From contig JAQVHD010000001.1 in NCBI GenBank assembly GCA_028696375.1, positions 1-50,961 of the forward strand: a DNA stretch of 50,961 nt. The letters run 5' to 3'. The notes under the pieces were generated by a model. It worked only from the letters and a program-made list of their open reading frames with translations, made no database searches and was not told the DNA's origin. How positions within the stretch are numbered: position 1 is the first letter of the stretch; each line of letters starts with the position of its first letter. The position numbers and the translations under genes were made by a program. Of the stretch, positions 1 through 50,961 are shown piece after piece. This DNA comes from Minisyncoccota bacterium. GTDB lineage: Bacteria > Patescibacteriota > Minisyncoccia > UBA6257 > JAAZHW01.

Positions 1-34
1 CGACTCGCACTATACTATAGCAAAATACAAATTT

Positions 35-1018
35 ATGGCTAAAATAATCGATGGTTTTGTTTATCGCAACATTAACAAGGCTGCTCAATTATTAAGACGA
101 GGAGAGGTAATTGCTTTCCCTACGGAAACGGTTTATGGGTTAGGAGCTGATGTTTATAACAAAAAAGCCGTAGCTCAAATTTTTGAAATTAAAGAGCGAC
201 CATTTTTTGATCCTGTTATTGTTCATATTGCTAATTTAAAACAACTGGAAGAAGTCGCTCGGATTGAAGATGAAAGAATTTATCTGTTAGCTAAAAATTT
301 TTGGCCCGGACCGCTCACACTCGTTTTGCCTAAAGAAAAGAAAATCCCATATTTAGTTACGGCTGGATTAGATACAGTAGGCATCCGAATGCCTTCCAAT
401 GTTATTGCGTTGTCTTTAATTCAATCGCTTGGCCGCCCCATCGCAGCGCCGAGTGCCAATTTATTTACCCATTTGAGCCCCACAACAGCCGACCACGTCT
501 TTAAACAATTAGGTTCAAAAATAAAGATAATTTTAGATGGTGGCAAAACAATTTGTGGTGTGGAGTCGACAATTTTATTAATTAAAAAAAATGCGAGACC
601 AGTTTGTTTGAGAGCGGGCGGATTGCCAATTGAAGAAATTGAAAAAATTGTTGGCAAAGTTGAAGTTTCAAAAAAACAATCTTCAAAAGTTTTAGCGCCG
701 GGCAATTTAAAATTTCATTACGCTCCTCGTAAGCCTCTGATTATTGTTAAAAATGAAGAAGAAATTGTTGACCACTTCAAAGATTCTAAGAAAAAAAGGG
801 GTTTTTTGGCTTTTCAAAAAATTAAAAACAAAAAAATTTTTTCTGATTGGCGCATTCTTTCTCCTTCTGGTGATTTAAAAGAAGCAGCAAGTAATTTTTT
901 TGATTTTTTACATCAGTTGGATGAAGGTCCGGCCGAAATTATTTTTGCTGAAAAAGTGAAGGAAGTGGGATTGGGTCGAGCCATTATGGAACGCTTAAAT
1001 AAAGCTGCTCATCAATAA
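35..1018 (+). CDS. tsaC: L-threonylcarbamoyladenylate synthase, Sua5/YwlC type (t6A biosynthesis)
   Basis: 327-aa ORF. YrdC/TsaC-fold motifs are present (FPTETVYGLGAD, VGIRMP, PSAN). A C-terminal extension of about 120 aa is typical of the long Sua5 form. Confidence 0.85.
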   Translation: MAKIIDGFVYRNINKAAQLLRRGEVIAFPTETVYGLGADVYNKKAVAQIFEIKERPFFDPVIVHIANLKQLEEVARIEDERIYLLAKNFWPGPLTLVLPKEKKIPYLVTAGLDTVGIRMPSNVIALSLIQSLGRPIAAPSANLFTHLSPTTADHVFKQLGSKIKIILDGGKTICGVESTILLIKKNARPVCLRAGGLPIEEIEKIVGKVEVSKKQSSKVLAPGNLKFHYAPRKPLIIVKNEEEIVDHFKDSKKKRGFLAFQKIKNKKIFSDWRILSPSGDLKEAASNFFDFLHQLDEGPAEIIFAEKVKEVGLGRAIMERLNKAAHQ

Positions 1019-1476
1019 TGAATAAAAATTTAATGATCGTTGCGGCTATTATTATATTGGGATTAGTGATTATTGGAATCTATTTTTTGCAAAACAAAAA
1101 GCCCTCCGGAGAGGTTGTTTTTAAAAAACAGAATATTAAAGTTCAGGTGGAAATAGCCGACAATAGTTTAACCCAGACGCAGGGTTTAATGGATCGCAAA
1201 GAATTGCCGGAATTTTCGGGTATGCTTTTTGTTTTTCAAAATGAAGCGCCGCGTACTTTTTGGATGAAAAACACTTACTTTCCTTTGGATTTACTTTTTA
1301 TTTCTCATGATAAAAAAATTAAGGAGATTAAAGCCAATTTTGAGCCTTGTCCCGCTGGTCAAAATTGTCCGAGTTATCGCTCTCAAGAGAAAGCCCAGTA
1401 TGTTTTAGAAGTGAATGGCGGTTTTTGTGAAAGGCATCATGTTGAGGTTGGTGATGAGGTGGAGATTATTTTTTGA
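1018..1476 (+). CDS. DUF192 family protein with N-terminal membrane anchor
   Basis: 152-aa ORF whose ATG overlaps the tsaC stop (TAATG). It has an N-terminal TM helix and the DUF192-like core GMLFVF...FWMKNTYFPLDLLFI. Confidence 0.6.
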   Translation: MNKNLMIVAAIIILGLVIIGIYFLQNKKPSGEVVFKKQNIKVQVEIADNSLTQTQGLMDRKELPEFSGMLFVFQNEAPRTFWMKNTYFPLDLLFISHDKKIKEIKANFEPCPAGQNCPSYRSQEKAQYVLEVNGGFCERHHVEVGDEVEIIF

Positions 1477-1584
1477 AAATTAACTTGGTAAGTTATCCAC
1501 ATCTTGCATCGTAGGTTGTTTCTGATACAATAAAAGTGGAAAATAAAACACGCAATAAAAATATTTTCTAAAACAGAAAAAGGG

Positions 1585-2517
1585 ATGTTAGCAGAAAAAA
1601 TTTCCGATCACCTAAAAAATTTAGCGAAGAAAAGTCCGGCGATCAAACGACAATTTTACCTCTCGAAATGGGAACTTCACACAAAAGAAGATAAATTAAA
1701 TTCGGTTGATCCCCTTTTAGAAGACGAGCATACGAAAAAACGCGGTCTCATTTATAAATATCGAGGCCGCGTTTTAATTCTTTTAACGCTTTCTTGTGCT
1801 GCGTACTGTCGTTTTTGCACCCGACGGCGCTGTGTTTCTGAACTCGAAAAAGGACTTTTAACGAAAAAGGATATTGATGAAATTGCACGCTACATCAAAC
1901 AACATAAAGAAATAAAAGAGATTATTCTTTCTGGCGGTGATCCATTAACAGCGCCCAATCTTTCAGCTTATTCTTTAAAAGCTTTTTCCGCCTTACCGCA
2001 AATTAAAATTATTCGCATTGGAACGCGTGTTCCGGTTTCTAATCCAAAACTAGTTACCGATGATCTTTTGAAGCTTATTAGAAAAATTTCCCAACCTATT
2101 TATGTGGGTATTCATTTTGAACATCCTGATGAATTAACGCCAGAAACTATTAAAGCCTGCGAAAAATTGCGTAAAGCCGGAGCTATTTTATATAGTCAGA
2201 GTGTTTTTTTAAAAGGCGTTAATGACTCTTATGAAGTTTTATACGAGCTCTTTTCTCGTCTAATTGAAATCGGAGTAAAACCATATTATCTCTATCGTTG
2301 CGATCCAGTGCAGGGCATAGAACATTTTCGGGTGCCATTTGAAAAGGAAATAAAAATTGCTACTCAATTAAGAAAAAATTTATCCGGATTGGCTTGGCCA
2401 ACTTATGTAATCGACACGCCTAATGGCAATGGGAAAATTCCCGTACCGTTGGAATTTTGGCAATTTGATAAAAAGGAATTCAAAGACTTTTTAGGAAAAA
2501 AACACAAGGTAATTTGA
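1585..2517 (+). CDS. KamA/EpmB-family radical SAM lysine 2,3-aminomutase-like enzyme
   Basis: 310-aa ORF with the CxxxCxxC cluster motif in CAAYCRFCTRRR and the SGGDPL motif. Overall layout matches the KamA/YjeK family. It is shorter than KamA, closer to EpmB size. Confidence 0.8.
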   Translation: MLAEKISDHLKNLAKKSPAIKRQFYLSKWELHTKEDKLNSVDPLLEDEHTKKRGLIYKYRGRVLILLTLSCAAYCRFCTRRRCVSELEKGLLTKKDIDEIARYIKQHKEIKEIILSGGDPLTAPNLSAYSLKAFSALPQIKIIRIGTRVPVSNPKLVTDDLLKLIRKISQPIYVGIHFEHPDELTPETIKACEKLRKAGAILYSQSVFLKGVNDSYEVLYELFSRLIEIGVKPYYLYRCDPVQGIEHFRVPFEKEIKIATQLRKNLSGLAWPTYVIDTPNGNGKIPVPLEFWQFDKKEFKDFLGKKHKVI

Positions 2518-2549
2518 ATTTTCAATAAAACAGATTAGAGGTTGATCGA

Positions 2550-2586
2550 GGCGGCGGAAAATTTTCAAAGAAAATTTTCCGCCGCC
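2550..2586 (+). terminator. Intrinsic terminator-like hairpin; member of the GGCGGCG/TTTTC-AAA-GAAAA hairpin family
   Basis: ggcggcggaaaattttc-aaa-gaaaattttccgccgcc followed by TTTT, 33 nt after the aminomutase stop. Confidence 0.6.
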
Positions 2587-2633
2587 TTTTATATCGCCTT
2601 GAATCAGCAAAGAAAACGCATCAAATTATTTCC

Positions 2634-2662
2634 TTGACAAAATTTAAAAATCAATTAATATA
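2634..2662 (+). promoter_or_regulatory. Sigma70-like promoter for the 2724 gene
   Basis: TTGACA at 2634-2639, then a 16-17 nt spacer, then TAATAT/AATATA. AAGGAGG at 2711-2717 lies 6 nt before the ATG. Confidence 0.4.
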
Positions 2663-2723
2663 CAGGCAGACCTTTCACAAGGCTTTACAATAGATAATCT
2701 TAAAAAATTCAAGGAGGTTTCTC

Positions 2724-4145
2724 ATGAAAAAGTCTAGTTTGGTGGTTTTTTTGATTGTCGGTTTGGTTGTGCTGATGCTGCCTATGGCGGCTCAGCAGAA
2801 CCAAGGTGGGGAAATCGAGCTGAAAACTCTTGGACGAGCGCCGCTCGCGCCACATCTGCAAACAGCAGATGAGGTCAGAAGTGTTCTTAAAAAGAACACC
2901 GAAGCAGTAGGCAGAGCGTTGGATTATTTCCCGGGTGGAGCGTTGGGTGAATCGGTTTATCTGAAGTTGTATGAGCAAATTGATAACCTACCCATTCAGC
3001 AGCAGAAGATCCCTGTAGGACAAAAGATGTACTGGATGTTATATCGTAACGGCGGGCTGTTGAAAGGCGTTCGTTGGGCGGGGAATTCGTCCATTGATGC
3101 TTTCGTTTTCGAGTTAGAGGCCGAGGGAAAGTTATTCCAGTTTGCTGTACCAATCCGTTGTGGGAATGTTGCTTTGATGGAGATGAAAGAAATACCAGTT
3201 GCACCGGCACCAGTGACAATAGTTCAACCAGAACCAAAGCTGCAGCCGCAGGCTGAACCAAAACCAACTTCTCCGATGATAGTTCAAAGCCCAGCGCCAA
3301 CTCCAGTAGTTATTAAACACTGGTCGCCGACCGTGAAATTCAAAATTGGAAGCGGCTGGGCAAAAACAACTATGCCGTTAGATCAGAATTTGGAAAGTAG
3401 AGTTGATTTCTTTTCGTTGATTCCAGCAGAGATGTCCCTTTTCTACTGTGAAGATGGGACAGCAGCGTGGCTTTATTCGCCCACGCAAGATATTCCATTT
3501 ACTCTCGGCGAACAGATTGGACTTCACACGGCGCTTCAAACGAGCTCTACTAAAAAAATGCAGCCATTCTTTGCGGGACTGGAATTGGAATTCCTGAGGC
3601 ATGTATTTGTTACAGCTGATTATTTTCGTGTTGGAAAGTTCCAGTTGGAGGAGTATAGCCTAGTTGATCTCATGTCCATTACAGAATTGCGGCTGCTCGG
3701 TAGCTATAGTGGTACTGGTCTGGAAAGTTGTCCTCCGCCGACCTATGTTTATTACGTTGGATTGGAGCGGCAGCGGCGAGAACAGTTGATCCGGCAGGAC
3801 ATCAGAATTGAAGAGTGGTCAGTGGGGTTGAAATACGAGATCAAGCTGGCCAAAAGATTCTATGTTGCGCCAGCGGCTGGCGTAACGTGGCAGGAACAAC
3901 GCGGAACGCGGCAAAGAACTGAGGTGCTGACAGATCTTTATCCTTTTCAAGAGAGGGCATTAGCTCCCTCTCAAACGACTGAGACTCTAGAAAAGATTAA
4001 GAATTCGGTCGCCCACCCCTACGTAGGCGCCAGCGTAGAAGTCTGCTTCTTCCAAGCAGAAATCAGATACTTGTTTAAAGACTTCAATGAAGAAATTTTC
4101 ACCTCCCCTTGGCGCGTCCAAGGCAGTCTCGTTTTAAGATTTTAG
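2724..4145 (+). CDS. Secreted protein: signal peptide, unknown N-domain, Pro-rich linker, beta-rich C-domain ending in an OMP-like terminal Phe
   Basis: 473-aa ORF with a strong SD. Signal peptide MKKSSLVVFLIVGLVVLMLPMAAQQ and linker PVAPAPVTIVQPEPKLQPQAEPKPTSPMIVQSPAPTP. The C-terminus shows alternating hydrophobic patterning and ends ...GSLVLRF. G+C is clearly above its neighbours. Confidence 0.7.
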   Translation: MKKSSLVVFLIVGLVVLMLPMAAQQNQGGEIELKTLGRAPLAPHLQTADEVRSVLKKNTEAVGRALDYFPGGALGESVYLKLYEQIDNLPIQQQKIPVGQKMYWMLYRNGGLLKGVRWAGNSSIDAFVFELEAEGKLFQFAVPIRCGNVALMEMKEIPVAPAPVTIVQPEPKLQPQAEPKPTSPMIVQSPAPTPVVIKHWSPTVKFKIGSGWAKTTMPLDQNLESRVDFFSLIPAEMSLFYCEDGTAAWLYSPTQDIPFTLGEQIGLHTALQTSSTKKMQPFFAGLELEFLRHVFVTADYFRVGKFQLEEYSLVDLMSITELRLLGSYSGTGLESCPPPTYVYYVGLERQRREQLIRQDIRIEEWSVGLKYEIKLAKRFYVAPAAGVTWQEQRGTRQRTEVLTDLYPFQERALAPSQTTETLEKIKNSVAHPYVGASVEVCFFQAEIRYLFKDFNEEIFTSPWRVQGSLVLRF

Positions 4146-4165
4146 ATTTTAAAAAACAATCAAAA

Positions 4166-4189
4166 GCCCGTGACCAAAGGTCAACGGGC
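4166..4189. terminator. Bidirectional terminator hairpin between convergent genes
   Basis: gcccgtgacc-aaa-ggtcaacgggc flanked by an A-run upstream and a T-run downstream. Confidence 0.5.
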
Positions 4190-4226
4190 TTTTTTATTTT
4201 TTGATTTCTCGAACTTTTAAATTTTT

Positions 4227-4418
4227 TTATTTTTCCTCTACTTCAATGGCTTCAGCGGCGCAGGCATCAATGGCTGATTGCAATTTTTCTTCATCAATTT
4301 TTTTCACTTCCTTGACTTCTGCTTTGCCGTCTTCATCAAGATAAAACATCTCGGGATACAAAAACGTACAGCTGCCGCAGCCCAGACACTTATCTTTATT
4401 CACCTTAATTTTTTTCAT
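4227..4418 (-). CDS. Small ferredoxin (single Fe-S cluster type)
   Basis: I trimmed the start to the internal ATG (MKKIKVNKDKCLGCGSCTF...). This removes the overlap with the upstream NifU-like gene. A CxxCxxC motif plus a distal Cys are present, giving about 63 aa. Confidence 0.7.
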   Translation of the reverse strand: MKKIKVNKDKCLGCGSCTFLYPEMFYLDEDGKAEVKEVKKIDEEKLQSAIDACAAEAIEVEEK

Positions 4419-4440
4419 ATTAATTAATAGACAGAACGAC

Positions 4441-5118
4441 TTATAAATTGTATTTTTCTCGATAAAAACGAATGAGTTCTTCAACTAACGGAATACAGGT
4501 TGGATCACCTAAGCCAACTTTGGTTTTTTCTTGAACTTCTTCTAAGGTTCTAGCACCATCCAGTACTGCTTTTTCAATGTCTTTTTCTGTAATTTTCAAA
4601 ACTTTATCAATAACGCGACTGCCTTCGGGTTCAATTTTATCATATTGTCCGGTGCGGCGATAATAATCATTAATAGCGTCGCGGAGGGCCTTGTCGCCTA
4701 AAACAGAACAGTGATATTTAATATCAGGCAACCCGCCTAATTCCTTAATAATATCATTGGGCGTAATTTTGCGAGCTTTTTCCAGAGTCATTCCTCCATT
4801 CCGCAAAATCATCTCTGATAAAACCGAAGTGGAAGCAATGGCGGAAGCGCAGCCAAAAGTGCGCCAGCGGGCATCTTTGATTTTTTCTGTTTTGGGATCA
4901 ACCAAAATCCAGAATTTCATAACGTCGCCGCAAACTGGGCTGCCAATCATTCCCACGCCATTGTACTGAAATTTTTCTTCTTCGCCAGCTTTCATAAAAT
5001 TGCGCGGATGCAAAAAATGATCTTTAACAGTTTCGCTATAAACCCACGGATTTCCTTTAGTTAAAACATCAGCCTCTTTCTTTTTCTTGTTTGTTTTTTG
5101 AGTTGAAGTCTTTTTCAT
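4441..5118 (-). CDS. NifU/IscU-like Fe-S cluster scaffold protein
   Basis: 225 aa. IscU-type N-domain motifs are present (GSPVCGDVM, FGCASAIASTS, KYHCSVLG). A C-terminal BFD-like segment follows. The gene is translationally coupled to the desulfurase. Confidence 0.85.
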   Translation of the reverse strand: MKKTSTQKTNKKKKEADVLTKGNPWVYSETVKDHFLHPRNFMKAGEEEKFQYNGVGMIGSPVCGDVMKFWILVDPKTEKIKDARWRTFGCASAIASTSVLSEMILRNGGMTLEKARKITPNDIIKELGGLPDIKYHCSVLGDKALRDAINDYYRRTGQYDKIEPEGSRVIDKVLKITEKDIEKAVLDGARTLEEVQEKTKVGLGDPTCIPLVEELIRFYREKYNL

Positions 5119-6311
5119 GATTTTAATTTTAAAGAGATCGGCGATAACTCTCTTAATTCTTGAACGACCTTTTTTAATGCTTGAGTCAGGTAATTAATAT
5201 CTTTTTTGGTGGTGTCTTTACCAAGAGTGATTCTTAAACTGCCATGGATAAATTCATTAGGCAAACCAATGGCTTGGAGCACGTGGGAAGGTTGGAGGCT
5301 TTTTGAATGGCAAGCCGAGCCAGTTGAGGCGGCAATGCCATATTCATCAAGTTTTAAAACCAATGCCTCGCCTTCCACATCTAAAATCGTAAAATGGGCA
5401 TTATTCGGCAGGCGATTTTTTAAATCTCCATTAACAAAAACTTTGGGAATAGTTTCTAGAACATTTTTAATAAGATAATCCCGCAAAGATTTTAATCTTT
5501 GCGATTCTTTTTCTTTTTCTTTCTGAGCCAGCTCTAAGGCTGTAGCAAAACCAATAATGCCGGGAACATTTTCTGTACCTGATCGATAATTTTTTTCTTG
5601 ACCGCCGCCATGGATGATCGGTTTGATTTCTACTCCCTCTCTTTTATAGAGAATACCAGTTGCTTTAGGGCCATAAATTTTCCCCCCATTTAAACTCATT
5701 AAATCAACACCTAATTTATTAGCTTGAATATCTAAATAGCCGGCTGCTTGGCAAGCATCTGTATGAAAAAAGGGAAAGGCAGTCTGATGTTTCTGACGAA
5801 AATCTTTAATAATTTGTGCAATCTTGGGAATCGGTTCAATAACGCCAATTTCATTGTTGGCATACATAATTGAAACAAGGATTGTTTGTTCATCAATTAA
5901 TTGTTTTAATTGTTCTAAATCAACGAGTCCATTTTTTTGAACTTTCAAATAAGCAGTTTCAAAACCTTCTTTTTTTAAAGCCTTAGCTGTTTCTAGTCCG
6001 GCTGGATGTTCGATAGTGGAAATAATAATTTTGGGTCGGGCAAAGTTTTTTCGATAGAAATGGGCCGTGCCCTGCAAGGCAAGATTAACCGATTCAGTGC
6101 CGCCATTAGTAAAAATAATTTCTTTGGGTTGAGTGCGCAAAATATTAGCTACTTTGGCGCGAGCCGATTCGATAGCCTGCTTGGCTATACGACCTTCCAA
6201 ATAAAGCGAGGAAGGATTGCCAAATTGTTTTTGCCAAAATAGCTGCATGGCTTTAAGAACTTCTTTTCTCATTGGCGTAGTAGCAGCATAATCAAAGTAA
6301 TAGCGCTTCAT
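5115..6311 (-). CDS. Cysteine desulfurase (NifS/IscS class V aminotransferase)
   Basis: 398 aa with a PLP-lysine region (SLNGGKIYGPK), the active-site loop STGSACHS, and class V aminotransferase layout. Confidence 0.9.
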   Translation of the reverse strand: MKRYYFDYAATTPMRKEVLKAMQLFWQKQFGNPSSLYLEGRIAKQAIESARAKVANILRTQPKEIIFTNGGTESVNLALQGTAHFYRKNFARPKIIISTIEHPAGLETAKALKKEGFETAYLKVQKNGLVDLEQLKQLIDEQTILVSIMYANNEIGVIEPIPKIAQIIKDFRQKHQTAFPFFHTDACQAAGYLDIQANKLGVDLMSLNGGKIYGPKATGILYKREGVEIKPIIHGGGQEKNYRSGTENVPGIIGFATALELAQKEKEKESQRLKSLRDYLIKNVLETIPKVFVNGDLKNRLPNNAHFTILDVEGEALVLKLDEYGIAASTGSACHSKSLQPSHVLQAIGLPNEFIHGSLRITLGKDTTKKDINYLTQALKKVVQELRELSPISLKLKS

Positions 6312-6703
6312 GTAAGTTGAGAAATTTTTATGCGACTTAATTGAGAATTAAAATTTTTAGAAAGAGTATTCCAGCAATTTTTAAGAGAGCAATGCGGTTG
6401 GCACTGAGGAGAGCAATTAATAAGGGTTACTGGTCCTTCAAGAGTTTCGATAACATTTAAAAGAGAAATATGCTGGGGTTTAATTTTTAAGCGGTAGCCG
6501 CCGTTTTTCCCTTTTCGCGATTCGACAATTCCGTTTTTGACTAAGAGACGATTAATTTTTTGAAGATGGTAAAAAGAGGTTTTTGTTTGGTCGCAAAAAG
6601 AGCGCAAGCTAACAAAAGACGATTTTTCATTGCGTGCTAAATAAATGAGCCAGCGCAGAGCGAGTTCAATTTGTTTAGAAATTTTAATACTTTTGAAATT
6701 CAT
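6308..6703 (-). CDS. Rrf2-family transcriptional regulator (IscR-like)
   Basis: 131 aa with an N-terminal winged HTH (ALRWLIYLA...GIVESRKGKNGGYRL) and a C-terminal Cys cluster (CSPQCQPHC). It is the first gene of the Fe-S operon. Confidence 0.85.
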   Translation of the reverse strand: MNFKSIKISKQIELALRWLIYLARNEKSSFVSLRSFCDQTKTSFYHLQKINRLLVKNGIVESRKGKNGGYRLKIKPQHISLLNVIETLEGPVTLINCSPQCQPHCSLKNCWNTLSKNFNSQLSRIKISQLT

Positions 6704-6761
6704 ACTATTAAATACTTATTTTAAAAATAAATTAGCAGTTGTCAATGAAGGCAATAAAACA

Positions 6762-6805
6762 GTGCAACAAAAAGAAGAGGCGTACGCCTCTTCTTTTTGT
6801 TGCAC
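6762..6805 (-). terminator. 44-bp perfect palindrome/terminator
   Basis: gtgcaacaaaaagaagaggcg-ta-cgcctcttctttttgttgcac. On the minus strand a T-run follows. It sits between the 6816 gene and the Fe-S operon. Confidence 0.55.
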
Positions 6806-6815
6806 TAAACCGAAT

Positions 6816-7310
6816 TTATTTTATTACTGTATAAACAACCTGAACTTTCAATCCGCCGCCACCTTCTTCATAAAACATCTGAATGCTCATTGAATCTCGA
6901 CTTTTGGTGGCATAAATATTATAAATACCATTGTTATTCGCATTATTAACTATCGTCCATCCATTTTGGTTGAGGTAGGCAATAAATTTATCGGCATTTT
7001 CTTGAATTGATTTCTGAGAATAGAAAGCAACATTTGCTTGAGAAATCCCCGTTTCTTTATCTGTTCGTTGTGTTGATTGCACTAAAGAAGTGCCAATTTC
7101 AAATGGAAAATCTTGAGGAAAGATTGTTGGCGGCACATCACCAAAATCTTGTTCTAAAGCGGTTGGTTTTTCTATTGAAACTGTTGGTTGAGCAGTATTG
7201 CGACCAACGGTATATCCCACCAAGGCGGCAATAATAATTAAGACAATTGTGATCACCCAGCTCAATCCTTTCCCCCCTTTTTTTGGTTGTTGAACAGTTG
7301 TCTCGTTCAT
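6816..7310 (-). CDS. Hypothetical membrane-anchored protein
   Basis: 164-aa ORF with one N-terminal TM helix (LSWVITIVLIIIAALVGY). The extracytoplasmic domain has no motif I recognise. Confidence 0.55.
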   Translation of the reverse strand: MNETTVQQPKKGGKGLSWVITIVLIIIAALVGYTVGRNTAQPTVSIEKPTALEQDFGDVPPTIFPQDFPFEIGTSLVQSTQRTDKETGISQANVAFYSQKSIQENADKFIAYLNQNGWTIVNNANNNGIYNIYATKSRDSMSIQMFYEEGGGGLKVQVVYTVIK

Positions 7311-7313
7311 AAT

Positions 7314-7439
7314 TTACAAAGCCAAAAGAATAATGGCCAAAATAATGATAATCACAATCACGACCCAAACCCAGGCGCTACTTTTTTTTGGTTTTTCGGC
7401 CGTTGGTTGTGGTGTTGGATTTTGATTTTGTTCGTCCAT
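7314..7439 (-). CDS. Possible 41-aa single-pass membrane peptide
   Basis: Hand-translated ATG..TAA ORF: MDEQNQNPTPQPTAEKPKKSSAWVWVVIVIIIILAIILLAL. It resembles the N-terminus of the downstream 6816 gene. It is too short for the ORF track and has no other support. Confidence 0.25.
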   Translation of the reverse strand: MDEQNQNPTPQPTAEKPKKSSAWVWVVIVIIIILAIILLAL

Positions 7440-7568
7440 AATAAATTAAAAAAAGTTAAAATCGACCTTGCCTCTCTTTTATTATACTCCAAAAATAAAA
7501 GTCAACCAAGTAGCTTGTGGATAAGAAATCTCTTTTTATTCTCTAAAAAAAGGAGTAAAATAAAGAAA

Positions 7569-8102
7569 ATGAAGGAAGGTAACAAAGGTTTTACATTAAT
7601 AGAAATGTTAGTAGTCACAGGAGTCGTGATTTTATTAAGCGGCATTTTAATTTTATATTCTCGGGCAGGTGATCAGGTTAGTTTGATTTTACGAGCGCGC
7701 ACTCAAGTTATTGCAGATATTAATCGAGCTAAAAATCTGGCTATTACAGCGCAGGGCTGGAATGGTCGGTATACCTGTGGTTATGGTGTTTATTTCGACC
7801 CACCTAACAATCGCTATATTATTTTTACTGAAGTAGTGAGTAATTGTGAAACCGCCGATCATATTCGTCGAGGAAGCGAGTACGATGTCGAGGTAATCCC
7901 CGTGCCCAATCAATTTATTTTGGCGGCGTCCAATGTTAGTCAGGTCTTTTTCATGCCGCCTGATCCGACAATTTTTTTTGAACCATCAGAGATTAATCAA
8001 CCAGATATTGAACAAGCAGAGATTGATTTTTATTTAGTTAATCAAACCAATCCAGCGTTTCAAATCTTTATTAATCCCATTGGTCAGGTGTGGGGGATGT
8101 AA
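7569..8102 (+). CDS. Type IV pilin/pseudopilin-like protein (prepilin N-terminal cleavage/methylation motif)
   Basis: I moved the start to the in-frame ATG, giving MKEGNKGFTLIEMLVVTGVVILL. This is the class III signal G/FTLIE followed by a hydrophobic helix. Confidence 0.75.
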   Translation: MKEGNKGFTLIEMLVVTGVVILLSGILILYSRAGDQVSLILRARTQVIADINRAKNLAITAQGWNGRYTCGYGVYFDPPNNRYIIFTEVVSNCETADHIRRGSEYDVEVIPVPNQFILAASNVSQVFFMPPDPTIFFEPSEINQPDIEQAEIDFYLVNQTNPAFQIFINPIGQVWGM

Positions 8103-8309
8103 AAAATTCAAAATTCAAAGGTCAAATCTCAAAACGACGAAGAGGGGATGAAATTAAAAATCGAAAATCAAAATGGCAATAAACGATAACGAAAGTTCGA
8201 AAGGCAGAAGTTATATCTGCCGGCAGTCAAGAATAAAAACTTATTAAATCTACGAATTACGAATAATAATAAATTTAACATTTACGAAAGGGCGAGCATA
8301 AATTTAGCA

Positions 8310-8807
8310 ATGAAAAATCAAAGAGAAAAAAATAATAAAGGATTTAGTTTGGTTGAAGTGATGGTGAGCATCGGTGTTATTTTAGTAGGTTTTACGGGAG
8401 CTTTAACTTTAATTAACCGTTCCATAGCTTTTCATGATTTAGCTTATAGTCGTTTGACGGCATCTTATTTAGCTCAAGAAGGAATTGAGATTGTGAGAAA
8501 TCTTCGAGATAAGAACATTATTAACGATCAAGAATGGAACAATGGCTTAAACTCAGGCACTTATCAAGTGCAATATAATTCCCCCTCGCTTAGCCTTTAT
8601 ACGGGAGAAAATTTATTACTGGATTCAGTATCAGGTGTTTATACTTATGATGCTAACGAGAATACTCGGGCAACGCGCTACAATCGTCGAATCGAAATCC
8701 AAGTTATTTCTCCTGATGAAATCCAAGTGAATTCTATTGTTCATTGGAGTAATCGCGGTGGAGATTTCGAAATTAACGTCGAAGATCACTTGTTTAAATG
8801 GCTCTAA
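8310..8807 (+). CDS. Pseudopilin-like protein
   Basis: N-terminus ...NKGFSLVEVMVSIGVILVGF, a prepilin-type motif. Confidence 0.75.
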   Translation: MKNQREKNNKGFSLVEVMVSIGVILVGFTGALTLINRSIAFHDLAYSRLTASYLAQEGIEIVRNLRDKNIINDQEWNNGLNSGTYQVQYNSPSLSLYTGENLLLDSVSGVYTYDANENTRATRYNRRIEIQVISPDEIQVNSIVHWSNRGGDFEINVEDHLFKWL

Positions 8808-8809
8808 AT

Positions 8810-9325
8810 ATGAAACGAAAAAAAGATAAAATTCAGAATGGTTTTACGGTGGTAGAAACATTAGTTGCTTCAACTCTGTTTTTGATTGTTTTGACCATTA
8901 CAACTTCCACTTTTTTACTTAGCTTGAGAACACAACGTTTTCTTTTGGCTTCTGTTAATGCCACAGAAAACATCTCCTATGCTTTAGAGGTAATGGGGCG
9001 TGAAATCAGAATGGGAAAAGAATTCTTTTCGCCCACTGCTGATACGTTAAATTTTTTGCTCACTAAAGACGGAGTCGAAAAGGCGATTGTTTATCGTTTA
9101 AATAATTATCAAATTGAACGATCAATTGGCGGGGGGCCTTTCGTGGCTTTAACTTCGCCTGACGTTCGAGTAATGGATCTGACCTTTATTCCTCAAGGGA
9201 CGGCGCGGGGAGATGGCGAACAGGCACGAATTACAGTTCTTTTGCGAATTGCCAGTTATGCAGGCGGCAAACAACTCGAAACAAATCTCGAGACAACATT
9301 AAGTAGTCGTCAGCCAGAAAGTTAA
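8810..9325 (+). CDS. Pseudopilin-like protein (PilW-like minor pilin)
   Basis: ATG at 8810, just after the preceding stop. N-terminus ...QNGFTVVETLVASTLFLIVL. Confidence 0.7.
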   Translation: MKRKKDKIQNGFTVVETLVASTLFLIVLTITTSTFLLSLRTQRFLLASVNATENISYALEVMGREIRMGKEFFSPTADTLNFLLTKDGVEKAIVYRLNNYQIERSIGGGPFVALTSPDVRVMDLTFIPQGTARGDGEQARITVLLRIASYAGGKQLETNLETTLSSRQPES

Positions 9326-9326
9326 A

Positions 9327-9692
9327 ATGAAAATTAATAAAGAAAAACAATTGAAAAATCAACAAGGACAAGCCATGCTTATTACGATGCTTATTTTAAT
9401 GTCTTCTTTTCTGATTAGTATGGCTTTGGGGAGTTTGGTGCTATATGAATTAAAATCCATGATTTTTACCGGGGAATCGGTTAAGGCACTTTATGCCGCC
9501 GAGAGTGGTTTAGAATGGCAACTTTATCAAGTTAACCACTCCACTGGCGAAGGAGAAGAAAGCGCAAGGCCTATTATGACGAACGGCACTAGTTTTACAG
9601 TTACTCTTATTTCTAATAATGAAGGATATATCACTATTCGTTCTGTAGGAAAAAGCATTAATACTTATCGAGCCCTCGAAGTTATATATTAA
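9327..9692 (+). CDS. PilX-like minor pilin/pilus-associated protein
   Basis: 121 aa with an N-terminal GQAMLITMLILMSSFLISMAL hydrophobic segment. Last gene of the pilin cluster. Confidence 0.5.
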   Translation: MKINKEKQLKNQQGQAMLITMLILMSSFLISMALGSLVLYELKSMIFTGESVKALYAAESGLEWQLYQVNHSTGEGEESARPIMTNGTSFTVTLISNNEGYITIRSVGKSINTYRALEVIY

Positions 9693-9708
9693 TTCGTTCT
9701 ATAATTTT

Positions 9709-11817
9709 ATGGATCAAAAGATTACGAAAGAGGAGGCTAAAAAAAGAATTGAGAAATTAAAAAAAGAAATAAATTATCACCGTTATCTTTATCATGTTTT
9801 AGACAAAGAAGAGATTTCACCCGAGGCGCTTGATTCACTTAAAAAAGAACTTTTCGATCTTGAGCAGCGATTTCCTGATTTAATTAGTCTCGATTCGCCC
9901 ACCCAACGAGTAGGCGGCAAACCACTAAAAGAATTTAAAAAAGTAAAGCATCCGACGCCGATGCTTTCTTTTAATGATTGTTTTTCTGAAGATGATATGC
10001 GCGCTTGGGAAAAACGATTTATGGATTTTTTAGGAGGCAAAGTTCATCGTTCAGATAAATTTTACTATTGCGAGCTAAAATTTGATGGTTTGGCTATTGA
10101 GCTTCATTATCAAGATGGAATTTTTGTTTGTGGAGCGACACGGGGTGATGGATATGTCGGTGAGGATGTAACACAAAATTTAAAAACTATTGAATCCATA
10201 CCCCTACGTTTATTAGAAAAAGAAGAAGTCCTAGCCAATTTGAAAAAAGAAGGCCTGAATCATATTGTTGCCCGGCTGGAGAAAAACTTTCCGAAGGAAA
10301 TTGTTGCCCGCGGCGAAGTTTTTATGAGCCGTAGAGACTTCGAGGCGTTGAACAAGGAACAAATTAAAAAACATCAGAAACCATTTGCCAATCCTCGTAA
10401 TGCTGCAGCGGGTTCGGTGCGGCAATTGGATCCGAAAGTAACTGCAAGCCGCAAACTGGATTCCCACGCTTATAGTTTGGTAACTGATTTGGGTCAAAAC
10501 ACCCACGAAGAGGAGCATCTGATTCTGAAGGCCTTTGGCTTTAAAATTGACCGTCATAGTGAACCCGCTAAAAACTTAGAAGAAGTTTTTGCTTATCATG
10601 ATAAGTGGTGGAAGAGTCGAGACCATTTGCCTTTTGAAATTGATGGCGTAGTCGTAATCTTAAATAATGAGGAAGATTTTCGGCGCGCTGGGTATGTGGG
10701 AAAAGCGCCGCGTGCCGCCATCGCTTATAAATTTGCCTTGAAGCAAGCGACGACCCAAGTACTTGATATTATCGTTCAAGTAGGTCGCACCGGCGTTTTG
10801 ACTCCTGTTGCTATTTTGAAACCAGTGAACGTGGGTGGCGTAACGATTTCGCGCTCGACTTTGCATAATTTTGAAGAAATCAAACGGTTGGGATTAAAAA
10901 TTGGCGATACGGTGATTGTGGGTCGGGCCGGAGATGTCATTCCTCAAATTCTTCAGGTTTTGCCCGATTTGCGTACTGGTAAAGAAAAAGAATTTCAAAT
11001 TCCTGAAAAATGTCCGATGTGCGGTTCTAAAGTGGTTAGGGATAAGGAAGGGATAATTTATCGCTGCAGCAATAAAAATTGTTTTGCAATGAATCGACGG
11101 CGCTTGTACCATTTCGTTTCTAAGGCAGCTTTTGACATTGAGGGTGTCGGGCCAAAAATTATTGATCGTTTGCTGGACGAAAATTTAATTAGAGATGCTG
11201 CCGACCTTTTTCAACTAGAGAAGGGTGATTTAGCAACTTTGGAACGCTTTGGCGAAAAATCAGCTGAAAATATTATTAACTCTATTACAAGTCATAAAAA
11301 AATTGATTTGGTGCGTTTTCTTTATGCTTTAGGGATTAGACATGTCGGCGAAGAAACCGCTGATGTTTTAGCCGATCAGCTAGAAGCAATTCAGCAAATT
11401 AAAAAACCCACCGATGTTTTGGTGGCTATGAAAAAAATTTCTTTGGAAAGTTTGCAGGGGATTGAAGACATTGGACCAAAAGTAGCTGCCAGCATTAAAG
11501 AGTTTTTTGAAGATAAAAAAAACACTGAATTAATAAAAAAATTAGAAGAAGTCGGGATTGAAATCATTCCGCGACCAAAAGAGGGTAAAAAACTCAAAGG
11601 CAAAGTTTTTGTTCTCACTGGGACACTAACGAGCATGAGCCGAGAAGAGGCTAAAGAACGCATTCGTCAGTTGGGTGGAAAAGTTTCCTCAACGGTTTCA
11701 AAAAATGTCAGCTATGTTGTCGCTGGAGCGGAACCGGGTTCCAAATATCAAAAAGCGCAGGAATTGGGAGTAAAAATTATTGGAGAAGAAGAATTTTTAA
11801 AGATTCTTTTATCTTGA
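9709..11817 (+). CDS. ligA: NAD-dependent DNA ligase
   Basis: 702 aa with the adenylation motif CELKFDG, OB fold, Cys4 zinc finger (CPMCGS...CSNKNC), HhH repeats and a C-terminal BRCT (GKVFVLTG...). Confidence 0.95.
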   Translation: MDQKITKEEAKKRIEKLKKEINYHRYLYHVLDKEEISPEALDSLKKELFDLEQRFPDLISLDSPTQRVGGKPLKEFKKVKHPTPMLSFNDCFSEDDMRAWEKRFMDFLGGKVHRSDKFYYCELKFDGLAIELHYQDGIFVCGATRGDGYVGEDVTQNLKTIESIPLRLLEKEEVLANLKKEGLNHIVARLEKNFPKEIVARGEVFMSRRDFEALNKEQIKKHQKPFANPRNAAAGSVRQLDPKVTASRKLDSHAYSLVTDLGQNTHEEEHLILKAFGFKIDRHSEPAKNLEEVFAYHDKWWKSRDHLPFEIDGVVVILNNEEDFRRAGYVGKAPRAAIAYKFALKQATTQVLDIIVQVGRTGVLTPVAILKPVNVGGVTISRSTLHNFEEIKRLGLKIGDTVIVGRAGDVIPQILQVLPDLRTGKEKEFQIPEKCPMCGSKVVRDKEGIIYRCSNKNCFAMNRRRLYHFVSKAAFDIEGVGPKIIDRLLDENLIRDAADLFQLEKGDLATLERFGEKSAENIINSITSHKKIDLVRFLYALGIRHVGEETADVLADQLEAIQQIKKPTDVLVAMKKISLESLQGIEDIGPKVAASIKEFFEDKKNTELIKKLEEVGIEIIPRPKEGKKLKGKVFVLTGTLTSMSREEAKERIRQLGGKVSSTVSKNVSYVVAGAEPGSKYQKAQELGVKIIGEEEFLKILLS

Positions 11818-11940
11818 TTCGTATTCGTCATCTTGTGTTAGCTGTTGGAGCTATTTTGCACTTTATTTTAGTCTTTCTTATTTTCCTCTTTTATTTATCC
11901 TTACTTTGCCTTTTTGGCATTTTGTGCTAAAATAAAAACA

Positions 11941-12249
11941 ATGGAAAGGGGCAATTTAATTAATGAAAAAACGATTGAACATTTATCCGAATTAAGCCGG
12001 ATTAAATTAACGCCCGCAGAAAAGCAAAGATTCGAAAAGGATTTAAATGCCATTCTCGATTATGTCAATCAGCTTCAGGCCGTTGATACCGCAAGCATTA
12101 ATTTAGATGAAGAATTACTTAAAATAAAAACGGCTCTGGAAGCGGCGGAAAAAACAGAAAAAGAAAAATTATCCTTTGAGCGCGACGATTTAATCGATGG
12201 CTTTTATGATCGCAAAGAAGACTGGTTGAAAATCCCGCCCATTTTTTAA
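11941..12249 (+). CDS. gatC: Asp/Glu-tRNA amidotransferase subunit C
   Basis: ATG start chosen (the track start is TTG). LSELSRIKLTPAEKQRFEKDLNAILDYVNQL is typical GatC. It lies directly upstream of gatA. Confidence 0.8.
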   Translation: MERGNLINEKTIEHLSELSRIKLTPAEKQRFEKDLNAILDYVNQLQAVDTASINLDEELLKIKTALEAAEKTEKEKLSFERDDLIDGFYDRKEDWLKIPPIF

Positions 12250-12252
12250 TTT

Positions 12253-13701
12253 ATGATTACTTTACACGAACTGACAATTAAAAAAATTCATTCATTGCTG
12301 CTTCAAAAAGAAATCAGTGCTTTTGATTTAACAAAAGAGTTTTTTGATTATATTGAAACTAAAGACAAAGAGATTAATGCTTATCGTTTGCTCTTAAAAG
12401 ACGAAGCTTTGCGGCAGGCGAATGAAATTGATAAAAAAATCGCGGCCAGTGAAAATATTTCTTTTTTAGCTGGTGTGCCGTTGGCGATTAAGGATAATAT
12501 TTTAATCAGAAATTATCTTACCACTGCTGGTTCAAAAATGCTTGCTCATTATCGCGCGGCTTATGACGCGATGATTATCCAAAGCTTAAAAAAAGCCGGC
12601 GCAATTTTTTTGGGCAAAACCAATCTGGATGAGTTTGCCATGGGATCTTCCAGTGAAAATTCTGCTTTTGAAAAGCCCAAAAATCCTTTAGATTTAAGCC
12701 GGGTGCCCGGTGGTACAAGTGGCGGTTCTGCTGCGGCTGTTGCTTCTCATCAAGCTGTGGCAGCGCTTGGTTCTGATACCGGTGGTTCAGTACGCCAACC
12801 AGCGAGTTTCTGCGGTCTTGTTGGCCTTAAACCAACCTATGGTGCAGTTTCGCGTTTTGGATTAATTGCAATGTCCTCCTCACTTGACCAAATTGGGCCT
12901 ATTGCTAAAAATGTTGAAGATGCCGCTTATATTTTAGAAATAATTGCCGGAAAAGATTCCCGCGATGAAACCAGTGAAAATTTTCAATTTCAAGCCCGGT
13001 CCATTTATGAAAGAAAGGATCTCAGAGGAATAAAAATCGGTTTAGTAAAAGAAATTGAAACCAGTTCTTTTGAAAAGGATTTAGCTCTTAGTTATCAAAA
13101 AAGTCTGACTTGTTTGCAGCAATTAGGTGCGACCATCGAAGAAATTTCTATTCCTCATATATCTTTGAGTTTACCTTGTTATTATGTTTTGATGCCTGCG
13201 GAAGTGAGTAGCAATTTGGCTCGTTTTGATGGTCTCAGATATTCGCCTTCAGAAAAAGCCGGCTCCTTAAAAGATGTTTATTTTGAAACGCGCGGTGAAT
13301 ATTTTGGTCCAGAAACAAAAAGAAGAATTATTTTAGGCACTTTTGTTCTTTCGAGCGGATATTATGATGCTTATTATCTGAAGGCGCGACTGGTGCAGGC
13401 TTTAATCAAAAAAGAATTTGAAGAAGCTTTTCAAAAAGTGGATTTATTAGTTTGGCCAACAACTCCGACGCCAGCTTTTAAATTCGGAGAAAAAACAGAA
13501 GATCCTTTGGCTATGTATTTGTCTGATATTTTTACCGTGCCAGCGAATATTGCAGGCGTACCAGCAGTTTCTGTGCCAATTTATGGTGAAGAGCCATTGC
13601 CTTATGGTTTGCAATTTATTGCTTATCATTTTCAAGAAGCTAAAATGTTAAACGCCGCTTATTTATTTGAACAAATTTCAAATTATGGAAAATTTTTATA
13701 A
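12253..13701 (+). CDS. gatA: Asp/Glu-tRNA amidotransferase subunit A (amidase signature)
   Basis: 482 aa with the amidase signature GGSSGGSAAAVA-like stretch (GGTSGGSAAAVAS) and GSDTGGSVRQPASFCG. Confidence 0.95.
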   Translation: MITLHELTIKKIHSLLLQKEISAFDLTKEFFDYIETKDKEINAYRLLLKDEALRQANEIDKKIAASENISFLAGVPLAIKDNILIRNYLTTAGSKMLAHYRAAYDAMIIQSLKKAGAIFLGKTNLDEFAMGSSSENSAFEKPKNPLDLSRVPGGTSGGSAAAVASHQAVAALGSDTGGSVRQPASFCGLVGLKPTYGAVSRFGLIAMSSSLDQIGPIAKNVEDAAYILEIIAGKDSRDETSENFQFQARSIYERKDLRGIKIGLVKEIETSSFEKDLALSYQKSLTCLQQLGATIEEISIPHISLSLPCYYVLMPAEVSSNLARFDGLRYSPSEKAGSLKDVYFETRGEYFGPETKRRIILGTFVLSSGYYDAYYLKARLVQALIKKEFEEAFQKVDLLVWPTTPTPAFKFGEKTEDPLAMYLSDIFTVPANIAGVPAVSVPIYGEEPLPYGLQFIAYHFQEAKMLNAAYLFEQISNYGKFL

Positions 13702-14224
13702 TACTTTAAATTATTTTCTGGATCAGCTTGACCATTTTTTTAGTTTGCCAATTGTCAATAAAATAAAATATATTGTTTTATTTTTAACCTTGATTTTAAT
13801 TGTTATCTGGGTAATTTTATTAATTAAAACCAATAAAATTCAAGATCAAATTGAAAAATATAAGAATTTTTGGCTGGGTCGAAAATATGAGAAAAAGCAT
13901 TTGATGGCAGCGTGGCGTAATATCGAGCGGTTGATAGCAGCCGGTGACAAGGAGTCCTTAAAACAATCCTTTCTTTTAATGAATGAGTTACTCTCTGAAG
14001 TCTTAAATAGAATCAACTCGCCAGGTGACGATCTTATTGATAAAGTGAAAAATTTAAAAATTGCCGAGCTTAACGAATCAGATAAGGCCAAATTATTAGT
14101 GGGCGTTTATGCTTATGATAAAGTAAAAAATGATCCCAATTTTAATTTAGAGCCGCACGAAATAAAATACTTCTTTAAACTTTACAAGCAATTTTTTATT
14201 CAACTTGAACTTTTAGAAGAATAA
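13685..14224 (+). CDS. Hypothetical membrane protein
   Basis: ATG at 13685 (the track start 13667 is TTG). One TM helix (IVLFLTLILIVIWVILLI). It occupies the slot where gatB often sits. Confidence 0.5.
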   Translation: MENFYNTLNYFLDQLDHFFSLPIVNKIKYIVLFLTLILIVIWVILLIKTNKIQDQIEKYKNFWLGRKYEKKHLMAAWRNIERLIAAGDKESLKQSFLLMNELLSEVLNRINSPGDDLIDKVKNLKIAELNESDKAKLLVGVYAYDKVKNDPNFNLEPHEIKYFFKLYKQFFIQLELLEE

Positions 14225-14226
14225 AT

Positions 14227-16422
14227 ATGGCTAACAAAAATAACTACAAAGAAAAAAATAATAAAAAAGAAGAGAATGTTGAATTTACAGCTCAATTAAA
14301 GACAGAAACCAAGAAAACTATTATTGGCATTATTTGTCTTGGGGCGGCCATCTTGTTTATTTTAAGTTTTTTCCGTCTTGCTGGCCCATTTGGTTATTTT
14401 CTTTATGACACCTTCTATTATTTGTTTGGTTGGGTTTATTTTTTCTTACCGGTTATTTTGGTGGGTGCCGGCATTATTTTTATGGGTTCTTGGCGGCGAC
14501 ACCTTTATCTCTCAACTATTATTGGCCTGTTTTTAATAACCGTTGGTATGTTGGGTATTTCCGATTTGATAAAGCCACTTTCCGCAGGATTGTTTGGCGA
14601 GGGTATTGGTGCAGTGGAGCAGGTTTTTGGATTTTGGGGAGGAATCGTTTTTTGCCTTATTGTTTTTGTTGTGGGATTAGTAGTGGCATTTAATTGGTCT
14701 TTTAAATTAAACAAAAACAAAAAACCAGCTGCTGAAAAAATTGCTCAGAGTAGTATTATGGTTGAACCCGTTAAAGAGGTGACGATTAAAACTAACGAAA
14801 CAGAAGATAGGAAAAACGAATCAAAAAGTAAGTTAACCAATGTAATTAAAGAAGAATTAGATAAAGCAGAAAAAAAGAAGGCTGGAAAAAACAATAATTT
14901 TAAAAAAGAGACTTTTATTAGCAAATGGAACTTTCCGCCTATTGATTTATTGGAAAAGGAAAGTGGTAAACCGACCAGCGGTGACATTAAGGCCAATGTT
15001 AATATCATAAAAAGGACTTTGGCTAATTTTGGCATTCCAGTTGAAATGGGTGAAGTTTACGTTGGTCCAACTGTAACTCGATATACCCTAAAGCCAGCAG
15101 AAGGCGTTAAATTATCAAGAATTGTTGCTCTTCAAAACGATCTTTCTTTAGCGTTAGCCGCTCATCCCATTCGTATTGAAGCGCCGATTCCTGGTCAATC
15201 GCTTGTCGGCATCGAGGTGCCTAATAAGCAAAAATTAACAGTGCGGTTGCGCAATCTGATTGAATCGGATCATTTCTTAGATAGCGATCTTTTAGTTTTC
15301 CCTTTGGGTCGGGATGTGGCCGGTGAACCGGTATTTGTTGATCTCGCGAAAATGCCTCATTTATTAGTTGCTGGCAGCACTGGTTCTGGTAAATCAATTA
15401 CAATCCACTCTCTTGTTTGCAGCCTGTTATACAAAAATACACCTGAAACTTTACGATTTATTCTTGTGGATCCTAAGCGAGTTGAATTGTCCATTTATAA
15501 TCATTTGCCGCATTTAATTTCCGATGTCATTACTAATCCGAAAAAAACCATTTTGGCTTTGAGATGGGCCGTTAATGAAATGGATGAGCGATATAATCGC
15601 TTACTGGCAAGCGACGTACGCGATATCAATGGCTATAATCAAAAAATGATGAAAGAAAAAAAGCCTTTAATGCCTTACCTCGTCATTATCATTGATGAAT
15701 TAGCTGATTTGATGGTGGCTTATGGTCGAGAAATTGAAGCGGCGATTGTACGTTTAGCTCAGATGGCGCGAGCTACGGGCATTCATCTTATTGTTTCGAC
15801 CCAGCGACCGTCAGTCGAAGTAGTGACTGGATTAATTAAAGCTAATATCACTTCTCGTATTGCTTTACAGGTTGCGAGTCAGGTTGATTCTCGGACTATT
15901 TTAGATATGGCTGGAGCCGAAAGATTACTAGGCCGGGGCGATATGCTTTATTTAGCCGGTGATACTTTTAAACCAAGACGTATTCAAGGTATTTATATTT
16001 CTGAAAGTGAAGTACAAAAAATTGTAAAATACATTGTTGATAATAATGAAGATTATGAAACAGAAGAAGAAGCGATGGATTTTGAAAAAGAATTAGAGAA
16101 GCAGATGCAGGAAATTTCGTTGAATAATACCGGAGGAGAAGATTTGGAAATGGATGAACTTTATCCGGAGGCGTATAAATTAGTCGTCAATAGTGGTAAA
16201 GCTTCTGCTTCTTTTCTGCAACGTCGTTTGCGGGTGGGATATGCTCGAGCCGCGCGATTACTTGATCTTTTAGAAGAGCGCGGAGTGATTGGGCCAGGAG
16301 AAGGAGCTAAGCCTAGAGACGTTTTGGTAAAGCTTCCCAATGCCCCTGAGCCTGTTTCAGAAGAATTAGGAACAGATGAAGTGGATGTTAGTGATGAAAC
16401 TGGAGAGGAAGTTGAAGATTAA
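14227..16422 (+). CDS. ftsK: DNA translocase FtsK/SpoIIIE
   Basis: 731 aa with N-terminal TM helices, Walker A GSTGSGKS, Walker B IIIDELADL and a C-terminal gamma winged-helix (ASASFLQRRLRVGYARAARLLD). Confidence 0.95.
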   Translation: MANKNNYKEKNNKKEENVEFTAQLKTETKKTIIGIICLGAAILFILSFFRLAGPFGYFLYDTFYYLFGWVYFFLPVILVGAGIIFMGSWRRHLYLSTIIGLFLITVGMLGISDLIKPLSAGLFGEGIGAVEQVFGFWGGIVFCLIVFVVGLVVAFNWSFKLNKNKKPAAEKIAQSSIMVEPVKEVTIKTNETEDRKNESKSKLTNVIKEELDKAEKKKAGKNNNFKKETFISKWNFPPIDLLEKESGKPTSGDIKANVNIIKRTLANFGIPVEMGEVYVGPTVTRYTLKPAEGVKLSRIVALQNDLSLALAAHPIRIEAPIPGQSLVGIEVPNKQKLTVRLRNLIESDHFLDSDLLVFPLGRDVAGEPVFVDLAKMPHLLVAGSTGSGKSITIHSLVCSLLYKNTPETLRFILVDPKRVELSIYNHLPHLISDVITNPKKTILALRWAVNEMDERYNRLLASDVRDINGYNQKMMKEKKPLMPYLVIIIDELADLMVAYGREIEAAIVRLAQMARATGIHLIVSTQRPSVEVVTGLIKANITSRIALQVASQVDSRTILDMAGAERLLGRGDMLYLAGDTFKPRRIQGIYISESEVQKIVKYIVDNNEDYETEEEAMDFEKELEKQMQEISLNNTGGEDLEMDELYPEAYKLVVNSGKASASFLQRRLRVGYARAARLLDLLEERGVIGPGEGAKPRDVLVKLPNAPEPVSEELGTDEVDVSDETGEEVED

Positions 16423-16448
16423 ATCGATTGATTAATAGTTTTAGTTTT

Positions 16449-17126
16449 ATGTTTGGAGAATTTTTATCTCAAAAAATAGAAGAGAAAAACTTTAGCGTTG
16501 AGGATTTAGCTCGCTTAGCAGGCATTCCCGAACATTACCTCAGAGCTTTATTAGAAGAAAATTTTGCCCATCTTCCAGCTAATGTTTTTGTAAGGGGCTA
16601 TTTAAAAAAGATTGCTTCGATTATTGAGGTTGATGAAGAAGATCTATGGCAATTGTATTTAAAGGAACATAACAACATTATGCCACCGCAGGTGGATATG
16701 TTGCCTACCAACCGATTTGAATCAAAAGGAAAAACTATTTTCGAGATTCTCAGGGCTCTGCGTTATGTACCTATCTGGGCTATTATTATTACTGCTATTG
16801 GTTTTATTTTATTTCAGGGGAAAAATCTCTTTGGAGAACCACGATTGCAAGTTAATAGCCCTGTTTTTGAAAACATCGAAACATTAGAGAATCCTTTTGT
16901 TCTTGAAGGAGAAGGGCAACCCCATAGTTACATTTTAATTAATGGCAAAGAAATTTATTTGAGCGATGATGGGAAGTTTTCAGAGCCAATTCAATTAAAG
17001 CCTGGTTTAAATAAAATCATTATTGAGGCAAGTAATCGTTTAGGCAAGAAAAAGACAATTACCAGAAATATTTATTTTGAATCCTCGACTACAGCACCGC
17101 CCTCCTTGCCTAAACCTACTGAGTAA
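16449..17126 (+). CDS. RodZ-like HTH membrane protein
   Basis: N-terminal HTH (FSVEDLARLAGIPEHYLRALLE), a central TM helix and a C-terminal beta domain. ATG chosen over the TTG at 16428. Confidence 0.55.
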   Translation: MFGEFLSQKIEEKNFSVEDLARLAGIPEHYLRALLEENFAHLPANVFVRGYLKKIASIIEVDEEDLWQLYLKEHNNIMPPQVDMLPTNRFESKGKTIFEILRALRYVPIWAIIITAIGFILFQGKNLFGEPRLQVNSPVFENIETLENPFVLEGEGQPHSYILINGKEIYLSDDGKFSEPIQLKPGLNKIIIEASNRLGKKKTITRNIYFESSTTAPPSLPKPTE

Positions 17127-17139
17127 TTTTAAATTTATG

Positions 17140-17178
17140 AGAGGACAGCAAATTTTCGAAGAAAATTTGCTGTCCTCT
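17140..17178 (+). terminator. Hairpin of the TTTTC-GAA-GAAAA family
   Basis: agaggacagcaaattttc-gaa-gaaaatttgctgtcctct, downstream of the RodZ-like gene. Confidence 0.45.
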
Positions 17179-17180
17179 CT

Positions 17181-17209
17181 TTGACATTTTTGTTTCCTTA
17201 TTCTAAACT
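17181..17209 (+). promoter_or_regulatory. Sigma70-like promoter of the LbH gene
   Basis: TTGACA, 17 nt spacer, TAAACT. AAGGAGG at 17238-17244 lies 6 nt before the ATG. Confidence 0.45.
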
Positions 17210-17250
17210 AAGGGCAGTAATTTGATTTTAATATTTAAAGGAGGTGAATC

Positions 17251-18141
17251 ATGGATTACTCTTGTTTTATTGACAGAGAAGTTTTTAGAACCGGAAATGT
17301 AGCAGAATCATTACCAGAAACGGATGTTATAATTGGTTCCCACAGTGAAATTTTCCCGCCAACTCATTTAGATGGAGAAATTAGGATTGGTATTTATAAT
17401 TCAGTATGGGGATCTTTTCTTCAAGGCGTAAGCACCTTGGCGGAATGCAGAATTTATTATGCTCAAATTTTTGATAGTCAATTAGGCAATGATGTTAAAG
17501 TGGAGAATGCTCTTATAAAAGACAGTAAACTCGGTGATAAAACATATGTGGGACCAGGCGCTTCTCTTAATCGAGTGATTGCCGAAAATGAAGTAAAGAT
17601 CCCCCACGTTGTTTATTTAAGTGATCTGAAAATCGGTGCCCAAACCAACGTCGCTGCAGGCGTTATTACTTGTAATTTTGATGGAGTAGAAAAACATGCT
17701 TCTGCTGTCGGAAAGAAATGTTTTCTTGGGGTGGGGGTTCATTTAATCGCGCCCTGTCTTTTAGAAGATGAAGTATTCGTAAGTGAGGGTATTAGTATTC
17801 TTCCTTCTACCCGAATCAAGAAACATTCTTTAGTAGCTGGATCAGGCAAACAATATAAAGTTCATGAAAATCGTTGTTTTTATATACAAGGTGTAGGATG
17901 GATTATTACTCTTTCGAGCACGAATCCAGAATTATTTCAACCCATTCAGAAAAAAATTTTCGAATGGCAAGAGTGTTTACCGAATCAGACGTTATTTGAT
18001 ATTAAAAAATGGTTTTTGACAACGAAGGCGGATTTGGATTTTCAGAAGCCGATTGACTATTTAAGAGATCCAGATGAGAAGAAGATGGAAAAAATAATTA
18101 AATTGATCGAATTAAAGATTAAGTCCTCAACTGCAAGTTGA
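17251..18141 (+). CDS. Left-handed beta-helix (hexapeptide) acyltransferase-like protein related to the GlmU C-terminal domain, with an unknown C-terminal extension
   Basis: NVAAGVITCNFDGVEKHASAVGKKCFLGVGVHLIAPC parallels the GlmU acetyltransferase core (GAGTITCNYDG..K....IG..VF.GS...LVAP). There is no nucleotidyltransferase domain. The roughly 100-aa C-terminal tail is unrecognised. Confidence 0.7.
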   Translation: MDYSCFIDREVFRTGNVAESLPETDVIIGSHSEIFPPTHLDGEIRIGIYNSVWGSFLQGVSTLAECRIYYAQIFDSQLGNDVKVENALIKDSKLGDKTYVGPGASLNRVIAENEVKIPHVVYLSDLKIGAQTNVAAGVITCNFDGVEKHASAVGKKCFLGVGVHLIAPCLLEDEVFVSEGISILPSTRIKKHSLVAGSGKQYKVHENRCFYIQGVGWIITLSSTNPELFQPIQKKIFEWQECLPNQTLFDIKKWFLTTKADLDFQKPIDYLRDPDEKKMEKIIKLIELKIKSSTAS

Positions 18142-18147
18142 GGACTT
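18121..18147 (+). terminator. Intrinsic terminator overlapping the CDS end
   Basis: aagtcctcaac-tgcaa-gttgaggactt followed by TTTATTT. Confidence 0.6.
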
Positions 18148-18222
18148 TTTATTTAAGACCTGAGCAATTTGATTTTTTCGGAGAAAAAGTTAAAATAAAT
18201 TCAATAAATGCTTTTTGACACA

Positions 18223-18295
18223 GGGCCTGTAGCTTAGCTGGTAGAGCGCCTCGATGGCATCGAGGAGGTCAGGGGTTCGAGTCCCCTCAGGTCCA
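18223..18295 (+). tRNA. tRNA-Ala (anticodon GGC)
   Basis: Hand-folded 73-nt cloverleaf: acceptor GGGCCTG/CAGGTCC with the G3:U70 Ala identity pair, anticodon loop ATGGCAT, T-loop TTCGAGT. CCA is not encoded. Confidence 0.9.
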
Positions 18296-18475
18296 CATTA
18301 GACGATTTCTAAAAATTCGCCGCCGCAATTTTTCATATTTCGCTTTGCGAAATGCGCCGCTAAGGTGTGTTACCCCTGCCCCTCCCACCCATACGCGGGC
18401 AACGATAAGGGACTCCCGTTAATATATTGCATAAAATTTATGACCATGATACTATAAGTACATCAAAGTTATTAA

Positions 18476-19813
18476 ATGATAACAAATGTTATGAATGCTA
18501 ACAAACCGTATTTATCCACAAATGAAATAGCAAAGATGTTTAATGTTAAGGCTATTACTATCCATCGTTGGGGAAAACGAGGGCTTTTGAAATCTTATCG
18601 TCCTAATCCAAGGGGTAAAAAATTTTTTGATAGAGAAGAGGTTTTAAAATTGATTAAAAACGATTTTTCAATTTCAGATAGAATTACTCTTTTAGAAAAT
18701 TCTCAAAATTTGCAAATTGGGACCAAGGCTAAAAAATTAAAAATCATTAAAGAAAAAACAGGGTTTATAATTCCTAAAACTTTAGTTATTAATACAGATA
18801 TTTTCAGCAAACTAATTGAGGATAATAAAATTTTAGATCCTTTTAATTATAATTGGTCAGAATTTCAAATTTCAAGTGAGTGTCAAAAAATGATTTTTGA
18901 AAAAATTAATCAAGAATTTGGTGATAAACCTTTGGTTATCAGGAGTTCGGCGACCTGTGAAGATTCACCTTTGTTAAGTTTTGCCGGACAATATTCGAGT
19001 TTTCTAAACATAAAAGGTGAAAAAAATATTATCAATGCTATTAAATTATGTTATCAATCGCTGTTTAGTGAAAATGCTAAGATTTACGCAAAAATAAATG
19101 GTATCAGATTGGAATATGAAAGCATGGCTATCGCTATTCAAGAATTAGCTCCAATAAAAACCGCTGGCGTAATATTTACTGCCGACCCCGTAAATCAAGA
19201 CTATAAAAAGATGATTCTAGAATATACTGAGGGTTTGGGCGACTCGGTAGTTAGCGGTCATCAAAAACCGATATCAAAAGTAATTAAAAAAGCCGAAGTT
19301 GGTAATTTGCAAAATGAATTTTTAAAGAAGTTATCAAAAACAGCGTTAGAACTGGAAAAAATATTTGGCAACCCACAAGATATCGAGTGGGGTTGGGATG
19401 GTAAAGAAATTTATATTTTCCAAAGTAGAAATATTACCACATTAGACAAACAGCCGAAAATTACAAATAATGACATTAGTAAAAGTAAAGTTATAGGAGT
19501 TGGTATTAACGCTTGCAGAGGCGTGTCAAATGGTGTTTTAAAGATTGTAAACAAGACCAAAGATTATGATAAAATAAAAAAGGGTGATGTTGTATTTGTA
19601 AATTGCAAAACCGACATCTCTTTGGTTTTAAAAATTCCATTTATTAACGCTTTGATAATTCATGGTGGGATTCTTTCCCATTTTGCCGTAATCGCAAGAG
19701 AATTTAATATTCCCTGTCTCACCGAACCGACGATAAATAATAAAAAGATAGAAATATATGAAAATAAAAAAATTATTGTCGACGCAATAAAAGGGAAAAT
19801 ATTAACTAATTAA
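18476..19813 (+). CDS. Excisionase/MerR-type HTH fused to a minimal PEP-utilising phosphotransferase (PPDK_N ATP-grasp domain plus swivel phosphohistidine domain)
   Basis: 445 aa. The N-terminus LSTNEIAKMFNVKAITIHRWGKRGLL is an excisionase-type HTH. VIRSSATCEDSPLLSFAGQYSSFLNI is the PEP synthase/rifampin-phosphotransferase ATP-grasp signature. The C-terminal GDVVFVNCKTD...HGGILSHFAVIAREFNIPCL is the mobile His domain. No third (substrate) domain is present. Confidence 0.75.
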   Translation: MITNVMNANKPYLSTNEIAKMFNVKAITIHRWGKRGLLKSYRPNPRGKKFFDREEVLKLIKNDFSISDRITLLENSQNLQIGTKAKKLKIIKEKTGFIIPKTLVINTDIFSKLIEDNKILDPFNYNWSEFQISSECQKMIFEKINQEFGDKPLVIRSSATCEDSPLLSFAGQYSSFLNIKGEKNIINAIKLCYQSLFSENAKIYAKINGIRLEYESMAIAIQELAPIKTAGVIFTADPVNQDYKKMILEYTEGLGDSVVSGHQKPISKVIKKAEVGNLQNEFLKKLSKTALELEKIFGNPQDIEWGWDGKEIYIFQSRNITTLDKQPKITNNDISKSKVIGVGINACRGVSNGVLKIVNKTKDYDKIKKGDVVFVNCKTDISLVLKIPFINALIIHGGILSHFAVIAREFNIPCLTEPTINNKKIEIYENKKIIVDAIKGKILTN

Positions 19814-19817
19814 AAAT

Positions 19818-20618
19818 ATGGAACTACAACTTTTTATTTATAAAAATATAGCCCTTCATTTTTATTATTCTAAGGATAGCGTCGAGGGCGAAGTGATAAA
19901 TAACAAAAATATTTTTGTCTATTTCCCCGGATTACCTCAAATGATCGATGAGGATTTTTTTGTTAATAAAGTTGATAAAAACACGGCTTTTTTTAGCGTT
20001 TATTATATGGGAAGCTGGTTAAGTGGTGGTAGTTTCACTTATAAAAATTGTCGAAAAACAGTGGAATTAGCTGTTGAGTTTATAAAAAATAAACAAGGAA
20101 TAAAAACTTTCGATAACAAGCAAATAAAATGGGATTACAATAATTTATATGTAATGGGCTACAGTTTCTCCGGTAATCCTGTTGTATCCGCTAAAATAAC
20201 AAAAAATGATGTAAAAAGTGTCATTTTGTTTGCCCCATTACTTTTTTTGCACAAAAAAGAAGTTTTAGAATCAATGAAAGATAAAAAGGCTATAGATAAT
20301 TTTTATGGTTTTAACTCGTTCTATTTAGAATTTCTTAGACGAGGTTATAAATTTGCGTTTAGGGGAATAGAAAAGAAAAGTTGGGATAAATATTTTTCCG
20401 GAAAAGCATCAAAATCTATTGTTAAGATAAATAAAGATTATCCCGACATTATTATATTTCATGGAAAATCAGATGAAAAAATCAATTATGCAAGCTCATT
20501 ATTTTTTCAAAAAGAAAAGCGTCCTGAGACAAAAATTTTTCTTAAAGACGAGGCTGGGCATAATTTAGAAAAACTTTTTGATATAAATCAGATCAATAAA
20601 CTAATTTCATTATTATGA
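19818..20618 (+). CDS. Alpha/beta-fold hydrolase
   Basis: 266 aa with the nucleophile elbow GYSFSG, a late acid/His region (HGKSDEKI ... AGHNL), and only 4 nt after the previous stop. Confidence 0.7.
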   Translation: MELQLFIYKNIALHFYYSKDSVEGEVINNKNIFVYFPGLPQMIDEDFFVNKVDKNTAFFSVYYMGSWLSGGSFTYKNCRKTVELAVEFIKNKQGIKTFDNKQIKWDYNNLYVMGYSFSGNPVVSAKITKNDVKSVILFAPLLFLHKKEVLESMKDKKAIDNFYGFNSFYLEFLRRGYKFAFRGIEKKSWDKYFSGKASKSIVKINKDYPDIIIFHGKSDEKINYASSLFFQKEKRPETKIFLKDEAGHNLEKLFDINQINKLISLL

Positions 20619-21361
20619 AAAAGCGGATAGTTTTTATAACTGATTGTACCGATGTGGCATATAACGAGCTAAGGGGAGTGATTTTAGATAATATTAAAAA
20701 TGATGAAATAATCATTGAACCGGTTGCTCCGGTTGTTCCGTTTTCAATTATCAACGGGAATTTCGTACTTCGTTTATTGGCCGACGCTTATCCTGAAGGT
20801 ACTGTTTTTTCAGTAATCCTAAATCCATCTAAAGAAAGGCCAGCTCGATTAATCGGAAAAACCAAGAAAAAAGGCATTTATTTTATAGGAGCAAATACTG
20901 GCGTTTTTACTTGGCTTTTTAGAGATTTTGGTATAGAGGAATTATATGAATTAAACGATCCTGGATTTTTCCCATTTGGTGGAAAATATGTTCACGCTCC
21001 AGCAGTAGCGCAGATAGCAATGGGTAGGCAGTTAAAAGAGATGGGACATCCATTTGACGTCGAAAAAGTTGCTAAAATTAATCCTTCTGAAGGCACAATT
21101 ATCCATATTGATAATTTTGGATTGATGAAATTTATTGGTGAATTAACTGGATTAAATGAAGGCGATAAATTAAAAGTTAATGTTAACGGAAAAACATTAA
21201 AGGCGATTTATGCCAAGAGAATGATGAGTCAAGAAACCGGAGAGTGGGTGATTTATCCCGGAAGCTCTTTCGGTTTACCGGAATTTGGCAAAGTGCGAGA
21301 AAATGGGGCAAAAGAGTTAAATGTACAGATTGGCGATATAATTACTTTCAAAAAGATTTAA
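20615..21361 (+). CDS. Divergent DUF62 / SAM hydroxide adenosyltransferase-family protein (fluorinase/chlorinase superfamily)
   Basis: 248 aa with an ATGA start/stop overlap with the hydrolase gene. The N-terminus IVFITDCTDVAYNELRGVI parallels the family TDFG..D.YVG..KGVI. YPEGTVFSVILNPSKERPARLI parallels FP.GT.F..VVDPGVG..R. A C-terminal beta-barrel-like domain follows. The canonical DPGVG is replaced by NPSKE. Confidence 0.55.
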   Translation: MKKRIVFITDCTDVAYNELRGVILDNIKNDEIIIEPVAPVVPFSIINGNFVLRLLADAYPEGTVFSVILNPSKERPARLIGKTKKKGIYFIGANTGVFTWLFRDFGIEELYELNDPGFFPFGGKYVHAPAVAQIAMGRQLKEMGHPFDVEKVAKINPSEGTIIHIDNFGLMKFIGELTGLNEGDKLKVNVNGKTLKAIYAKRMMSQETGEWVIYPGSSFGLPEFGKVRENGAKELNVQIGDIITFKKI

Positions 21362-21380
21362 GCTGTATTTGAAAAAGAAA

Positions 21381-21410
21381 AGCCCCTAAAGATTTTCATC
21401 TAGAGGGGCT
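21381..21410 (-). terminator. Hairpin between convergent operons
   Basis: agcccct...aggggct stem. On the minus strand it is followed by TTTCTTTTTC. It sits 4 nt beyond the stop of the 190-aa gene. Confidence 0.4.
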
Positions 21411-21413
21411 GTG

Positions 21414-21986
21414 TTATGTTGTGTTAACGAAATATACATCGTGGGGAGGCAACAGTTTGCGGGCAGTCAAATAGAAGAACTCTGATCTGATGCCTACAAG
21501 CAGTCCTGTCAATCGGAACTCGCTAAGAGCGATTTCGAGCACATGGATGTGCCAAAGGAATTCGAGGATCTCGTTAAGAGTTAAGTTGTCTGAAATGGTT
21601 TTCTTGCTTTGTGGCAAGAGTTTCCAAAATTCAGATACGGTAACTTTAGTTGCATGGGATAGATACGCCCCCAAAGTAACGTCTTTCACAAAATCCGACA
21701 CAAGTCGGACTTCATGGAAGCCAAGATCCGGCAACAGAGCGATGAATCGATCGGAAATGTTTTGCTGTTCTCTGTATGTTCGCGACAATGCGACCATGGG
21801 CCAAACATCATCAACTAATGCGCAGAGAAAGACATTTTCCGACCCTGCCCTTTTTCGTGCTTCCTCTGCCGCTTTTGGATAGATGGACAAGTAATCTTTT
21901 GGGAGGGTTCTTGCCCAGACGCTGAAGCCGAGTCGCAAGACATTAGGATGTGTGTGCGGCGATTCGCAAATACTATATGCAATCAT
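21414..21986 (-). CDS. Hypothetical 190-aa protein, translationally coupled to the TyrRS-like gene
   Basis: I moved the start to the ATG at 21986. It is preceded by AGGAGGTGG, which overlaps the TAG stop of the upstream gene (10-nt gap). There are no TM helices or signal peptide and no motif I recognise. G+C is high, like its partner. Confidence 0.65.
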   Translation of the reverse strand: MIAYSICESPHTHPNVLRLGFSVWARTLPKDYLSIYPKAAEEARKRAGSENVFLCALVDDVWPMVALSRTYREQQNISDRFIALLPDLGFHEVRLVSDFVKDVTLGAYLSHATKVTVSEFWKLLPQSKKTISDNLTLNEILEFLWHIHVLEIALSEFRLTGLLVGIRSEFFYLTARKLLPPHDVYFVNTT

Positions 21987-21996
21987 CGTCCACCTC

Positions 21997-23247
21997 CTAA
22001 GCCGTAACGAACCGGAAGAAACGACGCTTGCCAACTCGCACAACGCCGCGCACTTGGCCAACGACGATTTCAGGAGAGAGTATAACCTCTCCGTTTTCAT
22101 TCATGGAGCGCACGCCTTGTTGTTCAAACAGTCGGCGGATTTCGCTTTTGCTTTTGAACTGACCGCTTTTCACCAGAGCATCCAAGATTGTGGTGTTCGT
22201 GTCTTCAGTCAATTCAATGCAATCCTCGTGGCAGATGTTCTTATGAGAGAATTTCCTCTCAAAAAATTCGCGTTCTCGCAGACCATCTTCAATGCGTCGC
22301 GTTTCAGTGGCAACAATGAGAGTGGCAAGTTGCTTTTTAGCTTCCATCGGATTCTCTCTGATGAATGCGTCAAGTTCCTTCAACTCTCGCTGCTGAACAT
22401 CGGCGAAGCATCGGAAGTACTGGCCGATCAGCCGATCGGGAATGGACATAATCTTTCCGAATTTGTCCTCGTGAGTCGCGTTGACGGCAATATAATTGCC
22501 GTAACTCTTACTCATTTTCTTTCCGTCGCCACTCGTTCCCTCCAAGATGGGCGTCATCAGAACCACTTCTTCGTCCATACCAGATTGACGCATAATTTTA
22601 CGGCACTGCTGAAAATTCAGCAATTGATCAATGCCGCCGATCTCAACATGAGTTCCGAGATGAACCGAATCTATGCCCATCAAGACTCCATAACAAACTT
22701 CCGCAAGCGACACCGCTTGTCCATTGCGCATTCTTGCTCTGAAATCCTCGCGCTGCATAGCTTCCGACAGATTGATCTGCTGGAAGATAGTGAAGATTTC
22801 TTGCAAGGTCATCGGATTCAACCATTCGGCGTTGTAGTGAATGTGGAGCATACGCAGATCGATGTACTTCCCGATCTGGCTGGTGTATGTTTCCATATTC
22901 TTCACGATTTGTTCCGGACTCAACGGAACTCTGCCAGTATCCCTTGCAGTGGGATCGCCGATCCGAGCGGTGAAATCTCCGATGATGAAGTCGATGTGAT
23001 GACCGGCTTTTGCAAACTGACGCAAAAGCATGATTGGCACCACATGGCCGATGTGAATTTCCGACGCTGTTGGATCAATTCCGAATTTTACCTTCAGCGT
23101 TGGATGTTCAGACATCCTTTGTCGCAACCGATCGATCGTGATGACCTCTTGACATTTCGGCAACAGGAAGCCGACAAGTTCGTCGACTTCCATTCCGACC
23201 CACGATTCCGAATCACGGGTTAGGAATTGCTGATCAAACCTTTTCAT
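21997..23247 (-). CDS. Second, type-2 (Thermus/TyrZ-like) tyrosyl-tRNA synthetase-like protein with altered pocket motif
   Basis: 416 aa with HIGH (HIGHVVP), GGIDQ, KMSKS and a C-terminal S4-like domain (KSKSEIRRLFEQQGVR). The canonical QAYD is replaced by MGID. It has a strong SD (GAAGGAGGT), its own promoter and higher G+C. Confidence 0.85.
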   Translation of the reverse strand: MKRFDQQFLTRDSESWVGMEVDELVGFLLPKCQEVITIDRLRQRMSEHPTLKVKFGIDPTASEIHIGHVVPIMLLRQFAKAGHHIDFIIGDFTARIGDPTARDTGRVPLSPEQIVKNMETYTSQIGKYIDLRMLHIHYNAEWLNPMTLQEIFTIFQQINLSEAMQREDFRARMRNGQAVSLAEVCYGVLMGIDSVHLGTHVEIGGIDQLLNFQQCRKIMRQSGMDEEVVLMTPILEGTSGDGKKMSKSYGNYIAVNATHEDKFGKIMSIPDRLIGQYFRCFADVQQRELKELDAFIRENPMEAKKQLATLIVATETRRIEDGLREREFFERKFSHKNICHEDCIELTEDTNTTILDALVKSGQFKSKSEIRRLFEQQGVRSMNENGEVILSPEIVVGQVRGVVRVGKRRFFRFVTA

Positions 23248-23282
23248 GACTTACCTCCTTCTGTTGTTAAGGTGCTGTTTCT

Positions 23283-23340
23283 AATAGGAAACCACTTCCT
23301 ATTAATATGCCAGCTTACATCTTTTTATTTATTTTGTCAA
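23283..23340 (-). promoter_or_regulatory. Promoter and 5'-UTR hairpin of the TyrRS-like cassette
   Basis: On the minus strand: TTGACA (23335-23340), 17 nt spacer, TAAGCT (23312-23317). Then the hairpin aataggaa-gtggt-ttcctatt (23283-23303), upstream of the SD. Confidence 0.4.
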
Positions 23341-23475
23341 TTGCCAATTGGTATGAGTGTTGCACATAACTTGGATACATTTACTTCTAGCCCCAAATAT
23401 GCAGTTGCAGTAATAGGTATAACAAGAAAGCTTCCCAAAGTAGGAGTTTTTCGTATCGATCATTCACATAAGAGG

Positions 23476-24382
23476 GTGGGTGAACGTCCCCTTGAATTAA
23501 ACAATATATCACTCAGTAAAGAAGAATCGAAAAGATATGAACGCCAAATAATTCTTTTTGGTAGTAAAGGGCAGTTAAATCTTAAAGATTTCGAGGTAGC
23601 GATAATTGGAGTAGGTGGTTTGTGGTGTCCTGTGGTACTGTGTTTAGTTGCGGCAGGGGTTGGGAAGATAAAAATGATAGATTCTGGCAGGGTTGCAATA
23701 TCTGATTTAAATCAACAAATTTTATATCAAACAGCCGATATTGGTCAAAATAAAGTAAAGGTATGTAAAAAAATTAATGGAATTAAATTCTAATATTATT
23801 GTTGATGCCATTTAAAAACACTTAACCGAGAAAAACATCAGCATGTTGAATAACGCTGATTTAATTATTGATTGTACAGATAATGTTCAAACAAAAAATT
23901 CTTTTTTTGTAGTATAGCGATAATTCCTCTTATACGTGGTGCGGTAGCCTACTACACAGCGGGCAACAAATTTCAATTTTGTGGCCTCCAGCACTAGAAT
24001 CGCAGATGTTTATAAGTAAAAAGAAACGAAAGAGCCAATTACTATCCTAGAGGTGGTGTCTGGTGTTATTGGTTCTGTTCAGGCATTTCAAGCTTTAAAA
24101 TTACTTACTGGGGAAAGGAGATTAAATCGAGATTTAATTCTTTTTCAAAATGGAAAATTTGAAGAATATAATTTTCAAAATCCTTCGAAACCTCAGGATT
24201 TTAGTGACGGCACAACAATTATAATAAACAGAAATTTGAAATTGAGCGCCTTATTAAAACAAAGAAAAATCGATCTTTCAGAAGTCCTTGTGATTAAAAA
24301 TAGTAAAATTATTACAGATCAAAGTATAATGCTAAATAAAGGAGCAAAAATAGAAATTATCTCAAAGATTTTGGGAGACTGA
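23476..24382 (+). pseudogene. Decayed ThiF/MoeB-type E1-like adenylyltransferase fused to a ThiS/MoaD-like beta-grasp tail
   Basis: Segment 1 reads SKRYERQIILFG...IIGVGGLWCPVVLCLVAAGVGKIKMIDSGRVAISDLNQQ. Later segments in other frames read ADLIIDCTDNVQTKN, IPLIRGAVAYYTAGNKFQF and GVIGSVQAFQALKLLTGE. They are interrupted by at least two in-frame stops and at least one frameshift. The tail ...GAKIEIISKILGD lacks the terminal GG. Confidence 0.7.
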
Positions 24383-24395
24383 AATGGAGGATAAT

Positions 24396-25013
24396 CTAAA
24401 ACAAAGAATTTTGGGAGTGGAGGATTTGCATTTCTTTTTCTAATTTTTGGAGCTGTTCCTCCATCTGTTCTTGCATTTTCGACCACTCGAAGGGCACTTT
24501 GACTGGCGCATGAAAATGGGAAGGAATAATTAAATAGCCCTGTTTGAGAATTAATTCATAGAGCTCTTTTGTAATTTTGACATCATTAAGACAGTAAGTT
24601 TTCAATTTTTCTATTTCTTGATTTTTATACAATTCAATAGCTTCTAAGCCATTGCCGTTTTTCCCGCTACCAATATTGGCTTGGGCCAATTCGTTTAGTC
24701 CAATACGATGGCCGCGTTTTTGCTCGATTTCTTTTAAAATATCCAAAATGACATGTTTTGAAAAATCGTAATTCAGCAACCTACTAATGAGCGGCAAATC
24801 GAAATTATAGATCGAAAAGCCGATAATTGCCCCCGTTTCTTTTAATAATTTTTCAAATAAAGCAAAATCTTTTTCTTCAAAAGCAAAATATTCATCGCGC
24901 TTGTAAGAATAGGCTCCAATTAGAGAAACTTGAAGCAAGTGGAGATTTTGTTTTCCACCTACATCAGCAAAAGAATTTTTAGTTTCAATATCTAAAACGA
25001 GCTTATCTAGCAT
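24396..25013 (-). CDS. DEDD-family 3'-5' exonuclease (RNase H-like fold)
   Basis: 205 aa with Exo I LVLDIET, Exo II YNFDLPLI and Exo III YCLNDVKITKELY. Confidence 0.7.
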   Translation of the reverse strand: MLDKLVLDIETKNSFADVGGKQNLHLLQVSLIGAYSYKRDEYFAFEEKDFALFEKLLKETGAIIGFSIYNFDLPLISRLLNYDFSKHVILDILKEIEQKRGHRIGLNELAQANIGSGKNGNGLEAIELYKNQEIEKLKTYCLNDVKITKELYELILKQGYLIIPSHFHAPVKVPFEWSKMQEQMEEQLQKLEKEMQILHSQNSLF

Positions 25014-25024
25014 GGTGATAGATA

Positions 25025-25504
25025 TTAGAGGCAGCGGTCAGCGACGTTTGAAGCGGCAAAACTTTCCGGTTTGGTTTTGACCGCGAAACCGCAGCCGCGC
25101 ACTAATCCCGCAACTTCATTAATAAGATTACGTGTTTCGCCATTTTGACCAACATCAACATGAATTTCTAAATCAAAGTTGGCCAATTGATTTTTGACTA
25201 AGAGCTTGAGCAATTCTTGGGCCAATTCCAGTGATAAATAGACTTCTTTATAAATGCGTTCTCGTAACGTTTTAAAATTTTTTTCTGTGATGCGACGCCA
25301 AAAATAACGACCGCCGTTGCCAACTCTTAAAATAATAATTGCAGTAACGAAATCAGAGTGATCGGCGGCATTGAGAGAATCACTACCAATCACTAATTTA
25401 TAAGAAGCCTGAGGTTTTTCCTGAATAAATGAAAAAATTTCTTTGACAACTTTCGGTAACTCTATCTTTTTATTTTCAGCTGTCTTAAAAAACAACTTCT
25501 CCAT
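25025..25504 (-). CDS. YkuK/DUF458-family RNase H-like protein
   Basis: YKLVIGSDS...FVTAIIILRVGNGGRYFWRR matches my memory of the DUF458 core. Start set at the MEKLFF ATG. Confidence 0.6.
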   Translation of the reverse strand: MEKLFFKTAENKKIELPKVVKEIFSFIQEKPQASYKLVIGSDSLNAADHSDFVTAIIILRVGNGGRYFWRRITEKNFKTLRERIYKEVYLSLELAQELLKLLVKNQLANFDLEIHVDVGQNGETRNLINEVAGLVRGCGFAVKTKPESFAASNVADRCL

Positions 25505-25549
25505 AATTTTTGATATTAATGGAGAAAAAAAATATGTCAATTTAAAATT

Positions 25550-26812
25550 TTATTGCCAGTAAATTAGATAATAATTTTTTTTGCCTCGTCTCAAAACCAT
25601 TATATTTTCAACTAAACAATTTTGAGGCGTTAATCTTAAGTTAACATCAGCTACCGTTTGTCCATTTAAAGAAATGGCATGATTTTCAATGTCTTCTCGG
25701 GCTTGGCGTTTTGAGGGGCAAATTTGAGCATTCACCAGCAAGTCAACAATACTGATCTCTTTTTGTTGAGAAATAGTGTAAGTTGGAACATCATAGAGAC
25801 CTTCTTTGATTTCTTCAGCGCTGAGATTGGCAAGTTGATTAGAAAACAGCGCTTCGGAAATTTTTTCTGCTCTTTTTAAGGCAGTTTCGCCATGTACTAA
25901 TTTGGTTAATTCTTGGGCTAAGGTTTTTGGAGCTTGGCGTTTTTCCGGATTGTTTTTAACTTGTTTTTCCAATTCTTGAATTTCTTCGTTGGAAAGAAAA
26001 GAAAAATATTTTAGAAACCGAATTACGTCATCATCGCTTACATTAATAAAATATTGATAAAATTGATAAGCAGAAGTTTTTTGGGGATTAAGCCAAACTG
26101 TTCCTCCTTCGGTTTTTCCAAATTTAGTACCATCTGATTTTAATAAAAGAGGCAATGTCAGACCATAAACTGTTTTGCCTTTTGTTTTGGTAATTAAATC
26201 AATACCTGAAGTAATGTTGCCCCACTGATCACTACCGCCAATTTGCAATTCGCAATTAAATTTTTCATTAAGCCAAAAATAATCATAGGCTTGAAGCAGC
26301 ATATAGCTGAATTCAGTAAAGGAAATACCCGATTCCAAGCGGCTTTTAACAGATTCTTTAGCCAGCATGTATCCCAAACTGAAATGTTTTCCAATATTTC
26401 TGATAAAAGGTAATAATTTTAATTCTTTGAGCCATTGGCTATTTTGCAGAATAGTTGCTTTTTGAGTGTGAATTTCCTCATCAAAGATTTTTTCCAGTTG
26501 TTTTTTTAATTCAATAGCCCATTGCTCCACTTGCTCTTCAGGGTTTAGCTGGCGTTCGGATTTTTTTCCGCTGGGATCACCGATTAAACTAGTGCCATCG
26601 CCTAAAAGAGGGATGATTTGATGATTAAATTGCGCAAAGCGTTTAAGAGTAATCATTGGTAAAAGATGACCAATGTGGAGGCTATCAGCGGTCACATCAA
26701 ATCCGCCATATACAACAATCGGCTTCTCAAGCCGTTTTTTTAATTCCTTTGCGTCAGTTGATTGATTAATCAATCCCCGCCAAAAAAGTTCATCCCAGAT
26801 ATTTTGTTTCAT
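25550..26812 (-). CDS. tyrS: Tyrosyl-tRNA synthetase, canonical type 1
   Basis: 420 aa with HIGHLLP, LLQAYDYFWL, GGSDQWGN, KFGKTEGG and a C-terminal S4 domain. It is AT-rich and lacks an SD, like the host background. Confidence 0.95.
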   Translation of the reverse strand: MKQNIWDELFWRGLINQSTDAKELKKRLEKPIVVYGGFDVTADSLHIGHLLPMITLKRFAQFNHQIIPLLGDGTSLIGDPSGKKSERQLNPEEQVEQWAIELKKQLEKIFDEEIHTQKATILQNSQWLKELKLLPFIRNIGKHFSLGYMLAKESVKSRLESGISFTEFSYMLLQAYDYFWLNEKFNCELQIGGSDQWGNITSGIDLITKTKGKTVYGLTLPLLLKSDGTKFGKTEGGTVWLNPQKTSAYQFYQYFINVSDDDVIRFLKYFSFLSNEEIQELEKQVKNNPEKRQAPKTLAQELTKLVHGETALKRAEKISEALFSNQLANLSAEEIKEGLYDVPTYTISQQKEISIVDLLVNAQICPSKRQAREDIENHAISLNGQTVADVNLRLTPQNCLVENIMVLRRGKKNYYLIYWQ

Positions 26813-26864
26813 ATCTTGTTTATTTTAAGGTTTTTTGAAAAATAAGTCAAAAGAAAATCCCCGG

Positions 26865-27839
26865 TCAGTTAACCAGGGATTCTATTTCGCTTTGAATAAA
26901 ATCAGAAAATTTTTTTAGCCCCTTTTCTTGAACAAGAACCTCCACTGGCGGACGACAACCGGTTTTTTTATTGCTGGTTATCAGTTTTTCGCGAATGTCT
27001 ATTCTTTTTCTTTTTGCTTCTTTTTCAAAAAACAGGCACTTCTTTTTAATATTGACCAGTTCGTTAGTTTCAATCGGACCGGTTTTGTCAAGATACCATA
27101 ATCCCTCCAGAAGATGAATTGCTGAATGTTTTTGAACATCATAGTCGTCAGGAGTTTTTCGGACATAAGAAAAAGGAGGAATAAAACCATTTTGGATAGT
27201 GACGCCAGTATCAATATAGGAATTATGCCCAATGACCGCCGGACCAATAATTGTAACATTGGGTCCGAGAAAAACTTTTTTCTGGATAACGATAGGATGA
27301 CGGTCTTGCCCCAAAGCGCTGATTAATTTCGTCCCGCTTTGGATAGAGCAGAGTTCTCCTATTCGGCTATAATCAATCACCACTTGAGGATGAATGATGG
27401 TCTCATTACTGATGATAGCGTCTCTCACGGTACAACCAGTGGAAATGACTACGCCATTTTTAATGCGGCTGTTGGTGATGGTGCTGGCATTAGCATAACA
27501 ATTTTCGCCAAAGGATGATTCTTCAATGGTGGAATTAATAACAACAGCTTCCTGACCGATGACGGCTTGGAAAATTCGGCTATCGAGGATGCGGCACCTT
27601 TCTTTAATAGAAGTTTTTTTTAAGAAACTCGTCGAGATAAAACATTGACGGTGTATTTCCTGAGTGCCTTGAAATACGGTGGGGGGGATAATGATTGTAT
27701 CTTCGCCTATAAAGATTAAAGGAAAATCACCCGGAGGGATTTTATTCTCAACCCCGTCTCCAAATAACAAATAATAAAGCAAGTCATCCCTTTCGGCATG
27801 CAAAAAATCCAATAAAGGAAAGAGGTTTTTAAAATTCAT
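26865..27839 (-). CDS. Left-handed beta-helix (hexapeptide repeat) protein with unknown C-terminal extension
   Basis: 324 aa with successive [LIV]-G-x-x-x-x hexapeptide turns (AVIGQEAVVINSTIEESSFGENCYANASTITNSRIKNGVVISTG...). The tail is about 90 aa. Strong SD (TAAGGAGG). Confidence 0.65.
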   Translation of the reverse strand: MNFKNLFPLLDFLHAERDDLLYYLLFGDGVENKIPPGDFPLIFIGEDTIIIPPTVFQGTQEIHRQCFISTSFLKKTSIKERCRILDSRIFQAVIGQEAVVINSTIEESSFGENCYANASTITNSRIKNGVVISTGCTVRDAIISNETIIHPQVVIDYSRIGELCSIQSGTKLISALGQDRHPIVIQKKVFLGPNVTIIGPAVIGHNSYIDTGVTIQNGFIPPFSYVRKTPDDYDVQKHSAIHLLEGLWYLDKTGPIETNELVNIKKKCLFFEKEAKRKRIDIREKLITSNKKTGCRPPVEVLVQEKGLKKFSDFIQSEIESLVN

Positions 27840-27964
27840 TTTCGCCTCCTTATAATTAAATTTTTAAATAACTATTCTAAAATTAAACCTTTTTAATTTC
27901 TTGTCAAGAGGATAATTTTTTGCTAAATTGCAAAAAAGACAATTTTTATTAAGATAAACAACAA

Positions 27965-28037
27965 GGGCCGGTAGCTTAGTTGGTAGAGCGCTGCATTCGC
28001 ATTGCAGAGGTCAGGGGTTCGAGTCCCCTCCGGTCCA
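27965..28037 (+). tRNA. tRNA-Ala (anticodon CGC)
   Basis: 73-nt cloverleaf: acceptor GGGCCGG/CCGGTCC with G3:U70, anticodon loop TTCGCAT. The T-arm is identical to that of tRNA-Ala(GGC). No CCA is encoded. Confidence 0.9.
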
Positions 28038-28217
28038 CATGCGAAATTAATTTAAAAATCCCAAAATTATGGGAGCGAAGAAATTTTCCTTGGAAATCGC
28101 TTCGCATTGTAAACATTCGGAATCGTTTTAACATTCGATATTCGGATTTTGAATTTTTTATTTATTTGACTTCTTTCTTAGATTTTTATAATCTATTAAA
28201 AGGTTGTTTAGGGAATT

Positions 28218-28294
28218 GCGCGCGTAGCTCAGCTGGTTAGAGTACCACTTTGACATAGTGGGGGTCACAGGTTCGAGTCCTGTCGCGCGCACCA
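28218..28294 (+). tRNA. tRNA-Val (anticodon GAC), CCA encoded
   Basis: Acceptor GCGCGCG/CGCGCGC, anticodon stem CCACT/AGTGG with loop TTGACAT, T-loop TTCGAGT, then ACCA. Confidence 0.9.
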
Positions 28295-28327
28295 GCCGTT
28301 CTTTTAAATTTAAACAAAGGAGGGAAA

Positions 28328-28873
28328 ATGCTGAACAAAACTTTCTGCGAATTGAAGGAATCAGACAATTTCGTTTTGATGCTGATTTGTTCTTTGTCTT
28401 GCTTCATTTACATGCTCTTTTTCTGTTTGGGGATTTCTTTACTCCTCGACGATATTTATTTGCCTCAAGTTTATTTTGTAGGATTCTGGAAAAGTTTTTT
28501 GGCGAAAGGTATGAGAAACTTCTTTTTGGTTGCTGTTGTTTCTGCTGGTGAAGAGGTTATTTGGCGGATGTTGCCATTAGCTTTTATCGTCTGGTTGAAA
28601 AACAAGATCCAAAAAGAAGATCTTGGCGATTTGATTTTGCTTTTAATAGTTTTTCTTTCTTCCTATTGTTTTGGATTATCACATGCTACTCAATTTAATG
28701 TTTTGATTCATGGAGTTTTTGGATTGGCGTGGAGTTTTTTGTTTTTAAAAACTGGCGGTTATAATGGGCACTACTTTAAAGCATCGCTCTACATGATTTT
28801 TTCTCATCTTTTTTATAATGCTCTGGTTCTAAGTAATGGCTATCTCTTTCTTAAATTCAGCAGTGGCCTATAA
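28328..28873 (+). CDS. CPBP-family intramembrane glutamic endopeptidase (CAAX protease/Abi)
   Basis: 181 aa, polytopic. Motifs EEVIWR, FGLSH and SHLFYN are present. Confidence 0.75.
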   Translation: MLNKTFCELKESDNFVLMLICSLSCFIYMLFFCLGISLLLDDIYLPQVYFVGFWKSFLAKGMRNFFLVAVVSAGEEVIWRMLPLAFIVWLKNKIQKEDLGDLILLLIVFLSSYCFGLSHATQFNVLIHGVFGLAWSFLFLKTGGYNGHYFKASLYMIFSHLFYNALVLSNGYLFLKFSSGL

Positions 28874-28879
28874 TAATGA

Positions 28880-28903
28880 AATCGCCTCTAAAAAGAGGCG
28901 ATT
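28880..28903 (+). terminator. Intrinsic terminator
   Basis: aatcgcctc-taaaaa-gaggcgatt followed by TTTTATTT. Confidence 0.65.
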
Positions 28904-28944
28904 TTTTATTTGAAAAGCCAGTGATACAATGATAAGATGTGATT

Positions 28945-29718
28945 ATGGAAAATATTGAAATCGTATTTGAAAATAAGGATTTTTTAGTGGTTAATAAACC
29001 AGCTGGATTATTGGTGCATCGAGTTGCTCATGAGCAAGCTCATGAATTAATTCATGAAAAGATTTATGAACAAAAAACACTGGTGGATTGGTTAGTCAAG
29101 CGTTATCCTAAAATTATTGATGTGGGTGAAGATAAAAATCGGCCGGGCATTGTCCATCGTTTAGACAGAGAAACCTCCGGCTTATTAATTGTTGCCAAAA
29201 ATCAAAAAACTTTTGATTATTTTAAAAAAATTTTTCAGGAGCATCGAATTAAAAAAGGATATTTGGCATTGGTTTATGGCGAATTTAAAAACAAAAAAGG
29301 AGTAATTAATAAACCAATCGGAATTGTCGCCTCATCAATTAAGCGTTCAACCGCTGCAAAAAAAATGAAAGAATTAAAGGAGGCAATTACTGAATACGAA
29401 GTATTAACAAGTTTTGAATATCAAGGAGAAAAATTTTCTTTAGTGAAAGTATCTCCTAAAACCGGTCGCACCCATCAAATCAGGGTGCATTTATCCAGCA
29501 TTGGCCATCCAGTAGTGGGTGATAAAATTTATGGCCGCAAAAAAGAGAAGATAGTAAGTCGATTATTTCTTCATGCTTATCTTTTAGAATTCCCTTTGCC
29601 GGACGATGGAATTTTACGTTTAGAAAGTGAGTTGCCCGCTGATTTGAAGAAAGTTTTAGAAAATTTGAAGTGCCCCAGCCGTATTATTGACAAAATTAAT
29701 AAAGGAGATATAATTTAG
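28945..29718 (+). CDS. RluA-family pseudouridine synthase
   Basis: HRLDRETSGLLIVAK catalytic Asp motif, KxYxALV-like GYLALVYG, and TGRTHQIRVH. Confidence 0.9.
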   Translation: MENIEIVFENKDFLVVNKPAGLLVHRVAHEQAHELIHEKIYEQKTLVDWLVKRYPKIIDVGEDKNRPGIVHRLDRETSGLLIVAKNQKTFDYFKKIFQEHRIKKGYLALVYGEFKNKKGVINKPIGIVASSIKRSTAAKKMKELKEAITEYEVLTSFEYQGEKFSLVKVSPKTGRTHQIRVHLSSIGHPVVGDKIYGRKKEKIVSRLFLHAYLLEFPLPDDGILRLESELPADLKKVLENLKCPSRIIDKINKGDII

Positions 29719-29782
29719 GTAGTAAAATTAATTAAGGAGGTAATAGTAAATGTTCCTTTAAAATTTATTAAGGAGGTGCCTA

Positions 29783-30295
29783 ATGAAGATAGTGGTTGAC
29801 AGTAACATCCTAATGAGAAGTTTTGGTTTTGTTGAACAGTTGGGAAGAATGCCAGGGGTTCTGGTAGTAATACCTCGGGCAGTCTATGTGGAGATTCGCG
29901 AACGGGCGAATCTCGAACTGTTGAAGAAGTTGAAAAATCAGCCGCAAACTTGTGAATTGAAGCAGCAGGAAAAGACGGTTGCTCTGGCCTTAAAGGTTTG
30001 GCCAAAATTGAGAGAGAAAATCCGCCAAGGAGAATGGTTGGTGCAGAGGGCGAATGAAAGAATGTTGAAAGATTTGAGGTGGGAAGCTAGACGGGCGCAG
30101 TTGAACTCTATTTCCAACACTGATCTGCGAGTGCTGGCAGTAGCTATTATTTTTAGAAACAGAGGGTCAAAAGTAAAGTTTTTGACTCTTGACAGAGAAT
30201 TGGCTATTTTGGCACGGAGGATGGGCATCCGCGTGCCAAAATGGCATGGATCCAAAAAATATTTTTGGATCCAAGAGATATTAAATTTTAATTAA
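29783..30295 (+). CDS. PIN-domain nuclease (PhoH-like/PINc type with insertion)
   Basis: 170 aa with N-terminal KIVVDSNIL, VVIPRAVYVEIRE, NTDLRVLAVAI and TLDRELAILARRMGI, i.e. the four acidic PIN positions. Strong SD and high G+C. Confidence 0.7.
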   Translation: MKIVVDSNILMRSFGFVEQLGRMPGVLVVIPRAVYVEIRERANLELLKKLKNQPQTCELKQQEKTVALALKVWPKLREKIRQGEWLVQRANERMLKDLRWEARRAQLNSISNTDLRVLAVAIIFRNRGSKVKFLTLDRELAILARRMGIRVPKWHGSKKYFWIQEILNFN

Positions 30296-30308
30296 AAGGA
30301 GGTTTGAA

Positions 30309-30719
30309 ATGAGAAAAATCAAAGTGAGTGATTTGGTCTGGTGGTTGTTACTGTTATTGCTCTTATTTTTACTAGTAATGTTTTCGAGTTGCGTTCCATT
30401 AGGAGTGACTGTTGGAGTAGATACTAATCTGCCCATTAGGACAACTGGTCTGACGGTGCTCAATACTACCGAACACACCTTTTCTGTTTTGTTAGACGGC
30501 GCAGAGAAAGCTCGAGTTGGTCCTTATGGAAAATTTTTTTCTGGTTTATGGAATGGCAGTTATTACGGAATAGAAGCTGCAGTGTCAATTGTTGGTGTAA
30601 ACTTAATTTTTGCTCATACAGAAAAAATATGGATTTATCCATCAGCTTACGGGCGGAATTCCTACGTTTTGACCATTCGCGAAGATGAAGATGGCCGACT
30701 CTGGGTGGAGCGGCGATAA
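30309..30719 (+). CDS. Hypothetical lipoprotein
   Basis: 136 aa with a signal peptide and lipobox-like VMFSSC. Strong SD (AAAGGAGG). No recognised domain. Confidence 0.55.
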   Translation: MRKIKVSDLVWWLLLLLLLFLLVMFSSCVPLGVTVGVDTNLPIRTTGLTVLNTTEHTFSVLLDGAEKARVGPYGKFFSGLWNGSYYGIEAAVSIVGVNLIFAHTEKIWIYPSAYGRNSYVLTIREDEDGRLWVERR

Positions 30720-30736
30720 TAAAAAGGAAAAGTTTT

Positions 30737-30765
30737 AAAAGGGATTCTAAAAAGGAATCCCTTTT
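30737..30765 (+). terminator. Intrinsic terminator
   Basis: aaaagggattc-taaaaag-gaatccctttt followed by a T-run. Confidence 0.6.
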
Positions 30766-30770
30766 TTGTT

Positions 30771-30808
30771 AGCGGCAGCTGTTAGGCTATAGCCTAACAG
30801 CTGCCGCT
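30771..30808. repeat. 38-bp perfect GC-rich palindrome
   Basis: agcggcagctgttaggcta|tagcctaacagctgccgct. It has no loop and contains two CAGCTG sites. It lies immediately after the terminator. Confidence 0.9.
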
Positions 30809-30896
30809 CCGGCATGTGTTTTTCATACAAGAATTATAGGAATTTATTTAAACAGTGGACGAAAAGAAATTTTTCTGATAAGATTAAAAACAAAAT

Positions 30897-32390
30897 ATGG
30901 CCATTCAACAATCCGATAAACAATTAAATACCGTACCGCGGCCACCCATTGTAGCAGTGATGGGGCATATTGATCATGGCAAAACCACACTTCTTGATAC
31001 CATTCGTAAAACCCACGTAGCCGCTCGCGAATCGGGTGGAATTACTCAGCATATTGGCGCTTATGAAATTAAGGTAGTAAGTAAAAATCCAGAATATAAT
31101 CAACGAAAAATTACTTTTATTGACACACCGGGTCATGAAGCTTTTTCAGCCATTCGCGCTCGAGGGACAGAGGCGGGTGATATTGCTATTTTGGTCATTG
31201 CAGCTGATGAAGGAGTAAAACCTCAGACAATCGAAGCGCTCAATTTAATTCAGCAAGCCAAAATTCCTTTTATTGTAGCACTCAATAAAATTGATAAACC
31301 CGAGGCCAATCCGGATCGGGTGAAAACGCAGTTAGCCGAACTTGGCGTTTTAGTAGAAGGATGGGGCGGTAATATTCCCTTCATTAGTATTTCAGCGAAA
31401 GAAGGAAAAAACATTCAAGAACTGTTGGAATTAATTTTGCTTGTAGCTGATATGGAAACTATTGTGGCTCGTCAAGATGGTCCAGCTGATGGGGTGATTA
31501 TTGAGACTAAATTTGATAATAAGCGAGGTATTGAAGTGACAGCCATAATTAAAAACGGCGTCCTTAAGGTGGGCGATCCCATTTATACTGCTACAGCGGA
31601 AGGAAAGGTTCGGACAATGGAGGATTGCAATGGTAATGTGTTAAAAGAAGCCACTTTTTCTTCACCCGTTCTCATTATTGGTTTCAAAGAAATGCCTCAG
31701 GTAGGGGAAGAATTTTTTGTGGGCGAGAAAATTGAAGAAGAAAATAAAAGATTAAGCATGCGGCAAAATCTTCGATCAAAAGACCCCAATGCAGAAAAAC
31801 AGGAAAATACCCTTAATCTTATTTTAAAAGCCGATACAATGGGATCGCTAGAAGCGATGAAAAAGATTCTCGGTAGTTTAACCTTGCCGGAAGGAGCGCA
31901 TCTCAAAATTATTAATGAAGGCATCGGTGATATTTTTGTTTCGGATATTGCTTTGGCGGAGACAGCACCAGCAACCATTTTAGGTTTTCGGGTTAAAATT
32001 CCCAAAGATCTTCAAATTATCATTCAGGCTAAGAATATTCGTGTTTACGTTTTTGATATTATTTACGAAATGGAGAAATTTTTAAAGCAAGAAATAGAAA
32101 ATCTTTTTAAACCTCAAGAGCCGCCTATTAAAGGCAAAGTCGAAATTTTGGCTTTATTTAGTAAAAAACGCAGTGAGCAACTAATTGGTGGACGAGTTAT
32201 TGAAGGAAGAATTGTGAAGGGAGCTCAAGTAAAAATTCAGCGAGGCGAAGAAATTATTGGTCATGGAAAAATTGTTAATTTGCAGTCCAGTAAAATAGAC
32301 GTTAAAGAAATTCCAGAAGGAAAAGAATGTGGGATATTGATTGATAGCAATACAGAAATTGCTGTTGGTGATCAGTTAATTTTTCAATAA
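30897..32390 (+). CDS. infB: Translation initiation factor IF-2 (short form, G domain onward)
   Basis: 497 aa with GHIDHGKTTLLD, DTPGHEAF and NKID. The IF-2 domains II-IV layout is present. Confidence 0.9.
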   Translation: MAIQQSDKQLNTVPRPPIVAVMGHIDHGKTTLLDTIRKTHVAARESGGITQHIGAYEIKVVSKNPEYNQRKITFIDTPGHEAFSAIRARGTEAGDIAILVIAADEGVKPQTIEALNLIQQAKIPFIVALNKIDKPEANPDRVKTQLAELGVLVEGWGGNIPFISISAKEGKNIQELLELILLVADMETIVARQDGPADGVIIETKFDNKRGIEVTAIIKNGVLKVGDPIYTATAEGKVRTMEDCNGNVLKEATFSSPVLIIGFKEMPQVGEEFFVGEKIEEENKRLSMRQNLRSKDPNAEKQENTLNLILKADTMGSLEAMKKILGSLTLPEGAHLKIINEGIGDIFVSDIALAETAPATILGFRVKIPKDLQIIIQAKNIRVYVFDIIYEMEKFLKQEIENLFKPQEPPIKGKVEILALFSKKRSEQLIGGRVIEGRIVKGAQVKIQRGEEIIGHGKIVNLQSSKIDVKEIPEGKECGILIDSNTEIAVGDQLIFQ

Positions 32391-32405
32391 AAATTCTTTC
32401 AGAAG

Positions 32406-33443
32406 ATGAAGTTAAAAGACTTTGATTATTATTTGCCTAAAGAATTAATTGCTCAAAAACCAATTTCTCCTCGTGATCATTCTCGATTAACGGTAGTTAA
32501 TAGAAAGACTGGCGAAATTCAGCATACTTATTTTTATCAAATCGATCGCTTTTTGCAAAAAGGCGATGTTTTGGTTTTAAATAATAGTAAAGTAATTCCC
32601 GCGCGATTAACTGGCATTAAACCGGAAACCGGAGGTAAAATTGAAGTGCTTCTGGTTCGGCCCAACGTTAAAAATTTAAAAAATTATCAGTGGTCAAAAG
32701 AATGGTTTGTTATTGGCAGGCCGGGATTAAAAGAGGGACAAAAAATTATCTTTCCGCATGGTTTAGAAGCTGAAGTTAAAAAGGAGATTAATTATGAACG
32801 TTTGATTCGTTTTAATCAGCAAGGAGAAAAATTAAAAAAAATTATTTATCAAATTGGGGTAGCGCCGACGCCACCCTATATTAAGCGGCTTTCTAATCTT
32901 AAAGAATACCAAACAGTTTATGCTAAGCATTTAGGATCAGTAGCGGCACCGACAGCTGGTTTTCACTTTACTCCTCGTTTAATTAAAAAACTCCAAAGAA
33001 AAGGCGTTATTTTTAAATATGTCACTTTGCATGTTGGTTTGGGTACATTTCAACCAGTGAAAGTGGAAAATATCGAGGAGCACAAAATGGAATCGGAATG
33101 GGTGGAGATCGATAAAAAAACTGCTCATTCTTTGAATCAAGCCAAAAGAAATCATCAAAGGATAATTGCCGTAGGAACAACTTCCACTCGTGCCCTCGAA
33201 AGTTTTGCTACTTGTCGGGGTATTTTAAAAAGCGGCCAGAAATTTGTTGATCTCTTTATTTATCCTGGTTACCATTTTAAATTTATTGATGCTTTAATTA
33301 CAAATTTTCATTTGCCAAAATCAACGCTAATGATGCTTGTTTCTGCTTTTGCTGGCCGAGAGTTAATTTTTAAAGCTTACGATGAGGCGATTAAAAACAA
33401 GTATCGTTTTTTCAGTTTTGGTGATGCGATGTTTATTATTTGA
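32406..33443 (+). CDS. queA: S-adenosylmethionine:tRNA ribosyltransferase-isomerase
   Basis: 345 aa with FDYYLPKELIAQKP, AAPTAGFHFT, VGTTSTRALES and a FFSFGDAMFI ending. Confidence 0.9.
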   Translation: MKLKDFDYYLPKELIAQKPISPRDHSRLTVVNRKTGEIQHTYFYQIDRFLQKGDVLVLNNSKVIPARLTGIKPETGGKIEVLLVRPNVKNLKNYQWSKEWFVIGRPGLKEGQKIIFPHGLEAEVKKEINYERLIRFNQQGEKLKKIIYQIGVAPTPPYIKRLSNLKEYQTVYAKHLGSVAAPTAGFHFTPRLIKKLQRKGVIFKYVTLHVGLGTFQPVKVENIEEHKMESEWVEIDKKTAHSLNQAKRNHQRIIAVGTTSTRALESFATCRGILKSGQKFVDLFIYPGYHFKFIDALITNFHLPKSTLMMLVSAFAGRELIFKAYDEAIKNKYRFFSFGDAMFII

Positions 33444-33467
33444 ACAGAAAGATTTATAATAAAAAAA

Positions 33468-35237
33468 ATGGATAATTGGGAAATTGCCAAAATTTTATCC
33501 GATCTTTCTTTTTATTTAGAAATGGAAGATGAGCCATTTAAACCGAGGGCTTATGAAAAAGCAGCCTCAGCTATTGAAGCGTTAGATGTGCCACTTCAGG
33601 ATATTTATAAAAAACAAGGCATTAAAGGAATTGAAGAAATCCCCGGCGTTGGAGTTTCAATTGCTGAAAAAATTGAAGAATTATTAAAAACAGGCAAATT
33701 GAAATATTACGAGCAGTTTAAAAAGAAATATCCTCTTGATCTCGATAGTTTAACACGAGTAGAAGGAGTAGGTCCAAAATCTCTAAAAAAACTTTATGAA
33801 AAATTAAAAATCAAAAATTTAGCTGATTTAGAAAAAGCTGCTCGCGAAGGAAAAATTAGAAAAATTGAGGGCTTTGGCGAAAAAACTGAGCAAAACATTT
33901 TAAAGAGCATCGAGTTTTTAAAGCAGGGAGGCCATCGTTTTGTTCTGGGTTTTATTTATCCTCAAGTAGAATCGATCGTGACCCGGTTGTCTAAATTAAA
34001 AGAAGTGAAAAAGATTACTGCCGCTGGTTCAGTAAGAAGAATGAAAGAAACAATCGGAGATCTTGATATTTTAATTATTTCTGACAATCCAATGCCAGTA
34101 ATGGATTATTTTGTTAATCTGCCGGATGTTTTTCAGGTAGTAGCTCACGGTGAGACAAAATCCGCTATTCGGTTAAAAAACGGATTAGACGTGGATTTAA
34201 GAGTAGTGCCTCAAGAATCATTTGGAGCAGCTCTAAACTATTTTACCGGATCAAAAGATCACGGTATCCATTTGCGGGAAATTGCCATTAAAAAGGGTTA
34301 TAAATTAAATGAATACGGACTATTTAAAAATCAAAAATCAAAAATCAAAAATCAAAAAGAGATAAGGTTAGCCGGAGAAACAGAGGAAGAAATTTATGAA
34401 GCATTAGGATTGGATTACATTGAACCGGAAATGCGAGAAGACTGGGGCGAAATTGAACTTGCGGCCAAGCATCAATTACCAAAATTAATTGGCTATAATG
34501 ATATTCAAGGCGATCTTCAAATTCAAACTGATTGGAGCGATGGAGCAAACTCTATTGAAGAATATGTGAGAGAAGCTTTAAAGCAGGGTCTGAAATACAT
34601 TGCAATCACGGATCATACTAAAAGCCTGGCAATGACTGGTGGTTGCGATGAAAAAAAATTATTAAAACAAATGCAGGAGATTGATGGGATTAATCGGCGA
34701 CTTGAAAAAGAAGGGATTGATTTTAAAGTATTAAAAAGCGCCGAGGTGAACATTTTAAAAGATGGCAGTTTGGATATTGAAGCGAATGTTTTAGCTAAAT
34801 TAGATTTGGTGGCAGCAGCAGTTCATTCAAATTTTAATCAGAGCAAAAAAGAGATGACCGAAAGAATTTGTAGGGCTATCCGTAATCCTTTAGTTGATAT
34901 TATTTTTCATCCCACGGGGCGAGTCGTTTTAAAGCGGCCACCTTATGAAATTGATATTGAAGCCATTATTAGCGAAGCTCGTAAAAATGGAACTTGTCTG
35001 GAAGTTGATGCTTATCCGGATCGGTTGGACCTCAAAGACGAACATATTAAAAAGGCAATTGAAGCAGGGGTGAAACTTTCGATTGATTCTGATGCGCACT
35101 CGACAACTCATCTGAACTATCTAAAATTTGGTATTGCTCAAGCACGGCGCGGTTGGGCTACCAAGAATGATATTATTAATACACGTTTATGGTCAGAAAT
35201 GCTAAAATTAATCAAAGCAAACAAAAGAAAAAAATAA
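33468..35237 (+). CDS. polX: Family X DNA polymerase with C-terminal PHP domain
   Basis: 589 aa with HhH motifs (GVGVSIAEKI, GVGPKSLKKL), GSVRRMKETIGDLDIL catalytic aspartates, and PHP histidines (ITDHT..., HSNF, DSDAH). Confidence 0.9.
   Translation: MDNWEIAKILSDLSFYLEMEDEPFKPRAYEKAASAIEALDVPLQDIYKKQGIKGIEEIPGVGVSIAEKIEELLKTGKLKYYEQFKKKYPLDLDSLTRVEGVGPKSLKKLYEKLKIKNLADLEKAAREGKIRKIEGFGEKTEQNILKSIEFLKQGGHRFVLGFIYPQVESIVTRLSKLKEVKKITAAGSVRRMKETIGDLDILIISDNPMPVMDYFVNLPDVFQVVAHGETKSAIRLKNGLDVDLRVVPQESFGAALNYFTGSKDHGIHLREIAIKKGYKLNEYGLFKNQKSKIKNQKEIRLAGETEEEIYEALGLDYIEPEMREDWGEIELAAKHQLPKLIGYNDIQGDLQIQTDWSDGANSIEEYVREALKQGLKYIAITDHTKSLAMTGGCDEKKLLKQMQEIDGINRRLEKEGIDFKVLKSAEVNILKDGSLDIEANVLAKLDLVAAAVHSNFNQSKKEMTERICRAIRNPLVDIIFHPTGRVVLKRPPYEIDIEAIISEARKNGTCLEVDAYPDRLDLKDEHIKKAIEAGVKLSIDSDAHSTTHLNYLKFGIAQARRGWATKNDIINTRLWSEMLKLIKANKRKK
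34326..34353 (+). repeat. (AAAAATC)x4 heptanucleotide tandem repeat inside polX
   Basis: Four perfect head-to-tail units, read through in frame as KNQKSKIKNQK. Confidence 0.9.
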
Positions 35238-35698
35238 AATTTGAAATTTCGGTAGGTATTTTTCTTTTTCGGCGAGAAAAAGGAAAATGTCTGTGGCTGC
35301 TACTTCATTATCCAGCCGGTCACTGGGATTTTATCAAGGGACATATTGAAAAAAATGAAAAAATAGAGGAAACTATAAGAAGAGAGGTTTTGGAGGAAAC
35401 GGGAATTAAAAGTTTTAAAATCATTCCTCATTTTCAAAAGACGCTCGATTATTGGTTTAATAATAAACGATATACAGGAGAGGACGAGATGGTTCATAAA
35501 AAAGTTATTTTTTTATTAGGAGAAACGAAAGAGAAAAAAATTCAAATTTCGTCGGAGCATTTGGAAGGAGGTTGGTTTACAACTGAAGAGACTCTAAAAA
35601 TATTAACTTTCAATAATGTAAAAAAATATTTTCTTCAAGCCGTCGCCTTTCTTAAAAAGTCAGGAATTTATCAAAATAAACAAAATGCCAAAAAATAA
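35189..35698 (+). CDS. Nudix hydrolase
   Basis: Nudix box GHWDFIKGHIEKNEKIEETIRREVLEETGI. The start is uncertain: the ATG at 35189 overlaps the polX end by 49 nt. Confidence 0.75.
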   Translation: MVRNAKINQSKQKKKIKFEISVGIFLFRREKGKCLWLLLHYPAGHWDFIKGHIEKNEKIEETIRREVLEETGIKSFKIIPHFQKTLDYWFNNKRYTGEDEMVHKKVIFLLGETKEKKIQISSEHLEGGWFTTEETLKILTFNNVKKYFLQAVAFLKKSGIYQNKQNAKK

Positions 35699-37175
35699 AT
35701 CCATTACGAATCAAAAGACAAAAACAATTAAAAAACATAGAACAACCAATTCTGCTAAAAAAAATTCCAGAGTAAATCAGCAGATTGAAAACAAAATAAG
35801 CAATGACAAAATCAAACTTTATTTTTATGGAGCCGCGAAGGAAGTCGAGGGAAGTTGTTTTTTAGTAGAATATAAAAATGAAAAAATATTAATCGATTGC
35901 GGCATTCATCGAGATATCCGGAGTCAAATTAATGCTCAGCCATTACCATTTCAAGCCGAAGAAATTAAAGCGATTGTTTTAACCCATGCCCACATTGATC
36001 ATAGCGGCTTAATCCCATTTGTTTATAAAAACGGTTTTAGAGGGAAAATTTATGCCACTCCTCCAACTATTGATTTTTGTGTTTTGCTTTGGGAAGACGC
36101 CTATAATCTTATGGAAGATGCTGCAGAAACACAAGGCCTCCCCTTGCTTTATACGCGAGAAGAAATGAACGAAGCGCTGAAGCTATTTAGCCCTAGTCCC
36201 TATTATCAAGAAATACAAATTTCGCAAAACATTTCTTTTATTTTTTACAACGCTGGTCATATTTTAGGATCGGCAATCGTTTTATTAAAAATTAAAAAAG
36301 ACAACGGTCGAGAAACAAAAATTATTTTTTCGGGCGATTTAGGCAACCCCTTTAACTTGTTATTGCCAGATACAGATATTATTAGCGAAGAAGCGGATTA
36401 TTGCCTAGTAGAATCAACGTACGGTGATCGGGTTCATGAAGATGCAGAAATCAGGAGGGAATTGCTAGAGGATGCCGTTGAAGAAATTATTGCTAATCGC
36501 GGAGTTTTAATGATTCCTGTGTTGGCCGTAGAGCGAACTCAAGAAATTCTGGTTGAGCTAAACGAACTGGTTGTTCATCATCGCGTGCCCCTGGTTCCTA
36601 TTTTTATGGATAGTCCTTTGGCGATTAAGGTGACAGAAGTTTATCAAAAATATTTGGATTATATCAAAATTGAAGCCTTTAAATTCGTTAGCAACGGAAG
36701 GGGATTATTTAATTTTCCCGGCTTAACATTTACATTGACTACCGAAGAATCAAAAGCGATTAATGCTGTCCCGCCGCCAAAAGTAATATTGGCTGGTTCT
36801 GGTTCATCGGAGGGGGGTCGCATCTTACATCACGAGAAAAGATATTTACCCGATCCGCATAGCATTCTTTTAATTGTTTCCTATCAGGCTGAAAATTCTT
36901 TAGGGCGTCGTTTGTTAGAAGGCGCTTCAGAAGTTGAAATTCACAATGAAACAGTTAAAGTAAATTGTAGAGTGCAACAGATTACAGGATATTCCGCCCA
37001 CGCGGATCAAAAGATGCTTCTTCAATGGATTAAAGAATTAAGATTTCGTTTAAAAAAATTGTTTGTGGTTCATGGCGAAGAAACAGCGGCTAATACCTTA
37101 GCCCAAAAAGTGCGGGATAACTTTGGTATTTTTACGGAAGTGCCAAATCATGGTGATTGGGTAGAGCTGGAGTAA
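35685..37175 (+). CDS. MBL-fold beta-CASP RNA-metabolising hydrolase
   Basis: 496 aa with THAHIDHSG, beta-CASP motifs, the C-terminal GYSAHAD motif, and a basic N-terminal tail. Confidence 0.85.
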   Translation: MPKNKSITNQKTKTIKKHRTTNSAKKNSRVNQQIENKISNDKIKLYFYGAAKEVEGSCFLVEYKNEKILIDCGIHRDIRSQINAQPLPFQAEEIKAIVLTHAHIDHSGLIPFVYKNGFRGKIYATPPTIDFCVLLWEDAYNLMEDAAETQGLPLLYTREEMNEALKLFSPSPYYQEIQISQNISFIFYNAGHILGSAIVLLKIKKDNGRETKIIFSGDLGNPFNLLLPDTDIISEEADYCLVESTYGDRVHEDAEIRRELLEDAVEEIIANRGVLMIPVLAVERTQEILVELNELVVHHRVPLVPIFMDSPLAIKVTEVYQKYLDYIKIEAFKFVSNGRGLFNFPGLTFTLTTEESKAINAVPPPKVILAGSGSSEGGRILHHEKRYLPDPHSILLIVSYQAENSLGRRLLEGASEVEIHNETVKVNCRVQQITGYSAHADQKMLLQWIKELRFRLKKLFVVHGEETAANTLAQKVRDNFGIFTEVPNHGDWVELE

Positions 37176-37354
37176 TCATGTCAATTACTTGTCCGATTTG
37201 CTTTCGGTCACTCGAAGGCGGGGGCAAATTTCAATGAATAAAATAATCAAAACCGCAATGTCAAAACTCAACACCATAACCCAAAACCAATTAACTTATT
37301 TGAATATTTGAATTTGTTTGGATTAGGATCTGGTATTTTTGATTTAATCTTTTT

Positions 37355-37441
37355 GGAGGAGTGGCCGAGTGGTTTAAGGCGCGGCTCTCGAAAAGCCGTT
37401 GGGGAGCAATCCCCTCGTGAGTTCGAATCTCACCTCCTCCG
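37355..37441 (+). tRNA. tRNA-Ser (anticodon CGA)
   Basis: 87 nt: acceptor GGAGGAG/CTCCTCC, anticodon stem CGGCT/AGCCG with loop CTCGAAA, a long variable arm (GGGGA...TCCCC), T-loop TTCGAAT. No CCA is encoded. Confidence 0.9.
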
Positions 37442-37711
37442 CTAGTTTTCAAGCGATCAGAACTCGCTGAACGAAATGAGACGGCTTCCAATTGTTTGAA
37501 AAATCCTGTCTGGTGGTGTATTCTTAAATTAGTTCGAACCGAATTTTCTTGCCGCGCTTCGCGCGGCTCGGAGGTAGCGGAGTAAAAATGAATCTGCTAT
37601 TTATTAATGGAACTTTGATAAACTGGAGTGCACTTATAATAAGTTTAAACCAGCGACACAACAAGGTAGTTGCTCTTGATTTTTTCTTTTAAATATGTTA
37701 TAATTAATAAT

Positions 37712-38743
37712 ATGGGGAAAGGTTTTGAAATAAAAGCTATAGGAGGGGCTTCGGAAGAAGCAAAAGAGTCTATCAAACGCGATATTGAGCGTGCTTTATT
37801 TGATCACTTTGATTCTCTGTCTCCAAAAGAGCAGGCGATGCTTTTCCGTTATGAGAGGCCAAAATCAGAAAAAGAGCTAGCAATTATTCAATTGGCTGAC
37901 CAGGAGACTTCTCAACTAATGAGAGAAGCTGGCCGCGAACCCTACAGTGTGCCTTTTGAAAATTTTCATATTATTCCTCCTAGGCCCTATAAGGAATTAT
38001 TTGCCAGGGATACGGTGGCGGCTAGTTTTTGTGTTCAGCAGGGAATAATTTTTAATGATGAACAGTTTAGAGATAATTCACTTTACTTTGGCATTAGCGC
38101 TTTTCATGAGTTGCTTCATTTGAAAGGGCATTTGTCGGTGCAAGTCGAAGAAGAAAAAGATACATTGAAAGTCCGCGGTTCGCTTTATCGACATGGCGTG
38201 ACAGCTTATTCTTCTCAACGAGCTAATAGAAAAAATCAATTTCATTTTCATTTGTCCGGTCTTCATGAGGCTATTGTATCTGAAGCAGAAAAAGAATTTT
38301 TCCCAAAATTGCTTAATTTGCCGGAATTAGCCCTAGAAAAGAAAGGGATGAATTCTGAAAAAGCCAAAGCCTTAAAGAAAAAAATTGCTACACAAAATGG
38401 GATTCCCGAAGAAGATATTATTTGGGTCGATGAAGACGGTAGTGACTATGAGACATTTTCTTATCCGGCTCATCGCAGAACCTTAGAATATGTTTGTGAA
38501 GAAATTCAAAAGCAATATCCAGATAAATTTGAAACTCCCAATGAAGTATACAAGCTGTTTCTTAATGCTCATTTTACCGGTCAACTTTTGCCCATTGCTC
38601 GATTAATGGAAAAAACTTTTGGCGAAAATAGTTTTCGGTTGTTGGGAAATATGGGCACCTCTAACGAAAGTGCTATTTTGCATTTAGAATCATTGCAAAA
38701 GGCAAGATCACGTTATTTGCGTGAATCTTTAAAAGGAAAATAA
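37712..38743 (+). CDS. Hypothetical cytoplasmic protein with HExxH zinc-peptidase-like motif
   Basis: ATG at 37712 (the track start is upstream). AFHELLHLKGH is the only recognisable motif. No signal peptide. Confidence 0.55.
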   Translation: MGKGFEIKAIGGASEEAKESIKRDIERALFDHFDSLSPKEQAMLFRYERPKSEKELAIIQLADQETSQLMREAGREPYSVPFENFHIIPPRPYKELFARDTVAASFCVQQGIIFNDEQFRDNSLYFGISAFHELLHLKGHLSVQVEEEKDTLKVRGSLYRHGVTAYSSQRANRKNQFHFHLSGLHEAIVSEAEKEFFPKLLNLPELALEKKGMNSEKAKALKKKIATQNGIPEEDIIWVDEDGSDYETFSYPAHRRTLEYVCEEIQKQYPDKFETPNEVYKLFLNAHFTGQLLPIARLMEKTFGENSFRLLGNMGTSNESAILHLESLQKARSRYLRESLKGK

Positions 38744-38754
38744 TTATTTTAATT

Positions 38755-38800
38755 GAGATGAGAAAAACTGCGGGCGTCTGCCCGCAGTTTTTCTCATCTC
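38755..38800. terminator. Bidirectional terminator, 21-bp perfect stem
   Basis: gagatgagaaaaactgcgggc-gtct-gcccgcagtttttctcatctc, between convergent genes. Confidence 0.65.
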
Positions 38801-40221
38801 TAATCCTTTTTATTATTTTTTTTCGCGCTTTCCGCTGCCTTTTCTTTCCAATGTTTATATTTTTTATTCATTCCGTTTTCCCAAACAGGATCGGCAATTT
38901 TTTTATAAGCCTTTGAATATTCATCCAAGAAATGACAAATGGTTGGGTTGCAAACAGCATCATCAGCGCCTTCGTATGAAGGTTTTGCATTATATTCTTT
39001 TACAATTCTTCTTAATACTTCCGGATTATCGATAAAGGCGCAAGGAGTAAGCAGATTCCCATTGTCGCAATAAGGTTGAGCTTCTTGAAAGGCTTGGAAA
39101 AATGGCGAGCGAATGATATCCAAAAGATGCTTGTCTTTTATATTATCAACGGAGAATTGCAGGAAAGCGCAGGGCTCTACTCCACCATTGCAGTTGATGT
39201 GGAAATATCCGCCGGGTCGAGCGCCAGCAATGCAGCCGCCTGCATAAGGGCCATCATTCCAGAAATCACCAACAAAAAGCGGTTTGGTATTTCGAATTTC
39301 ATTAGTTCTCATTCTTAATCTGTTGCGGTCTTCTGGTGAAACCATTAAATTAACATCGGGTTTGCGGCCTACGGGGACATATTGGAAATACCATCCAAAA
39401 GAGCATCCCTTTTGGATCATTAAATCAACAAATTCATCCGACATAAGCGCTTCTACATTTAATTTGGTGGGAGTGACGGAAAAACCAAAGGGCACACCAG
39501 CTTCTTTAAGATTATCCATCGCTTCCATAATTTTTTTGAATGTTCCGGGGCCACGGCGGTCGTCAGTCTCTTTTTCAAATCCTTCAATGGAAATGGCGGG
39601 GGCCACATTCCCTAATTTTGCCAGTTTTTTAGTCATTTCTTTAGTTAATAACGTTCCATTAGTATAAGTCATGAAGTACATATCATTGTGTTTCTCAAAC
39701 ACTTCTAGAATATGCGGCCAGAAATAAGGTTCACCACCGGAAATCACCACAAAATAAATGCCCAATTCTTTAGCTTCATTAAGAATTCTATCAACTAATT
39801 CAAAAGGCAGCCCTTCATCTTTGATATATCTTCCAGCGTAGCAGCCACGACAATTGAGATTGCATTGGGCTGTTGGACTCATTACAAAAAACCAAGGTAA
39901 ACCAAACCCGAGTTCTTTCGCGAGTTTTTGACGCCGTTGATTCTCAACCACCATCGCATTAATAATCAGATTTTCGATTAATTTGTCGCGACATTCCTTA
40001 GAGATGCTGGTTAAAGTGCGGCGAACTAATTCAAGAGCGGGATGCTTTTGTTCAAAAAGCTTCTTTATATCTTCGGCTTGCTGCTTTAGAGTCGGATCAT
40101 CAATTAAATACTTTTCGCCCATTTCAATAATTTGAATCAAATTTTCATCCGACAGATCAGCGAGGTTATTAAAAATAACTTTTAAAGTTTGTTTTTGGAG
40201 AGATGAATTTTTTTTAGCCAT
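38800..40221 (-). CDS. Large radical SAM enzyme with C-terminal Cys-rich auxiliary-cluster-like region
   Basis: 473 aa with CNLNCRGCYAG (CxxxCxxC) after a roughly 100-aa helical N-domain, VISGGEPY, and C-terminal cysteines (GGCIAGARPGG, INCNGGVEPCAF, CDNGNLLTPCAF). Confidence 0.8.
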   Translation of the reverse strand: MAKKNSSLQKQTLKVIFNNLADLSDENLIQIIEMGEKYLIDDPTLKQQAEDIKKLFEQKHPALELVRRTLTSISKECRDKLIENLIINAMVVENQRRQKLAKELGFGLPWFFVMSPTAQCNLNCRGCYAGRYIKDEGLPFELVDRILNEAKELGIYFVVISGGEPYFWPHILEVFEKHNDMYFMTYTNGTLLTKEMTKKLAKLGNVAPAISIEGFEKETDDRRGPGTFKKIMEAMDNLKEAGVPFGFSVTPTKLNVEALMSDEFVDLMIQKGCSFGWYFQYVPVGRKPDVNLMVSPEDRNRLRMRTNEIRNTKPLFVGDFWNDGPYAGGCIAGARPGGYFHINCNGGVEPCAFLQFSVDNIKDKHLLDIIRSPFFQAFQEAQPYCDNGNLLTPCAFIDNPEVLRRIVKEYNAKPSYEGADDAVCNPTICHFLDEYSKAYKKIADPVWENGMNKKYKHWKEKAAESAKKNNKKD

Positions 40222-40356
40222 TTTTATCCATATAAAAATTCAGCCAGCCATTTAGAGGATTTAATTGAGCTGTTCTTTTTACTATAACCTCACTTTTAAT
40301 AAAGTCAACCCTGTTAATTATTTGTAATCCCTTCTTAAAAGTTTATAATAGAATTG

Positions 40357-40860
40357 ATGACAAAACAAGATCAAATTCCGATTGAAGGAAAAGAAGAAAA
40401 GAAGAAAGAGCAAATCCCTTTGGATGATTCTGAATTTTGGGTCATTGATGATGGGGTAGAAATTATTAACTCCCTGATGCGTATGTGGAATGAAACAATC
40501 GAGAAGAATCATTTAAAGGCAAAAATTTTTAGCACAGCTTTTGACGCTTTGTCTGAAATTGCCAATAGAAAAAAAGATAAAAAATCTTTGCCGAAGGTAA
40601 TTTTTATGGATGCATGGCTTGAAGATGATGTTTTTGACGAATTGCGTTTTGGCGGCAATGTGATTAAAAAAATTAGAGAGATGGAAGATATTCTGCAGCC
40701 ACAGATTATTGCTCATAGTTCCGAAGATAGATATAACGAAGAATTAAAAACAGCTGGAGCCGATCTAATGATTAAAAAAGGAGATTACAAAAGCTCTGGG
40801 GCTTTTTTGGAAAATTTAGGACAATCCAATAAAACTAAAAACGAAAAAGGAAAAGATTAA
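40357..40860 (+). CDS. Stand-alone receiver (CheY-like) domain protein, divergent
   Basis: WVIDDG, VIFMDAWL (putative phospho-Asp), AHSS and MIKKGD follow the REC pattern. No output domain. Confidence 0.5.
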   Translation: MTKQDQIPIEGKEEKKKEQIPLDDSEFWVIDDGVEIINSLMRMWNETIEKNHLKAKIFSTAFDALSEIANRKKDKKSLPKVIFMDAWLEDDVFDELRFGGNVIKKIREMEDILQPQIIAHSSEDRYNEELKTAGADLMIKKGDYKSSGAFLENLGQSNKTKNEKGKD

Positions 40861-40897
40861 TTTGGGTTTAGGAAAAATATTTTATCAGATCATATTA

Positions 40898-41527
40898 ATG
40901 TCTCAAGAAACAAAGAAAAAAATTAAAATTTGCGCATTGATTGGTCGAGGTGGGCGACTGCAAGCAATTTATAATTGCGTCAAAGATTATCCTTTAGCAG
41001 AATTAGCGCTGGTTGTTTCTCATAAAAAAGAATCCCCGGGCATCGATTGGGCGAAAGATCATAATGTTGAAGCTTTTTATTTTCGTCTTTCTGATTGGAA
41101 GGCTCAGGACAAGGACCGTCTGGCTTTTGATGATGAATTAGGAAAGATGCTGAAAGAACGGGGAATTGATTTAGTGGTGATGGCTGGGTGGGATTTGATT
41201 GTTTCCAAAGAATTTCTCAAATATTTTCCTAATGCGGTTATTAATATTCATCCGGCGCTGTCGCCGGCTTTTCCGGGGCTCGATGCGCCAAAACAGGCTT
41301 TGGAATACGGAGTCAAAATTACTGGTTGTACTTTGCACTTTGTTGATGAAGGTGTTGACACCGGCCCCATTATTTTTCAGCGTGCCGTCGTTGTTGAAGA
41401 TGACGATACCGTGGAAAGCTTGGAAGAAAAAATTCATCAACAAGAAGACGAAGTTTTATGTCAGGGTATAAGAGCGTTTGCTGAAGGCCGAATTGTAATT
41501 AAGGGACGCAGAGTGATTGTTTTATGA
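40898..41527 (+). CDS. purN: Phosphoribosylglycinamide formyltransferase
   Basis: NIHPALSPAFPGLDAPKQALEYGVKITGCTLHFVDEGVDTGPII is the formyltransferase core. ATG start chosen. Confidence 0.8.
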   Translation: MSQETKKKIKICALIGRGGRLQAIYNCVKDYPLAELALVVSHKKESPGIDWAKDHNVEAFYFRLSDWKAQDKDRLAFDDELGKMLKERGIDLVVMAGWDLIVSKEFLKYFPNAVINIHPALSPAFPGLDAPKQALEYGVKITGCTLHFVDEGVDTGPIIFQRAVVVEDDDTVESLEEKIHQQEDEVLCQGIRAFAEGRIVIKGRRVIVL

Positions 41528-42891
41528 GTGATTTTTTGAAAAAAATTCCTTTACGATGGCTTCTTTTGGTTTTGGTAACAGCTGTGGCAATCGTTGCTTT
41601 AATTTATTACGCGCCCAAAAAAGAAATTAAAAATTACAGCATTGTTTTAAGCGGCCCCTCGGAAAATCATGTTGAATTTCAATATGGCGCATGGCCTCAG
41701 CTGGGCGATGTTAATTTTTTTAATAATGTTTTGAAAAAATTTATTAATGAAAGAATTGATTTTATTGAAGCGGATTTAGATCAAATGAAGCTCAGCGTTT
41801 TTAAAAATGGCGAAAAGGTAAAAGAAGTGCCTATTATTGCGAAAGGGAAAGAGGGCTCTTGGTGGGAAACGCCGGTTGGTTTGTATAAAATTGAAGCTAA
41901 ATATAAAAATGCGTATTCCAGTTTTGCCGGTGTTTATATGCCTTATAGTTTGGTTTTTGAAGGTAATTTTCTTATTCATGGCTGGCCTTATTATTCTTCT
42001 GGCAAACCAGTAGCTTCAACTTATTCTGGAGGGTGCATTCGGCTTTTCGATGAAGACGCTAAAGAGATTTATAATTTAGTCGAAGTCGGTATGCCGGTTT
42101 TAGTATTTAAAAAAGCCTTTGAAGTAGAAAATTCCACTTATCAATACAAAATTCCCGAATTGACTGCTCAAGCTTATCTCGCCGCTGATTTAAAAAATAA
42201 TTTTGTTTTTCTCGAAAAGAACAGGAGTCAAATTATTCCTATTGCTTCCGTTACGAAATTAATTACATCTCTGGTTGTTTTGGATCATACTAATTTAGAA
42301 TATTATGCCCGCGTTCCTCAGGAGGCCTTAGTTTTTACCTCTATTCCTCGTTTGAAGGCTGGTCAAAAAATTTCTATTTTTGATTTATTGGCTTTGCTTC
42401 TTGTAGAATCGTCAAATGAGGCGGGTAACACTCTGGCAGCATTTTTGGGACCGGAGAAGACAGTGAGCTGGATGAACGATCAGGCGAAAAGTATCGGCAT
42501 GATCAATAGCCATTTCGTTGATCCCAATGGTGTTAGTTTAGAAAACGTTTCCACACCACTCGATTTATACCAATTATCCAAGTATCTTTATTTCAATCGC
42601 AGTTTTGTTTTAAGAATGACCAAAGGCGTTTTTGATAATGATTATTATGGCAAACCCTCTTATAATCTTAAAAATTTAAATCTTTTTGCTGATGATCCTA
42701 ATTTTGTCGGTGGCAAAATGGGGCTCACATCAGGGAGCGGCGAAACAATGCTTTCAGTTTTTGAGTTATCTTTGGGAAGTGAGGAAAAACGGCCAATTGT
42801 CTTTATTGCTTTAAATTCTAAAGATGTTTATACTGACATTATTAAAATGGTCGAATTTGTAAAAAATTATTATCAATTTGAAAATGAATAA
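41524..42891 (+). CDS. Fusion of L,D-transpeptidase (YkuD) domain and S11 D-alanyl-D-alanine carboxypeptidase domain
   Basis: An N-terminal TM anchor. YkuD motif HGWPY...SGGCIRL. Then SVTKLIT (SxxK), SSNEA (SxN) and a KxG-like GGKMGLTSG. Confidence 0.8.
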   Translation: MSDFLKKIPLRWLLLVLVTAVAIVALIYYAPKKEIKNYSIVLSGPSENHVEFQYGAWPQLGDVNFFNNVLKKFINERIDFIEADLDQMKLSVFKNGEKVKEVPIIAKGKEGSWWETPVGLYKIEAKYKNAYSSFAGVYMPYSLVFEGNFLIHGWPYYSSGKPVASTYSGGCIRLFDEDAKEIYNLVEVGMPVLVFKKAFEVENSTYQYKIPELTAQAYLAADLKNNFVFLEKNRSQIIPIASVTKLITSLVVLDHTNLEYYARVPQEALVFTSIPRLKAGQKISIFDLLALLLVESSNEAGNTLAAFLGPEKTVSWMNDQAKSIGMINSHFVDPNGVSLENVSTPLDLYQLSKYLYFNRSFVLRMTKGVFDNDYYGKPSYNLKNLNLFADDPNFVGGKMGLTSGSGETMLSVFELSLGSEEKRPIVFIALNSKDVYTDIIKMVEFVKNYYQFENE

Positions 42892-43405
42892 TTGGGATTA
42901 TCTAATTTTTCAAAAAATTAATAGCACGGCTGGATTAAATCATTGGTGTGATCAAATTATGATTTTTTTGGCAGAATATTTTATGTATATTCTTTTACTT
43001 GCCGGAGTAATTTATCTTTTCTTTGCGTATCAGAAACAGCTCAAAGGGATTATCAAAGTGGCGGGCGCTATTATTTTAAGTCGAGGAATTGTTACTGAAG
43101 TCATCCGTTTCTTTTATTATCGTCCGCGACCATTTTTAACGCATCCCGTCACTCAATTATTCAATCATGATATTAGTGGTTCTTTTCCTTCGGGTCACAT
43201 GACCTTTATTTTTCCTCTGATTGCTTTGGTGTATCTCAAGAATAAAAAATTAGGTGCTCTGTTTATGTTTCTGGGCGCACTAATAGGTTTGGCGCGCATT
43301 TATTGTGGGGTTCATTATCCTTCAGATATTGCAGCCGGGATTATTATTGGTATTTTTTGCGGCTGGCTGGTAGAAAAAATGGCATCAAAAAAACAAACGG
43401 AATAA
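42878..43405 (+). CDS. PAP2-family phosphatase (BcrC/undecaprenyl-diphosphatase-like)
   Basis: 175 aa, polytopic, with RPRP, SFPSGH and GVHYPSD. Confidence 0.8.
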   Translation: MKMNNWDYLIFQKINSTAGLNHWCDQIMIFLAEYFMYILLLAGVIYLFFAYQKQLKGIIKVAGAIILSRGIVTEVIRFFYYRPRPFLTHPVTQLFNHDISGSFPSGHMTFIFPLIALVYLKNKKLGALFMFLGALIGLARIYCGVHYPSDIAAGIIIGIFCGWLVEKMASKKQTE

Positions 43406-43464
43406 AGTTAAAAGTTCCCGAGGTAATCGGGGCAGGCAAAAGTTTAAGTCAAAAGTTAAAAGTC

Positions 43465-43598
43465 AAAAAATAATAAGTCAAAACTCAAAGTTCAAAGCTC
43501 AAAACCACAACTCAAAACCCTAAAACTATCTGAGGGCAAAGCCCGAAGGATCCCATACCAGCTAATCGAGAGATTCTTCGCTTCGCTCGGAATGACAA
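43465..43598 (+). repeat. Composite repeat copy A (degenerate AAAAnTC heptamer array plus palindromic-ended module)
   Basis: Near-identical to the reverse complement of 49473-49642, apart from an extra segment of about 35 nt in copy B. Confidence 0.85.
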
Positions 43599-43599
43599 A

Positions 43600-43634
43600 G
43601 CGGCGATGATTTTTCAAAGAAAAATCATCGCCGC
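43600..43634. repeat. Hairpin of the GGCGGCG/TTTTC-AAA-GAAAA family
   Basis: gcggcgatgatttttc-aaa-gaaaaatcatcgccgc, directly abutting repeat copy A. Confidence 0.7.
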
Positions 43635-43687
43635 CGCCTTAATTTTTATTTTGTTTTCCTATTTTAAGCGGGAGATATAAAATTTTT

Positions 43688-44137
43688 CTATTCTGCTTTA
43701 ATTCTGACTTTTTTCACCCTATTTTTATCTAATTTAGGCAAACGAATGGTTAAAATCCCATTTTTTAAATTTGCACTGACTCGATCACCGTCAATTTCAA
43801 TAGGCAAAATAATTGAACGACTAAATGATCCCCAGTAACATTCTTGATAAAAATAATCGTTTGCCCTCACATCCTCGTCTAATTCTCTTTTACCTTTGAT
43901 AGTGATCATATCGTTTACGATCGAAATATCGATATCTTCCGGTTTAACCCCTGCCACTGCTGATTTAATTACAATTTCCGTTGGTGTTTGATAGACATCA
44001 ACCATCAGTTGACCTTCGCCAGTTAGAACATCTTCTTCAGTCGATAGATTGGTATTTTTAATTTCAATATCTTTTTCGACATCATCATCTTTCGATTTAA
44101 ATAATCTAAACGCCATAATATTTTTGATAAGATTCAA
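43688..44137 (-). CDS. Hsp20/alpha-crystallin small heat-shock protein
   Basis: The alpha-crystallin domain runs from PTEIVIKSAVAGVKPEDIDISI to GILTIRLPK. The start may instead be the internal ATG at 44116. Confidence 0.85.
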   Translation of the reverse strand: MNLIKNIMAFRLFKSKDDDVEKDIEIKNTNLSTEEDVLTGEGQLMVDVYQTPTEIVIKSAVAGVKPEDIDISIVNDMITIKGKRELDEDVRANDYFYQECYWGSFSRSIILPIEIDGDRVSANLKNGILTIRLPKLDKNRVKKVRIKAE

Positions 44138-44906
44138 CCTGTTTATAAGCTCGACTTATTATATAATTAGAAATAATTAACAAAGCTGCAACGCCAAAGG
44201 CAAAATATATATTTTCGCTCGTTTTCATTATAAGATAATTATAACAAGAATGCAAAAGCGAAGCCATAATTATGCCAAAAACAATTAGGCCGATAACAAC
44301 GTTTCTGTTTTTCTTCAAAATTCGGCCAATAGCCCAAAAATAACCAAAAACAGCACAAGAAGAAGCATGAAGAAAAACAGCAGAAATAAGGCGAATAAAA
44401 ATAGTGATGATAAGGGAATTAATAACTGACGCTGGCAATGAAAAATTAAGTAAGCTTTGCCAATCCAATAAAATCATATTTTCTTGAAGAACAGAAAAGC
44501 AAACTTTTAAATTTTCTGCTGCAGCGAAACCCAAACCAGCCGTGATGGCATAAATAATAGGATCGGTTGTTTCATCGCGAAAATGGGGATTTTTAAAAGT
44601 GCTAAAGAATGTGGCTACAAACTTTCCGACTTCTTCCAAAAACGGTAAAAAGAGAAAGAAAACGATGTTTTTTAAATCTTGATTGGCTGGGATTTCTATC
44701 CATTCGCCAAAAACAGAATTTTCAACAACGCCGACAATGATGGTAATAAAAATACCGCTCCAGAAAGCTATGATTAACCAGCGTCGTGGTTCTAAATCAG
44801 AATCTTTTTTCAAATAATAATTCAGCCAAATGAGACTGGGCGTTACTGATAAAATAAAAAGAAAGAAAAAATAAAAGAGACTTGAAATCATATTTTTTGA
44901 GGCCAA
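44106..44906 (-). CDS. PrsW-family intramembrane protease
   Basis: 266 aa, polytopic, with FLEEVGKF (EExxK) and later His motifs (FLHASSCAVFGY, LLHSCYNY). Confidence 0.65.
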   Translation of the reverse strand: MASKNMISSLFYFFFLFILSVTPSLIWLNYYLKKDSDLEPRRWLIIAFWSGIFITIIVGVVENSVFGEWIEIPANQDLKNIVFFLFLPFLEEVGKFVATFFSTFKNPHFRDETTDPIIYAITAGLGFAAAENLKVCFSVLQENMILLDWQSLLNFSLPASVINSLIITIFIRLISAVFLHASSCAVFGYFWAIGRILKKNRNVVIGLIVFGIIMASLLHSCYNYLIMKTSENIYFAFGVAALLIISNYIISRAYKQVESYQKYYGV

Positions 44907-47089
44907 TTCTCAATCATCAGCAGATCCTTGCTTTTGTTCGGAAGCATCTGATAAATTTCTTCAGTAATAAAGGGCATAAAGGGATGAATCAGTTTGAGTA
45001 AATTGGTTAAAAGAGTGAGAAGAAGATATTGGGCTTGGGGTCGTTCTTCGGTTTGAAGGCGCGGTTTTGTCTGCTCGATCACTTTATCGGCAAAAGTATG
45101 CCAGAAATAATGATAAACTTTTTCAGCAGCAATATGGAAATTAAATTTCTCCATATCTTTAGTCATATCAACAGTAAGTTTCTCAAAATCTTTGAGGATT
45201 TTTTTGTCTTCTTTGGATAATACGGGTTGAGTGTTGGGGTTAAAATCATTCACATTCATCAAAACAAAGCGACTCGCATTCCAAATTTTATTGGCAAAAT
45301 TACGATACGCACGGGTTTTATCTTCAGAAACAATAGGATCATTGCCGGGCGCGTTGCCAACAATTAAAGACATTCTTAAAGCATCACTGCCGTAAAAATC
45401 AATTATTCCCAAAGGATCAATAACATTGTTTTTTGATTTGGACATTTTTTGCCGATCCTTATCGCGGATTAAGCCATGAAGATAAACATATTCAAATGGC
45501 GGTTGACCAGTGGTGTAGAGGCCAAACATAATCATTCGGGCTACCCAGAAAAATAAAATATCCCATCCTGTTTCCATAACACTGGTGGGGTAGAAATTTT
45601 TGAAATCATCACTTTCGGGGTATCCTAATGTAGCATAAGGCCATTGACCGGAAGAAAACCAAGTATCAAAAACATCTTTTTCTTTTTCAAAAGTTGTGTT
45701 ACCACAAGAGGGGCATTTTTGCGGATTGCCTTCTTCAATATAAACAATTTCTTTGCCGCATTTGGAGCAATACCAAATCGGAATAGGAATGCCCCAAACA
45801 ATTTGGCGCGAAATATTCCAGTCTTTGATATTTTGCATCCAATGATAAAAAACTTTTTCAAAGCGCTTGGTGACAAATTTAATTTTTTTCGATTTAACAG
45901 CCTCCACGGCTAAATCACGCAAAGATTTTTTGCCACTTCTTGACGGTTCCGTCATTTTTATAAACCACTGCGCTCGAGGCAAAGGTTCAATTGTAGTTTT
46001 GCATTTATAGCAAGTTGAAACTTGATGTTTGTAATCTTCAGTTTTTTCTAAAGCACCTGCTTTTTCTAAAATTTCAATGGCTTTTTGGCGGGCTCCCAAA
46101 ACAGGCAATCCTTTTAATTCGCCTGCGAAATCATTCATTTTGCCATCCCAACCAATAATTTGATAATCAAGCGGCAATTGATGTTTTTTCCCGATTTCAA
46201 AGTCAACTGCATCGTGGGCTGGCGTGATTTTTAAAGCGCCAGTGCCAAAATCTTTTTCTACCAAATCATCACTAATAACTTTTATATTATCACCATACGA
46301 ACCACGATTTTTAATCAATGGATTGGTAACTAATTTGCCAATGAATTTTTTGTATTGTTTATTTTGGGGATGAACCGCAATGGCGAAATCACCGGGAATT
46401 GTTTCGGGTCGGGTGGTGGCAACAGTAATAAATTGTTTGGGATCATCTGCCAAAAAATATTTTACATAATATAATTTGTCATTTCTTTCTTGCCAATCGA
46501 TTTCCAGATCGGAAAGGGCAGTTTGATGCTTGGGACACCAATTAACAATACGATTGTCGCGATAAATTAAGCCATCTTCGTACATTCGTTGAAACGTCTG
46601 ATAGACAATTTTGACAATAGAAGGATCAAGTGTGAATTTTTCTCGACTCCAATCGCAGGAAGCGCCTAATTTTTTAACTTGTTCTTCCATGCGCAATTTA
46701 TTAGCTTGGGTGAAATCCCAAATCATTTGATAAAGTTTTTCGCGGCCGCCTTCTTCTTTTAAAATTTCAAAGCGGCTGGTTCCCTTTTTTTCGAGTTCTT
46801 TTTCAAAGACTACTTGAGTTTCAAATCCTGCATGGTCAGCGCCTGGCAGCCATAATGTTTTTAATCCACGCATGCGTTGATAACGAATCATAATGTCTTC
46901 AATAGTCATCGTGAGTGCATGACCTAAATGCAGAGATCCATTAGCATTAGGCGGCGGCATCAGAATTGTAAAAGTTTTTTTAGAGCGATTAGGTAAATTA
47001 TCCGGATTGAAGTAGCCGGATTTTTCCCACATTTTATAAATTTTCTCCTCTACTTTGTTAGGTTGGTAAGTTGTATCTAACTCAGCCAT
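44888..47089 (-). CDS. valS: Valyl-tRNA synthetase (short form lacking the long C-terminal coiled coil)
   Basis: 733 aa with PPPNANGSLHLGHAL, TTRPETIPGD, KMSKSKNN and a CP1 editing domain. Confidence 0.9.
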   Translation of the reverse strand: MAELDTTYQPNKVEEKIYKMWEKSGYFNPDNLPNRSKKTFTILMPPPNANGSLHLGHALTMTIEDIMIRYQRMRGLKTLWLPGADHAGFETQVVFEKELEKKGTSRFEILKEEGGREKLYQMIWDFTQANKLRMEEQVKKLGASCDWSREKFTLDPSIVKIVYQTFQRMYEDGLIYRDNRIVNWCPKHQTALSDLEIDWQERNDKLYYVKYFLADDPKQFITVATTRPETIPGDFAIAVHPQNKQYKKFIGKLVTNPLIKNRGSYGDNIKVISDDLVEKDFGTGALKITPAHDAVDFEIGKKHQLPLDYQIIGWDGKMNDFAGELKGLPVLGARQKAIEILEKAGALEKTEDYKHQVSTCYKCKTTIEPLPRAQWFIKMTEPSRSGKKSLRDLAVEAVKSKKIKFVTKRFEKVFYHWMQNIKDWNISRQIVWGIPIPIWYCSKCGKEIVYIEEGNPQKCPSCGNTTFEKEKDVFDTWFSSGQWPYATLGYPESDDFKNFYPTSVMETGWDILFFWVARMIMFGLYTTGQPPFEYVYLHGLIRDKDRQKMSKSKNNVIDPLGIIDFYGSDALRMSLIVGNAPGNDPIVSEDKTRAYRNFANKIWNASRFVLMNVNDFNPNTQPVLSKEDKKILKDFEKLTVDMTKDMEKFNFHIAAEKVYHYFWHTFADKVIEQTKPRLQTEERPQAQYLLLTLLTNLLKLIHPFMPFITEEIYQMLPNKSKDLLMIENWPQKI

Positions 47090-47147
47090 ACAACTATGGA
47101 TTGTAGCATAGAAATCTTAAATTTCAAAATGAAAAATGAAGACGGGT

Positions 47148-47184
47148 AAGGCGGCGATTTTTCTTTCAGAAAAATCGCCGCCTT
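47148..47184. repeat. Hairpin of the GGCGGCG/TTTTC...GAAAA family in a divergent promoter region
   Basis: aaggcggcgatttttct-ttc-agaaaaatcgccgcctt. It lies between the divergent starts of valS and the ATPase gene, so a terminator role is not obvious. Confidence 0.7.
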
Positions 47185-47346
47185 CTCATCGCAAAATTTA
47201 AGAATAAATCTTTCAAAAATTCTCAATTCGGAGCGGCATTTTAAATTTTGTGCTTAGTATTTCGGATTTTTAGTCATTAGGCTGATTCGTCATTGATCAT
47301 TTCTCTTTTTTGCTTTTCCCATCATTTTGCTGTACAATAATTAAGT

Positions 47347-48999
47347 ATGCCCAGTTATAGCGAGGAAAATATTAATATTTTTGCCGAGACGAATTTTCGC
47401 AATCAACGAACCAAATTTGGCATTAAATTAGACGACCGGCGAAAACATATGTATGTTATCGGTAAAACCGGTATGGGCAAGACAGTCATGTTGGAAAACA
47501 TGGCGATTTCTGATATTGAAGCGGGGTTTGGACTGGCTTTTATTGATCCGCACGGTGAATCAGCCGAACGCCTGCTCAATTTTATTCCCGAAAATCGCAT
47601 CAAAGACGTTATTTATTTTTGTCCTCACGATACTGAATATCCGATTGCTTTTAATCCTTTAGAGACTGTTGGCGAAGAGCACCGTCATTTAGTAGCGAGC
47701 GGGATTTTGGAAATTTTCAAAAAGATTTGGCCTGATGTTTGGAGCGCCCGAATGGAATATATTTTAAATAATTGTTTAATGGCTTTGCTTGAATATCCCA
47801 ATTCAACGCTTCTGGACATTATGCGTCTTTTAACCGACAAGGAATATCGTGAATATATTGTCAGCGGATTAAAAGATCCGGTGGTGAAAAACTTTTGGCT
47901 TAATGAATTTTCTCGTTATCATGAAAAATTTCAAGTAGAAGCCATTGCGCCAATTCAAAATAAAGTAGGACAATTTTTAACCAATCCTCTTGTTAGAAAT
48001 ATTGTGGGGCAGCCTCAATCTTCATTCAATATTCGTCAAATAATGGATGAAGGAAAGATTTTAATTGTGAATTTGTCAAAAGGAAGAATTGGAGAAACAA
48101 ACTCAGCGCTTTTGGGTGCAATGATTGTGACAAAAATTCAGCAAGCGGCAATGAGCCGCGCCGATATCCCCGAGGAGCAGCGGCGCGATTTCTTCTTATA
48201 CGTTGATGAATTTCAAACTTTTGCCACTGAGGCTTTTGCTACTATTTTATCAGAAGCACGTAAATATCATCTTTGCTTAATTATTTCTCATCAGTATATT
48301 GCTCAATTACCGGATACGGTGAAATCTGCCATTTTTGGTAATGTGGGCACTTTTGTTGTTTTTCGTGTGGGCGCTGAAGATGCCGAATGGCTGGAAAAAG
48401 AATTTGCACCAGAATTTATGGCCAATGATCTGGTTAATCTGGCTAAATACAACATTTATTTGAAATTAATGATTGATGGCGTTACTTCAAAGGCTTTTTC
48501 CGCGGTGACGTTGCCGCCCAGACCAATACCTGAAAAAACTTTTGTTAAAGAAATTATCGAGAATACTCGGCAGGCGTATTGTCAGCCGCGAGCGGAAGTA
48601 GAAAAAATGATTAGCGAAGAATGGGCACCAATAGAGAAATTAGATTTAAAGGAAGAAAAGGTTAAAACCGAGAAACCAAAAAAGAAAACATTTGTTGATT
48701 TTTGTTGGGTTTGCGGCAAAGAAACCGAGGTTCCTTTCCAACCCGATGGCAAAAGGCCTGTTTATTGCAAAGATTGTTTGCGAGGCGTGGAAGCGGGCGA
48801 GATTATTCCACCCACTAAACCATTGCATTTAGAAACCAAAGTGATGCAGGCATTAGGAAGTAATTCAAAAAAATTAGTGGAAAAGAAGCCAACCGAAAAA
48901 CCCAAACCAAAAGTTGATGTTGATGAATTAAAAAAAGCACTTCGCGAATCACTTTCTAAGCTCAGCAGCCCAGAAGAAAAGCAAGAAGGCGAGAATTAA
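47347..48999 (+). CDS. VirD4/TraD-like (type IV coupling protein-like) P-loop ATPase with C-terminal CxxC-x17-CxxC zinc ribbon
   Basis: Walker A GKTGMGKT, Walker B FLYVDEFQTF and ISHQYIAQL. The C-terminal CWVCGKETEVPFQPDGKRPVYCKDC is followed by a Lys/Glu-rich tail. No TM segments. Confidence 0.7.
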   Translation: MPSYSEENINIFAETNFRNQRTKFGIKLDDRRKHMYVIGKTGMGKTVMLENMAISDIEAGFGLAFIDPHGESAERLLNFIPENRIKDVIYFCPHDTEYPIAFNPLETVGEEHRHLVASGILEIFKKIWPDVWSARMEYILNNCLMALLEYPNSTLLDIMRLLTDKEYREYIVSGLKDPVVKNFWLNEFSRYHEKFQVEAIAPIQNKVGQFLTNPLVRNIVGQPQSSFNIRQIMDEGKILIVNLSKGRIGETNSALLGAMIVTKIQQAAMSRADIPEEQRRDFFLYVDEFQTFATEAFATILSEARKYHLCLIISHQYIAQLPDTVKSAIFGNVGTFVVFRVGAEDAEWLEKEFAPEFMANDLVNLAKYNIYLKLMIDGVTSKAFSAVTLPPRPIPEKTFVKEIIENTRQAYCQPRAEVEKMISEEWAPIEKLDLKEEKVKTEKPKKKTFVDFCWVCGKETEVPFQPDGKRPVYCKDCLRGVEAGEIIPPTKPLHLETKVMQALGSNSKKLVEKKPTEKPKPKVDVDELKKALRESLSKLSSPEEKQEGEN

Positions 49000-49017
49000 A
49001 GAAGAAATTTCTCACTT

Positions 49018-49236
49018 ATGCGTATTATTGCCAAAGTCAAACCGGGTGCTTCTTTCAATAAAATCAATCAGATTGATAGTAATTACTTCGAAATTTTTAC
49101 TACCGCTCCGGCGGTAGAGGGCAAAGCCAACAAAGCGGCTATTGAATTGTTGGCAGAGTTTTTTGATGTGGCTCCTTCACGGATATCTTTGGTAAAAGGC
49201 GCTAAAAGCAAACAAAAAACCTTCGAAATTAATTGA
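49018..49236 (+). CDS. DUF167 (YggU) family protein
   Basis: 72 aa with KVKPGAS...APAVEGKANKAAIELLAEFF...ISLVKGAKSKQK. Confidence 0.75.
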   Translation: MRIIAKVKPGASFNKINQIDSNYFEIFTTAPAVEGKANKAAIELLAEFFDVAPSRISLVKGAKSKQKTFEIN

Positions 49237-49253
49237 CACCAATCAAAAAGTTT

Positions 49254-49396
49254 TTAAGATAAGAAAGACGATGTAAATTAAAAATCAAAAATCAAAGATC
49301 AAAAATCAAAATGAAAGAGTAAAAAGAAAAAGGGAATTGATGATAAAGTTATTAAGACTAAGAAAGACGACGTAAATTAAAAATCAAAAATCAAAG
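49254..49396 (+). repeat. Two direct repeats of about 45 bp (49254-49297 and 49352-49396), each ending in AAAAATC units
   Basis: ttaagataagaaagacgatgtaaattaaaaatcaaaaatcaaag versus ttaagactaagaaagacgacgtaaattaaaaatcaaaaatcaaag. Confidence 0.85.
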
Positions 49397-49472
49397 GAGA
49401 GGTTTTACATGCGGGGATGTTTTTCGTTTGCCATTCCGGGTATTTTTTCTTGTCACTCTGAGCACTTTTTTA

Positions 49473-49642
49473 TTGTCATTCTGAGCGTTAGCGAAGAATC
49501 CCTCGATTAGCTGGCATGGGATCCTTCGGGCTTCGCCCTCAGGATGACAGAAAGAGAGTCTTCAGGATGACAAAAAGATAGTTTTAGGGTTTTAAGTTGC
49601 AGTTTTGAGTTTTGAACTTTGAGTTTTGACTTATTATTTTTT
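49473..49642 (-). repeat. Composite repeat copy B (inverted relative to copy A)
   Basis: The reverse complement aligns with 43465-43598. It contains nested gtcaYtctgag / ctYaggatgac inverted termini. Confidence 0.85.
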
Positions 49643-49673
49643 GATTTTTGAGATTTGCATTTTGACTTTTTAT

Positions 49674-50252
49674 ATGCTTGGTATCAATGATTTAAAACCA
49701 AAAACAGTCATTATTATCAACGATGAGCCGTACGAGGTTTTGAGTACGAATTTTTTGAAAATGCAGCAAAGAAAACCAGTGCTTCAAACGCGTCTCAAAA
49801 ATTTGATTAACGGCAAAGTGATTGAGCGTAACATTCAGCACTCCGAAGAATTTGAGGAAGCAGAAATAGAGCGATTAACTGTAGAATTTTTGTATGAGCA
49901 TCGCGGCGAATACTGGTTTTGTGAAGCCAATGATCGTTCCAAAAGATTTCAGTTAGATGAATCTGTTTTGGGTGATAACAAAAATTTTCTTAAGTCCGGC
50001 GTGCCGATCGATGCTTTTAAATTTAATGGTAGAATTATTAATATTTCCTTGCCGATTAAAATGGATTTTAAAGTAGTGGAAGCGCCGCCCGGAATTAAAG
50101 GTGATACGGCTCAAGGCGGCACCAAAGTAGCAATTATTGAAACAGGCGCCAAAGTTGCTGTGCCACTTTTTATTAACGAAGGCGACATTATTCGTGTCAA
50201 TACGGAAAGTGGCGAGTATGTGGAGCGCGTAGAAAAAGCAAAAATCCAATAA
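49674..50252 (+). CDS. efp: Elongation factor P
   Basis: I moved the start to the MLGINDLKPK ATG. The track start lies inside the repeat. Conserved VVEAPPGIKGDTAQGGTKVA and PLFINEGD are present. The loop reads KMQQRKP instead of KPGKG. Confidence 0.9.
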   Translation: MLGINDLKPKTVIIINDEPYEVLSTNFLKMQQRKPVLQTRLKNLINGKVIERNIQHSEEFEEAEIERLTVEFLYEHRGEYWFCEANDRSKRFQLDESVLGDNKNFLKSGVPIDAFKFNGRIINISLPIKMDFKVVEAPPGIKGDTAQGGTKVAIIETGAKVAVPLFINEGDIIRVNTESGEYVERVEKAKIQ

Positions 50253-50254
50253 AT

Positions 50255-50961
50255 ATGGATTTAGGCAATTTACTTTTTACCAACATTTCACCCAAACAGA
50301 CTTTTCTTAAAAATAGTTTCTGGCTTTTTTTAAGTCAGGGATTAAGCCGGCTGTTTAAATTCATTTTAGTTATTGTTTCCGCTCGGGTTTTAGGTCCGAG
50401 CGGTTTTGGTACTTTTAACTACATTTTATCCATTGCTACTTTCTTTTTTATTGCCGCGGATTGGGGCATCGGCAGCCTCATTATTCGCGAATATCAGCAA
50501 TTAGAAGAAAAAGAAAAATATGTGCGCGTGAGCTTTTTATTTCGATTAATCGCTACGGCGCTCTGCCTGATTGCTGCTTTTGCCGGATTATTTGTTTTTC
50601 AAAATCCAGAATTTCGCATTAATTTTCTCATCATCTCCATTTATTTATTCATTAGCAACATCAAAGATTTCCTTGTTTCTTTTTTGCGCGCCATACAAAA
50701 AATGGAAAAAGAGTTTATTGTGATTTTAGTCGAAGGGTTTTCAGTAATGGCTTTTGGTATTTTTCTCATTTTAATTCACCGCAATATTATTTCTTTGAGT
50801 TTTGGCTATTTAATCGGTGTGTTTTTGAGCTTGCTGACCGCAATTTTAATGACCCGCTCTTATAAAGAATATTTTAAGCCGCAATTTGATAAAGAAACAT
50901 TTAAAAAAATCTTAAAAGACGGCTTTCCAATGCTTCTTTTTGGCATTCTGGGCTTCATCTT
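50255..50961 (+). CDS. MOP-superfamily polysaccharide/oligosaccharide flippase (Wzx-like), 3'-truncated by the window edge
   Basis: Hand translation from the ATG at 50255 is open to the window end. It is polytopic, with an N-terminus (SFWLFLSQGLSRLFKFILVIVSARVLGPSGFGTF) typical of this family. Confidence 0.65.
   Translation, partial: MDLGNLLFTNISPKQTFLKNSFWLFLSQGLSRLFKFILVIVSARVLGPSGFGTFNYILSIATFFFIAADWGIGSLIIREYQQLEEKEKYVRVSFLFRLIATALCLIAAFAGLFVFQNPEFRINFLIISIYLFISNIKDFLVSFLRAIQKMEKEFIVILVEGFSVMAFGIFLILIHRNIISLSFGYLIGVFLSLLTAILMTRSYKEYFKPQFDKETFKKILKDGFPMLLFGILGFI

What the first reader, a model, noticed from the sequence alone, without database searches (positions are those of the whole stretch)
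21414..23247. Foreign-looking two-gene cassette: a second TyrRS-like enzyme with a rewritten tyrosine-pocket motif, coupled to an unknown 190-aa protein
The window carries two TyrRS genes only about 2.3 kb apart.

The host copy (25550-26812) is AT-rich and has no SD. It has canonical HIGHLLP / LLQAYD / GGSDQ / KFGKT motifs.

The second copy (21997-23247) differs in several ways:
- It belongs to the type-2 (Thermus/TyrZ-like) lineage, with HIGHVVP, GGIDQ, KMSKS and an S4 tail.
- It has visibly higher G+C. My hand counts of two 60-nt samples gave about 43-47%, against about 23-28% in sampled AT-rich neighbours.
- It has a GAAGGAGGT SD and its own TTGACA-17-TAAGCT promoter plus a 5'-UTR hairpin.
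- Where both the host copy and Thermus-type enzymes read QAYD, it reads MGID. In QAYD, Gln contacts the substrate amino group and Asp the phenolic OH, per the classical B. stearothermophilus work. Here the Asp is kept but Gln and Tyr are lost.

Its TAG stop is embedded in AGGAGGTGG, and 10 nt later a 190-aa ORF begins. That ORF has no motif I can place.

Extra aaRS copies in accessory DNA are classically one of two things. They can be resistance or self-immunity alleles against aaRS-targeting natural products (mupirocin IleRS2, indolmycin TrpRS, B. subtilis TyrZ). Or they can be recruited biosynthetic or tRNA-dependent enzymes. A pocket-altered TyrRS obligately co-expressed with an unknown partner, next to a SAM-cleaving-family operon, is the best candidate here for an undescribed functional module.
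Basis: partly seen in the sequence, partly recalled or inferred. Interest (0 to 1): 0.75.

Follow-up and report, generated by a model that had tools for sequence, protein, structure and literature searches.

The report
Spare TyrRS with degenerate partner cassette
An ultra-small (CPR) bacterium carries a second, complete tyrosyl-tRNA synthetase that is always co-expressed with a previously undescribed 190-residue protein, itself a stripped-down synthetase-like domain, inside a portable five-gene cassette whose purpose is unknown.

Summary
Window 21997-23247(-) encodes a complete TyrRS. Ten nt after its stop, 21414-21986(-) encodes a conserved 190-aa protein (p190). Both genes are 46-48% G+C, against about 28-37% in the neighbours.

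1. The "rewritten" pocket (YGVLMGID instead of YP..Q[AG]YD) is correctly registered, but it is a trait of a whole TyrRS clade. Members of that clade also sit alone in housekeeping-looking neighbourhoods. Only two positions separate the cassette enzymes from those.
2. p190 is not motif-less. Its confident model is a degenerate TyrRS/TrpRS-type Rossmann domain without HIGH or KMSKS. Distant relatives sit beside TyrRS genes of other types and are sometimes fused to a nucleotidyltransferase.
3. The unit is not two genes. It is a discrete 5.0-kb block (18316-23341) that also holds a PEP-synthase-like kinase, a hydrolase and a SAM_HAT-like protein that has lost its catalytic triad. The block recurs in more than 30 assemblies with unrelated flanks. 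In close relatives it is bracketed by inverted repeats.

Best guess, with low confidence: a mobile cassette built around a tyrosyl-adenylate-like TyrRS inhibitor, either making it or resisting it, with the spare TyrRS as the protected target. The pairing appears to be undescribed. Function needs experiments.

The parts
18316..18335 (+). Left edge of the conserved 5.0-kb block; 20-nt remnant of the inverted-repeat arm that brackets the cassette in relatives
   Evidence: blastn homology to many loci stops at 18316. TTCGCCGCCGCAATTTTTCA matches the repeat core with 1 mismatch and is the only copy in the window. In L020, L024 and L031 two inverted copies flank the block.
18476..19813 (+). 445-aa HTH (MerR/HTH_17) + PPDK_N ATP-grasp + PEP-utilizer swivel-His domain protein. 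PEP-synthase / rifampicin-phosphotransferase-like kinase with no recognisable substrate domain.
   Evidence: Pfam. NCBIfam partial matches to PEP synthase and RIF phosphotransferase, all far below cut-off. PDB hits 8a8e and 5fbs. Present in most cassette copies.
19818..20618 (+). 266-aa alpha/beta-hydrolase-like protein (weak BD-FAE match). Replaced by a Peptidase_S51 (PepE-like) gene in other lineages.
   Evidence: Pfam E = 0.0019, below cut-off. No PDB sequence match. hyd266 and S51 are mutually exclusive across loci.
20615..21361 (+). 248-aa SAM_HAT (DUF62)-fold protein lacking the Asp-Arg-His triad
   Evidence: PF01887 at 55.8 bits. Alignment to PH0463, 2zbu and MJ1651 shows D68->N, R75->A/E and H127->G, invariant in six genomes. 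(R)-SAM hydrolase equivalogs score 33 bits against cut-offs of 350-470.
21383..21406 (-). Terminator-like hairpin directly after the p190 stop, between the convergent operons
21414..21986 (-). p190: 190-aa degenerate class-Ic (TyrRS/TrpRS-like) Rossmann-domain protein, translationally coupled to the TyrRS gene
   Evidence: Family of about 190-aa proteins: 41 clusters, 82 representatives. AF2 pLDDT 90.4, pTM 0.87. The Foldseek top 50 are all TyrRS/TrpRS catalytic domains, E = 4e-7, TMq 0.57-0.72. No Pfam, NCBIfam or PADLOC match.
21997..23247 (-). Auxiliary TyrRS of the 'YG[VI]LM[GA]xD' type-2 subclade, complete with HIGH, KMSKS, helical and C-terminal tRNA-binding domains
23253..23261 (-). Shine-Dalgarno GAAGGAGGT of the TyrRS gene
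   Evidence: conserved in relatives
23282..23304 (-). Conserved leader hairpin or palindrome (10-bp stem)
   Evidence: Alignment of 10 relatives with 2 pairs kept through double changes
23312..23341 (-). Promoter-like TTGACA-17-TAAGCT; right edge of the conserved block at 23341
   Evidence: Sequence. Conserved in relatives. Homology ends at 23341. Not called by the consensus scan.
25550..26812 (-). Host type-1 housekeeping TyrRS (context, not part of the cassette)
   Evidence: tyrS 409 bits; PF00579 + SYY_C-terminal + S4

Best explanation
**What is shown**
- The segment is a real, translationally coupled two-gene operon (TyrRS, then p190).
- It forms one half of a discrete, portable five-gene cassette of CPR bacteria (window 18316-23341).
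- The other half is a convergent operon: a PEP-synthase-like kinase, a serine-type hydrolase and a triad-less SAM_HAT-fold protein.
- The TyrRS is a complete synthetase from a natural clade whose pocket reads Met/Ile where classical enzymes read Gln/Tyr.
- p190 is a degenerate TyrRS-like catalytic-domain relic. Its relatives are always encoded beside a TyrRS.

**What is inferred**
- The TyrRS is very probably Tyr- and tRNATyr-specific.
- p190 can no longer activate amino acids, because it lacks HIGH and KMSKS.
- The cassette deals with a TyrRS-directed, tyrosyl-adenylate-like adenosine compound.
- The spare TyrRS is the protected or replacement target. It keeps translation going alongside the host type-1 enzyme.
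- p190 keeps the ancestral Tyr/adenosine- or tRNA-acceptor-binding scaffold. It presents or sequesters the compound.
- The SAM_HAT-like protein (5'-adenosyl chemistry without water activation), the kinase and the hydrolase either build or inactivate the compound.
- Whether the host is the producer (self-immunity) or only a resistant bystander cannot be decided here.
For: **The TyrRS is an intact enzyme**
- HIGH, KMSKS and GGxDQ are present. The Tyr169 and Asp176 equivalents are kept, as is the PD motif that aligns with Tth Asp259.
- It scores above the tyrS equivalog cut-off.
- The full-length model matches Tth TyrRS-tRNA complexes.

**It is an extra copy**
- The host type-1 TyrRS lies 2.3 kb away.

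**The pocket variant is clade-wide**
- Stand-alone members sit in housekeeping contexts. Only 2 positions are specific to the cassette clade.

**p190 fold and linkage to TyrRS**
- Fold.
- The TyrRS-to-p190 gap is 1-14 nt in every lineage.
- TyrRS lies upstream of p190 in every locus that has DNA there.
- Distant p190-like genes lie beside other TyrRS genes: a divergent clade-mate in a Firmicute and an archaeal-type TyrRS. A fusion protein lies five genes from a canonical type-2 TyrRS.
- Linkage to several TyrRS types, extra in the window and foreign-type in L052, is what target replacement predicts.

**Nucleoside- and antibiotic-modifying-type partners**
- Triad-less SAM_HAT-like protein.
- RPH/PEP-synthase-like kinase.
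- Interchangeable hydrolases.
- NTase fusions of p190-like domains.
- NUDIX, ADK-like and ABC exporter genes nearby in L009.
- A NUDIX-EPSP-synthase fusion in the Firmicute.

**Mobility**
- Block edges are sharp and flanks unrelated.
- Inverted repeats of 48-205 nt at 96-99% bracket the block.
- One lineage assembles as a 5.64-kb cycle.
- The same four genes occur in another order in L015.

**Precedent**
- aaRS copies linked to biosynthetic gene clusters act as immunity genes (tiarins preprint).
- Extra tyrS genes are common on plasmids.
Against: - No inhibitor, precursor gene or scaffold-building enzyme is identified in the five-gene core, and the core has no exporter.
- The cassette TyrRS clade shows no diagnostic pocket change relative to stand-alone clade-mates. 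Any resistance would have to be intrinsic to the whole clade.
- It is not proven that stand-alone members are the sole TyrRS of their genomes.
- The p190 binding function is inferred from fold only. Its pocket residues do not match TyrRS.
- Loss of the triad in the SAM_HAT-like protein could equally mean a non-catalytic binder.
- PADLOC finds nothing.
- The persistent GC3 gap between the two operons is unexplained.
Confidence: 0.35

Rival explanations
1. tRNA-dependent biosynthesis. The dedicated TyrRS makes Tyr-tRNATyr (or Tyr-AMP). p190 acts like a cyclodipeptide synthase or SbzA-type aaRS-derived transferase and moves the tyrosyl group onto an adenosine-type acceptor supplied by the SAM_HAT-like enzyme. 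The product would be a tyrosyl-nucleoside, a puromycin-like logic.
For: - p190 has the class-Ic Rossmann fold without HIGH or KMSKS, as CDPSs do.
- G20-F21-S22 is invariant at the position of TyrRS 'GFD' in the close family.
- TyrRS binds tRNA across the dimer (my own knowledge of Tth TyrRS). A TyrRS:p190 heterodimer could therefore deliver the acceptor end to p190.
- Nucleoside enzymes lie nearby.
- aa-tRNA has been proposed as the donor for puromycin-type coupling (PMC11641026).
Against: - p190 shows no sequence similarity to AlbC (hhalign probability 0.1%) and no CDPS Pfam match.
- No CDPS appears among the 50 best structural matches.
- Ser22 is not conserved in distant family members.
- A biosynthetic enzyme could use the host's own Tyr-tRNA, so this model does not explain the obligate extra TyrRS.
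Confidence: 0.2
2. p190 is a non-catalytic subunit or regulator of an alternative, stress- or condition-specific TyrRS. Comparable cases are HisZ, the Leishmania pseudo-dimeric TyrRS and the TrpRS-A/ORF1 pairs. The neighbouring operon would be functionally separate housekeeping or salvage (SAM/adenosine).
For: - Translational coupling implies stoichiometric co-expression.
- p190 keeps the helical region that forms the TyrRS dimer interface, including a shared [ST]-L-x-E-[VI] start (alignment by eye).
- There are published analogies of class-Ic aaRS copies with aaRS-like partners in CPR/DPANN, and of the pseudo-dimeric TyrRS (PMC5370408).
- The conserved leader hairpin and possible anti-SD helix suggest regulated expression.
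Against: - The SAM_HAT-like gene and a hydrolase accompany TyrRS-p190 in every CPR lineage sampled, even when reordered onto one strand. This argues for one functional unit.
- Stand-alone clade-mates work without p190.
- The cassette is mobile and accessory.
Confidence: 0.2
3. One reading: the Gln->Met / Tyr->Ile pocket gives the enzyme a new amino-acid specificity, for example a Trp-like or hydrophobic Tyr analogue. Y-G-V-L-M-G-I-D resembles the bacterial TrpRS motif Y-P-V-L-M-A-A-D (from my own memory).
For: - The register is confirmed.
- The motif is strictly conserved in 120 homologues.
- Further hydrophobic changes lie nearby: GG[ST]DQ -> GGIDQ and YP -> YG.
Against: - The same motif occurs in enzymes that sit alone among core genes such as HisRS, TruB, DnaB and L21. 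These are most simply the housekeeping TyrRS there.
- The cassette clade differs from them at only 2 non-motif positions.
- TrpRS models score far below tyrS: 29 against 253 bits.
- The anticodon-binding and C-terminal domains are those of TyrRS.
Confidence: 0.1
4. Assembly chimera, or a recent isolated insertion of a foreign two-gene fragment.
For: There is a sharp G+C step at both ends of the pair, and codon usage is foreign, e.g. TTC 74% against 17%.
Against: - Identical gene order and junctions occur in more than 30 independent assemblies.
- The G+C offset recurs in six genomes of different base composition.
- Divergence of the pair and of the SAM_HAT-like gene runs in parallel.
Confidence: 0.02

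Closest known systems
Bacterial type-2 TyrRS (T. thermophilus TyrRS, PDB 1H3E; B. subtilis TyrZ-type)
   Same: - Same family and full architecture, with HIGH, KMSKS and GGxDQ.
- The helical and C-terminal tRNA-binding domains are present.
- tyrS equivalog score above cut-off; 30% identity and TMq about 0.8 to Tth TyrRS-tRNA complexes.
   Different: - The pocket helix reads Y-G-[VI]-L-M-[GA]-x-D instead of Y-P-x-x-Q-[AG]-Y-D, and GG[STN]DQ becomes GG[IVL]DQ.
- These changes define a whole subclade that includes apparently housekeeping enzymes.
Accessory or immunity aaRS copies (mupirocin IleRS2, indolmycin-resistant TrpRS, AgnB2 LeuRS, tiarin-BGC aaRSs)
   Same: A second synthetase of the same specificity beside a housekeeping copy, on mobile or accessory DNA, next to small-molecule enzymes (tiarins preprint).
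   Different: - No inhibitor or biosynthetic core is identified.
- No resistance-type substitutions relative to clade-mates.
- There is an obligate degenerate-aaRS partner, which none of those systems has.
[quoted passage not shown] 2017, PMC5370408)
   Same: An extra class-Ic synthetase that always travels and co-evolves with an unknown ORF showing class-I-aaRS-like features, in the same kinds of organisms. Function unknown.
   Different: - That system involves a different synthetase (archaeal-type TrpRS) and a different partner.
- ORF1 was reported to lack a Rossmann fold and to keep HIGH/KMSKS-like motifs. p190 is the opposite.
- No SAM_HAT/hydrolase/kinase operon was reported there.
- A sequence relationship between ORF1 and p190 was not tested.
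Cyclodipeptide synthases (AlbC, Rv2275, YvmC)
   Same: Small proteins with a TyrRS/TrpRS-like Rossmann fold that have lost HIGH and KMSKS.
   Different: - No sequence or profile similarity.
- None among the top 50 structural matches.
- p190 is shorter (190 against about 230-290 aa).
- The candidate Ser is not conserved across the superfamily.
SAM hydroxide adenosyltransferase / (R)-SAM hydrolase (DUF62; PH0463, MJ1651), fluorinase, chlorinase
   Same: The neighbour gene has the same two-domain fold family and keeps the N-terminal TD motif.
   Different: The Asp68-Arg75-His127 triad is replaced by Asn / Ala or Glu / Gly in all cassette copies. Equivalog scores are 10-fold below cut-off.

Membership tests
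Tyrosyl-tRNA synthetase (class Ic; NCBIfam TIGR00234 tyrS) | HIGH and KMSKS signature motifs | tested here: met
   EIHIGHVVP and KKMSKS are present and conserved in 120 homologues.
Tyrosyl-tRNA synthetase (class Ic; NCBIfam TIGR00234 tyrS) | Whole-protein score above the curated equivalog cut-off | tested here: met
   253.5 bits against a cut-off of 113.8, covering residues 36-414. trpS scores only 29 bits.
Tyrosyl-tRNA synthetase (class Ic; NCBIfam TIGR00234 tyrS) | Full architecture, including the helical anticodon-binding and C-terminal S4-like domains | tested here: met
   AF2 model pLDDT 85.7. TMq 0.79-0.81 over about 435 columns to Tth TyrRS-tRNATyr complexes. The PD motif aligned with Tth Asp259 is invariant. 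The role of that residue is from my own knowledge.
Tyrosyl-tRNA synthetase (class Ic; NCBIfam TIGR00234 tyrS) | Classical tyrosine-pocket residues (B. stearothermophilus Tyr169, Gln173, Asp176; Asp78) | tested here: inconclusive
   The Tyr169, Asp176 and Asp78 equivalents are kept. Gln173 -> Met and Tyr175 -> Ile. The same variant occurs in stand-alone, housekeeping-context enzymes.
Tyrosyl-tRNA synthetase (class Ic; NCBIfam TIGR00234 tyrS) | Charges tRNATyr with L-tyrosine | not testable with these tools
   Needs an aminoacylation assay.
Resistance / self-immunity aaRS copy | Second copy of the same specificity beside a housekeeping enzyme | tested here: met
   The type-1 TyrRS at 25550-26812 scores 409 bits.
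Resistance / self-immunity aaRS copy | Located on mobile or accessory DNA or within a biosynthetic cluster | tested here: met
   A discrete 5.0-kb block with unrelated flanks and inverted repeats in relatives. Partial biosynthesis-like neighbourhoods occur in L009 and L008.
Resistance / self-immunity aaRS copy | Substitutions that distinguish it from sensitive relatives, or demonstrated insensitivity | tested here: inconclusive
   Only F155 and C343 separate the cassette clade from stand-alone clade-mates. It differs strongly from the host type-1 enzyme. No inhibitor is known.
Cyclodipeptide synthase (for the 190-aa protein) | Class-Ic Rossmann fold lacking HIGH and KMSKS | tested here: met
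Cyclodipeptide synthase (for the 190-aa protein) | Sequence or profile similarity to CDPS (Pfam CDPS; AlbC) | tested here: not met
   No Pfam hit at E <= 10. hhalign against AlbC gives probability 0.1%. The AlbC sequence was verified against 3OQV.
Cyclodipeptide synthase (for the 190-aa protein) | Conserved catalytic Ser in the G-x-S loop | tested here: not met
   G20-F21-S22 is invariant in close members. Distant members have A, T, N or V at that position.
SAM hydroxide adenosyltransferase / (R)-SAM hydrolase (for the neighbour 20615-21361) | SAM_HAT N- and C-terminal domains | tested here: met
   PF01887 at 55.8 bits (cut-off 26.3). PF20257 at 24.2 bits, just under its cut-off of 25.5.
SAM hydroxide adenosyltransferase / (R)-SAM hydrolase (for the neighbour 20615-21361) | Asp-Arg-His triad (PH0463 D68/R75/H127) | tested here: not met
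   N / A(E) / G in all six cassette copies. The role of the triad is from my own knowledge of the PH0463 work.
TrpRS-A/ORF1-type pair (Mukai 2017) | Extra class-Ic aaRS invariably adjacent to, and co-evolving with, an uncharacterised aaRS-like ORF | tested here: met
   This is a resemblance of logic only.
TrpRS-A/ORF1-type pair (Mukai 2017) | Homology of the partner to ORF1 | not tested
   The ORF1 sequences were not in hand.

The most novel reading that the evidence does not exclude
p190 founds a new family of TyrRS-derived proteins that work on the product of their partner TyrRS (Tyr-AMP or the 3' end of Tyr-tRNATyr). Together with a water-excluding SAM_HAT-fold enzyme, they make a 5'-tyrosyl-type adenosine conjugate. 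This would be a natural, phosphate-free tyrosyl-adenylate mimic produced by ultra-small CPR bacteria, with the spare TyrRS as self-immunity and the whole pathway packaged as a 5-kb mobile cassette.
Probability: 0.12. Interest if true: 0.85.

Novelty: new variant of a known kind. Interest (0 to 1): 0.62.

Why it matters
**Why the cassette stands out**
- CPR bacteria have minimal genomes. A conserved, portable five-gene block that duplicates an essential translation enzyme is therefore unlikely to be idle.

**What the analysis defines**
1. A natural TyrRS clade in which the textbook Gln173 is Met.
2. A new protein family that is a degenerate TyrRS-like domain, genomically tied to TyrRS genes of three different types.
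3. A SAM_HAT-fold subfamily without the water-activating triad.

**What it would mean**
- If the cassette makes or defeats a tyrosyl-adenylate mimic, it would be a new aaRS-inhibitor system and a new resistance determinant.
- If p190 is a subunit or a tRNA-dependent enzyme, it adds a new fate for aaRS paralogues.
- In either case the system is small enough to reconstitute in vitro.

Tried and rejected
- **Antisense ORF.** The 423-aa ORF codon-aligned antisense to the TyrRS (21952-23223+) is not conserved. Homologues carry 3-14 stops in that frame. It is a by-product of avoiding TTA and TCA.
- **T-box or riboswitch upstream of the TyrRS.** There is no Rfam hit in the window other than tRNAs. 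The Firmicute homologue has only an 82-nt intergenic region.
- **Dedicated tRNA gene in the cassette.** None is consistently present.
- **Anti-phage defence.** PADLOC gives no hits except the HTH.
- **Tiarin-type RiPP cluster.** The ThiF and nitroreductase genes near the cassette in L004 and L009 are Rv1355c/Acg-type, with a PaaK-like ligase. The 55-aa ORF in L009 has no convincing core peptide. The link was not established.
- **Puromycin Pur6.** It is an unrelated 84-kDa protein.
- **p190 against its own TyrRS by profile.** No sequence similarity.
- **Plasmid and phage collections.** No MGID-type TyrRS was found; all hits are below 40% identity.
- **Genome-contig scan for p190.** It returned only 4 loci because it depends on exact peptide patterns.
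- **Literature.** Searches for the pairing, and for the Tth pocket residues, found nothing specific. The Yaremchuk 2002 paper is not held.
- **Not possible here.** I could not list whole genomes to prove that stand-alone MGID enzymes are the only TyrRS. I could not co-fold TyrRS with p190.

Full report
**1. The observation**

- ORF listing and translation confirm both genes at the stated coordinates. The 416-aa gene lies at 21997-23247(-). A 190-aa ORF has its ATG at 21986, 10 nt after the TAG, inside AGGAGGTGG.
- The 416-aa protein is a TyrRS:
  - PF00579 at 1e-57.
  - NCBIfam tyrS at 253.5 bits, cut-off 113.8, with trpS at only 29 bits.
  - Its best solved relative is T. thermophilus TyrRS.
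- The host copy at 25550-26812(-) is a canonical type-1 TyrRS at 409 bits.
- G+C of the pair is 0.48 and 0.46, against 0.28-0.36 for neighbours. GC3 is 0.56 and 0.48 against 0.23-0.33.
- Both C- and G-ending codons are raised. TTC is 74% against 17%, and TTA is 3% against 39%.
- The alignment to three solved type-2 enzymes fixes the register. YGVLMGID lies opposite YP..Q[AG]YD.
- An AF2 model (pLDDT 85.7) superposes over its whole length on Tth TyrRS-tRNATyr complexes, with TMq 0.79-0.81. The C-terminal tRNA-binding domain is therefore present, although Pfam does not call it.
- A terminator-like hairpin follows the 190-aa ORF.
- The promoter-like TTGACA-17-TAAGCT and the leader hairpin are conserved in relatives. 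Two stem pairs are kept through double changes. The -10 box is weak, and the scan did not call the promoter.

**2. The pocket variant is a clade trait**

- All 120 best homologues, down to 53% identity, carry Y-[GAS]-x-[LM]-M-[GA]-x-D. The closest 78 read exactly YGVL-MGID.
- An NJ tree places the cassette-linked enzymes in one clade. Its sister is a Thermoactinomycetaceae pair. Both are nested among more basal MGID-type enzymes.
- Three of those basal enzymes were looked up. They sit alone, without p190 or a SAM_HAT gene. One is among HisRS, TruB, BipA and MscL. Another is among DnaB, RecR and L21. These are housekeeping-looking settings.
- Only two alignment positions (F155, C343) are diagnostic for the cassette clade, and neither is in the motif.
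- The residue aligned with the Tth anticodon-reading Asp259 is invariant.
- The simplest reading is a true TyrRS of an unusual but natural pocket type, not a re-specified enzyme.
- The Met at the Gln173 position mirrors the bacterial TrpRS motif YPVLMAAD. That comparison is from my own memory and was not tested.

**3. The 190-aa protein (p190)**

- It belongs to a compact family: 41 clusters at 90% identity and 82 representatives among 1.84 billion proteins.
- It has no Pfam, NCBIfam or PADLOC match.
- The AF2 model is confident (pLDDT 90.4, pTM 0.87).
- Its 50 best PDB matches are all TyrRS or TrpRS catalytic domains (E = 4e-7, TMq 0.57-0.72, about 14% identity).
- The chain runs beta1 to beta5 of the Rossmann fold, with a helical insert where TyrRS has CP1 and the dimer interface. 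It stops right after the last strand.
- There is no HIGH motif; "PKDY" sits at that position. There is no KMSKS.
- Profile comparison detects no similarity to its own TyrRS or to the cyclodipeptide synthase AlbC (the AlbC sequence was verified).
- Motifs conserved across the superfamily are W-A-[RS]-x-x-P-K, [VI]-D-D and L-P-x-x-K-[KR]. Ser22 of the close family is not conserved in distant members.

**4. Linkage of p190 to TyrRS**

- In every locus with DNA upstream of p190, the TyrRS gene precedes it with a 1-14 nt gap. This covers 29 metagenome loci, 4 genome loci and the looked-up contigs.
- Deeper relatives repeat the theme with other synthetases:

| Locus | p190 relative | Associated TyrRS |
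|---|---|---|
| L008 (Paenactinomyces) | 209-aa homologue, hhalign 97.6% | Divergent from the MGID TyrRS |
| L052 | 244-aa homologue, overlapped by an upstream PfkB/Pol-beta-like gene | Immediately followed by an archaeal-type TyrRS (PRK08560, 417 bits, YPSMQVAD) |
| L016 | p190-like-nucleotidyltransferase fusion | Five genes from a canonical type-2 TyrRS |

- A second fusion has the reverse domain order.
- p190-type proteins are therefore TyrRS partners regardless of pocket type. They are repeatedly tied to nucleotide-handling domains.

**5. The real unit is five genes**

- A convergent operon accompanies the pair throughout:
  - An HTH-PEP-synthase/RPH-like kinase (18476-19813).
  - A 266-aa alpha/beta-hydrolase-like protein (19818-20618).
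  - A SAM_HAT-fold protein (20615-21361).
- Across lineages the hydrolase is swapped for a Peptidase_S51, and the kinase is optional.
- In a Peribacteria contig, the hydrolase, the SAM_HAT-like gene, TyrRS and p190 all lie on one strand.
- Pairwise protein identities between genomes run in parallel: TyrRS 60-89%, p190 48-85%, SAM_HAT-like 61-83%. The genes have travelled together.
- blastn homology of the window to many loci ends sharply at 18316 and 23341. The flanks are unrelated.
- In close relatives the block is bracketed by inverted repeats: 205 nt at 96%, 95 nt at 99% and 48 nt at 98%.
- The window keeps only 20 nt of one arm, next to tRNA-Ala.
- One lineage assembles as a 5.64-kb cycle. 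It could also be a collapsed radC' direct repeat.
- The SAM_HAT-like protein has replaced the DUF62 Asp68/Arg75/His127 triad by Asn / Ala-or-Glu / Gly in all six copies compared. It scores 10-fold below the (R)-SAM hydrolase cut-offs.

**6. Interpretation**

*Shown:*
- An extra, complete TyrRS.
- An obligate degenerate TyrRS-like partner.
- A fixed association with a triad-less adenosyl-transferase-fold protein and a hydrolase, usually also with a PEP-synthase-like kinase.
- A discrete, portable block.

*Inferred:*
- A biosynthetic enzyme could draw on the host's Tyr-tRNA. The constant presence of a spare TyrRS, foreign in type at least in the window and L052, therefore points to a TyrRS-directed compound.
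- This is the logic established for mupirocin, indolmycin, agrocin 84 and the tiarins.
- The partner enzymes all fit chemistry on an adenosine- or tyrosyl-adenylate-like molecule.
- I put this "inhibitor cassette" reading, whether producer or resister, at about 0.35.

*Rivals:*
- tRNA-dependent tyrosyl transfer by p190: 0.2.
- p190 as a regulatory or structural subunit of an alternative TyrRS: 0.2.
- Altered amino-acid specificity: 0.1.
- Assembly artefact or isolated recent insertion: 0.02.

**7. Comparison with known systems, and novelty**

- The synthetase is a member of the TyrRS family, with a clade-wide pocket variant.
- The arrangement resembles accessory or immunity aaRS genes. It also resembles the TrpRS-A/ORF1 pairs described in CPR and DPANN (PMC5370408).
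- I found no description in the searched literature of the partner family, of its TyrRS-wide linkage, of the triad-less SAM_HAT subfamily or of the five-gene inverted-repeat-bounded block.
- I rate it a new variant of a known kind, with interest 0.62.

**8. Unexplained**

- The TyrRS-p190 operon keeps a GC3 0.2-0.3 higher than the convergent operon in six genomes of 29-48% G+C. This holds despite long co-inheritance.

Noticed in passing
window 21952-23223 (+): A 423-aa ORF lies exactly codon-aligned antisense to the TyrRS gene, because the gene has no TTA or TCA codons. The same frame carries 3-14 stops in homologues, so it is not a gene.
   Followed up: yes
window ~23401-24382 (+): A ThiF/MoeB-like gene directly upstream of the cassette is broken by several stops and frameshifts (pseudogene). 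Intact ThiF (Rv1355c-type), Acg-type nitroreductase, PaaK-like ligase and HisKA_7TM kinase genes lie next to the cassette in L004 and L009.
   Followed up: partly
window 18223-18335: tRNA-Ala(GGC) ends 20 nt before the left edge of the conserved block. The first 20 nt of the block are the remnant of an inverted-repeat arm that flanks the cassette on both sides in L020, L024 and L031 (48-205 nt, 96-99% complementary).
   Followed up: yes
L044 1-5767; L043; L014: - One cassette lineage assembles as a 5.64-kb cycle. There is a 123-nt terminal overlap, and two other contigs are rotations of it or run across the same junction.
- It includes a 146-aa RadC N-terminal fragment.
- L043 ends in a second copy of the radC' start. 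The structure is therefore either a true circle or tandem, or a collapsed direct repeat.
- L014 is binned as 'Gammaproteobacteria', which is probably a mis-binning.
   Followed up: partly
L005 6483-6713; L044 2591-2863; L038 ~4474-4743: In some lineages a conserved 76-90-aa ORF (…AKAGRWLAILRRDHP.EYRKL…) sits directly upstream of, or overlapping, the TyrRS start. It replaces the promoter and hairpin leader seen in the window lineage. It has no family match.
   Followed up: partly
window 21414-23247 versus 18476-21361, and the same genes in L001, L004, L005, L009, L011: The two convergent operons of one co-inherited cassette keep a stable GC3 difference of 0.2-0.3 in genomes of 29-48% G+C. Both C- and G-ending codons are raised in the TyrRS-p190 operon. 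No explanation was found.
   Followed up: partly
window 23248-23312 (-): Besides the conserved 10-bp leader hairpin, a second weak helix pairs CACCUU with the AAGGAGG Shine-Dalgarno sequence. It could be an anti-SD. Support is thin (10 close relatives).
   Followed up: partly
L017 5458-10424 (Croceifilum oryzae): The Firmicute MGID-type TyrRS lies just downstream of a 755-aa Piwi-domain (prokaryotic Argonaute) gene and next to a NUDIX gene. In Paenactinomyces (L008) the neighbour is a NUDIX-EPSP-synthase fusion.
   Followed up: no
plasmid collection: Extra tyrS genes of ordinary types are annotated on 60 plasmid or chromid records, including a 42-kb Legionella adelaidensis plasmid, B. thuringiensis and Clostridium estertheticum. 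Accessory TyrRS copies are therefore not rare in themselves.
   Followed up: no
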